Shown here: positions 1-64,000 of the stretch, piece by piece
How positions within the stretch are numbered: position 1 is the stretch's first letter
How the letters are laid out: every line of letters starts with the position of its first letter
From: Squalus acanthias
Lineage: Eukaryota
DNA: 64,000 nt
Direction of reading: 5' to 3'
Assembly: GCA_030390025.1 (NCBI GenBank)
Contig: CM059432.1
Span: 46,130,001-46,194,000, forward strand
The notes under the pieces: model-generated
Database searches by the model: none
What the model was told of the DNA's origin: nothing
Seen by the model: only the letters and a program-made list of their open reading frames with translations
Program-made: the position numbers and the translations under genes

Positions 1-116
1 CAATTGCCCAATTAAGTGAAAATTGCATCAGGCATCCACATTAATCTGGAGTCGGGGGGGTAACACGAAATGCGGATTACACGACCCCAACCCGACCCCA
101 AGACAAAATCCAGCCC
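1..116 (-). mobile_element. Terminal part of a non-autonomous PIF/Harbinger-type MITE, family C (TIR GGGCTGGATTTT); cut by the window edge
   Basis: Ends in AAAATCCAGCCC; nearly identical to 52142-52257 and similar to the reverse complement of 5979-6095. Confidence 0.8.
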
Positions 117-723
117 ATAGAATATAAGAGCAGGGAGGTTATGCTTGAACTGTATAAAACATTAGTTAGGCCACAGCTAGAGTACTGCGTACAGTTCTGC
201 TCACCACATTACAGGAAAGATGTGATTGCACTAGAGAGGGTACAGAGGAGATTTACAAGGATGTTGCCAGGACTGGAGAATTTTAGTTATGAGGAAAGAT
301 TGGATAGGCTGGGGTTGTTTTCTTTGGAACAGAGGAGGCGGGGGGGAGACTTGATTGAGGTGTATTAAATTGTGAGGGGCCTAGATAGAGTGGATAGGAA
401 GGGCCTATTTTCCTTAGCATAGAGGTCAATAACCAGGGGGCATAGATTTGAAGTAAATTGGTAGAGGATTACAGGGGAGTTGAGGAGAAAATTTTTCACC
501 CAGAGGGTGGTGGGGGTCTGGAACGCACTACCTGAAAGGGTGGTAGAGGCAGAAACCCTCATCACATTTAAAAAGTACTCGGCTATGCACTTGGAGTGCT
601 GTAACCTACAAGGCTACGGACCAAGAGCTGGAAAGTGGGATTAGGCTGGATAGCTCTTTTTTGGCCGGCATAGACACGATGGACCAAATGGTCTTCTTCT
701 GTGCTGTAAATTTCTATGATTCT
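117..723 (+). mobile_element. CR1 LINE 3' fragment (ORF2 C-terminus and 3' UTR), decayed
   Basis: LYKTLVRPQLEYCVQF, LERVQRRFTRMLPG and RGDLIEVY motifs; premature stop at 366-368; tail TTTCTATGATT. Confidence 0.9.
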
Positions 724-1192
724 TTGGATATCTTTCATTTTGATAACTTTATTTTTATGGGACATTTCAGTAAGTTCCCCCTTAATTTTGTATCTTATTC
801 TCTTCTCTTTGTTCACTTCAGCTGACATCTGTAGCCAAGGGGACAGGCATATGGTCTGCTGCCAGTGCTGCCTTTAGCTTGCTGCCACAAAACACCAGAT
901 ACTGTTTTTAGTGAAGCCCTTGAGCCTATACTTTACAGTCAGATATATCCCACACACTTTGTTGTGTTTCCCCTCTCAAAACAGGAATTCGCTTTTTGGT
1001 TTCCCTACATTAACATAAATACACAGAATTAACTACTTGAAATCTTTCAAAATATGCTAGCAGTAGCCTGCTTCATTTGCCAATTTTCTGCCTTTTTCTC
1101 TCCGCTCTCCTGAAGAAAGGTCTACCAGCACTTAACATCCTTCCGGTTCCTCACCCAATTAATAATTCTTCATCAGTGAACCTACACAGTAA

Positions 1193-2200
1193 GGTCTCAA
1201 TTTTAACCCCACTTGGCCAGCAAGATTGTTGCGTGGAAGGGGTTAAAATTAGACCGAGTAGACTTACTGGCCTGAAGTCACTCCGTTCCCACCCGATGCC
1301 ATTTTACCTTCATCGACTTTCAGGCTACAGGCCGGTAGGGGCCTACTTCACATTCAAAAGTTGTGGCCTGATGACGTAACTGGCGCTGCGACGTAATCTT
1401 AACCAAAAGTAGGAGAGTCCCGCACTGTCTGCGGCCTGGTAGCAGAACCATGGCGGGAAGTGTTGACTCACCAGAAGAGGCCAAGGTGAGCTTTAAAAAA
1501 CTACTTCTGGCAGAACCCCTTGTGGGCCAGGAGTAGCAGGCGTGTTCTCCCCAAGGCCCGTAAGGTGTTCTTGGGCCTCACCAGCCTCGGCCTCCCTTTG
1601 ATTGCAGGGGAATCCCCCCACCCCCGGATCCCAGACCCTTCCTCCCACTGACTGCCGGGTGTCGAGCGGGACTCTGGAAACTTTTATTTTAATGAGGCCC
1701 TGCCGTTAAGATCGGCAGGGCCTCGAAGTCCCCGGTCTTTAAAATTCTCATCCTTGTTTTCAAATCCCTTCATTGCCTCACTCCGCCCTATCTCTGTAAT
1801 CTCCTCCAGCCCCACAACCCTCCAAGATATCTGCACTTCTCCAATTCTGGCCTCTAGAGCATCCCTGATTTGAATCGCTCCACCATTGGTGGCAGTGCCT
1901 TCAGCTGCCAAGGCCCTAATTTCTGGAATTCCCTCCCTAAACCTTTCCGCCTCTCTACCTCTCTTTCCTTCTCTAAGACACTCTTTAAAACCTACCTCTT
2001 TGACCAAGTCTGCCCTAATATCTCTTTATGTGGCTCGGTGTCAAATTTTGTTTGATAACGTGCCTGTGAAGGGTCGTTTTACTACGTTAAAGGCGCTATA
2101 TAAGTATGTTGTTGTTGCTGTTGTTGTTGACCCTCCAGATGCAACAACCACTTTGGGGCTAACACGCACCATTCTTGCCCCTTCTTTTAAAATCAGGGCC
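1193..2200. mobile_element. Old Harbinger-type non-autonomous element with an L2 fragment inside
   Basis: Imperfect TIR GGTCTCAATTTTAA ... TTAAAATCAGGGCC, flanked by TAA on both sides (1190-1192, 2201-2203). Confidence 0.6.
1735..2130 (+). mobile_element. L2-clade LINE 3' end
   Basis: FKILILVFKSL...APPYL, GGSAFS..GP.FWNSLP, FSKTLFKTYLF; 3' end AAAGGCGCTATATAA followed by (GTT)n. Confidence 0.8.
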
Positions 2201-2204
2201 TAAG

Positions 2205-2408
2205 TATCTGCATCAGTTGCATGGTGGAGAACATCACAACTGAGCCTGGTCCTGTTCTCATCTGACATTCATAAATGTGCATGTTCCAGCTGGGATTATT
2301 GGATCCTGATCAGAAGTGGGAAACCTGGTTAACTTTCCTCCACTCGAGCCAAGGGCATTGAGACCAATTGCACCCCAGCTGCTGAGATTAGTTAACTTAG
2401 CACAGACT
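2205..2408 (-). repeat. Old SINE-like interspersed repeat; related copy at about 45975-46160 (+)
   Basis: The two regions are collinear and similar (GTCTGTGYTRAGTT...GTGC..CAATT...CTGAT...ATCCA...CTGGAA). Family name not assigned. Confidence 0.45.
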
Positions 2409-2848
2409 CCTGAAAGTGAAGGTGAGCGGCGAGAAGCCAGTGGAACAGATAACTTGGCCAATATTCTGTCCCCCACCTGCTCCAGATCTACCTAGAATTA
2501 GAGTGGAAAATCCCTGCACTATGGTCCTGGATCACAGCATGTAACTGCCCTGTGACTGATTGTAGAACGTTTGCCACCACTACCCTACCTGGGAGAGCAT
2601 TTCAGGTACTAAACGCTGCTTATGTGATGAAGTGCTTTCTGACATCAGAGGAGGGCTGGGGCCGATTAGGGACCAAAAAGGAGACATACGCATGGAGGCA
2701 GAGGACATGGCTGAGGTACTAAATGAATACTTTGCATCTGTCTTTACCAAGGAAGAAGATGCTGCCCAGGTCACAGTGAAAGAGGAGGTAGTGGTGATAC
2801 TGGATGAGATAAAAATTGATAAAGAGGAGGTACTAGAAAGGCTGGCTG

Positions 2849-4995
2849 TGTGAAGGAATAAGCCATATTCAGAAAAATACAACATTCTATGAAATAATTC
2901 TGGCCTTATTGTAACATGACAAACTGGGCTTGAAAATTTAAAAACCTAACAATGGAGAAGCTGTAAACAGCATACAGGCTATTGAGATAACATAAGTTGT
3001 TGACACTGAATCAATAACCTTATTGAAACAGGAGGTTGGAAGCTCCTGAAGTCTGAAGCTTTGGAAAGAACACAATGGTACACCCTGTTAAGGTGTCCTA
3101 AATTACACTTTGGAAAGGAACACAGAAAACACAGGAGACACGATTCTGTGTTGCAAACAGCTGAGGTAACTAAGAAGACAATGGTGCACCCGGTTGAGGT
3201 GTTTTTAATTTACACGTCGTAAAAAGACACAAACAGAAGACCTTGGTAAGAATGACATCAAATAGATGCATCTGCTGTCACACCGTTTTCATGATAAGCT
3301 TCGAACACCTAAAAGTAGAGACATGGGGGGAGAAATTCAGTATCGCCCCATTTGGGGCGCAATTATCGGCCGGGCGCAAAGATTAGCGCCTGGCGCTAAT
3401 TATCGCCACCGACTGCAAACTTGACTTTTATCGCCCCTGGAGGTGATTGGAGCGCTAAATCAGGCGCTTCACACCTGTCTTAAGGCGCAAAGGCAGAGGA
3501 GCGAGGCGCTACCTCAGAGCGCTGGCAAAGCTCATGTGATGTCAGTCAGCAATGGAACACACACACAATGGCACGGGACAGTTCTTAAAGGGGATGGTTG
3601 ATCTTGCTTTCCTTCCACATCCTGCTCATTGCAGCCTTGAATCTCGGCATGGAGAGACCTGCACATCAAATCTGCTGTAAAGAAAAATGGAGAGTACCAG
3701 GGAAAGAGCTCAGAGTGCAGCCCCCACAGTCTCTTCTAAATCGATACAAGGAATGGCAGATTTAAAATGAACCTGCAAAGTGCTGCTCAGTACCCAAAAC
3801 TCCTTCACACAGCGTTGAATCTCTCCAGAAGTCTCTCTCTCTCTCTCCCTCTCTCTCAGAATGCGTGGTTCAAAAATGGCACCAACAATAAAAGGCAGGA
3901 AGCGGTCGCCTTTAAATAGCGCTCCCCCAGTCCCTTCATGACTGCAAAACGCTCCCCTCAACCTGTCGTTGCTAGCGTCAGGCGGTAAGGCAGGGGGCGC
4001 CACTCAATATCCGCTCCAGGGCGATACCGGGGCGTTGCGCACTCGACTGACGTCACGATCTGCCAGCGCAGGAGATCGTGGTGGTAGTGTTTAGCGCTGC
4101 CGCAAAATGTCTAGTTAAGTTCGCGAGCGGCGCAAACATCGCAGCGCCTGGGTGCCAGCTGATTTGCGCCCCATTAGCGCCCTCTTAAGGCGCTAACGGG
4201 AGGCGCAACCAACTGAACTTTTCCCCCATGATTCTTAATGCTACCAGCTAAACTGACTGTAAGAATAGCAGGGGTCAGCAGAAAAATGACTAGAGATAAT
4301 TAACTTACATCAGCAGAAAACCTCAAAGGACATGCCACTGAAAAAGGATATAAATATTGAACTTTTAAATGGGATGATAGATTCGCTGTAAAGGGGCACA
4401 GCGATTCTCAGGCTTCAGAGGCAAGCTCTGTAAGTCTACAACTTTTTGTACCTTGGGGATCAAAGGTATCAAAGGTATTTGATTTTGTTGGATATCCTGG
4501 AATAAGACTAAGAAATGTAAAAATGTAACGAAGTTAAGAGTTGAGAATAAGGATCTCTGATAATAGAATTGTAAGATTTTTGTTTTTGGAACTATTAATG
4601 TTGCAATTGAATCACCAACTGTAAATTACATGTCGGTTCTTTAATAAATCTATATATTTTTAGAATTGTCTCACATAATACTTCTGTATCAAACTCGCAA
4701 ACTCAATCTCTGTACGCTCTTTGGTGAGGAGTTGCGGAATTCTGGGAGAGTTTTCCAGACCCTCATAATATCCGGAACGTTACAGTCTAGCTAAACTTAT
4801 TAAAAGTGCTATCTGGAGGATGGTAACATCTTCAGGTTGTTCCTTTCCTTTAGGGAGAGATAGTCTGGACCTTTAGACCTAATTAAGCGTCTTTAGGATT
4901 CGGCTACCTCAAACTTTAGTTGAAAGTGAACGTCTGGGGAATACGCCTGATCCGGGGTGGCCCTAAAGGGGCTAGGACTGGTAATTATCCCTTCA
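2849..4995 (+). mobile_element. Solo LTR (~1.24 kb without the MITE inside it), from an ERV or Gypsy-type element
   Basis: TGTGAAGG...CCTTCA ends; 4-bp TSD GCTG/GTTG; TATAAA near 4349; AATAAA near 4643; imperfect direct repeats at about 3070-3240; no coding sequence. Confidence 0.7.
3326..4227 (+). mobile_element. Harbinger-type MITE, family A (~900 bp)
   Basis: TIR GGGGGAGAAATTCAG...CTGAACTTTTCCCCC; TSD ATG; close match to 25829-26721 and to 30663-31553 (reverse). Confidence 0.88.
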
Positions 4996-5978
4996 GTTGT
5001 ACTTAAAGTAGTAAGTCACCAGGACCGGATGGGATGCATCCTAGGATGCTGAGGGACGTTAAGGTGGAAATCGCAGGAGGTACTGGCCATAAGTTTCCAA
5101 TCCTCCTTGGATACAGGAGTGGTGCCAGAGGACTGGAGAATTGCAACTGTTAAACCCTTGTTAAAAAAAGGGTGTAAAGATAAACCCAACAACTGCAGGC
5201 CTGTCAGTTTAACCTCGGTAGTGGGGAAGCTTTTAGAAACGATAATCAGGGACAAAATTAACAATCACTTGAACAAGTGTGGATTAATTAAGGAAAGCCA
5301 ACATGGATTTGTTAAAGGCAAATTGTGTTTAACTAACTTGATCGAGTTTTTTGATGAGGTAACAGAGAGGGTTAATGAGGGCAATGCGGCTGATGTGGTA
5401 TACATGGACTTCCAAAAGACGCTTGATAAAGTGCCACATAATAGGCTTACCAGTAAAGTTGAAGCCCATGGAATGAAAGGGACAGTGGCAGCGTGGATAT
5501 GAAATTGGCTAAGTGACAGGAAACAGAGAGTAGTGGTGAATGGTTGTTTTTCGGACTGGAGGAAGGTATACAGTAGTGTTCCCCTGGGGTCGGTACTAGG
5601 ACCACTGCTTTTTTTGATATATATTAATGACTTGGACTTGGGTGTACAGGGCACAATTTCAAAATTTGCAGATGACACAAATCTTGGATGTATAGTGAAC
5701 AGTGAGGAGGATAGTAATAGACTTCAAGAGGACATAGACAGGCTGGTGAAATGGGCGGACACATGGCAGATGAAATTTAATGCAGAAAAGTGCGAAGTGA
5801 TACATTTTGGTAGGAAGAATGAGGAGAGGCAATATAAACTAAAGGGTACAATCCTAAAGGGGGTGCATGAACAGAGAGACCTGGGGGTATATACGCATAA
5901 ATCATTGAAGGTGGCAGGTCAGGTTGAGAAAGCGGTTAAAAAGCATACTGGATACTGGGCTTCATAAATAGAGGCATA

Positions 5979-6732
5979 GGGCTGGATTTTGATACTGGGG
6001 CGGGTTGGGGTCATGTCATCTGCATTTCGTGTTATCCACCCGACTACGATTGGATGTGGGAGATTGATGCAATTTTCACCTAATTGGGCAATTGAGTTCC
6101 AGCATGTGGGAACCCATGAACCAATTAGTGGTTTCAGTCTGAAAGTCGCCTCTGATGATGTCATCATTGCTGCTGCATTGCAGGTCAGAGACTGCCTGGC
6201 CTTTGCTGTGAGAGGACCTGGACAAATTGAGCAGCATCTCTAAGGGGAGAGAGAGAGAGAGAGAGAGAGATTTTTTTTTGCATCCAGGTCCTCTCACAGC
6301 AAATGCCCGGCAGTCTCTTAAGACATTCAATGCAGCAGCATCAGAGGCGACTTTCAGACCTAATACTACTACTACCTTCATCACATCTCCGTTGTAATAG
6401 TGGACCTGCAGCTGATAGTCAGCTATCCAAAGGTGCTGCCGCCAGGTTTCACAATCGTGGTTCAGAACAGGCGTGCTTCACGTAGATCAAGGGTTAAAAT
6501 CACAAAGGCCTTTCAAAATGGCATTATAGAGCCAATTTAGTGCTTGTTAAGGGCCTTAACATCCTATCCCGCCTCTTAAAGGTGGGACGGAGTCGGGACC
6601 AGCAGACACGATTTAATGAAAATTGCGTGGAGGCGGGATGAAGGCGGACTTGTGCCCGCCCGCCAGTTTTCGCAATTTTAACCCCCCACACGCCTCCAAA
6701 CCCGCCTCCACGGGTCAATGAAAATCCAGCCC
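5979..6732 (+). mobile_element. Harbinger-type MITE, family C
   Basis: Perfect 12-bp TIR GGGCTGGATTTT/AAAATCCAGCCC; TSD ATA; interrupts the CR1 at the RGIEYK codons. Confidence 0.9.
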
Positions 6733-7374
6733 ATAGAGTACAAAAGCAAGGAAGTTATGATGAACCTTTATAAAACACTGGTTCGGCCTCAACTGGAGTA
6801 TTGTGTCCAATTCTGGGCACTTCACTTTAGGAAGGATGTGAAGGCATTAGATAGAGTGCAGAAAAGATTTATGAAAATGATTCCAGGGATGAGGGACTTC
6901 AGCTACGTGGATAGACTGGAGAAGCTGGGGTTGTTCTCCTTGGAGCAGAGAAGGTAGAGACTAGATTTGATAGAGGTGTTCAAAATCATATTATGTGCCT
7001 AGACAGAGTATATAGAGAGAAACTGTTCCGATTGGCAGAAGGGTCGAGAACCAGAGGACACAGATTTAAGGTGATTGGCAAAAGAACCAAAAGCGACATG
7101 AGGAAAAACTTTTTTACACAGCGAGTGGTTAGGATCTGGAATGCACTGTCTGAAAGGGTGGTGGAGGCAGACTCAGTCATGGCTTTCAAAAGGGAATTGG
7201 ATAAGTATCTGAAGGAAAAAAAATTGCAGGGCTACGGGCAAAGGGTGGGGAAGTGGGACCAGCTGAAGTGCTCTTGCAGAGAGCTGGCATGCACTCAACG
7301 GGCCGAATGGCCTCCTTCTGTGCTGTAACCATTCTATGATTCTTCTATGATCAGTCCTAAACTTTCTTTTTGAA

Positions 7375-7765
7375 AGATAGAAAGACTTGCATTTATATAG
7401 CGCCTTTATGACCACCGGACGTCCCAAAGCACTTTATAGCCAATTAAGTACTTTTTGAAGTCTAGTCATTATTGTAATGTAGGAAACGTGGCAGCCAATT
7501 TGCGCACAGCAAATTGCCAGTTTATATCTATGTGTGGAGTAATTTGAAAGTTCTCCTTGTGTCCTGACCAACATTCTTCCCTCAACCAATGCCACCAAAA
7601 GCAGATTACCTGGTCACTCATTCATTTACTGTTATGGGACCTTGCTGTGTGCAAATTGACTGCTGCATTTGCCTACATAACAAAAGTGACTTTACTTCAA
7701 AAGTAATCCATTGGTTGTAAAGCACCATTGAATGTCCTGAGGACAGGAAAGGTGGTTTATAAATA
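7375..7765. repeat. Two Deu-type SINE 3' fragments in opposite orientation (about 7375-7515 -, older 7555-7765 +)
   Basis: Both match the 3' half of the full SINE at 29455-29922. Confidence 0.7.
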
Positions 7766-8314
7766 TTAATAGGTTATTTTGGCCAAAGGGTTAAAATAGG
7801 CCCTAAATGGATGCTGTGCTAATAAGAAACACCTGTTTGAAAGTCCGGATTTAGCATGCAATTTTCGGCCTAATTGATGATTTTCATGATTTGAACATGC
7901 CTGCAGGCGCTAACCAGAAACCTGCAGGTTAGTACTCAAGTGCTGATTAGACGCAATTTTCATGGTGCTTTATGTGTAGCCTGCACTCATCCACTTCTGC
8001 TGAAGGTGTGCAGAGTGATGGCTGGGAGTGGAAGGATGTCGCAAGAAATTTAATGACTTGACATGAATGGTCAAGGTAAGATCCCATCTCACAAACACAC
8101 TTCTCAATAACTGCACCACCACCACCAGCATCACAACCTCAACACACTTCATCCACCATCTGTCTATACACTGACATTCACACACCCCACACTATTGCAT
8201 CCTTCACAGAAGCTACTCACACCTCAGACACATCTCACAGCTCTTCAACCATGTGAGGCACCACACACACACAAATATACCTGCCAATACACGCATTCAC
8301 AATCACCACTCTTT

Positions 8315-9105
8315 GGGGGGAAAATTCAGTTGGTTAGCGCTGCCCGTTAGTGCCTGGCGGGGGCACTAACACAGCGCTGATGCAATAGTGCCGGGGCGAG
8401 GTGAATCCAGCACCGCACGCCAAACCCCTGTAGTGCCGCCGCTACAGGTTACCGCCGGGGACCTCAGCGCCAGGCAGATCGTGACATCAGTGAATGTGCG
8501 GGTGCCCAATCTGCAAAATTCATTGTCGCCCCCTGCCTTAGCGCCTCACCCCAACAGCAACAGGGAGAGGAGGCGTCATGCAGGCGGATGCCAGCTCCAG
8601 GGATGCTATTTAAAGGGATCATGAGTAATGAGTCGCAGCTGTCAGGTTAGCGCTGTTACACTGTTTCCTTGTCAGTTTGACATTGTGCAACTGTTTAATT
8701 CAGTCATTTAAAGGTTGTTTAGTATCAGGAGTGTTGTGGCTACTAACAATTAGTTACATTTACTCTCACAACATATCAAGGTGCTACACTTGGTTACATT
8801 AATGGGGGCTGTACTGGCAGCAATAATGAGAATGAATTTCTGCAGCATCAATGAACCTCCCCTTTAAGAACTGGAAAGAGCCTCAGGCAATGATGACTTG
8901 TGATAAGACAGCACCTGATATTGGTCAGTGTGTTGAATTTAACGATACTGAGCTAGGCCATTAGCATTTGTATTAACACTCCAATCCTTTATTTGTGCAA
9001 TGAGACTTAATTTTGCGTGCAGCCTGAAGTATTAGCGCCTGGCACTAATTCTCAAACTTTTCAAAAGCTACCGCCCATTCCTGGGCTATAATGAATTTCA
9101 ACCCA
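8315..9105. mobile_element. Harbinger-type MITE inside the Myb-gene intron
   Basis: GGGGGGAAAATTCA...TGAATTTCAACCCA; TSD TTT; left end related to the family A/B terminus. Confidence 0.65.
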
Positions 9106-9770
9106 TTTCTCTTCCAGGCAAAATTAGCACATAATACGTGGCAGCAGGAGCTGACCGGGCATGGGGAAGCACAAATTCATGATATTACTCCCCTTGAGGA
9201 GGCAGTGCTGGCCGTGATCGGGAGGGGAGTGGCAGACCCCGTGGCCAGAGGCAGAGCAGGGGACATCTCGCATAGAGGTATGTAGCCACTGCAGCTTCCT
9301 TGCAGATGCTGAACGATTCCTGATCCCTTATCACCTAAAGCTATCCTCACTCCCAACGTCCACATTGTCTCATCACACACATCCTCCTATAGTGGCCACA
9401 TTCACTGCCCCTTGACCAGCTTTAGCATTGCAGGCTCCCAGGAGCAAGATGTACCTCACGCCGTGGAGCAGGTTCTGCAAGAGCAACAGTCACGTCGCCC
9501 CCGGAGGAAGAGGAGGAGGAGGAGAATGAGTACAAATGCACTGCGTCAATGGCTACCACTGTCGCAGGCACCCCCGGCACCACGTGCAACTTAGAGGCTA
9601 GCTTAGAAGAGGGATCGTTACAATGGGATGCACCGGGCACTAGCGTGGGAAGGGACATGACAGGTGCCACCTTTCTGGGGGGCAAGGTCGTATACTAGTT
9701 CTGCTGGAGAGGAGTCAGATAGGGCCTCGCTTCAGAAGAAGGCTGATGGGTTTGACAAGCCAAATGCTTG

Positions 9771-10213
9771 ATAGAAACATAGAAACATAGAAACATAGAA
9801 TCTAGGAGCAGGAGTAGGCCATTCGGCCCGTCGAGCCTGCTCCACCATTCAATACGATCATGGCTGATCATCCAAATCCAGTACCCTGTCCCTGCTTTAA
9901 TCCCCACAGTACACATATCCCATCCTACCCCCGTAACCCCACGTATTTAATTCCCCCTAACATATTCCATCCTATCCCCATAACCCCACATATTTAATAC
10001 CCCCCTAACACTAAGGTTCAATTTATCATAGCCAAATCAACCTAACCCGCACATTTTTGGACTGTGGGAGGAAACCGGAGCACCCGGCGGAAACCCACGC
10101 AGACACGGGGAGAATGTGCAAACTCCACACAGACAGTCACCCGAGGTCAGATTCGAACCCGGGTCCCTGGCGCTGTGAGGCACCAGTGCTAACCACTATA
10201 CCACTGTGTTGCC
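9771..10213 (-). mobile_element. tRNA-derived V-domain SINE (HE1-like) with a CR1-derived 3' tail
   Basis: Minus strand: A box TGGTATAGTGG, B box GGTTCGAATCT, V domain GGAGTTTGCACATTCTCCCCGTGTCTGCGTGGGTTTCC..., tail matching the CR1 3' UTR at 25718-25825, ending in (TTTCTATG)n. Confidence 0.85.
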
Positions 10214-11149
10214 TGATGCAATAGTGATGCAATAGAGAGCCTGCCTGAAAGCCTACGGGTCGTGGCTAGGCGGGGTGGAGGAGTCCGCCTCCACCTTGGT
10301 CCGTAGATGGACGCAGAGCCTGGAACCCATCCTCTCCAGCGTGGAGACGCTGGTGACTTCCAGCCAGTGACCTGTGGAGCCCGACATCATGCAGCGTCTG
10401 ATGACTGAGGTCGCAGCTTCCACTGCAGTCACTGCAGCTTGCATGGAGCGGCACACTGCTGCAATGGAAGCTCAGGCAGCTGCCACGGTGGCTCTGGGCT
10501 CCTCGGTTGAAAAGGGCTTGCAGAGTGTCTCCGATGCCCACAGGTGTGTCCTCCACCAGGTCACTGGGCGGACTGTACAGAGGCAACTGAGGTAGTGGCG
10601 GGGGAATCATGCAGCAACAATCTACTGGCCTCTCTCCAGATACCAGCATTGCTGCTCCCTCCCCCGACACTCCAGCATTGCTCTTGCCTGTTAGCCAGGT
10701 GGCCCAGACTGCTGAAGCCTATGCTGAGATGGTGCAGTCTGAGGCGGGGCCATCACAGCCCACAGCCTTTTGAGGGAGTCCCAGGAGGACATCTGAACTG
10801 CCTTCTTCAGATTCTGAGCAGCCATCCACCTCGCCTGCTGCTGCCACTGGGGTTGCACTTCGTACGAGCACTAGATTATGCAAGAGCATTTATAGATAGC
10901 CACGACAGGTAAGCACCAGGGTGAATAGTTTAATATTTTTAAGTAATGTTGGTTCTGTCATATTTACATATTTTGTTTCTGATGCATCTTAACAGTGATT
11001 ATGGTAATTGGGAAGTGGTGGCATTGGTGGTCTTTTTTCATGTGATCGTCATGGGGAAGGTGTTGAAAGGATTGAATGCAGATGATAGACTGCCTGATGG
11101 ATCCTAAGTCGTGGAAGGTACTTCATGTGGCCACAGTGCTCTGGAGTCT

Positions 11150-11258
11150 GTAAATGGAGCACGTCTCTCAAAAGCACTGTGCAATTAGATGGTGGCAAGC
11201 ATCCTTTCCAGGTGCGGCCCGTCTACACGGAAGCCTCTGGTGCTCCTCCTGGTCCTCC

Positions 11259-11290
<32 letters not shown>

Positions 11291-12354
11291 CTCCTCCTCC
11301 TCTTGTTATGCATCCTGAGCTTTACCCTCTGGCACAATTGCGAGTGGTAATGGCTGGTCTCTCAATCGCTAGATTGTGGAGCATGCAACAAATCACCATG
11401 AATGTGGACACCTTCTCGGCCGAGTACTGCAGGGCACCTCCTGACCGGTCAAGGCATCTAAACCTCTGCTTGAGGACCCCAATGGTCTACTCAATGATAT
11501 TTCTGGTGGCTGAGTGGCTTTCATTGTATGAGTGCTCAGCTGGTGTCTGGGGGATTCTCAGGGGACTGATGAGCCATGGCATCAGAGGATATCCCTTGAC
11601 ACCTAGTAGCCAGCCATGCATCTTGCATTGGGGCTCAAAGATCTGTGGGACGGATGACTGTCTTATTATAAATGCATCATAGCAGGATAGCAGATATTTA
11701 CCTGCGCTGCCGGTGGTCACAGAGAAGCTGTACATTGAGGGAATTGAATCCCTTCCTGTTCCTGAACAACTCCGAGTTTAAATGAGGGGCTCACATGGCC
11801 ACATGTGTACAGTCAATGGCTCCCTGGACCTTGGGGAACCCTGCAATCCTGTCGAATCCTAGTGCTCTCTGCCTCTGGTCTTCTCTGGCAATAGGGAATG
11901 ATATGTTTTCATTCCTCAGAGCATATAGAGCCGCAGAGACCTCCCTTATGCAGAAGTGCACAAAGGAATGTGACATGTGACTTATATCACCTGTGGTAGC
12001 CTGGAAGGTTCCATTAGCATAAAAGTTAAGTGACACTGTGACCTTGACTGCCACAGGCGATGCAGTCCTGGCTGTGCTGCGATGTCTGAGTCTTCCTTCC
12101 ACAAGACCACAGATCTCTGTAATGACCTCCTTGGTAAAGCGCAGCCCCGTCATGCACTGGTCTTGGGTCATGTGAATGTAGGAGTAGTGCTCTCTGAATA
12201 ACCTAGGTGGATAGGTCCTCATGCTGAGAGCCCTCCTCGCCCTCCTGTCTCTCCGAGCCCTCAGTCCTGCAGTAGCTGGTGCTTCACTGCCTAGCCTCAT
12301 CGCCTCTTCCAAATCGTCATGCAGAGCAAGGGGCACCCCTATCAAGATGCCCAT
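11150..12354 (-). pseudogene. PIF/Harbinger DDE transposase (HARBI1-like family), inactivated
   Basis: LRFTKE, KVTVSLNFYANGTFQ, GFPKVQGAIDCTHV, RNRKGFNSLNVQLLCD, WLLGVKGYPL (catalytic D changed to V), TRNIIE*TIGVLKQRFRCL, CCMLHN and an acidic tail; stops and a frameshift. Confidence 0.9.
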
Positions 12355-12980
12355 GACCAACCACTCCCTTTCTCAGGGTGACTCCTGTAAGGTAGAGTAG
12401 CACAGCACACCCTCTTTTTAGGTGAAGTTCTGAGAGATTGTCCGGGAAAAATGTTGATAGGGTGTTGGTGAAGTCTTGACAAAGTGTCCCAGAAAGTCTC
12501 CCGATGTGTCTCAAAAGTCCTCTTCAAACGCAGTGCAGTCAGTCAATCTCAATCAGCAAGTGAACATTGAAAGCTGAGCATGGCTTTAAGTAGTGCTCGA
12601 AATAGTCAGCAAGGACTTGTTTACCCCTGTTCAGCTGGTCGGTATTAGGAGAGGTCATTAAGTTAAGAGTTATCCACCAAAATAACATACAGCCTCTTTA
12701 ATGAGCACTAGCAGGCAATTTAATTGTCAATGAGCTTCAACTCCTTTACCAAGATGGTGTCTTGCGCTAAACACGGGCTAAATCAGCATTGCAGCTTAAG
12801 ACTCCATCTTGGCTACCTCTTTACCTCTTTAGTGCCTAAAGGATTCAGCCAAAATAGCCCCCAATCTCTTTTTTCTTTCCAGAATAGTGCTCCGGATTAA
12901 CTTCTATATGCTGCTTTAGTATGTTATATAATTCTATAAGGTACTTTTTCAATTATACCTTAAAAGGCTGAAGAGTCTAA

Positions 12981-15185
12981 GGGCTAAAAATTCAGGGGCT
13001 TAACGCCACCTGTTACCGGCAAAAAATGGCAAAAAGAAGGCTAGCTGGTGGCGGGTCCGCTGCGTCCTACATTTTCCTACATTTTCCTAGGCCCGGTAGC
13101 GCTGCCATTAAGAAGTATCACCCTGCAAAGAAAAATGCCGGAGTGCACGCCGACTTAACGTCACCACAGCAAAATTTGAGCCTAGCGTTGAGTTCAGCGG
13201 TGGTCCTAAGCACAGCAGGTAAACCCAGCAGGCAAGGAGACTCACAAAGGTGCTGTCAGCACCTCTTAAAGGGACACACACATCTTTCAGTTAAGTTTGC
13301 AATTAAGCTTTTGGACTGGATGTTTTTGATTTTACTGAAGTAGTGGCTTGGTGCAATACATGTTAAAAGTTTTTTAAGTGAGTAGGGAGTGCTGCTGGAT
13401 GCTTGCAAGGCCTCGGATGGTAAAATAACAGAAAATGCTGCAAATACTCAGCACGTCAGGCAACATCCATGGAGAGAGAAACAGAGTTCATGTCTCAGGT
13501 CAAGATGCTGCCTGACCTGTTGAATATTTCCAGCATTTTATGCTGTCATTTCAGAGTTACAGCACCCGCTCACAGAGGGAAGAGGAAGATGCAGAAGAGG
13601 TAGAAGCAGAAGAGGAGAAAGCAGAAGAGGAGGAAGCAGAAGGAAGGATGCAACCCAGACAGTCTCTTTCTAGTCGGGATATCTGGGATGGAATCATCCA
13701 CCTGCGGTCTCAGTGACCACAACCCCAATTCCCTTTTCAACATTAGCCCCACACCTTACCTTCCCTCTGTTACTGACCATCACAGTGTCCTCTTGGCCAC
13801 GATGCTGAAATAAAAGCCACCAGAAAGCAAACTTTCCAATCCAACTTTATACATCTATCCATCCAATATGAAATCAAGAAATCAACTCATCACCCTTATG
13901 CATTCTCTTAGTGACTGTCTTGTGTGTGCCTTTGCCTATCCTAGTGATGTCACACAGTGCTACCCAAGTGGCTGCAGCATGGCTGGAGGAAGGCTGCTGA
14001 ATTTCAGTGGGGGACATTAAAAATGGCCTTGCTGGTCGACCTTGAGGAGCTGGTGGCTGGGAGTGTGAAATCAAGTAACGGTGTTTCTTCTTCTTTTTCT
14101 TCTTCACTCTTCTCTCCCTCTTCTTGGCCAACCACTGGCTGGGTAGGCTTCATTTCTTGGGTGTGTGAAATGAGGAAGGCGCAAGGGTGGAGTTGTGGTG
14201 AGGGGAGGGCGGAAAAGCAAGAGGTGCATGCCAGAAGGAGGATAACGTATGAGGATACCAGCATCTTGTATCCTTTCTGCCCTGTTGCTGGCCAAGGGCT
14301 TAGCCATGCCCCTGCCAAGAATAGCCTGCACCGTCTCCTCCAAGGGGTGAGGTGAGGTGAGGCTAGGAATGGGAAATCTGCCTCGTGATTGGTACAGATT
14401 GTTAGTAGGTGAGTAATTGACGGGGGGAGTCAAGCTTTGAGCAGTGTGTGAGGATAGTGTTTCAGTTAGTAGGAGACGACTTTTGAAGATGCATTCACTG
14501 GCCTTGACCAGTGGTCTGAAGTCATGAAGCATCATTGGGCACTGGAGCCAGATGGTGGGGTGACACTGCTGGCAGTGACAGCCTTGGTGATGTGGTCCCA
14601 CATCCTTCTTTCTGGAAGGCCTCCTGGCCCCTTGTGGGTAGAGGACCTCTCTTGCAGTGTTGACCTCCTGCACAAAGCTAGAGTGCTGCATGCAAGACCC
14701 TGGGTGCCCCTTCCCTGGCTTGCTGAGCCATTTGTGTTAGCGCTGAAGCACTTTTCCCATTTTTTGAGGTTCGGAAGGGAATTCAGCTTTCAGTGCTGAA
14801 GACTCCCTTTTGGGACTTCTTTTTCTAATGTTAATGTTTGTTAAAAAGGCAGTAAGGGCTGAAAACTTCAATTTTTATTAGCTCTGAACGCATTGCCCCT
14901 TTAATTCATAGACCTTTTAATGACCCACAATTCCTTGTGAACTCCACAGCCTTGCTCCCAGAGGCTGTTAGAAGCTGAAACGCTGCTTCAGGATGGGAAC
15001 ATCGACTTCCATGCCTGCGCTAACGCCACCAGGAGGGCATTACATAGTAAGTTAGCACTGGGCTAAAAATCTTTGGCCCCCAGCGCAAATTTTTCTCGAG
15101 TAGCGCTGCGTCCATTTTCAACGGCCGTTAACCCGAGTTGCCAATGACACCAGCAACTCTTGTGGCGGCCACGAATTTTTCCCCC
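12981..15185. mobile_element. Internally deleted Harbinger element with a Myb-like remnant on the minus strand
   Basis: TIR GGGCTAAAAATTC...GAATTTTTCCCCC; TSD TAA; VQEVNTAREVLYPQGARRPS...WLQC remnant at 14500-14690. Confidence 0.75.
13420..13570. repeat. Palindromic Penelope-derived short element (head-to-head arms; ribozyme core mostly lost)
   Basis: AAAATGCTGCAAATACTCAGCACGTCAGGCAACATC ... GATGCTGCCTGACCTGTTGAATATTTCCAGCATTTT; same family as 21550-21682 and 55167-55469. Confidence 0.65.
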
Positions 15186-16224
15186 TAAGTTTTTCAAGCA
15201 TCCTTTCACAACTCAGTCCTTTGATACTAGGGGTAAACCTTTTGGCCCTTTTCTCCATCTCTTCTGGGGCTGGGATAGTTCACTTGTCTGTCAGTGACAA
15301 AATGGAATGCAGTGCTCAAGATGTGTCTTAACCAGAGCACTGTACAATTTGATTTTGACAGTTTCAGACTTGTACTTTGCTGATTTGAATCACTGGGGCA
15401 ATTTTCCTCTATGAGCATCTGCCCAACAGGTGCTGTGTTCCTAAGTACATTGTTCCCGTTGTTACCAAAGACTTTATGATTTTCCTGTGCAGGCCTTATA
15501 CATGAACTGGGTGTACAGGCTCGCACCTATGGTTGTGCCTTGCACCTAAACATCAGGGATGAAATCAGAGCAGCAGCCAGAAGGCTCTGAGATGTTTAGA
15601 CCATCTTGAGGAGTTAAAAGAATAAAAATTTTCCTCAAACATCTTCAGCCTGCCCCATGATCCTCAAAGGCATTCCAATCTACAAGGGTCCCGGGATCGG
15701 CCCATAAGCCAGCTTTCTTCATGTGCCCCTATGGTGGGCCACCCAATGAGGAGTATACTGCGGTCAGTAAAACCTCCTCCTGCCTCTTTGACATAGGACC
15801 TCTGGCCCTGCACCCACTGCAGACCCAGTTACATCAAAAGGGAAATGGCCAAGAAATCCTGGGGGAGCAGATGGGGCACAGAGATCTAACTTAGCAGGTA
15901 TCTACCCTTTTGTCTTCTTTAATTTGTTTGGGAAGAAGAAAATCTATCCTTCTAGCTCAGCATTCTGTTAGCTTTATTGATTGCTGCTTTGCATTGACTT
16001 GACATTCTAAGTGTTGAATCTACTATCGCGCCCAGATTTCATTAAACCTAGCTCATTCAACACCAGCTCATTGAGTAAGTAGGTCTCCCATTCCTTCCTT
16101 CAATGTGCACTTGTCCAAATTGAATTTCAATGACCATACTTCTGTTCACTTGTACATTTTGTCTCGATCCTTCTATAGTTCCATGGCTGCCTTCTACCAT
16201 CTGTAATTCTAGCCAAATTGCATT

Positions 16225-17725
16225 GGCCCATATTTTCCGATGCCTGCGGGTGTGTACGCGCTGTGTACACACCCGTAGGGACATCGGAAATGCAGGTTTC
16301 AGGCATGCGAAGCGCATGCGCTGAAAACCGGCATTTCCGATCTGTCAAGAATGGTCTTGACAGATCGCACGCCTGCCCTGGAGAAGGGCCTGGGGTGTTC
16401 CGCTTTCTGCAGAACCTCCGCCCGCTGAAATCAATTAAAAATCTTACGCGTAAGGCCTGCTTTTACCAGCATAAGAGTATAAAAAAAGTTTTTTTTTAAA
16501 TTTCACTCATTTATAATTTTTTAATACTTTTTAAAAAGGTAAGTTTATTTTTAGCCCTGTAAAATACTTTAATTATTTTTTTCAAAAAATTAAATTTTTC
16601 TTTAAAATATTTAATTTAATGTAATTTTAACTCATTTTAAAACGTGAACGTTTTTTTAAAAATTATTTAATGGCCCAAAAATTCGGCCCTTCCCGGGCGA
16701 GTACGCACTCTGTACTCACCCGTATTCATTCCCGAAGTGCCGGTTTCCTGCATGCATTGCGCATGCGTGGGAAACCGGCACTTCCGGTATGGCATAGGGG
16801 GCGGTTCCTAGGTGAACCGCGTGCGCACCAGAGGCTGCGCGCATGCAGCACACTTAGGTTTTTTTCAGGTTTCAACGCGAGGGGAAGTATGGAAGATTTT
16901 ACACAAGTAAAAAGGAGGTGTAAGACCCCTTTTGAACAAGGTAAGTAGTTAATTAAGTATAATTTTAAAAAAAATTCAACAGGTTTATCTTTTTTAGAGA
17001 CTTTAAAGAAAGGTAAGTTTATTTTTATAACTTTTAAAAAGAATTTAAATTTTTTCAAAAATTTAAATTTTTGTTTAAAGTGGTTAATTTATTTAACTAT
17101 AGTTATTTTATTAATGTGATGGTTTTTAAAAAAAATTATTTGAGGTTTAGCTGTTCTTTTGGGGCCGATTTCAATTCACAGATTTGACAGGTCTCCTGTC
17201 AAATCTATGAATGAAAGATGGTCTGCTGCCATTGGCTCTCCATGGCCCACGTGATCCCAGAGGTCGCATCACACTAACTGCGCCCCTGGAACACGCAAGC
17301 ACTGCGCGCCGGCGCTAGGGAGAGGCCCAGGACCCGAAGTTCCTGTGGGCCCGAAACACAACGGCAGGCGTGGTAGATAAGAGCGCGCGCGATCCTTACC
17401 CCCGCGGCAAGCCGGCCACCCGAATTTCTAGGCCATTGTTTTCGTGTCTTTTTTCAGTGATCCCCATTCATACTTTTGACAGGTCTGCATGTCAAAAGTA
17501 TGAAGGGGAATTCCCTTCTTTCACTGGCTCGCCTGGTCCACATGATCCCAGGGACGCTTGCGAACCGCCTGCGCCCCTGGGATACATGGGCCCTGCGCAT
17601 TTCGACTGTGGAGAGGCCCAGGATTGGAAGTGTCCGGACTTCGGGAGCCCTCAGGTAAGGGCGTGGACTTTTTCCCGATAGGAGGCATCCACATACAGGA
17701 AGTCTCCTATCGGAAATTATGGGCC
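16225..17725. mobile_element. Harbinger-type MITE with a related MITE nested inside (16672-17434)
   Basis: Outer TIR GGCCCATATTTTCCGAT/ATCGGAAATTATGGGCC with TSD ATT; inner TIR GGCCCAAAAATTCGG/CCGAATTTCTAGGCC; sits in an old minus-strand CR1 RT relic ([20 protein letters not shown] across 19075/17777-17730). Confidence 0.8.
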
Positions 17726-17777
17726 ATTTTGTTTCTGAATCTAGGTCAGTTATGTCGATGAAGAACAATAGGGAGCC

Positions 17778-19046
17778 TGTAGGGGGTGGTGTGCGGGGGT
17801 CAGCCTCACCTCTGACTCAGTGAGTGGTTCGAATCACTCCCACGCCCCTGGTTCTAGACCTTGGACTTATTTAGGGGTCGTGAACAAAGGTGCAGTAGAC
17901 AACAGGATTGATGAAAGAACTTTGACTTTTATTCAAGGAAGTAAAACACAACACAAACACTCTTAACACTCTAAAGGTGGGGAACACTTCGGTACAAGCG
18001 AGGGAAAATAACATTAGAAGAATACTTCACCCCTCCCAATCCCACTTCACTAGCTAGGTTGGACTCTGGAGAACCAGGGATAATGCTCACCAAACGAATC
18101 CTTGACAGTTTAGAGCTAGGGTTTAGAGTCTTTTGAGTAAAAGGTTTCGTAAGGCCCTTGTTGCCGCGAGGTGTCCGATGGTCACTGAGGCAGTCGCTCT
18201 GGTTTCTTCTTGCGTGTCGGTCTGCTTGTGAAGCTGTTGGCCTTCTTTGTTTAACTTCTTGCTGTAACTCTGCCTCTGTTTAAACCTACTTCTTCCGAGC
18301 TGTGGAACTGCCTTCTTGCAGAACTGTGGAAACTGCCTTCTTGCAGAACTGTGGAAACTGCCTTCTGCCTGCTTCTGTAACTGCAGCCCTGACTTCTGTT
18401 CAACACAGGCTTTCAATTCTGTTGAACTTGAACTGTTTTACTGGAGAACTTGAACTGGTAACTGCTTGATGGGCCTTCAATTATACTAAATTGAAGTGGC
18501 CTTATCAAAACCAAATCAAATCCCGGTCATTGTAAGACCTCGTTAACAGTAACAACTTTACTAAGTGTCAAATGGCTTGCGTCCTGTCGATCTCTTTGGT
18601 TGATTACAGGTGATTGGTTTCATCTTTTGGGTTTCTAGGCTGGACTCGGGTTTTTCTATAGAATGGTCCTGAGCGATTTGAATTATGCATGGTTTTGATG
18701 GGTCTGTGATAGGTTTTAATGGGGCCTGTGTTTTGGGTGGGTCTGCCTTATCCCAGGGTCTATTGTCCAAATATTAATGCTTGCTGGGGCTTGAGTGAGG
18801 TCATCCCGATTCCCCAGACAATGCAATTTAACTGCAATACCCAAAACTGCTTTTACAGAGGTCGAACCCACCTCCTGTGCAGCCTTTTCTCCCTTACAGG
18901 TCCAGACATGTCTTTTAAAATGCCAAAACTTGTTTTTTGGTCTTAAATTCCTTATGTTAGGCCCAAATGTATTTTATCACTCTGAGGTAGTTCCAAAGTC
19001 CTTTTTCCTTAGGTTTTGGGGATCTGCAAATTTTGGAAACCTTACA
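17778..19046 (-). mobile_element. Solo LTR (1269 bp)
   Basis: TGTAGG...CCTTACA ends; perfect 4-bp TSD AGCC; minus-strand TATA-like TATAAT near 18483 and AATAAA near 17930; short tandem repeat at 18298-18366. Confidence 0.8.
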
Positions 19047-19428
19047 AGCCCAACACTGATCCCTGAGGCACTCATTGGGGGTCATTTTTAATTCAATGTA
19101 AAATAAAATAAAAGTAGGCTGCCAATTCGCTATCGCCCATTAAGTTTATCGCCCTGATGATAAAGTTTAAATTACATCTTGTGCATGTCCCCAGCCTAAC
19201 ATTACTTCCCAAATTAGCCATTCTCCTCTCCTTCAGCCAATCCTTCATGCAAGTCACAAAGAGACCCACTCTGATTGAACAAAGACCTACATAATCCTTG
19301 CAGCAGATTTCCTTGCTACTTTTATCACCAGGAGGACTATCGCCTAGCATTTCTAATCAGCATTATTTTAATGTTAACATTAACTAATTTGGGCATTTAT
19401 TTCCGGCATCTAAATTTAGAATCCAATC

Positions 19429-20012
19429 ATTGGACAAGAAATCCAAACCTGTCTGAATACAAATTGAGTAAAGTTTGATTCTAACATATTTGGATTCCTG
19501 TGAATCATCTTAGCCAAGACTTATGGGGCTGGTTTTTGTATTGCTACTTCCCCGTTAATGCCAATAAAAGGGGCAATAGCAAGATGAAAATTGGAAAAAA
19601 AATGTCGACTGGCCATGGAGATCCGTCCGTTCCAATTTAATTAAAATATTCAAACTGGGGTCAACTCACATTCTCAGGTTCTTCAATGCCATTTTCATGT
19701 CAATCAGCACTGCCACTGCTATTCCCTCAACCCACCCACAAACCATGGGCAGTACAGGTCGGGAGGTGGCCATTACAGAGCTATTTAAAGGGATCCTTAG
19801 CTGCAGTTGAAGAAAGCTGGTAACTGTTTTGGCACTCTTTTTTTTCTTCATTCTAATGAGAGTATCGCCTCTTTTATCGGCATTAACGGGGAAGTAGCAA
19901 TACAAAAACCAGCCCCATAAGTCTTGGCTAAGATGATTCACAGGAATCCAAATATGCCAGAATCAAACTTTACTCAATTTGTATTCAGACAGGTTTAGAT
20001 TTCTTGTACAAT
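19429..20012. repeat. ~150-bp near-perfect inverted repeat (19429-19578 / 19863-20012) around a ~285-bp spacer
   Basis: Direct reverse-complement match with only a few mismatches; contains a GGGGCTGGTTTT Harbinger-like terminus. Confidence 0.9.
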
Positions 20013-21549
20013 AAGTTTGTTACCTTGTTGCTGAGTGTGTTCATAAAATTTCCCTGCCGCTGAAATCTGCTGCACGTTTCACCTCCGATGCTTCAAGCCT
20101 TTAAGAACATAAGAAATAGGAGCAGGAATAGGCCACTTGGCCCCTTGAGCCTGCTCCACCATTCAATAAGATCATGGCTGATCTTGGGCTCAAAGCCACT
20201 TCCCTGCCCGCTCCCCATAACCCTTCACTCCCTTATCTTGCAAAAGGTATTGCTGCAGGCCTATGATGAGTGGCAGATTCCCCACCCTCCTAAATGGCGA
20301 AGTGCCCATAAGCAGTGTGATAAGCGATGGCAACAACTTCCATTTATAGAGCCCCTTTAATGTAGTAAAATGTCTCAAGGCAACTCGCTGTTGTATTTAA
20401 ATGAGGCTTTACCACCAAAATCATTCAAGCCTCCTACTTAACATCATCGGCTGGGTAGAGCAGGTGGACCACCTACCGATCTGTGCTCCATACCGAAATC
20501 GATCTAGATTTCCCTGTACGTGAAGTAAAACTGGTATACATTCCAATTTTGCATTTTTTAAGCACCAGGTCATATTTTGATAGAAATTGTGTAACGTGGC
20601 AATAATGTTGTGTCATAGAAATAAATCAGATTAATTCATAGGCAATGATCTTTATAAAAATGATATAGGACTCTCATTTATACCCCTCAGACGATCTTTT
20701 ATTTACTGACTTAGATGTTTAAAACTAGTCTTATGCCATAAAGAGAAAATTTAGTGGCAATTTGCAGTATTAAATAAAATATACATGACAGCATATATGA
20801 GACTCATTTTATCGCACAGTAGCATTTGTTCATGGAATTGTGTTGAAATTGTGGATAGGCCAGAACTAAGCCTGTTTGTGTGATGTTGAATGGTTACGAG
20901 AGGTTATTTCCCCTATATCATTGCCCAGTGATTTGGAAATATCATCAGTAGTGAGCAGTTTGCATATCCCTTGGAGCAACCCACGCTCACTGTCTTTGAA
21001 TACTCCAAGAAATACTGCTAGCTGCAAAATGTCAACTGAATCAATTCTTCAACAAATACAGTAAAGCCGTCACTTATCAGCCAAATATGGCCAGAATGCT
21101 TTTATCATGTTGCGTACATCCAGAACAGAATTGCTAGAATCATTTACTATTATATTGAAAAAGGAAAGAAAATGCATTTTGAAGAGGAAACATTTGTCCC
21201 AACACAGCTTCACTAGGTGATAACAGTGACAGTCCCATGTACGGGCCTAAACTACATTTATGGCTGAATGTAGTAGTGTGTATATCTAACCTGAGGCAAT
21301 GTGATAACACAAGAGTGAAGCAGATTAGATTTTCTAACTGAGTTATAAAAAGGTCGTGCATTTTCATTCCATACAGCTACTAAGGCCAAGTATTTCATGT
21401 GATAACTGCTGCAAAGTCTGGCAAACAATACAGCACAGATTCCATAATGTGTCCAGAACACAATGGTTTGTTTTTTAGATTTAAAGTGGTAACACTTGAG
21501 TCACCATCATGTTAGTTTTTAAAGTAGAAGACCATGGGAAAGGACTAAT

Positions 21550-21682
21550 ACAAAAGCAAAATACTGCACATGTTGGAAATCCAAAATAAAAATAGAAACT
21601 GCTGGAAATATTCAGCAGATCAGGCAGCATCTGTGGAGAGATAAACAGAGTAAACATTTCAGGTCGGTGACCTTTTGTCAGA
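21550..21682 (-). repeat. Penelope-derived short element with a degenerate hammerhead core
   Basis: Minus strand CTGACAA-A-AGGTC-ACC-GACCT-GAAA-TGTT...; the changes are compatible with CpG decay of CTGACGA and GAAACGT. Confidence 0.65.
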
Positions 21683-22205
21683 TCTATCTACATATGCTTA
21701 TTCTGTGTTTTTGCACTGCTTCCATTACAGCACTTGATCACTCAGTCCGCCATAAGTGAACATTCGTAAATGGTACAAGCACATCATTAACATTTTCTGT
21801 ACTGTAATGCTTCAATGAGTGTTGGGGAATGATAGAACTGAATATGCTACTATTACTCATAGTAGGCCCATGGTGCAGAAATTGGAATAGAAGGGAGTGC
21901 TGCTGAAACATAGAAACATAGAAACATAGAAGATAGGAGCAGGAGTAGGCCATTCGGCCCCTCGAGCCTGCTCCGCAATTCAATGCGATCATGGCTGATC
22001 ATCCAAATTCAGTACCCTGTCCCTGCTTTCTCCCTATATTCCTTGGTCCCTTTAGCTTTAAGAAATATATCTGACTCCTTCTTGAATATATTTAATGAAT
22101 TGGCCTCAACTGCCTTGGGTGGTAGAGAATTCCACAGGTTCACCACTCTCTGGGTGAAGAAATTCCTCCTCATCTCAGTCCTAAATGGCTTACCCCTTAT
22201 CCTTA

Positions 22206-22417
22206 TGTGAGAAGTCGCACAACACCAGGTTATAGTCCAACAGGTTTATTTGAAATCACAAGCTTTCGGAGCGCTGCTCCTTCGTCAGGTGAAGTCACGA
22301 AGGAGCAGCGCTCCAAAAGCTTGTGATTTCAAATAAAACTGTTGGACTATAACCTGGTGTTGTGCGACTTCTCACATTTGTCCACCCCAGTCCAACACCG
22401 GCATTTCCACATCATGG
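22206..22417. mobile_element. Penelope-like inverted terminal-repeat (hairpin) insertion
   Basis: ~80-bp inverted arms (22206-22285 / 22297-22377); matches 44150-44276; TSD CCCTTATCCTTA/CCCTTATTCTTA. Confidence 0.85.
22256..22292 (-). ncRNA. Minimal type I hammerhead ribozyme core
   Basis: UCAC-CUGACGA-A-GGAGC-AGC-GCUCC-GAAA-G-CUU-GUGA: stem I UCAC/GUGA, stem II GGAGC/GCUCC, palindromic stem III AAGCUU. Confidence 0.75.
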
Positions 22418-22755
22418 CCCTTATTCTTAGACTGTGACCCCTGGTTCAGGACTCCCCCGCCATCGGGAACATCCTTCCTGCATCTAGTCTGTCTAGTCCT
22501 GTTAGAATTTTATAAGTTTCAATGAGATCCCCTCTCATTCTTCTAAACTCTAGCGAATATAAGCCTAATCGACCTAATCTCTCTTCATACGTCATTCCTG
22601 CCATCCCAGGTATCAGTCTGGTGACTCTTCGCTGCACTCCCTCCATGGCAAGAACATCCTTTCTCAGATAAGGCGACCAAAACTGCACACAATAGTTAAG
22701 GTGTGGTCTCACCAAGGCCCTGTACAACTGCAGCAAGACATCCTTGCTCCTGTAA

Positions 22756-25700
22756 TGGCAGGGGGTTGGGAACCTGAGCAGGGAGACAGAGGAAAGGGAA
22801 ACAAGGATAAAAGCAAAAGATAGGAAGGAGAAAAACAAAAGTGGCAGTCAGAGAAAACAACGGTTTAAATCAAACATGGCCACAGTAAATACAAATTCTA
22901 ATAGGTCTAAGAGCGTTAAAAAAACAAGCCTGAAGGCTTTGTGTCTTAATGCAAGGAGCATTCGGAACAAGGTGGATGAATTAGCTGCGCAAATAGAGGT
23001 AAACAAATATGATTTGATTGGGATTACCGAAACATGGCTCCAGGGTGGCCAAGGCTGGGAACTCAACATCCAGGGGTACTCATTATTCAGGAAAGATAGG
23101 CAAAAAGGAAAGGGAGGTGGGGTAGCATTGCTGGTTAAAGAGGCGATTAACACAATTGAAAGGAAGGATATTAGCTCTGATGATGTGGAATCTGTATGGG
23201 TTGAACTGAGAAATAACAAGGGGCAGAAAACGTTAGTGGGAGTGATATATAGGTCTCGAAACAGTAATGCGGAGGTTGGGGATGGCATTAAAAGGGAAAT
23301 TAGAGAAGCATGCAATAAGGGCACAGCAGTCATCATGGGTGACTTTAATCTACATATAGATTGGGCTAACCAAATTAGTAACAATACTATGGAGGAGGAA
23401 TTCCTGGAGTGTTTACGGGATGGTTTCCTGGACCAATATGTCGAGGAACCAACCAGAGATCAGGCCATCTTAGACTGGGTATTATGCAATGAGAAAGGAT
23501 TAATTAGCAATCTTGTTGTGCGAGGCCCCTTGGGTTGGAGCGATCATAATATGATAGAATTCTTCATTAGGATGGAGAGTGAAGTAGTTGAATCAGAGAC
23601 TAGGGTCCTGAATTTAAATAAAGGTAACTTTGATGGTATGAGGTGCGAGTTGGGTAGGATTGATTGGGGAATGTCACTCAAAGGGTTGGCGGTGGATAGG
23701 CAATGGCAAACATTCAAAGACCGCATGGACGAACTACAGAATTTGTTCATCCCAGTTTGGCATAAGAATAAAACAAAAAGGGTGACTCAACCGTGGCTAA
23801 CGAGGGAAATTAGGGATAGCATAAGATCCAAGGAGAGGGCATATAAAATGGCCAGAAAAAGCAGTAACCCTGAGGATTGGGAGCAGTTTAAGATTCAACA
23901 AAGGAGGACAAAGGGATTAATTAAGAAGGGGAAAATAGAATACGAGAGTAAGCTTGCAGGGAACATAAAAACTGACTGTAAAAGCTTTTATAGATATGTG
24001 AAGAGAAAAAGATTAGTGAAATCAAGCATAGGTCCCTTGCAGTCAGAATCAGGGGAATTTATAATGGGGAACAAAGAAATGTCAGGCCAATTAAATACAT
24101 ATTTTGGTTCTGTCTTCACAAAGGAGGACACAAATAACCTCCCAGAGATGTTGGGGAACATAGGGTCTGATGAAAGGGAGGAACTGAAAGAAATCAGTAT
24201 TCGTAGGGAAATGGTGTTAGGGAAATTGAAGGGATTGAAGGCCGATAAATCCCCAGGGCCTGACAATCTACATCCTAGGGTACTTAAGGAAGTGGCCCTA
24301 GAAATAGTAGATGCATTGCTGATCATCTTCCAACATTCGATGGAATCTGGAACAGTACCCATGGATTGGAGGGTAGCTAATGTTACCCCACTATTACAAA
24401 AGGGTGGTAGAGAGAAAACGGGGAATTACAGACCGGTAAGCCTGACATCGGTAGTGGGGAAAATGCTAGAGTCCATTATAAAAGATGTAATAGCTGAGCA
24501 CTTCGAAAACAGTGACAGGATCGGACAAAGTCAACATGGATTTACAAAAGGTAAATCATGCTTGACTAATCTACTGGAATATTTTGAGGATGTAACTGGT
24601 AAAATAGATAATGGAGAACCAGTGGATGTGGTGTATTTGGACTTTAAGAAGGCTTTTGATAAGGTCCCGCATAAGAGATTAGCGTGTAAAGTTAAGGCAC
24701 ATGGGATTGGGGGCAAGGTATTGACTTGGATAGAGAACTGGTTGGCAGACAGAAAGCAAAGAGTTGGAATAAACGGGTCTTTTTCCGAGTGGCAAGCAGT
24801 GACTAGTGCGGTACCGCAGGGATCGGTCCTTGGACCCCAGCTATTCACAATATATATTAATGATCTAGACAAGGGAACTAGATGTAATATCTACAAGTTT
24901 GCAGACGACACAAAATTGGGTGGGCGTGTGTGCTGCGAGAAGGATGCTGAGAAACTCCAGGATGATTTGGACAGGTTGGGTGATTGGGCAGAAGCATGGC
25001 AGATGCAATATAACATGGATAAATGCGAGGTTATCCACTTTGGTGTCAAAAACAGAAAGGCAGATTATTATCTGAATGGCAATAGATTGGGAGAAGGGGA
25101 AGTGCAACGAGACCTGGGTGTCCTTGTGCAGCAGTCGCTGAAGGTAAGCATGCAGGTGCAGCAGGTGGTTAAGAAGGCAAATGGTATGTTGGCCTTCATA
25201 GCGAGAGGGTTTGAGTACAGGAACAAGGGTGTCCTGCTGCAGTTGTACAGGGCCTTGGTGAGACCACACCTTGAGTACTGTGTGCAGTTTTGGTCGCCTT
25301 ATCTGAGGAAGGATGTTCTTGCCATGGAAGGAGTTCAGCGAAGATTCACAAGGCTGATACCTGGGGTGGCAGGAATGACGTATGAAGAGAGATTGGGTCG
25401 ATTGGGCTTAAACTCGCTGGAGTTTAGAAGAATGAGAGGGGATCTCATTGAAACTTATAAAATTCTGACAGGACAGGACAAACTAGATGCAGGAAAATTG
25501 TTCCCGATGGTCGGGGAGTCCAGAACCAGGGGTCACAGTCTAAGGATAAGGGGTAAGCCATTTAGGACAGAAATGAGGAGGAATTTCTTCACCCAGAGAG
25601 TGGTGAACCTGTGGAATTCTCTGCCACAGAAGGCAGTAGAGGCCAATTCATTAAATAGATTCAAGAAGGAGTTGGATATATTTCTTAAGGCTAAAGGGAT

Positions 25701-25828
25701 CAAGGGATATGGGGAGAAAGCAGGGACAGGGTACTGAATTTGGATGATCAACCATGATCGAATTGAATGGCGGAGCAGGCTAGAGGGGCCGAATGGCCTA
25801 CTCCTGCTCCTATCTTCTATGATTCTAT
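22756..25828 (+). mobile_element. Young CR1 LINE, 5'-truncated just upstream of ORF2, with complete 3' UTR
   Basis: Frame open from 22756 to the stop at 25737; 3' UTR GGAGCAGGC...GCCTACTCCTGCTCC and TTCTATGATTCTAT tail. Confidence 0.95.
22876..25737 (+). CDS. CR1 ORF2 polyprotein: APE-type endonuclease + reverse transcriptase (953 aa, uninterrupted)
   Basis: Endonuclease motifs LNARSI, GITETWL, GGGVALL, IMGDFN, ILDWV, SDHN; RT motifs [38 protein letters not shown]-terminal LVRPHLEY. Confidence 0.95.
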   Translation: MATVNTNSNRSKSVKKTSLKALCLNARSIRNKVDELAAQIEVNKYDLIGITETWLQGGQGWELNIQGYSLFRKDRQKGKGGGVALLVKEAINTIERKDISSDDVESVWVELRNNKGQKTLVGVIYRSRNSNAEVGDGIKREIREACNKGTAVIMGDFNLHIDWANQISNNTMEEEFLECLRDGFLDQYVEEPTRDQAILDWVLCNEKGLISNLVVRGPLGWSDHNMIEFFIRMESEVVESETRVLNLNKGNFDGMRCELGRIDWGMSLKGLAVDRQWQTFKDRMDELQNLFIPVWHKNKTKRVTQPWLTREIRDSIRSKERAYKMARKSSNPEDWEQFKIQQRRTKGLIKKGKIEYESKLAGNIKTDCKSFYRYVKRKRLVKSSIGPLQSESGEFIMGNKEMSGQLNTYFGSVFTKEDTNNLPEMLGNIGSDEREELKEISIRREMVLGKLKGLKADKSPGPDNLHPRVLKEVALEIVDALLIIFQHSMESGTVPMDWRVANVTPLLQKGGREKTGNYRPVSLTSVVGKMLESIIKDVIAEHFENSDRIGQSQHGFTKGKSCLTNLLEYFEDVTGKIDNGEPVDVVYLDFKKAFDKVPHKRLACKVKAHGIGGKVLTWIENWLADRKQRVGINGSFSEWQAVTSAVPQGSVLGPQLFTIYINDLDKGTRCNIYKFADDTKLGGRVCCEKDAEKLQDDLDRLGDWAEAWQMQYNMDKCEVIHFGVKNRKADYYLNGNRLGEGEVQRDLGVLVQQSLKVSMQVQQVVKKANGMLAFIARGFEYRNKGVLLQLYRALVRPHLEYCVQFWSPYLRKDVLAMEGVQRRFTRLIPGVAGMTYEERLGRLGLNSLEFRRMRGDLIETYKILTGQDKLDAGKLFPMVGESRTRGHSLRIRGKPFRTEMRRNFFTQRVVNLWNSLPQKAVEANSLNRFKKELDIFLKAKGIKGYGEKAGTGY

Positions 25829-26721
25829 GGGGGAGAAATTCAGTATCGCCCCATTTGGGGCGCAATTATCGGCCGGGCGCAAAGATTAGCGCCTGGCGCT
25901 AATTATCGCCACCGACTGCAAACTTGACTTTTATCGCCCCTGGAGGTGATTGCAGCGCTATATCAGGCGCTTCACACCTGTCTTAAGGCGCAAAGGCCGA
26001 GGAGCGAGGCACTACCTCAGAGCGCTGGCGAAGCTCATGTAATGTCAGTCAGCAATGGAACACACACACAATGGCACGGGCCAGTTCTTAAAGGGGATGG
26101 TTAATCTTGCTTTCCATCCACATCCTGCTCATTGCAGCCTTGAATCTCGGCCTGGAGAGACCTGCACATCAAATGTGCTGGAAAGAACAATGGAGAGCAC
26201 CAGGCAAAGAGCTCAGAGTGCAGCCCCCACAGTCTCTGCTAAATCGATACAAGGAATGGCAAATCAAAATGAACCTGCAAAGTGCTGCTCAGTACCCAAA
26301 ACTCCTTCACACAACGTTGAATCTCTCCAAAAGTCTCTCCCTCTCTCTCTCCAGAATGCATAGTTCAAAAATGGCACCAACAATAAAAGGCAGGAAGCGG
26401 TCACCTTTAAATAGCGCTCCCCTTTCCCTTCATGACTGCATAACGCTCCCCTCAACCTGTCGTTGCTAGCGTCAGGCGGTAAGGCAGGGGGCACCACTCA
26501 ATATCCGCTCCAGGGCGATACCGGGGCGTTGCGCACTCGTCTGATGTCACGATCTGCCGGCGCAGGAGATCGTGGCGGTAGTGTTTAGCGCCACCGCAAA
26601 ATGTCTAGTTAATTTCGCGAGCGGCGCAAACTTCGCCGCGCCTGGGCGCTGGATGCTTTGCGCCCCATTAGCGCCCTCTTAAGGCGCTAACGGGAGGCGC
26701 AACCAACTGAATTTTTCCCCC
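25829..26721 (+). mobile_element. Harbinger-type MITE, family A, inserted in the CR1 microsatellite tail
   Basis: TIR GGGGGAGAAATTCAG/CTGAATTTTTCCCCC; TSD TAT. Confidence 0.9.
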
Positions 26722-29454
26722 TATGATGCTACGATACTCGAATCCTCTCGCTATGAAGGCCAACATACCATTTGCCTTCTTAACCGCCTGCTGCACCTGC
26801 ATACTTACCTTCAGCAACTGGTGCACAAGGACACTCAGGTCTCGTTGCACTTCCCCTTTTCCCAATCTATTGCCGTTCAGATAATAATCTGTCTTCCTTA
26901 TTTTTGCCACCAAAGTGGATAACCTCGCATTTATCCACATTATACTGCATCTGTCATGCATCTGCCCAATCACCCAACCTGTCCAAATCATACTGGAGTT
27001 TCTGTGCTTCCTACTCACAGCACACAAGCCCACCCAGCTTTGTGTTGTCTGCAAACTTGGAGATATTACATCTAGTTCCCTCATCTAGATCATTAATATA
27101 TATTGTGAATAGCTGGGGTCCAAGCACCGATCCCTGCGGTACCCCACTAGTCACTGCCTGCCACTCGGAAAAAGACCCATTTATTCCAACTCTTTGCTTC
27201 CTGTCTGCCAACCAGTTCTCTATCCAAGTCAGTACCTTACCCCCAATCCCATGTGCTTTAACTTTGCACGCCAATCTCTTATGCGAGACCTTATCAAAAG
27301 CCTTCTGAAAGTCCAAATACACCACATCCACTGGTTCTCCCTTATCTATTCTACCAGTTACATCCTCAAAAAATTCCAGTAGATTAGTCAAGCATGATTT
27401 ACCTTTTGTAAATCCATGTTGACTTTGTCCGATCCTGTCACTGTTTTCCAAGTGCTCAGCTATTACATCTTTTATAATGGACTCTAGCATTTTCCCCACT
27501 ACCGATGTCAGGCTTACCGGTCTATAATTCCCTGTTTTCTCTCTACCACCTTTTTTAAATAGTGGAGTTACATTAGCTACCCTCCAATCCATGGGAACTG
27601 TTCTAGAGTCTATAGAATTTTGGAAGATGACCAGCAATGCATCTACTATTTCTAGGGCCACTTCCTTAAGTACCCTAGGACGTAGATTATCAGGCCCTGG
27701 GGATTTATCGGCCTTCAATCCCGTCAATTTCCCTAACACCATTACCCTACAAATACTGATTTCATTCAATTCCTCCCTCTCATTAGACCCTATGTTCCCC
27801 GACATCTCTGGGAGGTTATTTGTGTCCTCCTTTGTGAAGACAGAACCAAAGTATGTATTTAATTGGTCAGCCATTTCTTTGTTCCCCATTATAAACATAT
27901 CACTTCACTAAAGATTTATCCGTCCCCACCCCAGTGGCACAGGGAATGAATCCCTCAGCACTAACAGCAAGAGGAGGAGTGAATTTACTCTAATTGTCCC
28001 ACATATTGTGAACTATTTAGTAGCATCACAAATGACATAGAGCCTGACCCACAGTCTCATGAAGACAATGAAGTCTATGAATGAGACTGGAAGACTACTG
28101 AAATAATGCAATAAACGGATATAATCCAGACTGCACTCCTGTTCCTGCCAGACCAACACACGGAGAAAATGCTGAGATCAATAAAGAGCAATAAGTGTTT
28201 GTTTTTAATGTACGTTTTTTTCCCCATTTTCTCCTATTTGTTCACTGCCACTCATCAGCATCCTCTCTGTGCGTTGGTCTGGTAGGAAGGCTTGGACTGC
28301 AGATTTCTCTATAAATGCAGTCTGGATTATGTCAATTTCCTTGAAGTAAAGTTGGACCATTTCATTTCTACGTTGTATTGCATTAGTTATAATAGGCCAT
28401 GGTGCAGAAAAGTAGTGAAACTGAGTGGAGATAAATGAGCTTGAATTGCATGCAACGGTGGGACTCAAACTTGTGACCTGCTGGTTAGGAGTTAAGTGCT
28501 GAAATGCTTGTGCTACTGGGCCAGCTGTCACAAGTTATTAAGAATAACAGATATTATAGTCTATTGGGGGTCGGCTGTCTGTACATTTAATTAGCTTAGC
28601 TTCTGTAAATGGGGAAGAGAGGACTCTACATGCAGGGCAAATGTGATTTAACACTCTCTACAATAGCTCACAGATGGGTTTAGAGGCAGGAGGATTTGGA
28701 AGAAAATCAAAACAATGAGTGGAGCTGTAGCAGTCAGAACAGTGACGTAAGCACATAGGTAATCTGGGCACTCAGTTCTAGTAAAAGTCCCTTGAAATTG
28801 GAGGAGACTTATTATGTTCTTGGTACTCATTAGATTTACTTCATGCTGAATTTGCTTAATCTGTGAACAAACCTGAAAAAGACAACCTCAGACAATTACT
28901 CAACAGAACAATTGAGAAATTCTGCTAAATTGGGATTCCGCTTAAATATTGTCATGCGTAAGAAGATTATTAATGATCTAAGCACATCTAGGATGGCTGA
29001 AATCTCGAATTGAATGAGCAACACAAAACTATCAGTCATGATCCATAATTTGTATCATAGCAGACAAGAATAATTTCAAGAAAGAAACAAATGAACCAAC
29101 TTCCCCTAACAAAATTGTACCATATACTTCTGTAACTACCCGAGCAAGTTAAAAAAAATAGAAATAAGGTTAAAACTGCTCTTTTAAAACTTTTCTCATT
29201 GATATTAATTTAAGAAATTGAGGCTTCTAAAGTCCAGTTTTTGACCTCTAAAAGACATCCTTTTGGTAGTTTAGGGCCCTCTTGTAACTTTACATTGATA
29301 ACATCATCGACCTTCGCCTGACTGAAGCAGCTGACAGAGATCAGAGTGAAGGCTTTGAACAGCCCCTTGGTCGTGAGTAGTGGGTAGGCTTTGTTTCAAA
29401 GCACAAGCAGGTAACCACTCACAGAGAGGTGTTTAGTGAGTTAGACCAAAGAAG

Positions 29455-29922
29455 AAAGAAAGAAAGACTTACATTTATATAGCGCCTTTCACGACCACTG
29501 GATGTCTCAAAGCGCTTTACAGCCAATGAAGTACTTTTGGAGTGTAGTCACTGTTGTAATGTGGGAAACGCGCCAGCCAATTTGTGCACAGCAAGCTCCC
29601 AAAAACAGCAACGTGATAATGACCAGATAAACTGTTTTTGTTATGTTGATTGAGGGATAAATATTGGCCAGGACACCAGGGATAACTCCCCTACTCATCT
29701 TCGCAATAGTGCCATGGAATCATTTACGTCCACCTGAGAGAGCAGACGGGGCCTCGGTTTAATGTCTCATCCGAAGGACGGCACTTCTGACAATGCAGCA
29801 CTCCCTCAGCACTGCACCGGAGTGTCAGCCTAGCTTTATGTGCTCAAGTCCCGGGAGTGGGACTTGAACCCACAACCTGCTGACTCAGAGGCGAGTGTAC
29901 TACCAACTGATCCGCAGTTGAC
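29455..29922 (-). mobile_element. Full-length tRNA-headed Deu-domain SINE (SacSINE1/AmnSINE-like) with an L2-type tail
   Basis: Minus strand: tRNA head with B box GGTTCAAGTCC; Deu-like core GATGAGACATTAAACCGAGGCCCCGTCTGCTCTCTCAGGTGGACGTAA; tail AAAGGCGCTATATAAATG...(TCTT)n; TSD-like ACCAA(A)GAA. Confidence 0.85.
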
Positions 29923-30662
29923 ACCAAGAACAGTAACAATAGCTGAACTGTCAATGGATTGCAATTAGCCTCAGGTTGCTAGTTTGATGAGAATCAGATA
30001 AGCTTTGGAGTTCCTGTGGATTTTGGATAATGTTTTATAAAGACTGGCACTAACCATAGATTGATGAGAAGAATAGGATCCATACAAGGATTGACTTCAT
30101 ACAGAACTCTTGGACAGGCTACAGATGAGAATAAGAAATTAGAAGCAGCAGTAGGTGAAATTAATGCTACAGCAAACTGTAGAGGCTATTCATAATATTT
30201 ATAAACTGATCTTAGTAAAATTAATAATCAGTTGGATATAAAAGTATATTCACTTGTCAGGAATATTCATTATAAAAATCATGGTAAATATTGATATAAT
30301 TCTTCTGCATCATTTTCTACATGTAATCTATAACTTTCTATAATGTAAATTGTCTCATACATGGTTTCCTTTGTTGTGTTTTAGCACATTATTCAAATCA
30401 CAAAAGTCATGCAGAATACTAAAGAAAAGGAGAATGAAATTTGAGTTGTAAATAATTAAGCAATCCAGGCAAAATGCATTTAATTTGCACCAAAATACAA
30501 TTAAAATTATTTAGCTACCAGAAGGGAAAAATGGAAATGGAAATGAAATGTTTTTCTTCTTTTCAATTTCTATTTTCTTAAACAAAACTATGGTCCTTAT
30601 TGTGTATTTACTCTATTAATGTCTAGACACCCAAAATTGGACCACAGAATCATATAATCATA

Positions 30663-31553
30663 GGGGGATAAATTCGGTTGCTTTGCGCCTCCTGTTAGCA
30701 CCCTAAGAGGGCACTAATGGGGCACAAAGCAACTAGCGCCCAGGCGCGGCGATGTTTGTGCCGCTCGCGAAATTGACCAGACATTTTGCGGTAGGCACTA
30801 AACACTACCGCCACGATCTCCTGCGCCCGCAGATTGTGACGTCAGTCAAGCGTGCAACACCTCGGTAGCGCCCTGGACTGGATATTGAGTGACACCCACT
30901 GCCTTACCGCCTGCCGCTAGCAACAACAGGTTGAGGGGAGCATTTTGCAGTCGGGAAGGGACTGGGGGAGCACTATTTAAAGGCGACCGCTTCCTGCCTT
31001 TTTTTGTTGGCGACATTTTTGCATCACGTATTCTGAGAGAGAGAGAGACTTCTGGAGAGATTCAATGCTGTGTGAAGGAATTTTGGGTACTGAGCAGCAC
31101 TTTGCAGGTTCATTTTGATTTGACCTTCCTTGCATCGATTTAGAAGAGATTGTGGGGGCTGCACTCTGAGCTCTTTCCCTGTGCCTCTCCATTGTTCTTT
31201 CCAGCAGATTTGATGTACAGGTTTCTCCAGGCCGAGATTCAAGGCTGCAATGAGCAGGGTGTGGATGGAGAGCAAGATCGACCCTCCCCTTTAAGAGCTG
31301 GCCGGCGCCAGTGTGTCTGTGTTCCATTGCTGACTGACATCACATGAGCTTCATCAGCGCTCTGAGGTAACGCCTCGCTCCTCGGCGTTAGTGCCTTAAG
31401 AGAGGTGTGTAGCGCCTGATTTAGCGCGGCAATCACCTCCAGGGTCGATAGAAGCCAAGTTCGCAGTCGGAGGCGATAATTAGTGCCAGGTGCTAAACTT
31501 TGCGCCCGGCCAATAATTGTGCCCTAAACGGGGTGATACAGAATTTCTCCCCT
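30663..31553 (-). mobile_element. Harbinger-type MITE, family A (more diverged copy)
   Basis: GGGGGATAAATTC...GAATTTCTCCCC; reverse complement of 3326-4227. Confidence 0.85.
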
Positions 31554-31917
31554 TATAAAGTTTTACATCATGGAAGGAGGCCATTTGGCGCATCTATGCT
31601 CTTTGAAAATGCTATCTGCTTAATTCCATTCACATGCCCTTTCCCCATACCCTTTTAATTCTTTTTTGAAATATATATTACATTTCCATTTAAAAGCTAC
31701 TATGGATTCTGCTTCCACCATTATTTCTAGTATAGCATTGCATGTTGTAACAAGGTTCCATTGAACAAAAATAAGAACATAAGAATATAAGAATTAGGAG
31801 CAGGAGTAGGCCATACGGCCCCTCGAGCCTGCTCTGCCATTCAATAAGATCATGGCTGATCTTCGACCTCAACTCCACTTTCCTGCACTATCTCCATATC
31901 CCTTGATTCCCCTAGAG

Positions 31918-33758
31918 TGATATCAAGAAACGGCTGAGCGCACTGGATACAGAAAAGGCTAAGGGCCCCGACAACATCCCGGTTGTCGTGCTGAAGACTT
32001 GTGCTCCAGAACTAGCCGCGCCTCTAGCCAAGCTGTTCCAGTACAACTATAACACTGGCATCTATCCAACAATGTGGAAAACTGCCCAGGTATGTCCTGT
32101 CCACAAAAAGCAGGACAAATCCAATCCGGCAATTACCGCCCCATCAGTCTACTCTCAATCATTAGCACAGTGATGGAAGGTGTTGTCGACAGTGCTATCA
32201 AGTGGCACTTACTCACCAATAACCTGCTCACTGATGCCCAGTTTGGGTTCTGCCAGGACCACTCGGCTCCTGACCTCATTACAGCCTTGGTCCAAACATG
32301 GACAAAAGAGCTGAATTCCAGAAGTGAGAGTGACTGCCCTTGACATCAAGGCATCATTTGGCGGAGTGTGGCATCAAGGAGCCCTAGTAAAACTGAAGTC
32401 AATGGGAATCGGGGGGGGGGGGGGAACGCTCCACTGGCTGAAGTCATACTTAGCACAAAGGAAGATGGTTGTGGTGGTTGGAGGTCAATCATCACAGAAA
32501 GAAAAAAAGACTTGCATTTATATAGCGCCTTTCACGACCACTGGACGTCTCAAAGTGCTTTACAGCCAATGAAGTACTTCTGAAGTGGAGTCACTGTTGT
32601 AATGTAGGAAACGCGGCAGCCAAATTGCGCACAGCAAGGTCCCACAAATAGCAATGTGATAATGACCAGATAATCTGTTTTTGTTATGTTTGTTGAGGGA
32701 TAAATATTGACCAGGACACCGGGGATAACTCCCCTGGAGATAACAGCCCCAGGACATCGCTGCAGTAGTTCCTCAGGGCAGTGTCCTAGGCCCAACCATC
32801 TTCAGCTGCTTAATCAATGACCTTCCCTCCAACATAAGGTCAGAAATGGGGATGTTCGCTGATGACTGCACAGTGTTCAGCGCCATTTGCAACTCCTCAG
32901 ATAATGAAGCAGTTCATGCCCGCATGCAACAAGACCTGGACGACGTTCAGGCTTGGGCTGATAAGTGGTAGGTAATATTCGCGCCACACAAGTGCCAGGC
33001 AATGACTATCTCCAACAAGCGAGAGTCTAACCACCAGCTTGACATTCAATGGCATTACCATCGCCGAATCCCCCACCATCAACATCCTGGGGGTCATCAT
33101 TAATCAGAAACTTAACTGGACCAGCCATATAAGTACTGTGTCAACAAGAGCAGGTCAGAGGCTAGGTATTCTGCAGCGAGTGTCTCACCTCCTGACTCCC
33201 CAAAGCTTTTCTACCATCTACAAGCCACAAGTAAGGAGTGTGATGGAATACTCTCCACTTGCCTGGATGAGTGCAGCTCCAACAACACTCAAGAAGCTCA
33301 TCACCATCCAGGACAAAGCAGCCCACTTGATTCGCACCCCATCCACCACCTTAAACATTCACTCCCTCCACCACCAGCGTACCATGGCTGCAGTGTGTAC
33401 CATCTACAAGATGCACTGCAGCAGCTCGCCAAGGCTTCTTCGGCAGCACCTTCCAAACCCACGACCTCTTCCACCTAGAAGGACAAGGGCAGCAGGCGCA
33501 TGGGAACACCACCACCTCCAAGTACCCCTCCAAGTCACACACCATCCTGACTTGGAAATATTTTGCCGTTCCTTCATCGTCACTGCATCAAAATCCTGGA
33601 ACTCCCTCCCTAACAGCACTGTGGGAGTACCTTCACCACATGGACTGCAGCGGTTCAAGAAGGCGGCTCACCACCACCTTCTCAAGGGCAATTAGTGATG
33701 GGCAATAAATGCGGTCCTTGCCAGCGATGCCCACATCCCACGAACAAATTTTTAAAAA
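31918..33758 (+). mobile_element. Second LINE family (CR1/L2-group RT), 5'-truncated and decayed; inserted in a minus-strand CR1 3' end; contains a Deu-SINE fragment (32497-32740)
   Basis: [69 protein letters not shown]; 3' AATAAA and A-rich end. Confidence 0.88.
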
Positions 33759-33759
33759 G

Positions 33760-35230
33760 TCCAAAAATGTATCTATTTCAGCCTTGAATATACTCAACCC
33801 CTTTGGGGTAGAGATTTCCAAAGATTCACAACCCTCTGAGTGAAGAAATTCCTCCTCATCTCAGTCTTAAATGGCTGACCCCTTATCCTGAGATTATACC
33901 CACAGTCCTAGATTCTACAGCCAGAGGAAACAACCTCTCAGTATCTACCCTGTCAATCCCCCTCAGAATCTTATATGTTTCAATGAGATAACCTCTCATT
34001 CTTCTAAACTCCTGAGAATATAGGCCCAATTTACTCAATCTCTTCTCATAGGACAACCATCTCATCCCAGGGATCAATCTAGTAAACCTTTGTTGCACCG
34101 CCTCCAAGGCAAGTATGTCCTTCCTCAGATAAGGAAGGACATACTTGAGGAGGAAACAAAGCGACTACAAAGGGATATAGACAGGTTAAGTGAGTGGGCA
34201 ATAAAGTGGCAGATGGAGTATAACGTGGGAAAATGTGAGGTTATTCACTTTGGTAGGAAGAATAGAAAAACAGAATATTTTTAAAATGGTGATAAACTAT
34301 TAAATGTTAGTGTTCAGAGAGATTTAGGTGTCCTTGTACAGGAAACACAGAAAGTTAGCATGCAGGTACAGGAAGCAATTAGGAAGGCAAATGGCATGTT
34401 GGGCTTTATTGAAAGGGATTTGGAGTGCAAGAGTAAGAAAGTCTTACTACAATTGTACAGGGCTTTGGTGAGACCGCACCTGAAGTACTTAGAACAACTA
34501 TACAACTAAGAATTTAGAACAACAATACAACTAAAAGAGGTGGCTGCAGAGATAGTGGATGCATTGGCTGTGATCTTCCAAAATTCCCTAGATACTAGAA
34601 CGGTCCCAGCGGATTGGAAGGTAGAAAATGTAACCCCGCTATTCAAGAAAGGAGGGAGAGAAAAGACAGGGCACTACAGGCTAGTTAGCCTGGCATCAGC
34701 CGTTGGGAAAATACTGGAATCCATTGTTAAGGAAGTAGTAACAGGGCACTTGGAAAATCTTAAAAATGATTAGGCAGAGTCAACATAGATTTATGAAAGG
34801 GAAATCACGTTTGACAAATTTATTAGAGTTTTTTGAGGATGTAACTAGCAGGGTAGATAAAGGGGAACCAGTGGATGTGGTATATTTGGATTTCCAAAAG
34901 GCATTTGCTAAGGTGCCACATAAAAGGTTGCTATGCAAGATAAGGGCTCATGGGGTTCGGGGTAATATATTAGCATGGATAGAGGATTGGTTAACGGACA
35001 GAAAACAGAGAGTGGGGATAAATGAGTCATTTTCCGGTTGGCTGGCAGTAACTAGTGGGGTGCCACAAGGATCAGTGCTTGGGCCTCATAGAATCATAGA
35101 ATCATAGAATGGTTACAGCACAGAAGGAGGCCATTCAACCTGTCGAGCCTGTGCCGGCTCTCTGCAAGAGCACTTCAGCTCGTCCCACTCCCCCGCCCTT
35201 TCCCCGTAGCCCTGTAATTTTTTTCCTTCA
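33760..35230. mobile_element. Jumble of CR1 fragments (- 33760-34133; + 34140-34490; + 34530-35087; - tail 35088-35230)
   Basis: CR1 RT motifs in ORFs 33883-34107, 34090-34284, 34540-34773 and 34766-35107; (ATAGAATC)n tail. Confidence 0.85.
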
Positions 35231-36467
35231 TGCATGATGATCTTCCTGTGGTTACACACTAGCTGGATGTTAAGGGAGTGGAATCCCTTGTGGTTGACCA
35301 ATACAGCTGCGTTGTGATGGGGTGCCCTAATGGCTACATGTGTGCAGTCTATGCCCTGCACCCTTGGGAAGCCTGCCATATTTACAAAGCCAACCGCCCA
35401 CATGATCACACTTGCTTCATCCGTGGAGAAGTGGATGTAATTCTGCGCCTTTGCAAAGAGGGCATCGGTGACCTACGTGATGCAGGCATGTGCGGCCGAC
35501 TGGGAGATGCCGTTGATGGCTGCAGCTGATCCCTGGAAGGAGCCCGAAGCAAAGAACTTTAGTGCGGTGGTGACTTTGACAGCCACTGGTAAGGAGAGTC
35601 CACATGCTTCTCTGGGCTCCAGGTGTTGGTGCTGCATTGTGCAGATGTCAGGGACTACGTCTCGCGGAAGTCTCAGCCTCCTTTGGCACTGCTGCTCACT
35701 AATGTTGAGGAAGCTCATCCTCTGCCTGTAAAGCTGGTGTTGGGGGTATTCCCTGCGACGAGGTGCAGGCTTGCGCTGACACCCTCTGCCCTGTGCATCA
35801 TCAGGTGGCTGAGGAGAAGCTTGGCGCTCCTGCTGTTGGTGCTGCTGCTGTGCCTGTTTGTGCTGCTGCTGCAGTTGCTCTTCCTCCGAAACTGGGGACC
35901 AGGATGAGAGGATATAAATGGTTCCCATACCGCTGGTATATATCCCAGTCTAGGAATGGAGGTTATTTGCGCTCAGCCAAAGTGGCCAGAGGGTATTCCA
36001 AGGAGATCACACTGCAGTTGGATTTCAGTGTGAACACACACAAGATTAGTAGAGCTGCAAAAAGTGCCCCAAACCTCAAAGCACTAAGTTGTGGCCTCTG
36101 AAACTATGAGAGATTGCAGGACCACTTTTAAGCTGATCGAGCAGCTGCCAACAATTCAGGTCCTCGCTAAACCAGGCTCAATGCAGCTGGCGTGTTTTTC
36201 TGAAGGCGGGCAGCACACAGAAAAAGCTGCAAAATCCGAACAGGCAGATAAAATAGGATTATCCAGGCAGTTAACAAGCTGTTAACTGCCTTAAGTGCCT
36301 CTCCCGCTGTTAAGTGTTGGGTCCGGTCGGGAGCCGCTGACCCGACACTTGCCAAAGTAGCGTGGAGGCAAGGTGGAGGCGGGTTCACAGCCCACCATCA
36401 ATTTTTCCGATTTTCGCTACCGACCCACCTCCAAACCCGCCCTCTAAGGTCTATTAAATTCACGGCC
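35231..36467 (-). pseudogene. Harbinger terminus plus N-terminal half of a HARBI1-like transposase, truncated
   Basis: [45 protein letters not shown]...[16 protein letters not shown]; terminus AAATTCACGGCC followed by TAA. Confidence 0.85.
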
Positions 36468-37130
36468 TAAATGTGGTCTAACCAAAGTTCGATATAAGTT
36501 TAGCGTAACTTCCCTACTTTTCAATTCTATCCCTCTAGAAATAAATCCTAGTCCTTGGTTTTGCATTTTTATGGCCTTGCTAACCTGTGTCACAACTCTT
36601 AGTGATTTGTGTATTTGTACTCCGAGATCCCTTTGTTCCTCTACCCCACCTAGACTCGCACCCTCCAAGTAATAAGTGATTTCCCTATTCCTACCAAAAT
36701 GTAATACCTAACATTTATCTGTGTTAAACTTCATTTGCCAATTATATGCCCATTCTGCAAGTTTATTAATGTCCTCCTGTAACTTGTTGCAGTTCTCCTT
36801 AGTATTGACTATCCCCCCCAATTTGGTGTCATCCGCAAATTTAGAAATTGTGTTTTTAATTCCTAAGTCTAAATCGTTAATGTAAATTGTGAACAGCAGT
36901 GGTCCTAGCACTGATCCTTGTGGAACACCACTACCCACCTTCTGCCACTGTGAATAGCTACCCATTACTCATACTCTCTGCTTTCTGTTCTGAAGCCAGC
37001 CAGCAATCCATTCTGCTACTTGTCCCCTGACTCCGCATTCTCTGACCTTGTTCATCAGTCTATTATGGGGTACCTTATCAAAGGCATTTTGAAAATCCAG
37101 ATAAATTACATCTACTGCATCACCATTGTC
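36468..37130 (-). mobile_element. CR1 RT fragment
   Basis: [21 protein letters not shown]...KFADDTKLG; LYRTLVRPHL. Confidence 0.88.
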
Positions 37131-37785
37131 TACTGCAATACCAATGCTTGTTTATGTAAAATGTCTCTCTCAATTATTTTAGCACAGTTGTTAAGCCATA
37201 TATTATAAACAGTGTAAAGCCTCCACTAAAATAGCGGAAGGAAGAATTTCAGCCATCTGTATTCAGGATTAAATAGGCATGTGTGCCTGATAGAGCATTT
37301 AGAATAAAAGGATAATACACCTTAAAAACAGTAAATATATAATTTATTGCTCCCCTTACTACCTAATCACGAGGAGGTTTTATTGATGAATTATAGCAGT
37401 GAGAACTAAATCAAATTTTAAGAGCATCTAGAGAGCTGCCATCAATTACTGCTAGAATCTTATTTTCATAGCTATCTTCTGATATCATGACATTAGGTTT
37501 GTGGTGGCTCTGTGTGTGGACAGAGTTGTCTGCAGAGAGCGGGATTAAAATGGAGTGTACTTAAACAGAGTGTTTTATTTCAGAATTTGGAAAGATGGGA
37601 ATTCAGAGAAGAGGGGGAAAGAGTTGCTGCGTTTTGCCAACACTACTTGTAGTGCTTTGTGTTACAGGTAGATATTTAATTTCAGTACCCATAACTTAAT
37701 CTAGATCGAGTAAGTAGTCAAGAAACTACACTGAAAACTAAGTTACTTAATTACAATTGTAATTACATTTATTTAAATAAAACAA

Positions 37786-39050
37786 GGTGTCATTAACAGT
37801 GCTATCAAGCGGCACTTACTCTCCAATAACGTGCTCACTGATGCCCAGTTTGGGTTACGCCAAGAGGTGAGGTGAGAGTGACTGCCCTTGACATTAAGGT
37901 GGCATTTGACTGAGTGTGGCATCAAGGAGCCCTAGTAAAACTGAAGTCAATGGGAATCAGGGGGAAAACTCTCCACTGGCTGGAGTCATACCTAGCACAA
38001 AGGAAGATAGTTGCGGTGGTTGAAGGTCAATCATCGCAGCCCCAGGACATCGCTGCAGGAGTTCCTCAGGGTAGTGTCCTAGGCCCAACCATCTTCAGCT
38101 GCTTCATCAATGACCTTCCCTCCAACATAAGGTCAGAATTGGGGTTGTTCGTTGATGACTGCACAGTGTTCAGCGCCATTCACAACTCCTCAGATAATGA
38201 AGCAGTCCATGCCCGCATGCAACAAGGCCTGGACGACGTTCAGGCTTGGGCTGATAAGTGGCAGGTAACATTCGCGCCACACAAGTGCCAGGCAATGACG
38301 ATCTCCAACAAGCGAGAGTCTAACCACCTCCACTTGACATTCAACTGCATTACCATCGCCGAATCCCCCACCATCAACATCCTGGGGGTCACCATTGACC
38401 AGAAACTAACTGGACCAGCCACATAAATACGGTGGCAACAAGAGCAGGTCAAAGGCTAGGTATTCTGTGGCAAGTGTCTCGCCTCCTGACTCCCCAAAGC
38501 CTTTCCACCATCTACAAGGCACAAGTAAGGAGCGTGATGGAATACTCTCCACTTGCCTGAATGAGTGCAGCTCCAACAACACTCAAGAAGCTCGACACCA
38601 TCCAGGACAGAGCAGCCTGCTTGATTGGCACCCCATCCACCACCTTAAACATTCACTACCTCCACCACCGGCATACCGTGGCTGCAGTGTGTACCATCTA
38701 CAAGATGCAATGCAGCAACATGCCAAGGCTTCTTTGGCAGCACCTCCCAAACCCGCGACCTCTTCCACCTAGAAGGACAAGGGCAGCAGGCACATGAGAG
38801 CACCACCACCTCCAAGTTTCCCTCCAAGTCACACACCATCCTGACTTGGAAGTATATCGCCGATCCTTCATCGTCGCTGGGTCAAAATCCTGGAACTCCC
38901 TCCCTAACAGCACTGTGGGAGTACCTTCACCACACGGACTGCAGCGGTTCAAGAAGGCGGCTCACCACCACCTTCTCAAGGGCAACTAGGGATGGGCAAT
39001 ATATGCTGGCCTTGCCAGCAACGCCCACATCACATAAACTAATAAAAAAA
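37786..39050 (+). mobile_element. Second copy of the CR1/L2-group LINE family seen at 31918-33758
   Basis: [21 protein letters not shown]...FVDDCT, WADKWQVTFAPHKC; A-rich end. Confidence 0.88.
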
Positions 39051-39059
39051 AATATAGGG

Positions 39060-40010
39060 ATGGCAGTGCCGGTGGTGTGCCGCAACTGCAGCATGTGTGA
39101 GTTTGTGGAGAGCATTGTGATCCCGGACAATCACGTTTGCAGTAAGTGCCTGCATCTTGAGGAACTTCAGCTCAGAGTTTTTGAGCTGGATTCTGAGGTG
39201 CAGACATTGCGGGGCATCAGGGATGGGGAGAGTTACCTGGACACTTTGATCCAGGAGGCAGTCACACCCCTTAGGTTAAATAGTGGTACAGGTTTGGTTA
39301 GTGGTCAGGGCCAGAAGGGTGTGACTGCAACTCAGGCTGGTAAGGGGACCCCAGGTGCAGTGCTGGAGGAGCCTCAGCTTTTGCCCTTGTCCAACAGGTA
39401 TGAGGTTCTTGCTGCCTGTATGATGAGGGAAAAGCCTGCAGGATGGATGAGCAGGCTGACCATGGCACCATGGTGCAGGAGGCCATTCAAGTGGGGGGAG
39501 TCAAAGGGAATGTATTTGTGATAGGGGACAGTATAGTCAGATACTGTTTTCTGAAGCCACGACCGAGAGATCCGAAGGTTGTGTTGCCTGCCCGGTGCCA
39601 GGGTTAAAGACTTCTCCTCATGGCTGGAGGAGAACTTCAAGTGGGAGGGGGTGGACCCAGTTGTCGTGGTCCATTTTTGAACCAATGACATAGGTAGAAC
39701 TAGGAATGAGGTTCTGCTGAGGGAGTTTGAGGAACAAGGATCCAAATTAAAAAGCAGAACCTCAAAGGTAATAATTTCTAGATTGTTACCTGAGCCATGC
39801 GAAAATTGGCATAGGGACAAACAGATTAGAGGTTTAAATGTGTTGCTCAAAGGGTGGTGTGGGAGGAAGGGGTTTCAGTTCATGGGGCACTGGCACCAGT
39901 ACTGGTGAAAGAGGGAACTGTTCTGTTGGGACGGGCTCCACTTAAACCAGGCTGGGTCCAGTGTCCTAGCGAAATGAATAACTAGGGCAGTAGACAGGGC
40001 TTTAAACTAA
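39060..40010 (+). pseudogene. CR1 ORF1 (Cys-rich N-terminus, coiled coil, SGNH esterase-like domain), frameshifted
   Basis: VCRNC..VCSKC, LEELQLRV, VIGDSIV, CLPGARV, VVVHF*TNDIG, DGLHLN. Confidence 0.82.
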
Positions 40011-40457
40011 TGAAGAAGGTGGGGGGGGGGGGCGGGGGCAGTGGGTGGCTTCAGGAAAGAATAAATTTAAAAGCAGCGAGAGAAATTTCAAGGCTCTAGA
40101 GCAGAGTAGAGTTTTGGGTAAAAATAAGTAGAGTGGGTCAGGAAGGGACAGAGAGAGTAACAAAGGTAATAAGGCATCAGTGACTAAGGTGACATCAGGG
40201 GAAAATAGGAATAAGTCAAAGCTAAAGGCACTATATCTGAATGCGCGAAGCATTCGCAAGAAAATAGATGAATTTTTAGCGCAGATAGAAATTAATAGGT
40301 TTGATTTAATAGCCATTACAGAGACGTGGTTGCAATGTGGCCAAGGTTGGAAACTAAATATTCTAGGATACTTAACTTTTAGAAGAGGTAGGCAATATTG
40401 AAAAGGAGGAGGGGTAGCCCTGATAATAAAGGATGGGACAAATACAGTAGAGAGAAA

Positions 40458-41156
40458 GGGGGAAAAATTCAGTTGATTTGCGCCTCCCGTTAGCGCCCTA
40501 AGAGGGTGCTAATGGGACGTAAAGCAACTAGCACCCAGGGCGCGGCGCTGCTAACGACTCCTGCAAAATTCAGCGGGAGGCTAGCACCGGCGGTAACCGT
40601 TAGCGCCTCGCGGCGCTGCGCCTCCATCGCCATGCACACCGCCCCGCTCGCTCCCCAGCCGTGATCTTCGGTAGCGCCCCCTGACTTACCGTCTGATGCT
40701 ATGTCCGACAGGGTTAGGGGGGCCTATCTACGGCCGGGGCGGCACAAGTTAAAGGGGAGGTGCCAGACGGCCATTTTTGTTGCTAGCCACCTGACAGCAC
40801 CTATCCCCATTGCTATCCCCTGCCTCCTGTGAAGCCCCCCCCCATGGGGTGTTGGCTGCGCTCCGTGAGCCCGGCACTCCTCTTGAATGCCAGGCTCTTT
40901 TGCCGGCACTCTGATCCCTGGTGGCCCAGCTGGGCCCTGGGTCGCGCTGCATTAAGCCCCTCCCCTTTAATAAGGGGAGGGAGGCCTGCAGTAGTGCTGT
41001 GATATTCCCTCGTAGCGCCCCAAGAGGGAGGTGGGGTGCTTCCAGTATCGCCCCACCTCCCTCTTGGGGCGCTACCAGTGAATTTCGGGCACAGGGGCGC
41101 TAATTTTTCCCGGCGATGTTAGCGCCCTAAAGGGGGCGCAACCCAATTTTGCCCCC
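40458..41156 (-). mobile_element. Harbinger-type MITE, family B
   Basis: GGGGGAAAAATT...AATTTTGCCCCC; TSD AAA; removal restores CR1 ERKDLSS. Confidence 0.88.
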
Positions 41157-42155
41157 AAAGGATCTTAGCTCCGAAAATCAAGAAGTAGAATCAGTTTGGG
41201 TGGAGATAAGAAACAGCAAGGGGCAGAAAACATTGATGGGAGTTGTTTATAGGCCACCAAACAGTAGTTGTAATGTAGGGCAGAGGATAAATCAGGAAAT
41301 TAGAAGCGCATGTAACAAGGGTAATACAGTAATCATGGGGGACTTTAATCTACATATAGACTGGACAAAGCAAATTTGCAGTAATAGTGTGGAGGACGAA
41401 TTCGTGGAAAGTATGCTAGATATTTTTCTAGATCAGTATGTTGAGGAACCAACTAGAGAACAGGCTATTTTATATCTAGCAATTAGAAAGGGTTAATTAA
41501 TAACCTTGTAGTAAAGGGGCCTTTAGGGAAGAGTAACCATAATATGATAGAATTTTATATTGAGTTTGAAAGTGATTTAGTTAAATCCAAAACTAGGGTC
41601 TTAAATCTAAACAAAGCAAACTACGTAGGTATGAGGGGCAAGTTGGCTAAGGTAGATTGGGAAACTAGATTAAAAGGTATGACGACAGAGAAGCAATGAC
41701 TAGCACTTAAAGAATTAATACATAATTTACTACAAATATACATTCCTTTAAGGCACAAAAACCCCACAGGAAAAGTGGTCCAATCGTGGCTAACAAGAGA
41801 AGTTAAAGATAGTATTAGATCACAGGAAGAGGCTTATAATGTTGCCAAAAAGAGTAGTAAGCCTGAGGATTGGGAGGATTTTAGAATTCAGCAAAGGAGG
41901 ACCAAGAAATTGATAAAGAAAGGGAAAATAGAATATGAGAGTAAACTAGCGAGAGACATAAAAACAGACTGTAAAAGCTTCTATAGGTATGTAAAAAGGA
42001 AAAGATTAGCGAAAGTAAATGTGGATCCCTTACAGGCTGAGACAGGAGAAATTATACTGTGGAATAAGGAAATGGCAGAGAAATTAAACAAAAATTGTGT
42101 GTCTGTCTTCATGGAAGAAGGCGCAAAAAACTTCCGAGAAATAGTGGAGAACTAA

Positions 42156-42872
42156 GGGGGAAAAATTGAGTCGCGCCCCCTTTGGGGAGCTAACTTCGCC
42201 GGAGTGCTACTTTTAGTGCCCTGAAAAAATTAGCTCCCCCGCGACCAAAATTGAGTGGTAGCGCCTCAAGAGTGAAGCAGGGCGCTACTGGAAGCGCCCT
42301 GCCTCCCTCTTGGGGCGCTGCGAGGGAATATCTCAGCGCTAAGTGCCACGGTATTGCAGGCCTTCCTCCCCTTCTTAAAGGGGCCACTGGGGATCGGAGT
42401 GCCGGCAAAAGAGCCTGGCACTCCAGAGAAGTGCCGGGCTCATGGAGCGCAGCCGGCACTCAGCGGGGGGGGGGTTGGGGGGGGCGGGTCAGCAGGCCAG
42501 GGACGGCAGCGGAGGCAGGTGCTGGCAGATGGCCAGCAACAAAAATGGCCGCCCGGCACCTCGCCTTTAAATAGCACCACCCCTGCCGCAGGTAGGCCCC
42601 CCTGACCCCGTTGGACATAGCGTCCGGTGGTATGTCAGGGGGCGCTACTGAAGATTGCGGACGGGGCAAGAGTGGGGCGCTGCGCACGGTGATGATGTCA
42701 TCGCCGGCGGCGAAGCGCCGCGGGGCACTAACGGTTAGCACTGCCACTAACTTCCCGCTGAATTTCGCGGGCGACGTTGTTGGCACCGCGCCTGGGCGCA
42801 AGTGGCTTTGTGCCTCATTAGCGCCCTCTTAGGGCACTAATGGGAGGCGCAAAGCAACCAAATTTTTCTCCC
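42156..42872 (+). mobile_element. Harbinger-type MITE, family B, opposite orientation to 40458-41156
   Basis: GGGGGAAAAATT...AATTTTTCTCCC; TSD TAA/CAA; removal restores CR1 EN(Q)GSS. Confidence 0.88.
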
Positions 42873-43239
42873 CAAGGGTCTAGCGAGAATGAGGAACTGA
42901 AAAAAAATTAGTAAAAAAAGTCCTGGAGAAATTAATGGGACTGAAAGCCGATTAATCCCACGGACCTGATGGCCTACATCCTAGGGTTTTGAAAGTGGTG
43001 GCTATAGAGATAGTGGATGCATTGGTTGTCATTTTCCAAAATTCCATAGATTCTAGAATGGTTTCCATGGATTGGAAGGTAGCAAATGTAACCCCACTAT
43101 TTAAGAAAGAGGGAGAGAGAAAATGGGGAACTACAGACCAGTTAGCCTGACATCAGTAGTAGTGAAAATGCGAGATTCTATTATTAAGGAAGTGGTAACA
43201 GAGCACTTAGAAAATAATAATAGGATTGGGCAGAGTCAT

Positions 43240-44276
43240 TGATGACATGTTGAAGGCTGATGACGATGAACACCTCGCTAAGGCCATCCCCACGCCTCCA
43301 CTACTCGCCTTCAAACAGCCGCCTAACCTCAAACAGACCATCGTTCTCAGCAAATTATCCAGCTTTCAGGAGAACAGCGACCACGACACCACACAACCCT
43401 GCCACGGCAACCTCTGCAAGACATGCCAGATCATCAACACAGATACCATCATCACACATGAGGACACTACCCACCAGGTACATGGTACATACTCATGTGA
43501 CTCGGCCAACCTTGTGTACCTCATACGTTGCAGGAAAGGATGCCCCAGAGCATGGTACATCGGCGAGACCATGCAGACACTGCGACAACGTATGAACGGA
43601 CACCGCACAACAATCGCCAGGCAGGAGTGTTCCCTCCCAGTCGGGGAACACTTCAGCAGTCAAGGACATTCAGCCTCCGATCTTCGGGTAAGCGTTCTCC
43701 AAGGCGGCCTTCGAGACACACGACAACGCAAAATCGTCGAGCAGAAACTGATAGCCAAGTACCGCACCCATGAGGACGGCCTCACACAGGATCTTGGGTT
43801 CATGTCACGCTACATGTAACCCCACCTGACGTAGAGTCATCCAGACACGAGTCCTCGTTGGCTTGTTCTCTCTACACAGATGCGGCCGGACCTGCTGTGA
43901 TTTCCAGCAAAAAACATTTTTGTTTTCCATACGGACCCCAGCATCTGCCACATTTGACCCCTTGTGACCCCACCTCATTGTCTTTGATGTAATGTTTTCC
44001 TGACTGACCTGTTTGGACACCATCCACACCTTTGATTGCCGTGATTATCTCTCTGCCGAGATATGATAAAGGGTAGTTAGAAAGATTAACTGTAATCATC
44101 TGGCAGTGTTCTCTGACTATATATGCTGTGACTATATGCATCTCTTCACTTCACCTGATGAAGGAGCAGCGCTCCGAAAGCTTGTGATTTCAAATAAAGC
44201 TGTTGGACTATAACCTGGTGTTGTGCGACTTCTCACATTTGTCCACCCCAGTCCAACACCGGCATCTCCACATCAT
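43240..44276 (+). mobile_element. Penelope-like element 3' part: GIY-YIG endonuclease remnant plus hammerhead-bearing terminal repeat
   Basis: ORF 43226-43819: AFKQPPNLKQ, C...CKTC linker, SANLVYLIRC...WYIGET...RMNGHR, VGEHF...GH, EQKLI...GL; its 3' end matches 22297-22415. Confidence 0.9.
44151..44187 (+). ncRNA. Minimal type I hammerhead ribozyme core
   Basis: UCAC-CUGAUGA-A-GGAGC-AGC-GCUCC-GAAA-G-CUU-GUGA, sense to the GIY-YIG ORF. Confidence 0.78.
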
Positions 44277-47200
44277 TCAATAAGGTGCCACACAAGAGGT
44301 TATTAAACAAAATTAGGGCTCATTGTATTGGAGGTAATATACTAGCATGGATCAAGGATTGGTTAATGGACAGAAAACAGAGAGCAGGAATAAACGGGTC
44401 ATTTTCGGGTTGACAGGCTCTAACTAGTAGGTTAACGCAAGGATCAGTGCTTGGGCCTCAGCTATTCACAATCTATATCAATGATTTGGATGAGAGGACC
44501 AAATGTAATATATCCAAGTTTGCTGATGATACAAAGCTGGGTGGGAATGTAAGTTGTGAGGAGGATGCAAAGAGGCTTCAAGGGGATATAGACAAGCTAA
44601 GTGAGTGGGTAAGAACATGGCAAATGGAATATAATGTGGAGAAATGTGAAATTATCCACTCTGGTAGGAAAAATAGAAAAGCAGAGTATTTTTTAAAAGG
44701 TAAGAGATTGGGAAATGTTGGTGTTCAGAGGGACCTGGGTGTCCTTGTACACGTATCACTGAAAGTTAACATGCAGGTACAGCAAGTAATTAGGAAAGCA
44801 AATGGTATCTTGGCCTTTATTACAAGAGGATTTGAGTATAAGAGTAAAGACGTCTTACTGCAATTATATAGGGCCCACACCTGGAGTATTGTGTACAGTT
44901 TTGGTCTCCTTACCTAAGGAAGGATATACTTGCCATAGAGGGAGTGCAACGAAGGTTCACCAGACTGATTCCTGGGATGGGGGGATTGTCCTTTGAGGAG
45001 AGATTGAGTAGACTAGGCCTATATTCTCTAGAGTTTAGAAGAATGAGAGGTGATCTCACTGAAACATACAAAATTCTTACAGGGCTCGACAGGGTAGATG
45101 CAGACAGGATATTCCCCTGGCTGGAGAGTATAGAACCAGGGGTCACAGTCTCAGAAGAACGGGTCAGCCATTTAGGACTGAGATGAGGAGAAATTTCTTC
45201 ACTCAGAGGGTGGTGAATCTTTGTAATTCTCTACCCCAGAGGGTTGTGGAGACTCAGTCATTGAGTATATTCAAGACAGAGATTGATAGATTTTTGAATA
45301 TTAAGGGAATCAAGGGATATGGGGATAGTGTAGGAAAGTGGAGTTGAGGTAGAAGATCAGCCATGATCTTACTGAATGGCGGAGCAGGCTCGAAGGGCCA
45401 AATGGCCTACTCCTGCTCCTATTTCTTATGTTCTTATGATGAATATATGGTATTGCATCATCAGATCATTATTGTAATGTCAAAAATGTTAAGATCAATC
45501 TTTTCCTTTGACCGATATATGGTGCTGATATTACGTGATTTCTCGGAATACATCGTCAGTGCTTGAAAAAAATTAATCAGAAATGTTAACTGTGACTAAA
45601 AATGCTCTGCTGCCTGCAGTCAAGCCAGCTTTCAGTTCTGTACTGAATCTGGCAGCAACTGAATCAGTTTAATCATATCTGTAGTCATTTTGTCTATATT
45701 TCTTTCTAATGCAGTCCCTTTCCATTTTTCAGTTCACCCTTTGCCACACTTGACTGAGAGGCAGCCAGGCAATTTCTGATAAGCAAATTGTCTCTGGGAA
45801 GATTCACGAGAGATGCAAGGGGGCTTGGAATAAAAGAGCAGAAGAAAGCACAGAGGAAGGAAAGGTAGCCACAGCACACAATATTATTGGAAGGTATAGT
45901 ATTGTAAATAAGAACCTTCCCTGATCGTTTACTGAGTAAATGCTACACAGACAAAAAGATGCTGCATTTAATTCTTGGTCTGTGTTGAGTTCGCTGTCTT
46001 CAGTCGGGGCAATGGTATGGGTGCTACAATTTGCCTTAATGTCCTGGGCAAAGAAAGGCAAAATCAATCAGAGCTTCCACTCCTGATTGCCATCCACTGA
46101 CCCCTCCTGGAAAGTGTGCCTGTGTGGAGATCCAATGTGAACAGGAATGGCAACACCCTCCACTGCCAAATATTTGGCAACATTCATTGCCTTGATTTAC
46201 ATATGAAGGATGGGCACTTAGATGAAGTACTGGAGGCTTCCTGATGTCTGTTTGGGTCATACCTCAGCAGGAGTGGACTTTGTGCATTTTAATTTCTACA
46301 GTAAGTTACATAGCCTGTCATTACAAAGAAGAGTACAATACTATGTGGAGGCTAACACTTACTTATTGCTCATCCTATACGTTCCCTGAGAAGGTGACGA
46401 TGGGCCTGCTTCTTGCTTTATAGCAATTGCTCTTAGAACTGAGTGGCTTGCTAGACCACTTCAGAGGACATCAATGCCGAATTTCCCCGGGGCTTCCAAT
46501 GATCTTCCATCAAAGTTACGGTGGCTTATCGGGAAAACCCCCAAGGAAAATCCCAGTGTAAGAATCAATCATGCAGTGTGCGTCTAAAGTCATGTGTAGA
46601 TCAGGCTGCCTGGGGCTGTCAGAATCCCTTCCTTGAAGGGTATTAATGAACCACTTGAGTATTTTGTTCCTCATACATAACCAGATTTATTGAATTCAAT
46701 TTCACAACTTGCCATGCTGTGATTTGAGCTAATGACCTCTGGGTTGTTAGTCCACCATCCAACATGGTGGATTGCTGTCCCGCACTCGTGAACAAAGGCA
46801 TTTAGTGAACTCGTCCATATTTCTAGCCACACTTTGCAGGGTGGTTTGGACATCCTCAAGAGACTCCAGTTAGACAATTACACTAAGATAGCAATCTTCT
46901 GTTTATAATCAGGCCTTATGAAGTCCGAATCCCTCGGCTTTACAGCTGAGGAAGGCTGTGAGGTGAACTTCAAGCTAGGCAATGGAAAAGCGCCAAAAGA
47001 AACCAGACATTAAAGCTTATGCTGGAACCCTCATGCAAATGACCTGGAACAAGAAATGTATGTGCACTTCTCCTCTTGCAGGCGCAGCGCACATCAGGTG
47101 CATTGCAGCAAAAGAGGAAAATCTACCCCTGTATGAAGCTTAGTGTATGTTCCTGCAAGTATTATATAATCTGTAATATAGCCTGCACTCTGTATCTAAT

Positions 47201-47396
47201 CTTGACCTGAGAGCGAGGTATCAATTTTCCAAGAATGCTCCAGTGGCGAGGAACCTCATACTCCAACAATTTAGGCCATTGTGTAATAACATAATAAAAA
47301 AATGTTAAAAAGTAGAAAGTTGGGAAATCAAACAGAACCTTTATGGAGTGTCATCAACTTCCTGAACAATTTATCAGGGGAGGGGAAATGAACATT

Positions 47397-49511
47397 GGGC
47401 CAGATTTTGTTGTAGCAGGGCATCTTACTGTTAGTTAGACTTGTCCTTGCACGTTTAGGTTTTTAAATTTTTCACGTCGCATGATGGTGAAGGTGCGAGC
47501 TGATAACTTCGCAATGAGGGAAACAGGGCATCTGCGACCTGAGTGAACAGGACAAGCAACTGTGTATCTTCTTAACCAATCAGATTGAAGGATTGTGAAA
47601 TAAACAACCCAAAGACTGAGAAGGAAGTGAAACTTAGGCCTGAATTTTAATACTTTGGTGGGTTGGAAATTTGTAATCAGTCGAGATACCCGGGAGAATG
47701 GGTTTCCCGCAGACATTGCCGAATTTAACGGCAGGGCCTGATTCGCATTGGAAACCTCTGTTTCCCACCCGCAGCCAGCCAGATTGAGAGGGCCGGAAGC
47801 GCATCAGAGGGCTGGAGCAGCTGATCTGAGGGCCAGAGGAGCAGGGGGAAGGGGTCCAGGAGCACATCGGAGGGCCGGAGGAGCTGATCGGAGGGCCGGT
47901 GTAGCGAGGGGTGGGGGGCCAGGAGCACATCGGAGGGCCGAAGCAGCTGATCGGAGGGCCAGAGGAGCTGATCGGAGGGCCAGTGTAGCGAGGGGTGGGG
48001 GGCCAGGAGCACATCGGAGGGCCGAAGCAGCTGATCGGAGGGCCAGAGGAGCAGGGGGAAGGGGTCCAGGAGCACATCGGAGGGCCGGAGTGGCTGATCG
48101 GAGGGCCGGAGGAGCGGTGGGGGTGGGAGGGGAAGGGGAACACATTGGAGGGCCGGAGTGGCTGATCGGAGGGCCGGAGGAGCTGGGGGGAGGGGTCATG
48201 GAGCACATCAGTGGGCCGAAGCGGCTGATTGGAGGGTCGGGGGGTGGGGGGCTGGAGTTCATCGGGGGACCAGGTGCATCATTGGCGGGCCGGAGGAGCA
48301 CGGGGAGGGATGTCCGGAGCACATCAAGGGGCCGGAGGAGCAAGTGTGGGGAGGTAGATGACATCGGGGGCGGGGCGGAGGCGGGTGCGAAGGAGCCCGG
48401 GGAGTGGCAGACAACATCGGGGGACCAGAGGTGCATGGCGGGGAAGGACTCATGGGAGATCCAGGAGGTAAGTGTACAGACACTTAACTCCTGGATCCAG
48501 CAGTCCTCGCCTTCCATTAGCTGACGGGTTTCACAAGGCCTGCCACTGATAAATTTAAAGTGGTGGTTAATTCTGAGACAGGACAGCCTCATTATAATAT
48601 TGAAATGGGCGACACACCTCCTGGGAGCGGGTTGGCTGCCTGCCCCCCCCCCGTCCCACCTCCGTTAAAACCAGAAGTGGGTGGGTTAGAGATGGGTTCT
48701 GGTCGGGATTCAGATTTTTATTACTTTAACTTCCCACCAATTTTTTTGTGTTAAAGTTCCCTCCCTTAGAGCGGGTGAATTCAATGTCAAATCAGTTAGA
48801 GAAAGAGAAATAAAAAGAGGGAAAGAAAGATTGGATTAAGAGAGGGAAACAAAAGACAGAAAGGAAAAGTAAAAAGAAAATAATGAGTGAATGGCAGGGT
48901 AGATGTGCAAAATGTACAAACATTCTTCCTCAGATACTGCATCCCAAAACTATTTTCTGAAAGAAATCTATCTAATTTGCATTTCTGAGTGTCAAAACAG
49001 GTTTGCATCCTGAAAGTTATTGCCTTCCAACAATAACAGAAGTGTGGATGGTAAGACTGGCACAAAACTACTGCCAAGGAGGAATTTAAAAAAATTAAAA
49101 AGCCTCTCAAGAACAATTCATTGTCTGCTGGAGTGAGACTCCACAGCTCCATTTATTCCATTTCTGGACCTTCAAGGCTGAGTTTCAAGTCAGGACCATA
49201 AGTCACGTCATTAACAGGGTCCTTATGACATGAATTGCCAGCCCTAAATGGCCACAGCGAGATTAAAACGCATTTACAGCGCGAATTCAGCAATTTCTTG
49301 ACATGCAGTGAACTTCAACGGGGAGGCTCAGGGCGAGGTTATAATGTTTTGATTTTTTTCAAGGCTATCGGTGAAGTGGCACAATTTGTCCAGAATTTGT
49401 GGAGAATCGGAAGTCATGGCATAGCTCTTCACCACAAATTGCTGCATTTTTTGAGAACTAATAATGACGGGCGCAGTTAATCGACATTATTTTTCCAGCA
49501 ATTTCTGGGCC
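47397..49511. mobile_element. Old Harbinger-type non-autonomous element containing a second, minisatellite-bearing element (about 47637-48750)
   Basis: GGGCCAGATTTTGTTG ... CAGCAATTTCTGGGCC; inner start TTA|GGCCTGAATTTT. Confidence 0.55.
47790..48440. repeat. G-rich compound minisatellite (ATCGGAGGGCCGGAGGAGC(TG) core alternating with G-run units)
   Basis: More than 15 copies of the core, with higher-order units; decays toward the right. Confidence 0.9.
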
Positions 49512-51130
49512 AAGGTTTTAAACCGATACAGTTACATGTGCTGGGCTCATCTGCGAATGTTATACAACCTTTAACAGGAATTGTTCTTACCAATGGCTGT
49601 TGTGGGTACGATACAAAAGACACAAAAAGAGACATTGCAAAAGTCAGTCTGCTCAAATAAAGTTCTACATTTTGTAGTTATAGAAATATACTATTCTCTG
49701 TAATTTTAAGACAGGTTCCAGTATCATGAGTCATTCCTGGTTCTCAGAACAAGGCAAATGAAATTAGATCAATATTAATATATCCGAACAGCACAGCTCA
49801 GAGTCTGACAACTGTTTTACAATTCATTACAATTTTATGACTTTGTTAAATGTCAAGGTATCCTCTGTAAAAGTATTTATCAAGGAAATTGCAAAGTCTG
49901 TCAGAGAAAAACCATTGTATTATAATTCACTAACAAAGGGTGAATAATTTGCTAAAATGTTGACATCTAGTTCTTTGACAGATGGAAAATATCATTGCAA
50001 GTACCATTATGTTGAAATTTAATTACATAATCAAAATATTTTTGTGCATGTCAGCTAACTATATGGTATTGTTCATCATTTTAAATAATTTAATATAAAG
50101 TCACTTGGAGCGAACAAAACAATACACAGTACTCCAAGCAAATAAAACATTTGAATTGTTCAACCAGTCGCATAATTCAAATAATCTGGTTGCTCTGCTG
50201 AAGGAGAATTCATATACAACTCTTTGTCAACATTATTGTCATCTGAGTAAATATTAATGTACCTGAACAGGTTGAGTTGACTCTATCCTGCAATATTAAA
50301 GTTAGCCATAGAAAGATTTCTATATAGAAAGGGATAGCAGCACATTCTTAAGGTACAATAGATGAACTGAGGTAATTAAAAAAAAACCTTATGTTGCTAT
50401 AGTACTATATTCACAAGTTGGCTAGGGAAAAGGAAGAGGAAAATGGTGAATAACAGATAGCACAAATGGGGTGATAATGAATCAACAGCCCGTTTTATAC
50501 CCCACCTTACTTTCTTTTACATTGACTACCACCGAAGACCAATTTCACGCCCTCTGCATCCAAATCTGCATCTTGGCTGTTTTACTGTATCTACCTGTAT
50601 CAATCCAAGGGTTTGTGCAACAGGATAACAACATAACAACATAAGAAATAGGAGCAGGAGTAGGCCAAATGGCCCCTCGAGCTGCTCTGCCATTCAATAA
50701 GATTATGGCTGCTCTTCAAACACAACTCCACTTTCCCACCCGATCCCCATTTCCCTTGATTACCCATGAGTCCAAAAATCTATCTATTCAGCCTTGAATA
50801 TACTCAAAGATTCAGCATCCACAGCCCTCTGGGGCACAGAATTCCAAAGATTTGCAACTCTCTGAGTGAATAAATTCCTCCTCATCTCAGTCTTAAATGG
50901 CCGACTCCTTATCCTGAGACTTTGCCCTTTAGTTCTAGATTCTCCAGCCAGGGGACAACAATCTCTCAGCATCTACCCTGTCAATCCCCCTCAGAATCTT
51001 ATAGGTTTCAATGAGATCATCTCTCATTCTTCTAAGCTGACAGTATAGACCCAATCTACTTAATCCCTCCTCATAGGACAACCCTCTCATCCCAGGAATC
51101 AATCTAGTGAACCTTTGTTGCACCGGCTCT

Positions 51131-51443
51131 AAGGGGAAGAACATAACTAGGGGCCATCAATATAAGATAGTCACCAAGAAATCAAACAGGGAATTCAGAA
51201 GAAACATCTTTACCCAAAGAGTGGTGAGAATGTGGAACTCGTTACCACAGGGTGAAGTGAATAGTATAGATACATTTAAGGGGAGGCTAGACAAGCATCT
51301 GAGGGAGAAGGGAATAGTGGGTTATGCTGTTAGAGTTAGATGAGGAAAGATGGGAGGAGGCTCGAGTGGAGCATTAACGCCGGCATGGACTGGTTGGGCC
51401 GATGGCCTGTTTCTGTGTCATATATCCTATGTAATCCTATATA
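51131..51443 (+). mobile_element. 3' end of another CR1 subfamily
   Basis: TRGHQYKI...FTQRVVRMWNSLP; tail TATCCTATGTAATCCTAT. Confidence 0.8.
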
Positions 51444-51607
51444 ATAAGGAGACCAAAACTGTGCACAGTACTCCAGGTATGCTCTTACTAAAGCTCTGTA
51501 CAATTGTAGCAAGACTTCCTTACCCTTATACTCCAACCCCCTTGCAATAAAGGCTAACATGCCATTTGCCTTCCTAATTGCTTGCTGTACCTGTATGCTA
51601 ACTCTCT

Positions 51608-52257
51608 GGGCTGGATTTTGAATGCCCTGTGGAGTCGGGTTTGGAGGCGTGTGGGGGATTAAAGTAGCGGGGTCTGGGGTCCCAACCCCATCCCGACTCC
51701 ATCCCGCCTCCACGCAATTTTGACAAAATCGGTCACGGGGTTCCCGACTCCGTCCCGCCTCCAAGAGGCGGGAGAGGCCATTAAAGCCCTTAACAAGCCA
51801 TAAATTGGCTCTGTAATGCTATTTTGAAACGTTTTAGCTAGTTTAACCCTTTTCCGACATGAAGTACGCCTGATGTGAAACACTCCAGTGAAACCTGGCG
51901 GTAGCACAAGTGGATAGTAAGGTAGCAGTATTAAGTCTGAAAGTCGCCTCTGATGCTGCTGCATTGAATGTCTTCAGAGACTGCCTGGCCTTGAGATAGA
52001 TATATATATATATCTCCAGGTCCACTCACAGCAAAGGCCAGGCAATCTCTGAGACCAGCCAGCCTGCAATGATGACATCATCAGAGGCGACTTTCCCACT
52101 GAAACCACTAATTGGTTCATAGGTTCCCACATGCTGGAACTCAATTGCCCAATTAAGTGAAAATTGCATCATTCATCCACATTAATCTGGAGTCGGGGGG
52201 ACAACACGAAATGCGGATAACGCGACCCCAACCCGGCCCCAAGACAAAATCCAGCCC
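51608..52257 (-). mobile_element. Harbinger-type MITE, family C
   Basis: Perfect TIR GGGCTGGATTTTG/CAAAATCCAGCCC; flanks are TCT and AGA. Confidence 0.88.
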
Positions 52258-53616
52258 AGAGTGTTTCCTGTACGAGGACACCTAAATCTCTCTGAACACC
52301 AACATTTAATAGTTTCTCACCGTTTGAAAAAATTCTGTTTTTCTATTCTTCCTACCAAAGTGAATAACCTCACATTTTCCCACATTATACTCCATCTGCC
52401 ACCTTATTGCCCACTCACGTAGCCAGTCTACATCCCTTTGCAGGCTCTTTGTGTCCTTCTCACCGCTTACTTTACCACCTAGCATTGTATTGTCAGCAAA
52501 CTTGGATACATTGCACTTGGTTCCTTCATCTAAGTTATCAATATATATTGTAAATAGCTGAGGCCCAAGCACTGATCCTTTCGGCACTCCACTAGTTACA
52601 GCCTGCCAACCTGAAAATGACCCCCTTTTTTCCTACTCTCTATTTTCTGTCTGTTAACCAATCCTCTATCCAGTCTAATATATTACCCCCAACCCCATGA
52701 ACCCTTATCTTGCATAACAACCTTTTATGTGGCACCTTATCAAATGCCTTTTGGAAATCCAAATATACTACATCCACTGGTTCCCCTTTATCTACCCTGC
52801 TAGTTACATCCTCAAAACACTCTAATAATTTTGTCAAACACGATTTCCCTTTCATAAAACCATGTTGACTCTGTCTAATCATATTATGATTTGCTAACAT
52901 ATAAAATAAGAGCAAGAGTAAGACATACGGCCCCTCGAGCCTGCTCCGCCATTCAATAAGATCATGGCTGATCATCGACCTCAACTCCACTTCTCCGCCT
53001 GATCTCCATATACCTAGAGTCCAAAAATCTATCTATCTCAGCCGTTAATAAACACAAAGACTCAGCAGTCACAGGCCTCTGGGGCAGATAATTCCAAAGA
53101 TTCACATCCCTCTGAGGGAAGAAATTCCTCCCCATCTCAGTCCTAGATGGCCTACCCCTTATCCTGAGACTATGCCCCCTAGTTCTAGACTCCCCAGCAA
53201 GGGGAAAGAACCTCTCAGGATCTACCCTACAAACATTCATTAGCTCGTCAATCCAAACTAACTGGGCCCTCAATCTGACCGCATTTCCCCAAACTAGGGA
53301 AAATAGGAAAAACAAATCGGGCCCTGGTCTGAGTGCACAACTGTCTCCCCCTCTCTTTCTCTCTCTGTCACCGACACGCTCTCACTCTCTTTTCTTGAGA
53401 TCAATGAAGATGGAGGGCTCAGCTAACAGTTGGTGGAGCCTCAGGCTTTAGCTTTGTCCAGAAGTTATGAGGTTCTTGCTGCCTGTGTGGATGAGGGAAA
53501 AGCCTGCAGGATGGATGAGCAGGTTGAACCAAGGCACCATGGTGCAGGAGGCTAACAGAGGCCTTTATAATGATGAAGGGGATTGATAGGGTATATCTCG
53601 AGATGATGTTTACAAT

Positions 53617-54581
53617 TCATAGAAGATAGGAGCAGGAGTAGGCCATTCGGCCCCTCTAGCCTGCTCCGCCATTCAATGCGATCATGGCTGATCATCCAAA
53701 TTCAGTACCCTGTCCGTGCTTTCTCCCCATATCCCTTGATCCTTTTAGCCTTAAGAAATATATCCAACTCCTTCTTGAATCTATTTAATGAATTGGCCTC
53801 TCTTGCCTTCTGTGGCAGAGAATTCCACAGGTTCACCACTCTCTGGGTGAAGAAATTCCTCCTCATTTCTGTCCTAAATGGATTACCCCTTATCCTTAGA
53901 CTGTAACCCCTGGTTCTGGACTCCCCGACCATCAGGAACATCCTTCCTGCATCTAGTTTGTCCTGTCCTGTCAGAATTTTATAAGTTTCAATGAGATCCC
54001 CTCTCATTCTTCTAAACTCCAGCGAGTATAAGCCCAATCGACCCAATCTCTCTTCATACATCATTCCTGCCATCCCAGGTATCAGCCTTGTGAATCTTCG
54101 CTGAACTCCTTCCATGGCAAGAACATCCTTCCTCAGATAAGGCGACCAAAACTGCACACAGTACACAAGGTGTGGTATCACCAAGGCCCTGTACAACTGC
54201 AGCAAGACATCCTTGTTCCTGTACTCAAACCCTCTCGCTATGAAGGCCAACATACCATTTGCCTTCTTAACCGCCTGCTGCACCTGCATGCTTACCTTCA
54301 GCGACTGGTGCACAAGGACACCCAGGTCTCGTTGCACTTCCCCTTCTCCCAATCTATTGCCTTTCAGATAATAATCTGCCTTTCTGTTTTTGACACCAAA
54401 GTGGATAACCTCGCATTTATCCACGTTATATTGCATCTGCCACGCTTCTGCCCAATCACCCAACCTGTCCAAATCATCCTGGAGTTTCTCGGCATCCTCC
54501 TCGCAGCACACACGCCCACCCAGTTTTGTGTCGTCTGCAAACTTGGAGATATTACATCTAGTTCCCTTGTCTAGATCATTA
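53617..54581 (-). mobile_element. Young CR1 3' fragment with an open 269-aa frame; same subfamily as 22756-25828
   Basis: Shares GQDKLDAG and NRFKKELDIFLKAK with the 953-aa ORF. Confidence 0.92.
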
Positions 54582-55166
54582 AGTGTCCTGTTACCACTTC
54601 CTTAATAATGGATTCCAGCATTTTCCCGATGACTGATGTCAAGCTAACTGGCCTGTAGTTCTCTGTTTTCTCTCTCCCTCCTTTCTTGAATAGTGGGGTT
54701 ATATTTTTTACCTTCCAATCCGCTGGAACTGTTCTAGAATCTAGGGAATTTTGGAAGATCACAAACAATGCATCCACTATCTCTGCAGTCACCTCTTTTA
54801 GAACCCTAGGATGTAGGCCATCAGGTCCAGGAGATTTATTAGCTTTTAGTTCCTTAGTTTCTCATGTACTTTTTCTCTACTAATCTTAATTACTTAAAGT
54901 TCCTCAATCTCATTAGCCCTTAGTTCCCCACTATTTTTGGTATGTTTTTAGTGTCTTCTGCTGTGAAGACAGAGACAAAGGCTGGAATTTTCCAGGGCCC
55001 GTGTGGGCACGATCGGAGGAGGGTCGGGTGGGGAAGTTGAAATTTCTTGCAGCAGGTCGGGAACCCGCCGTCATCCCGCCCCCATGCGCCTTTCCCTCAG
55101 GCGCGTCTGTCAACACAGCAGCGACCCGACCAGCAGGGGTGGGCGACCCAATTAAAGGATTATTAG

Positions 55167-55469
55167 AAATAACAACAGAAAACGCTGGAAAAACTCAGCA
55201 GGCCAGGCAGCATCCGTGGAGAGAGAAAGAGAGTTGACGTTTCAGATCGATGACCTTTCATCAGAACTGGGAAGAGCCGGAAATCAAATAGATTTAAGGC
55301 CAGGGTAAAGCTGGGAAAAGGGGGAGGGGATAAAGGAACAAAGGAGGAGATGAAGAGACATTAAGAGACATTAAGAGATATGCAAGGCTAGAGGTGATGT
55401 TAATGTGACAGATTAAGGCTGAATGAAGTGTGAAATCCACTGGCAGAATGAAGGACAGCTGCCAGCTTC
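55167..55469 (-). mobile_element. 303-bp non-coding Penelope-derived insertion with a hammerhead, inside a truncated MITE-like element (about 54980-55868)
   Basis: Perfect 12-bp TSD AAGGATTATTAG (55155-55166, 55470-55481); GATGCTGCCTGGCCTGCTGAG motif. Confidence 0.82.
55232..55268 (-). ncRNA. Minimal type I hammerhead ribozyme core with a GUC cleavage triplet
   Basis: AGUU-CUGAUGA-A-AGGUC-AUC-GAUCU-GAAA-C-GUC-AACU: stem I AGUU/AACU, stem II AGGUC/GAUCU, palindromic ACGU stem III. Confidence 0.8.
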
Positions 55470-56039
55470 AAGGATTATTAGCTTGTTCTCAGACCCTTAA
55501 GAGTCTTTTTAACCTCACCTTTGCAATTTCACTGGATGCCCACGGGACACACGCTGCTTGGGGGCCATGTCTGTCAACCTGAGGTGGGAGTTGAGTGACC
55601 ATTGATCCAGCTGATTAGTTGACAGCATCAAATGTAATATAAAAGCTCCCACCTGATAGCTGATCACTTTCTTCAGACAGAAGCTGTTGCTGACTTTCCA
55701 GCAAAGTCTCTATTAGGTGTCACCTCATTGGAAGAACCTCTCTCACCATTGATAGATTGCCGCAGTACTGCAGGCCTTCCTCCCCTTATTAAAGGGGATG
55801 TGCCTAGCGCAGTGCAACCCAGGGCCCAGATGGGACACTAGGGATCGGAGTGCCGGCAAAAGAGCACAAGTTCATTGAGAATTTTGGAATATTTCTTTTA
55901 ATATTTGCCACTGTTTATATACCGTAATACCTTTTAATCTAATTTTCCAATCTACCTTAGCTAACTCACCCCTCATACTTATGTAATTGGCTTTATTATA
56001 TTTAAGACTAGTTTCGAACTTAGGTATGTCACTCAATGT

Positions 56040-56312
56040 GAAAGAAAGAAAGACTTGCATTTATATAGCGTCTTTCACGACCACCGGACGTCTCAAAGCA
56101 CTTTACAGCCAATAAAGTATTTTTGAAGTGTAGTCTCTGTTCTAATGTGGGAAACATGGCAGCCAATTTGCGCACAGAAAGGTCCCACAAACAGCAATGT
56201 GATAATGACCAGATAATCTGTTTTTGTTATGTTGATTGAGGGTTAAATATCGGCCAGGACACTGGGGATAACTCCCCTGCTCTTCTTCGAAATGGTGCCA
56301 TGGGATCTTTTA
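56040..56312 (-). mobile_element. Deu-SINE 3' half, split by the CR1 at 56313-58952 (remainder TTTATGTCCACCT at about 58953-58965)
   Basis: Matches 29455-29735. Confidence 0.85.
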
Positions 56313-56547
56313 AGAACATAAGAACATAAGAAATAGGAGCAGGAGTAGGCCAATCGGCCCCTCGAGCCTGCTCCGCCATTCAATAAGATCATGGCTGATC
56401 TGATCCTAACCGCCAATCTACTATCTATCACAGAACCATCTCCTGCATCTAACAGAATTGCACACACGAAATAGGAGCAGAATCAGGCTACACAGTCCCT
56501 GGGCCCGCTCCACTACCCACAGGGCCATGACCGATCCGAACCTAGAC

Positions 56548-58947
56548 TCATGTCCAAATTCCTGCCCGCTCCCCGTAACCCTTAATGCCCTTTACTTCTA
56601 GGAAACTGTCTATTTCTGTTTTAAATTTAATTAATGTTGTAGCTTCTACAGCTTTTTGTGGCAGCATATTCCATGGACCTACCACCCTCTGAGTGAAGTA
56701 GTTCCTCCTCATCTCAGTTTTGAAAGAGCAGCCCCTTATTCTAAGACTATGTCCCCTAGTTCTCGTCTCACCCGTCATCGGGAACATCCTCCCCGCATCC
56801 ACCCGATCCAACCCCTTCACAATCTTATATGTTTCAATAAGATCGCCTCTCATTCTTCTGAACTCCAATGAGTAGAGTCCCAATCTACCCAACCTCTCCT
56901 CATATGACCACCCCCTCATCCCCGGGATTAACCGAGTGAACCTTTTTTGCACTGCCTCGAGAGCAAGGATGTCTTTCCTTAAGTAAGGACACCAAAACTG
57001 TATGCAGTATTCCAGGTGCGGTCTCACCAATACCTTGTACAACTGAAGCAATACCTCCCTATTTTTATATTCTATCCCCCTAGCAATGAAAGCCAACATT
57101 CCATTTGCCTTCTTAATCACTTGCTGCACCTGCATACTAACCTTTTGAGTTTCGTGCACCAGGACCCCCAGATCCCTTTGCACTTCAGTACTCTCCAGTT
57201 TCTTGCCATTAAGATAATAAATTGCTCTAGGATTTTTCCTGCCAAAGTGCATCACCTCACACTTTCCAGTGTTGTATTCCATCTGCCAAATCTCTGCCCA
57301 CTTACTTAGCCTGTCTATGTCCCCTTGCAGGTTTTTTATGTCCTCCTCACTCACTACTTTCCCTCCCATCTTTGTATCATCTGCAAATTTTGATATGTTA
57401 CACTTGGTCCCTTCCTCCAAATCGTTAATATAGATTGTGAAGAGTTGGGGACCCAGCACTGACCCCTGTGGAACACCACTAGTTACTGATTGCCAGTCTG
57501 AGAATGAACCATTTATCCCAACTCTTTGCTTTCTGTTAGATAGCCAATCCTCTATCCATGCCAGAATATTACCCCCAATCCCGTGATTTTTTACCTTAAG
57601 CAATAATCTTTTGTGTGGCACCTTGTCAAATGCCTTTTGGAAGTCTAAATACACTACGTCCACTGGTTCCCCTTTATCCACTCTATATGTTACTTCCTCA
57701 AAGAACTCCAGCAAATTTGTCAAACATGACTTCCCCTTCGTAAAACCATGCTGACTTTGTCCTATTAAATTATGATTATCCAAATGTCCTGTTACTGTTT
57801 CCTTAATAATGGACTCCAAAATTTTACCTACCACAGATGTTAGGCTAACCGGTCTATAGTTACCAGCCTTCTGTCTACTGCCCTTTTTAAATAAGGGTGT
57901 TACATTAGCAGTTTTCCAGTCTGCCGGGACCTTAGCGGAATCCAGGGAGTTTTGAAAAATTATTACCAATGCATCTACAATCCCTACCGCCACTTCCTTC
58001 AAGACTCTAGGATGTAAGCCATCAGGTCCAGGTGATTTATCCGCCTTGAGTCCCATTATTTTACCGAGTACCACTTCCTTAGTGATTTTGATCGTGTTTA
58101 GCTCCTCTCCCCCTATAGCCCCCTGTTTGTCCAGTGTTGGGATATTCTTAGTGTCCTCTACTGTAAAGACTGATACAAAATATTCATTCAGTGTTTTTGC
58201 CATCTCCATATTTCCCACCATTAATTTCCCGGTCTCATCCTCTAAGGGACCAACATTTACTTTAGCCACCCTTTTTCTTTTTATATAACTATAAAAACTC
58301 TTACTATCTGTTTTTATATTTTTTGCTAATTTACTTTCATAATCTATCTTCCCTTTCTTAATCAATCTTTTTGTTATTTTTTGCTGCCTTTTAAAGTTTT
58401 CCCAATCCTCTGTCCTCCCACTAGATTTCGCTACCTTATATGCCCTTGTTTTTAGTCGAATACTATCCTTAATTTCTTTACTTAGCCACGGATGACTGTC
58501 CTTTCTTTTACACCCTTTTCTTTTCAGTGGAATATATTTTTTTTGGAAGTTGTAAAATAACTCCTTGAATGTACACCACTGATCATGTGTCGTCTTACCC
58601 TTTAATCTATTTTCCCAATCCACTCTACTCAATTCCGCTCGCATACCTTCATAGTCTCCTTTATTCAAGCTTAGCACGCTTGTTTGAGATCCAACCTTCT
58701 CACCCTCTAATTGAATATGGAATTCAACCATGTTATGGTCACTCATTCCAAGGGGATCCTTTACTAGGACATTTTTAATTAATCCTGTCTCGTTACACAG
58801 GACCAGATCTAAGGTTGCTTGCCCCCTGGTCGGTTCAGTTACATACTGCTCAAGAAACCCATCCCTAATACACTCAATGAACTCATCCTCAAGGCAGCCC
58901 TGCCCCATTTGATTTGTCCAATTAATATGATAGTTAAAATCCCCCAT
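56548..58947 (-). CDS. CR1 ORF2, 5'-truncated within the endonuclease, otherwise uninterrupted (799 aa); element spans about 56313-58952
   Basis: Starts at [32 protein letters not shown] and LVRPHLEY all in one frame. Confidence 0.92.
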   Translation of the reverse strand: MGDFNYHINWTNQMGQGCLEDEFIECIRDGFLEQYVTEPTRGQATLDLVLCNETGLIKNVLVKDPLGMSDHNMVEFHIQLEGEKVGSQTSVLSLNKGDYEGMRAELSRVDWENRLKGKTTHDQWCTFKELFYNFQKKYIPLKRKGCKRKDSHPWLSKEIKDSIRLKTRAYKVAKSSGRTEDWENFKRQQKITKRLIKKGKIDYESKLAKNIKTDSKSFYSYIKRKRVAKVNVGPLEDETGKLMVGNMEMAKTLNEYFVSVFTVEDTKNIPTLDKQGAIGGEELNTIKITKEVVLGKIMGLKADKSPGPDGLHPRVLKEVAVGIVDALVIIFQNSLDSAKVPADWKTANVTPLFKKGSRQKAGNYRPVSLTSVVGKILESIIKETVTGHLDNHNLIGQSQHGFTKGKSCLTNLLEFFEEVTYRVDKGEPVDVVYLDFQKAFDKVPHKRLLLKVKNHGIGGNILAWIEDWLSNRKQRVGINGSFSDWQSVTSGVPQGSVLGPQLFTIYINDLEEGTKCNISKFADDTKMGGKVVSEEDIKNLQGDIDRLSKWAEIWQMEYNTGKCEVMHFGRKNPRAIYYLNGKKLESTEVQRDLGVLVHETQKVSMQVQQVIKKANGMLAFIARGIEYKNREVLLQLYKVLVRPHLEYCIQFWCPYLRKDILALEAVQKRFTRLIPGMRGWSYEERLGRLGLYSLEFRRMRGDLIETYKIVKGLDRVDAGRMFPMTGETRTRGHSLRIRGCSFKTEMRRNYFTQRVVGPWNMLPQKAVEATTLIKFKTEIDSFLEVKGIKGYGERAGIWT

Positions 58948-61339
58948 AATTATTTATGTCCACCTATCATATTATGATCACTCTTCCCTAGAGGATCCTT
59001 TACTATGAGATTACTAATTAACCCTGTTTCATTACACAATACAAGATCTAAAATAGCCTGTTCCCTGATTGGTTCCACAAAGTAGTGTTCCAGGAAACTG
59101 TCTTGAATGCATTCCATGAACTCGTCTCCAGACTATATTTGCCAATTTGATTTGCCCAATCTATATGAAGATTAAAGTCCCCCACGATTATTGCATTATC
59201 TTTGTTACAAGCACCTACTATTTCTTGATTAATGCTCTGTCCAACAGTATAGCTACTGTTAGGGGGCCTATAAACTATTCCCACCAGTGTTTTCTGCCCC
59301 TTATTATTTCTTATCTCCACCTATACTAATTCTATATCCTGATCTTCCAAGCCAAGATCCTTTCTCACTACTGTCCGCATGTCATCCTTTATTATCCCCC
59401 CTTTTCCATTCTGTATGTCTTTTTGAAGCGTCAAGTACCCTGGAATATTTAGTTCCCAACCTTGGTCACCTTGCAACCACGTCTCTGTAATAGCTATTAG
59501 ATCGAAGCCATGTATCTCTACTTGTGCCACTAATTCATCTATCTTGTTACAAATGCTTCATGAAATCAGATAAAGAGCCTTTAATTTTAAACTTTTTACC
59601 ATTATTCCCTGTTTTCACCTTATTCGCTCGTGCACTATTACTGTTAAACTCTCTGTCCCTTTTCTGCTTATCTTTACCCAAATCGCTACATTGCTCCATT
59701 GCCTTGACTTTTCTCTTTAGATTTCTAAATTTCCCCTCACCTGACCCCTCCCCCCACTTTTTAGTTTAAAGCCCTCGCTACAGCCCTAGTTATTCGATTC
59801 GCCAGGACACTGATCCCAGCCCAGTTTAAGTGGAGCCTCTCCCAACGGAACAGCTCCCTCTTTCCCCAGTATTGGCTCCAGTGCCCTATGAATCGAAACC
59901 CCTTCCTCCCACACCACTCTTTGAGCCATGCATATAACTATCTGATCTGCTTGTCCCTTTGCCAATTTGCGCGTGACTCAGATAACGGAGATTATTACCT
60001 TTGAGGTTCTGCATTTTAATTTGAACCCTAGTTCCTCAAACTCTCTCAGCAGAACCTCATTCCTAGTTCTACCTATGTCATTGGTTCCTACGTGGAACAT
60101 GACAGCTGGATCCTCCCCCTCCCACTTCAAATTCTTCTCCAGCCACAAGGGAATATCCTTAACCCTGGCACCATGCAGGCAACACAGCCTTCGGAACTCC
60201 CGGTCGCAGCTGCAGAGAATAGTATCGAGCCCCTTGACTATACTGTCACCTACCACTACAACATTCGTTTTCACTACCCCCACTCGAATGGCCTCCTGTA
60301 CCATGGTGCTGTGGTCAGTAAGCTCATCCACCCTGCAGACTTTGCCCTCATCCACACAGGCAGCAAAAACCTCATACGTGTTGGATAAGGGCAAAGGCCG
60401 AGGCCCCTCCAGCACTGCACCTGGGGTCCCCTTACCTGCCTGAGTTGCAGTCACACCCTCCTGGCCCTGACTACTAACCAGACCTGTATCACTACCTAAC
60501 CTAAGGGATGTGACTGCCTCCTAGGTCAACATGTCCAGATAACTCTCCCCCTCCCTGATGCCCTGCAATATTTGCACCTTTCTCTCCAGCTCAACAACTC
60601 TGAGCTGAAGTTCATCGAGATACAGACACTTACTGCAGACGTGGTCGTCCGGGATCACGATGCTCTCCACAAACTCCCACATGCTGCAGTTGTGGCACAC
60701 CACCTGCACTGCCATCCTTGTTGCATTTATTTAATTAATTAAAGTTTACTTAGCTTATAGTTTAGCTTTTTAACTAATTACTAGATCTAGTTTAAGGTAT
60801 AGGTTGATAAAATTAAATATTTATCTGTAACACAAAGCACTACAAGAATTGAGGCAAAAAGCAGCACCTGCTGCCTCTCTGCTCTGAATTCCCATTCTCT
60901 CCAAATTACCAACTTTAACACTCTGTTTAGAAGCACTCCATTTAAGACCACTCCGTTTATGGATATCCTAGTTGTGTATGTGTAAACTCTCATACAACAT
61001 ATATTTCTTGCTGAACCTCTGTTTTTAGAGAAAACTTGTAACGCATTGCAGACAATTTTATTCGGCTCCTGTAGAACAGTCCATTTCTTTTTTCCTTTTT
61101 TTGAGAAGCAATTGTTACCAAAATGACCACCCTAGTCAATTTTGAGCTCTTATCAATCTTCTTCAAGAAAAAAAGCTTTTATATAACACCTTTCACATCT
61201 CAGGCCAATGAAGTATTTTGAAAATGCAGTCTTTGTGCCCGGCCGATAATTGCGCCCCAAACGAGGCGAAACCAAATTTCTCCCCCTTTGCTTCTCTAGT
61301 TGTATATCAAAGTCTAGAATATATTGGAATAAACTGGAA

Positions 61340-61850
61340 ATTTCTCACAGCTATCAGAGCTTCTCCTTTCCTCCAGGATCCCTTGCCCATTTTTGTCAGT
61401 TGGTTGATATTTGGTCTCATTTCTGGCTCCCACATGATTACTACTTGTCATTATTTAATAGCTTCACTCTGTCTCACTTAAGTTATTGTTTCAATAAAGA
61501 TTAACTGTGGTTCTCATTTCTCAGACAGTCTCTTGTGTTATAGACCCAGTGCAATACAAATTAATCATGCAGTGTACCACAGGCTCATCCCACTAATTTG
61601 GCTTGTTCTTGTTTCTTTTGATTGAATTTAGCTCTTTTTGAACTGTAAAATTTCTGCAGACTACAAAATGTTTTCCAAATTAATCTCATACAGTATCATA
61701 AATACCCCCCACCACTCTAGAACAGTTGAAAAGAATGCAAACAGACCAAAGGTCAGGAAAGTCATCCCTAAAATATCTCTTGCTTCTTCATCCAACATGT
61801 GCATCAATGTGTTGATCTGTGCATTTTTTCTACCTACGCCTGAAACAATT
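61340..61850 (-). pseudogene. Very old Gypsy-like gag relic
   Basis: Minus-strand translation gives QINTLMHMLDEEARDIL, CGTLHD, GL*HKRLSEK and VRQSEAIK in the order I recall for Mag-type gag; heavily decayed. Confidence 0.4.
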
Positions 61851-62218
61851 CTAAATCTTTTAAATTACCTATTCATTATGGTCACTTTGCTGACTTACTA
61901 AAATCAAATTTATCTGCTGTATTTCTGTGGGATAAAAGCCAATGACCCAGAATTTACAGTCCGGATGATGGCGAACTGGCAGCGTTCACTGTCATTCCGC
62001 CTTTGAAACTGATCGCAACTTTAGGATTTGGTGCATCCCAAAGTTGCGGTCAGTCATTGACAGCTCCGAAACAGGCTCCGCTGTGCCCTTCCCCCCGCAC
62101 TGCCCCCCCCTCCCCCACCCCTCTCCCCCCCCCCCGCCCCCCACCCAAAGAGCCGGCAATCTGTGTAATCAGCCAAATCAGGGAATCTGACGAAAACTTC
62201 AGCTATTCCGCAGTAATT

Positions 62219-64000
62219 ACATAGAAACATAGAAGATAGGAGCAGGAGTAGGCCATTCGGCCCCTCGAGCCTGCTCCGCCATTCGATGAGATCATGGTTG
62301 ATCATCCAAACTCAGTACCCTGTCCCTGCCTTCTCCCCATATCCCTTGATACCTTTAGCCTTAAGAAATATATCTAACTCCTCCTTGAATATATTTACTG
62401 ACTTGGCCTCAACTGCCTTCTGTGGTAGAGAATTTCACAGGTTCACCACTCTCTGGGTGAAGAAATTCCTCCTCATCTCTGTCCTAAATGGCTTACCCCT
62501 TATCGTTAAACTGTGACCTCTTGTTCTGGACTCCCCCCGCCATCGGGAACATCCTTCCTGCATCCAGTCTGTCTAGCCCTGTTAGAATTTTATAAGTTTC
62601 AATGAGATCTCCTCTCATTCTTCTAAACTCCAGAGAGTATAAGCCCAATTGACCCAATCTCTCCTTGTACGTCATTCCTGCCATCCCAGGTATCAGTCTG
62701 ATGAATCTTCACTGCACATCCTCCATGGCAAGAACATCCTTCCTCAGATAAGGCGACCAAAACTGCACACAATACTCAAGGTGTGGTATCACCAAGGCCC
62801 TGTACAGCTGCAGCAAGACATCCTTGTTCCTGTACTCAAACCCTCTCGCTACGAAGGCCAACATACCATTTGCCTTCTTAACTGCCTGCTGTACCTGCAT
62901 GCTTACCTTCAGCGACTGGTGCACAAGGACACCCAGGCCTCGTTGCACTTCCCCTTCACCCAATCTATTGCCGTTCAGATAATAATCTGCCTTTCTGTTT
63001 TTGCCACCAAAGTGGATAACCCCGCATTTATCCACATTAAACTGCAACTGCCATGCATCTGCCCAATCACCCAATCTGTCCAAATCATACTGGAGTTTCT
63101 CGGCATCCTCCTCGCAGCACACACGCCCACCCAGCTTTGTGTCATCTGCAAACTTGGAGATATTACATCTAGTTCCATCATCTAGATCATTAATATATAT
63201 AATGAATAGCTGGGGTCCTAGGACCGATCCCTGCGGAACCCCACTAGTCACTGCCTGCCACTCGGAAAAAGACCCGTTTATTCCAACTCTTTGCTTCCTG
63301 TCTGCCAACCAGTTCTCTATCCAAGTCAGTACCTTGCCCCCAATCCCATGTGCCTTAATTTTGCACGCTAATCTCTTATGCGGGACCTTATTGAAAGCCT
63401 TCTGAAAGTCCAAATACACCACATCCACTGGTTCTCCCTTATCTATTCTATCAGTTACATCCTCAAAAAATTCCAGTATATTAGTCAAGCACGATTTACC
63501 TTTTGTAAATCCATGTTGACTTTGTCCAATCCTGTCACTGTTTTCCAAGTGCTCTGCTATTACATCTTTTATAATGGACTCTAGCATTTTCCCCATAACC
63601 GATGTCAGGCTTACCGGTCTATAATTCCCCGTTTTTTCTTTACCACCTTTTTTAAACAGTGGGGTAACATTAGCTACCCTCCAATCCATGGGAACTGTTC
63701 CAGAGTCTATAGAATTTTGGAAGATGACCAGCAATGCATCTATTATTTCTAGGGCCACTTCCTTAAGTACCCTAGGATGTAGATTATCAGGCCCTGGGGA
63801 TTTATCGGCCTTTAATGCCATCAATTTCCCTACCACCATTTCCCTACAAATACTGATTTCATTCAGTTCCTCCCTCTCATTAGACCCTATGTTCCCCGAC
63901 ATCTCTGGGAGGTTATTTGTGTTCTCCTTTGTGAAGACAGAGCCAAAGTATGTATTTAATTGGCCTGCCATTTCTTTGTTTCCCATTATAAATTCCCCTG
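62219..64000 (-). mobile_element. Young CR1 (RT region and 3' UTR), running off the window
   Basis: 425-aa ORF 62709-63986 very similar to 27011-27898 and to the 953-aa ORF; stop at a CGA>TGA site; TTTCTATG tail. Confidence 0.93.

Follow-up and report, generated by a model that had tools for sequence, protein, structure and literature searches.

The window that we analysed is a stretch of 64,000 nucleotides from Squalus acanthias (contig CM059432.1), a LINE-rich vertebrate region in which 5 of the 16 open reading frames scanned match RVT_1. Two long open frames at 22756-25737 (+) and 56548-58953 (-), with 993 and 801 codons, respectively, and with AP endonuclease and reverse transcriptase (RT) domains, are young CR1/L2-type LINEs. 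A LINE of this type also hosts the sequence in question, a Penelope-like element (PLE) copy in which an ORF remnant, an untranslated region (UTR), a TATA-Inr pair, a hammerhead motif and a tail follow each other in this order (Table 1). Upstream of the element, the same host CR1 carries a GC-rich insert (42155-42877) with inverted-repeat-like ends and an internal hairpin, which looks like a non-autonomous DNA transposon and gives a weak Rfam match to RUF6-5 below the gathering score.

Table 1. Positions of the Penelope-like copy, its parts and the segments compared with it in the window
Feature	Position	Strand	Remarks
Second family copy, head-to-head fold-back of two pLTR arms	22205-22415		inside CR1
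Host CR1/L2-type LINE (partial extent)	43150-44917	+	flanks the element on both sides; RVT_1 match 44414-44914
PLE part	about 43235-44276	+	ORF remnant to tail
Inverted 24-bp piece of the element's own upstream ORF sequence	43235-43258	-	5' junction; GTCA common to the CR1 flank
5'-truncated PLE ORF: CX4CxxC linker and GIY-YIG endonuclease	43259-43819	+	186 codons plus TAA, no internal stop
Left copy of 15-bp direct repeat	43815-43829	+	spans the stop codon; likely old target-site duplication
Relic: core-broken GUC-type hammerhead (43826-43861) and tail like that of the 55232 family	43826-43962	+	blastn, tail identity
Right copy of 15-bp direct repeat	43963-43977	+	13/15 identical to the left copy
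3' UTR block homologous to the catshark P0003 read-through tail	43999-44034	+	top match across the entire + strand, with a minimum of 8 base changes in 36
Predicted pLTR promoter	44118-44150	+	TATA 44118-44124; Inr-like TCACT 44146-44150, A at 44148; spacing 30
Minimal type I hammerhead, AGCU palindrome, CUU triplet	44151-44187	+	37 nt; predicted cut between 44183 and 44184
pLTR 3' part or tail	44188-44276	+	9-bp stem 44201-44209 with 44250-44258; ends at the family 3' boundary
Comparison hammerhead of a second family, ACGU palindrome, GUC triplet	55232-55268	-	37 nt; no ORF found nearby

The coding remnant lies in an open frame from 43211 to 43819 that terminates with a TAA at 43817-43819. 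Its best homologue is P0002 of Heptranchias perlo, a protein of 643 aa comprising RT and endonuclease, with 90.3% identity over 186 aa; 36 longer homologues were obtained at E ≤ 0.001 among 312 candidates, and other sharks rank next after P0002. A Pfam scan of the endonuclease protein from the window returned no family, and its aligned homologues P0020 and P0023 match Pfam GIY-YIG (PF01541) in the region aligned to it. Identity, domain order and these Pfam matches bear out the description of the ORF as a Penelope GIY-YIG remnant in the initial annotation. All 13 aligned sequences share the three cysteines of the linker, C54, C59 and C62 (CX4CxxC). C86, C97, H121 and H137 are likewise invariant in the endonuclease alignment, which relates to a CCHH criterion whose exact published residue definition may differ. 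A CX2-5CxxC zinc-finger linker has been reported to mark Neptune and Nematis as opposed to Penelope and Poseidon elements (Craig et al. 2021, 10.1101/2021.04.23.441226; Arkhipova et al. 2013, PMC3846280), and the PLEs reported from vertebrates are Neptune or Poseidon. Because the CX4CxxC linker is present, the element would be assigned as Neptune-like, Nematis being set aside by host range only, which answers the initially posed question of a Neptune or a Poseidon type. Pieces of the endonuclease are also included in the shark gene models P0006, P0007, P0015, P0016, P0018, P0030, P0032, P0035 and P0037, whose host genes are unrelated (septin 5a, XRCC5, PPP1R12A, cytochrome P450 and others); these pieces appear to be exonised copies or annotation artefacts.

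The element had initially been delimited to 43240-44276, of which the 3' end is correct and the 5' start has to be moved to about 43235. Position 44276 is a sharp 3' boundary of the family, behind which heterogeneous loose ends are found in the runs X1 (126 records, agreement 0.37) and X21. At the 5' end, the reverse complement of 43235-43258 equals, with one likely CpG change as the sole mismatch, the consensus of the loose ends in front of 43259 in run X9 (35 records, agreement 1). Both junctions show short microhomologies and no target-site duplication, and about 120 bp of the CR1 target are missing, as four intact CR1 copies in the window contain 125 bp between the anchors of which 3 are left here. 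Synthesis of this copy ended in the 24-bp inversion with microhomology, and the target deletion may have arisen at insertion or later.

A further copy of the family is present in the window as two head-to-head pLTR arms (22205-22415) that are identical to the element at 114/117 and 89/91 positions. The CR1 target is duplicated over 11-12 bp, and the copy is a young fold-back insertion. It contains an intact hammerhead at 22256-22292 (-), which was absent from the list of the initial annotation; in the inverted arm the start of the core is missing and GAAA is changed to AAAA. The forward arm begins exactly at the equivalent of the Inr adenine 44148 and is preceded by one untemplated G; a joint at 44148 is also seen in X1 and X6. 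A cap-derived G is known at the starts of retro-insertions. We infer from this single junction that the start at 44148 with its extra G may reflect an RNA 5' end with a copied cap. Transcription would hence start at about 44148, three bases before stem I, so that the hammerhead would be the first structure of the RNA. A pair of TATA and TCACT has been described in the pLTRs of Adineta (PMC3846280), and head-to-head pLTRs are a known arrangement of PLEs (10.1101/2021.04.23.441226; PMC3846280). A non-LTR retrozyme was considered and rejected, as there is a single copy on an ORF remnant and the second copy is an inverted pair, with no tandem repeats.

At its other end, the fold-back copy extends at 22415 two letters past the equivalent of 44276, which completes an ATG; the tail therefore likely ends at the ORF start codon, as read from this one junction. 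The 9-bp stem of the tail is kept through two A-to-G wobble changes in L001, the closest relative of the element described below, in which a TATA-Inr pair with a spacing of 31 also stands upstream of the hammerhead. The folding of the tail stem is not significant (z about -1.5), and the z-scores of monomer and tail folding, none of them significant, span -0.3 to -1.6. A pseudoknot in the tail, formed by two overlapping complementarities, was rejected as geometrically unlikely by reasoning alone. Read depth, taken as a rough measure and not as a copy number, peaks over the hammerhead and the tail in all four runs, which derive from four coded organisms.

The hammerhead between promoter and tail starts 332 nt after the TAA of the ORF, in agreement with the roughly 330 bp behind the GIY-YIG stop stated initially. 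It is composed of stem I (UCAC/GUGA), CUGAUGA, an extra A, stem II (GGAGC/GCUCC) with a 3-nt loop, GAAA and the G-C-U-U end. A strict scan, which requires 4/4 pairs in stem I, at least 4 in stem II and a palindromic 15.2-16.2, recovered three full motifs in the window (44151 +, 22292 - and 55268 -) among five matches to the core pattern, and the mean number of full motifs in 200 first-order Markov random windows was 0.0. With Rfam, neither the window (E ≤ 1) nor the segment 43800-44300 (E ≤ 10) yielded a hammerhead match, and the RUF6-5 and miRNA matches stay below their gathering scores and are unrelated. The monomer fold of the motif is unremarkable (z -1.64), and searching viral contigs for it gave 0 matches.

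Minimal hammerheads (min-HHRs) have been described in the pLTRs of metazoan PLEs, with several covarying families per genome (Cervera & de la Peña 2014, PMC4209133). Like these type I motifs, the one at 44151 has intact CUGANGA and GAAA cores, an extra nucleotide after position 9, the G10.1-C11.1 pair, G-C at 15.2-16.2 within its AGCU palindrome, a short stem I of 4 bp, and U-rich upstream and AU-rich downstream flanks; helix III has no loop and the triplet CUU obeys the NUH rule. It sits in a PLE pLTR, and its segment recurs in the fold-back copy and behind the endonuclease in L001. The published set already contains the extra nucleotide, the palindromic 15.2-16.2 and an example of G-C-U-U, this end being shared with the Chrysemys picta row (Fig. 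S3) and stem I with the Petromyzon row of PMC4209133, whereas the stem II sequence and the 3-nt loop are specific to the family at 44151. No shark row was found in the searched part of that supplement. By its sequence the motif thus fits the published min-HHR consensus in every feature and is of a kind already known. That CUU is a permitted but slow triplet, as the initial annotation held, agrees with a secondary statement that ranks it among the slowest NUH triplets (PMC8879150).

To find relatives without regard to the RNA, loci were fetched by alignment of the endonuclease, which gave 12 loci out of 86 candidate stretches in metagenome contigs. Six of the 12 (L001, L003, L004, L006, L007 and L010) carry a downstream hammerhead on the ORF strand with at most one core change, and L002 and L005 carry decayed ones on the same strand; L008, L009, L011 and L012 have none or too short a flank. 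In L004 (3146-3195), a distant relative, the stem III region of the hammerhead is 4 nt longer than in the sister loci. L001, with 57% amino acid identity the closest relative, has the same CUU/AGCU type of hammerhead, whose stem I begins 276 nt past the first base of the stop codon. Against 44151, it has both partners of the pairs I.4 and II.3 replaced and a wobble at II.4. L001 and the two window copies retain every letter of the catalytic core, while the stems and the loop differ. Among the differences listed from reads and contigs (best 40 of 133), the only one within 44151-44187 is at the free position N7 (44159). A single listed difference over 37 nt is close to what the rate across the whole element predicts, and an excess conservation of the hammerhead is hence not supported. 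The same protein search confirmed 0 of 30 candidate stretches in viral contigs and 1 of 32 in genome contigs; the latter, L013, has only 33 bases downstream and is uninformative on the hammerhead. L013 (726-1271) encodes a Neptune-like endonuclease (55% aa); its contig of 1.3 kb is assigned to the genome of a bacterial gill symbiont and is likely host animal DNA within that assembly.

The initial annotation had compared the motif with the one at 55232, described the stems of the two as fully covarying and taken this as an argument for selection on the fold. The comparison motif is real, equally 37 nt long, and the two belong to distinct families. All 18 scored cells (9 pairs x 2) are paired, seven of the nine pairs being changed on both sides, one on one side and one unchanged, and 40 of 5000 column shuffles reached this pairing. 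Pairing is therefore fully kept, but covariation is not complete, as II.2 and the fifth pair of stem II are identical. The comparison is weak and partly circular because only two motifs, chosen for pairing, are compared and neither a common flank nor a tie to an ORF is shown: tblastn with three PLE proteins found only the 43259 locus in the window, and nothing ties 55232 to a PLE ORF. The constraint on the fold is supported, but the two-motif comparison does not serve as its proof; the orthologous comparison with L001 is the better evidence and the real test.

Across four different families, 35 of 36 cells are paired, which none of 5000 shuffles reached, although these shuffles take no account of relatedness and pairing was in part a criterion in the choice of motifs; for all 12 parsed motifs the count is 97 of 108. 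Pairs were counted by motif parse, as a MAFFT alignment of the 12 motifs misaligned stem II, and the count leaves out L004 with its elongated stem III region and one weak L011 match; L002, L008, L009 and L012 had no parsable motif. At 10.1-11.1 the 55232 motif has A-U where G10.1-C11.1 is the usual pair, which the 44151 motif possesses. The same A-U is carried by the second-family motif at 21650-21686, and published min-HHRs mostly have G-C at this place. Decayed copies of the 55232-type tail lie at 21560-21686 (-) and at 13424-13552, those at 13.4-13.5 kb being a pair arranged head to head like a fold-back.

A stem III without a loop forms the active fold only as a pair of motifs (Cervera & de la Peña 2014, PMC4209133). 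Following this work, two copies of the 44151 motif, such as those of a tandem pLTR-ORF-pLTR transcript, would have to pair by means of stem I and the AGCU palindrome. In our models the homodimers keep 12 of 12 intermolecular pairs and a heterodimer of 44151 and 55232 loses 9 of 12, and the two families are therefore predicted not to cross-activate. The double-hammerhead dimer (-19.1 kcal/mol) is not the predicted minimum when compared to an alternative dimer at -28.9 kcal/mol, so help from protein or context would be needed, as was found for PAc, the Poseidon element of Anolis carolinensis (Frangieh et al. 2024, PMC11167929). Self-cleavage of the motif is predicted to be slow and to occur in same-family dimers only. 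As suggested by PAc and by the anatomy of the element, the RT/endonuclease protein would bind the tail stem and prime near 44276. Genomic copies that span the hammerhead would derive from uncut RNA, because reverse transcription starting near 44276 passes the predicted cut; by analogy with PAc, such a template fits a slow CUU ribozyme gated by a dimer or by protein.

The energy of the active dimer would also suit a motif that no longer cleaves and whose shape persists as a structural or protein-binding element at the 5' end by the start site, or just because the family is young and its copies share descent. The low rank of CUU points in the same direction, as do the poor cleavage of min-HHRs in vitro (PMC4209133) and the observations for PAc that no reads ended at the cut site and that hammerhead mutants still inserted (PMC11167929). 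However, the PAc hammerhead does cleave with protein help (PMC11167929), and the core letters of both window copies and of L001 have stayed intact at 57% protein identity while stems and loop changed. We thus regard a complete loss of cleavage as unlikely and retain the slow, dimer-dependent ribozyme as the preferred reading.

Directly behind the stop codon the element carries a 148-bp insert with a third, broken hammerhead motif (43826-43861), neither of which the initial annotation had mentioned. By blastn this relic matches 55184-55227, 21600-21644 and 13436-13480, and a block of its tail is identical at 23 of 28 positions to the tails of two family-2 copies (55232 and 21650). The relic has G-C at 10.1-11.1, unlike the motifs at 55232 and 21650 with A-U, and the donor would therefore be a related but distinct subfamily of the 55232-type family. 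It is enclosed by the direct repeat of Table 1, whose 13/15 match, found post hoc, was reached in 5 of 3000 Markov shuffles of 43830-44276. The catshark read-through tail in P0003 offers an independent view of the site: there, the homologous UTR block lies 33 nt after the stop equivalent, whereas here its distance is 182 nt to the stop and 34 nt to the right repeat; P0003 would therefore represent the empty site for exactly the 148 bp, as read from one gene-model read-through. The Heptranchias read-through P0016 does not show an empty site and is uninformative (16/36 changes either way), and no relic was found behind the endonuclease ORF of L001. Contig pieces bridge the ORF end and the relic in X1, X6 and X9, which represent three organisms, and these copies differ by about 8-17%. 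The simplest reading of these sequences is one old retro-insertion of a 148-bp pLTR piece of a 55232-like family at the stop codon of the master element, followed by decay of its core, which would make it now a likely passenger.

In the window copy the relic has five defects, at 43847 and 43854 and in the core at A9 (43832), A14 (43851) and A15.1 (43852), so that it departs from the min-HHR core by three letters. Position 43847 carries the pairing letter in about 100% of the depth in X1, X6 and X9 (2/2 reads in X21), and 43854 does so in 99, 89 and 93%, respectively; the defects at these two positions are private to the window copy. Restoring both pairing letters gives a stem II with 5/5 pairs and a GUC triplet. 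The core positions 43832, 43851 and 43852 are not among the best 40 of 133 differences listed. Over 1201 bases, X1 and X9 list one T>A place each and X6 lists four; as 43832 and 43852 would both need such a place, at least one core defect is the majority state in X1 and X9, and these counts imply that at least one core letter of the relic differs in more than 90% of the depth in both runs.

A more far-reaching interpretation would be that the Neptune master swallowed a working hammerhead pLTR of a rival Penelope family at its stop and that only a version with disarmed core and intact stems spread across several shark species, with stem I and the palindrome (AGCU vs ACGU) acting as a family-specific dimer code against cross-activation. 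Only a disarmed core could have spread in this case because a cut at this place would sever the ORF from the priming tail. Selective disarming is, however, unsupported: changes in 3 of 11 core letters are expected by drift at 18-25% divergence (P 0.32-0.54), and the comparison of core with paired positions gives 0.05 for three changes and 0.15 if the adjacent two are counted as one event. We therefore hold this interpretation as speculative and rather doubtful next to one insertion with subsequent decay.

The relic might instead be an active second ribozyme in most family members that is broken only in the window copy. The two private defects would agree with this, as would a stem I that pairs 4/5, the four T>A places in X6, the restriction of the differences listed to the best 40 of 133 and the possible clipping of short contigs with more mismatches. 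On the other side stand the single T>A place in X1 and X9, the absence of the three core positions and of any indel at them from these best-supported differences, and the depth at 43854, which is close to the flanking bins, and we consider an active relic quite improbable. A promoter swap, in which the relic would be the original pLTR hammerhead of the element and the CUU pLTR a later acquisition, is very improbable. More distant endonuclease relatives (36-42% aa) do carry GUC hammerheads about 100-240 nt past the ORF end, but in the closer L001 the CUU motif is already accompanied by the same promoter and tail, and a relic is absent. In addition, the catshark UTR is without exactly the 148 bp, a direct repeat encloses the relic, and the relic resembles another family that occurs in the window. 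The captured and decayed passenger hence remains the reading that we prefer.

When compared to characterized systems, the element shares with the Neptune clade the C-terminal GIY-YIG domain with its CX2-5CxxC linker, a hammerhead in the pLTR, 5' truncation, inverted 5' pieces and head-to-head pLTRs (10.1101/2021.04.23.441226; PMC3846280); it differs in that the RT is absent from the window copy, and the linker is shared by Nematis. PAc likewise has a pLTR hammerhead, an uncut RNA template and a stem-loop behind the hammerhead as the predicted start of reverse transcription, but it belongs to the Penelope/Poseidon clade and is without the zinc-finger linker, and its ORF starts inside the hammerhead, whereas the start codon here would likely lie about 90 nt downstream, at the end of the tail (PMC11167929). 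Pen1_Av of Adineta vaga resembles the element in foreign DNA between the ORF end and the 3' pLTR and in its TATA and TCACT (PMC3846280); its spacers, however, are unique host DNA that differs between copies, and here a fixed, hammerhead-bearing repeat piece is found in many copies. One chondrichthyan genome was sampled in 10.64898/2026.07.22.740005, a captured second-family relic is not described in the part of PMC4209133 covered here, and in the open-access literature we found no paper on a shark PLE hammerhead or on a captured second-family hammerhead. Only the relic was thus not found in print, and the hammerhead at 44151 is an ordinary member of the class described in 2014.

In conclusion, we consider it highly probable that 43235-44276 is a 5'-truncated shark copy of a Neptune-type Penelope-like element with a min hammerhead of known type in its pLTR, predicted to be slow and to act as a same-family dimer, and with a likely dead relic in its 3' UTR that probably stems from a single capture from another Penelope family and has since been copied together with the element. 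The hammerhead at 44151 adds a shark Neptune example to the 2014 class and in this respect changes little. It offers a test case for the role of such motifs in vivo: the slowest kind of triplet is conserved with compensatory changes up to a relative of 57% identity, the motif lies three bases past the predicted start, and the copies that span it would derive from uncut RNA. The relic documents a cross-family insertion into a PLE master element and can serve to trace the lineages of shark subfamilies. Proof of a selective disarming of its core would raise its importance; if that reading were true, relic and hammerhead together would form a natural experiment that could tell if PLE hammerheads cut in vivo and at which place.

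Follow-up and report, generated by a model that had tools for sequence, protein, structure and literature searches.

A 303-bp hammerhead-bearing insertion in Squalus acanthias is a truncated stub of a Neptune-type Penelope-like element

The insertion has a true target-site duplication and matches one end of a longer element

The window analysed here is the whole stretch of 64,000 nucleotides (64 kb), taken from the 3.7-Gb genome of Squalus acanthias; its features are collected in Table 1, and signed positions are counted from the AUG located within the CUGAUGA motif. The 12-mer AAGGATTATTAG, which borders the insertion on both sides, has no further occurrence within the window, and all 11 fetched paralogues of the host repeat carry it singly, with both flanks joined, i.e., as empty sites. 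The 12-bp duplication is thus a true target-site duplication (TSD), and the 303-bp insertion with a perfect 12-bp TSD that had been described in an earlier note on this DNA is confirmed. No short tandem was found at the insertion site.

Table 1. Features of the window (the 64-kb stretch)
Feature	Position	Strand	Remarks
TSD, left copy, 12 bp	55155..55166		single at 11/11 empty paralogous sites
TSD, right copy	55470..55481		4 bases at its start are shared with the element, a microhomology at the 5' junction
Neptune-type Penelope-like element, 5'-truncated pLTR end	55167..55469	-	spans -208 to +94 relative to the AUG
Distal 208 nt of the element 3' UTR	55262..55469	-	unit positions 2987-3198, 98.6%
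Codons 1-31 of the 971-aa parent ORF	55167..55261	-	starts at the AUG inside CUGAUGA
Host repeat receiving the element	54970..55760 (approximate limits)		from paralogue comparison
Minimal type I hammerhead	55232..55268	-	predicted cut between 55236 and 55235
Stem I	55265-55268 paired with 55232-55235	-	AGUU/AACU
Hammerhead core CUGAUGA, then bulged A	55258-55264	-	
Stem II	55244-55256	-	AGGUC/GAUCU; one G.U through a C-to-U change
GAAA	55240-55243	-	helix III is the palindromic ACGU
Older-subfamily stub, -7 to +134, with tail	21544..21685	-	decayed core, with a changed G8 and a broken palindrome in helix III
Older-subfamily fold-back stub, two opposite arms	13424..13569		CUGANGA half absent, GAAA changed
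5'-truncated copy of a second Penelope family	43285-44276	+	GIY-YIG end, CX4CxxC linker, stop at ~43819

The insert maps onto unit positions 2987-3198 and 1-96 of a 3,198-bp Penelope-like element with 98.6-99% identity, and together with the TSD this bears out the earlier view of it as retroposed and Penelope-linked. It differs from the full-length copy L106 by 3 substitutions, the alignment to L106 extending to 55473, that is, over 4 nt common to the target at the 5' junction; at the other side it stops, without a tail, at +94, which is the shorter of the two 3' ends seen in the family. Translation of 55261-55166 gives MKGHRSETST..., which agrees with the 971-aa parent protein in 31 of 32 residues. 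The statement that the insertion has no ORF is not confirmed, as the start of the parent ORF is contained in it.

When the insert was used as a query, there were 1,413 candidates, and the 40 that were scored all matched, at 90-100% identity. Thirty loci were fetched from this search, the window copy among them (L008 and L010 being the same insertion). Among the 29 other best-matching loci, 27 extend at least 145 nt past the base corresponding to 55469, towards or into the GIY-YIG/RT ORF. One of the remaining two extends 15 nt past it; the other, L022, breaks at the very base of the window copy and has a duplication of its own, the locus set that gave it having come from a search which favoured copies with such ends.

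The parent is a full-length element with an intact 971-aa ORF

A query with the 5' part of the ORF retrieved copies with a direct repeat of the same end upstream, and these pLTRs include the ORF start. The parent, a Penelope-like element of 3,198 bp, has an intact ORF of 971 aa (RT and GIY-YIG) and is present in partial and full tandems; its complete coding copies invariably bear the miniature hammerhead. In one array three complete units follow each other at a spacing of 3,198-3,199 bp. Twelve intact 971-aa ORFs, at 10 insertion sites, were found within 12 fetched stretches that had been selected for a direct upstream pLTR. A tandem array at G000:C4 ~15,715,400-15,726,000 (L106, L107) has four hammerheads and three intact 971-aa ORFs. 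Its units are 99.9% identical, and it is likely a recently active source locus.

The ORF has YIDD, LYIGET and DKG motifs, with GIY-YIG C-terminal of the RT. Pfam detected RVT_1 (E 4.6e-6) and GIY-YIG (E 3.7e-4), both below the curated cut-off, and in the Atlas the parent protein scored 0.98 to RT/GIY-YIG clusters. Between RT and EN lies a CX4CxxC linker (CTRRRCNTC; the Neptune criterion is CX2-5CxxC in this place), and a CCHH motif (CSRC...H...H) is also present, a trait common to Neptune and Nematis. By the definitions in the accessible part of PMC8557442, the DKG, linker and CCHH motifs would place the element with Neptune or Nematis, this being an assignment from motifs and not from a tree.

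The predicted start codon within CUGAUGA reads ACG in 98 of 176 related copies, and an AUG at +48 is conserved. Because of this, the true start of the ORF may be the AUG at +48.

The family is very numerous. A 33-mer taken just 3' of the motif has 19,800 occurrences, compared with 0 for its reversed control, and sequencing-run contigs have 10-100 times more depth across roughly -9..+135, as fits a large number of short stubs; this depth is no measure of expression. A hammerhead-like pattern antisense to the ORF was dropped, as no stem I was seen by eye.

The hammerhead keeps its core, but the window copy is likely silent

All 11 invariant core bases, stems I and II, the palindromic helix III and the bulge after A9 are present in the insertion, and the minus-strand sequence given earlier (stem I, core, bulged A, stem II, GAAA and palindromic ACGU) reads as stated. 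Judged by its sequence, it is the minimal hammerhead of dimer type already known from Penelope elements; the earlier assignment to a minimal type I, dimer-kind hammerhead, in which helix III is palindromic and one additional base follows A9, agrees with the minimal motif in the available part of PMC4209133. The word 'intact', on the other hand, applies to the core and not to stem II, where the window copy has a C-to-U change relative to the family and an A-U instead of the usual G-C at 10.1-11.1.

The bare core pattern is matched once in the window, against 0.26 matches expected, and 24 of 100 shuffles match as well, so that alone it is insignificant. An Rfam scan, which the earlier note had suggested as a check, found no hammerhead family in the window at E<=5. 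With a descriptor that takes the stems into account, 154 motifs were obtained from the 960,860 bases fetched, in loci that had been picked for carrying this repeat; shuffles gave 0.33 on average.

Folding predictions point to a weakened stem II. Over the 303 nt, its predicted pairing is 0.11 for the window allele and ~0.9 for the family allele, while on the isolated 37 nt the window allele reaches 0.88. The C-to-U change is thus predicted to misfold the window hammerhead. The monomer folds are no more stable than those of shuffles (z -0.39 to -0.86), which speaks neither for nor against activity. The catalytic folds are not the predicted minimum. No partner motif of the same family was found near the window copy. 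Because of the predicted weakening of stem II and this lack of a nearby partner, the window hammerhead is likely silent. That of the parent likely cleaves slowly, as a dimer or helped by a protein, and would trim tandem precursors.

Across 176 related copies, position 10.1 is A (an A-U pair) in 149 and G in 26, and the cleavage-site triplet is GUU in 141 versus GUC in 34. Variants at a frequency of at least 10% occur at N7, 10.1, two loop bases and N17. Such positions number 0 of 11 in the core versus 6-7 of 66 downstream, which are too few positions to separate the core from its flanks.

Copy ends are spread at the 5' side and fall into two classes at the 3' side

The ends were mapped for the first 100 listed matches of the 33-mer on contig C1 (loci L117-L201), aligned to the full unit. 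The 3' ends of these consecutive copies fall at +87..+101 (65 copies) and +125..+139 (33 copies), with one at +147 and one read-through, and this two-class pattern is the one-sided 30-40 bp 'tail' of Penelope. In all 12 true inverted pairs, a short 3' end on one arm is combined with a long one on the other. The 5' ends are spread from -3100 to +36, and none lies at -215..-205, where the window copy starts; the window insert is therefore one draw from a truncation spread. The cut site is spanned by 95 of the 100 copies, which implies that the templates were mostly uncleaved or religated.

No short head-to-tail tandems occur among the 100 C1 copies, the only same-strand neighbours being 1.7-3.3 kb apart. 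At L154, L156 and L158, amplification of a truncated 635-bp copy within a host tandem repeat of ~1,678 bp has placed hammerheads in tandem, without this being a retrozyme.

The insertion is best explained as a 5'-truncated retrotransposon end

The explanation that we favour, with a probability of about 95%, is that the insert is the 5'-truncated, hammerhead-bearing end of a full-length Penelope-like retrotransposon, likely written by the element's own EN/RT and now likely inert. Extrapolating from anole biochemistry, as given in the accessible part of PMC11167929, the element protein would bind a tandem or read-through transcript and nick both target strands 12 nt apart, cDNA synthesis would start at an internal site ~94 nt into the ORF, and the RT would copy through the uncleaved hammerhead and stop after 303 nt, the end being joined by microhomology. 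The hammerhead of the window copy would then be a passenger. Two observations count against this explanation, namely L022, with the same 5' break and its own duplication, and the Pfam scores below the cut-offs.

The earlier note assumed a separate non-autonomous self-cleaving RNA family mobilised by a Penelope RT. Spelled out, this reading would require a discrete ~300-bp retrozyme- or SINE-like element that is transcribed, self-cleaved, circularised and mobilised in trans. The length of the insert is within the 150-450 bp range of metazoan retrozyme monomers (PMC7229834, in part), retrozymes have been reported from the sole cartilaginous fish sampled and proposed to be pLTR-derived (bioRxiv 10.64898/2026.07.22.740005, in its available text), and L022 has its 5' break in common with the window copy. 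However, most of the 29 other loci run on into the longer element, 0 of the 100 copies share the 5' end and none forms a short tandem; the insert is thus not a retrozyme. Moreover, same-strand neighbours lie no closer than noted above and the site itself has no tandem, the motif is minimal rather than canonical, it is single and has a weakened stem II (0.11 vs 0.9 for the family allele), and the sequence is 99% parent pLTR, ORF codons included. Neither the 30 loci nor the 100 C1 copies yielded a discrete non-coding unit with fixed ends apart from the autonomous element. The spread of 5' ends largely refutes the idea of a separate ribozyme family, and we consider it highly improbable. Extremely improbable, too, is a solo pLTR, for which the two direct repeats of an originally full-length insertion would have recombined. 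Solo pLTRs have been described (PMC3846280, in part), and a partial tandem whose upstream copy started at -208 could collapse in this way with the duplication kept, but this takes two steps versus one for direct truncation, the window copy is young (3 changes in 303), and in the family short copies with duplications dominate and the truncation spread is smooth.

We conclude that the insertion is a real, recent and dead stub of a Neptune-type Penelope-like element, an ordinary one and no new self-cutting RNA. In itself it matters little, being one among tens of thousands of dead stubs. The family, in turn, is a young and abundant vertebrate Neptune-type element with many intact copies, whose ends can be counted genome-wide, and it is therefore good material for studying the in vivo role of the Penelope hammerhead.

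Copy starts accumulate at the 5' edge of the hammerhead

Among the first 100 copies, ends are not in excess at the cut site but pile up along the 5' edge of the hammerhead motif. Thirty of the 100 C1 copies start at -10..+7, which gives 2.1 starts per 100 nt at risk, versus 0.28 at +8..+41 and 0.10 at -79..-11; the nominal p of 9e-15 refers to mixed subfamilies with non-independent pair arms, and a cluster at -81 lies outside the bins. This latter cluster reflects subfamily divergence. Among solo copies with a duplication of at least 7 nt, 14 of 37 start at -10..+5, and a similar start cluster, partly limited by the reference used, was found in a second Penelope family. In a noisy, alignment-free duplication search, starts at -13..+7 were obtained for 10 of 80 anchor, 6 of 27 old-subfamily, 1 of 19 incidental and 0 of 7 GUC-type copies; the mapping of the 100 C1 copies places three GUC-type copies in that zone. 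The alignment-free check backs the pile-up in part only.

The idea that template ends arise by cleavage in vivo is not supported, a single copy out of 100 having its start at +23..+29. Another cause considered for the pile-up was a 3' splice acceptor at -6/-5 (pyrimidine tract, CAG); an intron ending at helix I is reported for D. virilis in the accessible part of PMC4209133. We provisionally set this possibility aside: in the solo stubs read, no upstream exon lies between the duplication and the start, and the AG is missing in the second family.

The pile-up hints at run-off from an uncleaved transcript. In a tentative scenario, which we find possible but would not bet on, the transcript would start at the first base of stem I (near -7, at an initiator-like CCAGTT), and the RT primed at the ORF-start sites would run off the uncleaved RNA after 100-140 nt, so that nearly a third of insertions would become hammerhead-only stubs. 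With both strands primed, one per start site, the run-off cDNAs would anneal and give fold-back stubs. The CCAGTT at -9..-4 fits an initiator consensus. If true, such run-off would explain the solitary minimal hammerheads that swamp animal genomes, and it would mean that the ribozyme does not define template ends in vivo. We found no description of the 5'-edge pile-up in the literature covered, most subscription papers, supplements and Repbase lying outside the search.

A second Penelope family keeps the hammerhead fold with different stems

Three relatives of the insertion had been named in the window. They are indeed homologous, but none has an intact core, and the one at 43827-43962 is part of the 3' UTR of another Penelope family, whose protein is 34% identical to the first. 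This copy (43285-44276) ends at the long (tail) 3' end and has its own intact minimal hammerhead at 44155-44183, with different stems. After its stop codon, at 43821-43960, lies a decayed hammerhead stub of the first-family type, in which stem II is still paired and the core is lost, while the hammerhead of the host element itself is intact. The decayed piece is also present in five other second-family loci (L004, L076, L080, L082 and L100). If it is a captured stub, its position beside an intact hammerhead makes it a natural control for selection on the core.

Nineteen of the 154 descriptor motifs belong to the second family, with stems UCAC/GUGA or UUAC/GUAA and GGAGC/GCUCC, and with the palindrome AGCU. 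Since the core is the same in both families although the stems of the second, which are paired, differ entirely, comparison of the two sequences argues for selection on the hammerhead fold between the families.

A second-family fold-back stub was seen at 22205-22415 (arms 22205-22295 and 22299-22415, one with the short and one with the long end); its hammerhead, at 22260-22288 on the minus strand, is intact, and the stub interrupts a LINE fragment. By self-comparison, LINE fragments of several ages are dense in the window (e.g., 24050-25829, 53617-54582 and 62220-64000). In L040, the flank upstream of the Penelope copy has long frames that by eye resemble genes of gag and env type, as in an LTR retroelement or provirus.

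Comparison with known systems

Sources cited in this section were available in part, and the comparison is limited to those parts. Metazoan retrozymes are short tandems with a motif per unit and circular RNA (PMC7229834; bioRxiv 10.64898/2026.07.22.740005). The insertion shares with non-LTR retrozymes its short length, the type I hammerhead and the Penelope link, but the window copy is a lone truncated piece of a coding element, without a tandem.

Much closer is the minimal hammerhead (min-HHR) of metazoan Penelope pLTRs, for which no activity of monomers and low activity of multimers was reported (Cervera and de la Pena 2014, PMC4209133); most single genomic min-HHR motifs were attributed there to truncated elements. 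The motif described here is likewise of type I, without loop 3, with a palindromic 15.2-16.2, an extra base between 9 and 10.1, a short helix I and a location in the pLTR. It differs in its helix II of 5 bp and in the A-U pair at 10.1-11.1, where G-C was called highly conserved; older subfamilies of the shark element have G.U or G-C at this place.

With the Neptune-clade EN+ Penelope-like elements (PMC8557442), the parent has in common a single ORF with RT followed by a C-terminal GIY-YIG, DKG, the CX4CxxC linker and CCHH, as well as partial tandems, inverted truncated copies, a one-sided tail of 30-40 bp and a pLTR hammerhead. Target-site duplications at the copies are a further likeness to EN+ elements, whereas the sites read here gave no sign of microsatellite targeting. 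Microhomology at junctions has been described for Penelope (PMC3846280), and the 5' junction of the window copy shares 4 nt.

For the Poseidon element PAc of the green anole, two internal RT starts early in the ORF give the tail, and unprocessed RNA is the template in vitro (Frangieh et al. 2024, PMC11167929); the 95 of 100 shark copies that span the cut site agree with the latter finding. There too the ORF start overlaps the hammerhead, and the two 3'-end classes seen here are a parallel. However, PAc belongs to another clade, its RT starts lie at 111-118 nt as opposed to ~+92 and +129 here, and its AUG follows the core, while in the shark element the AUG is within the core, the position that so often reads ACG.
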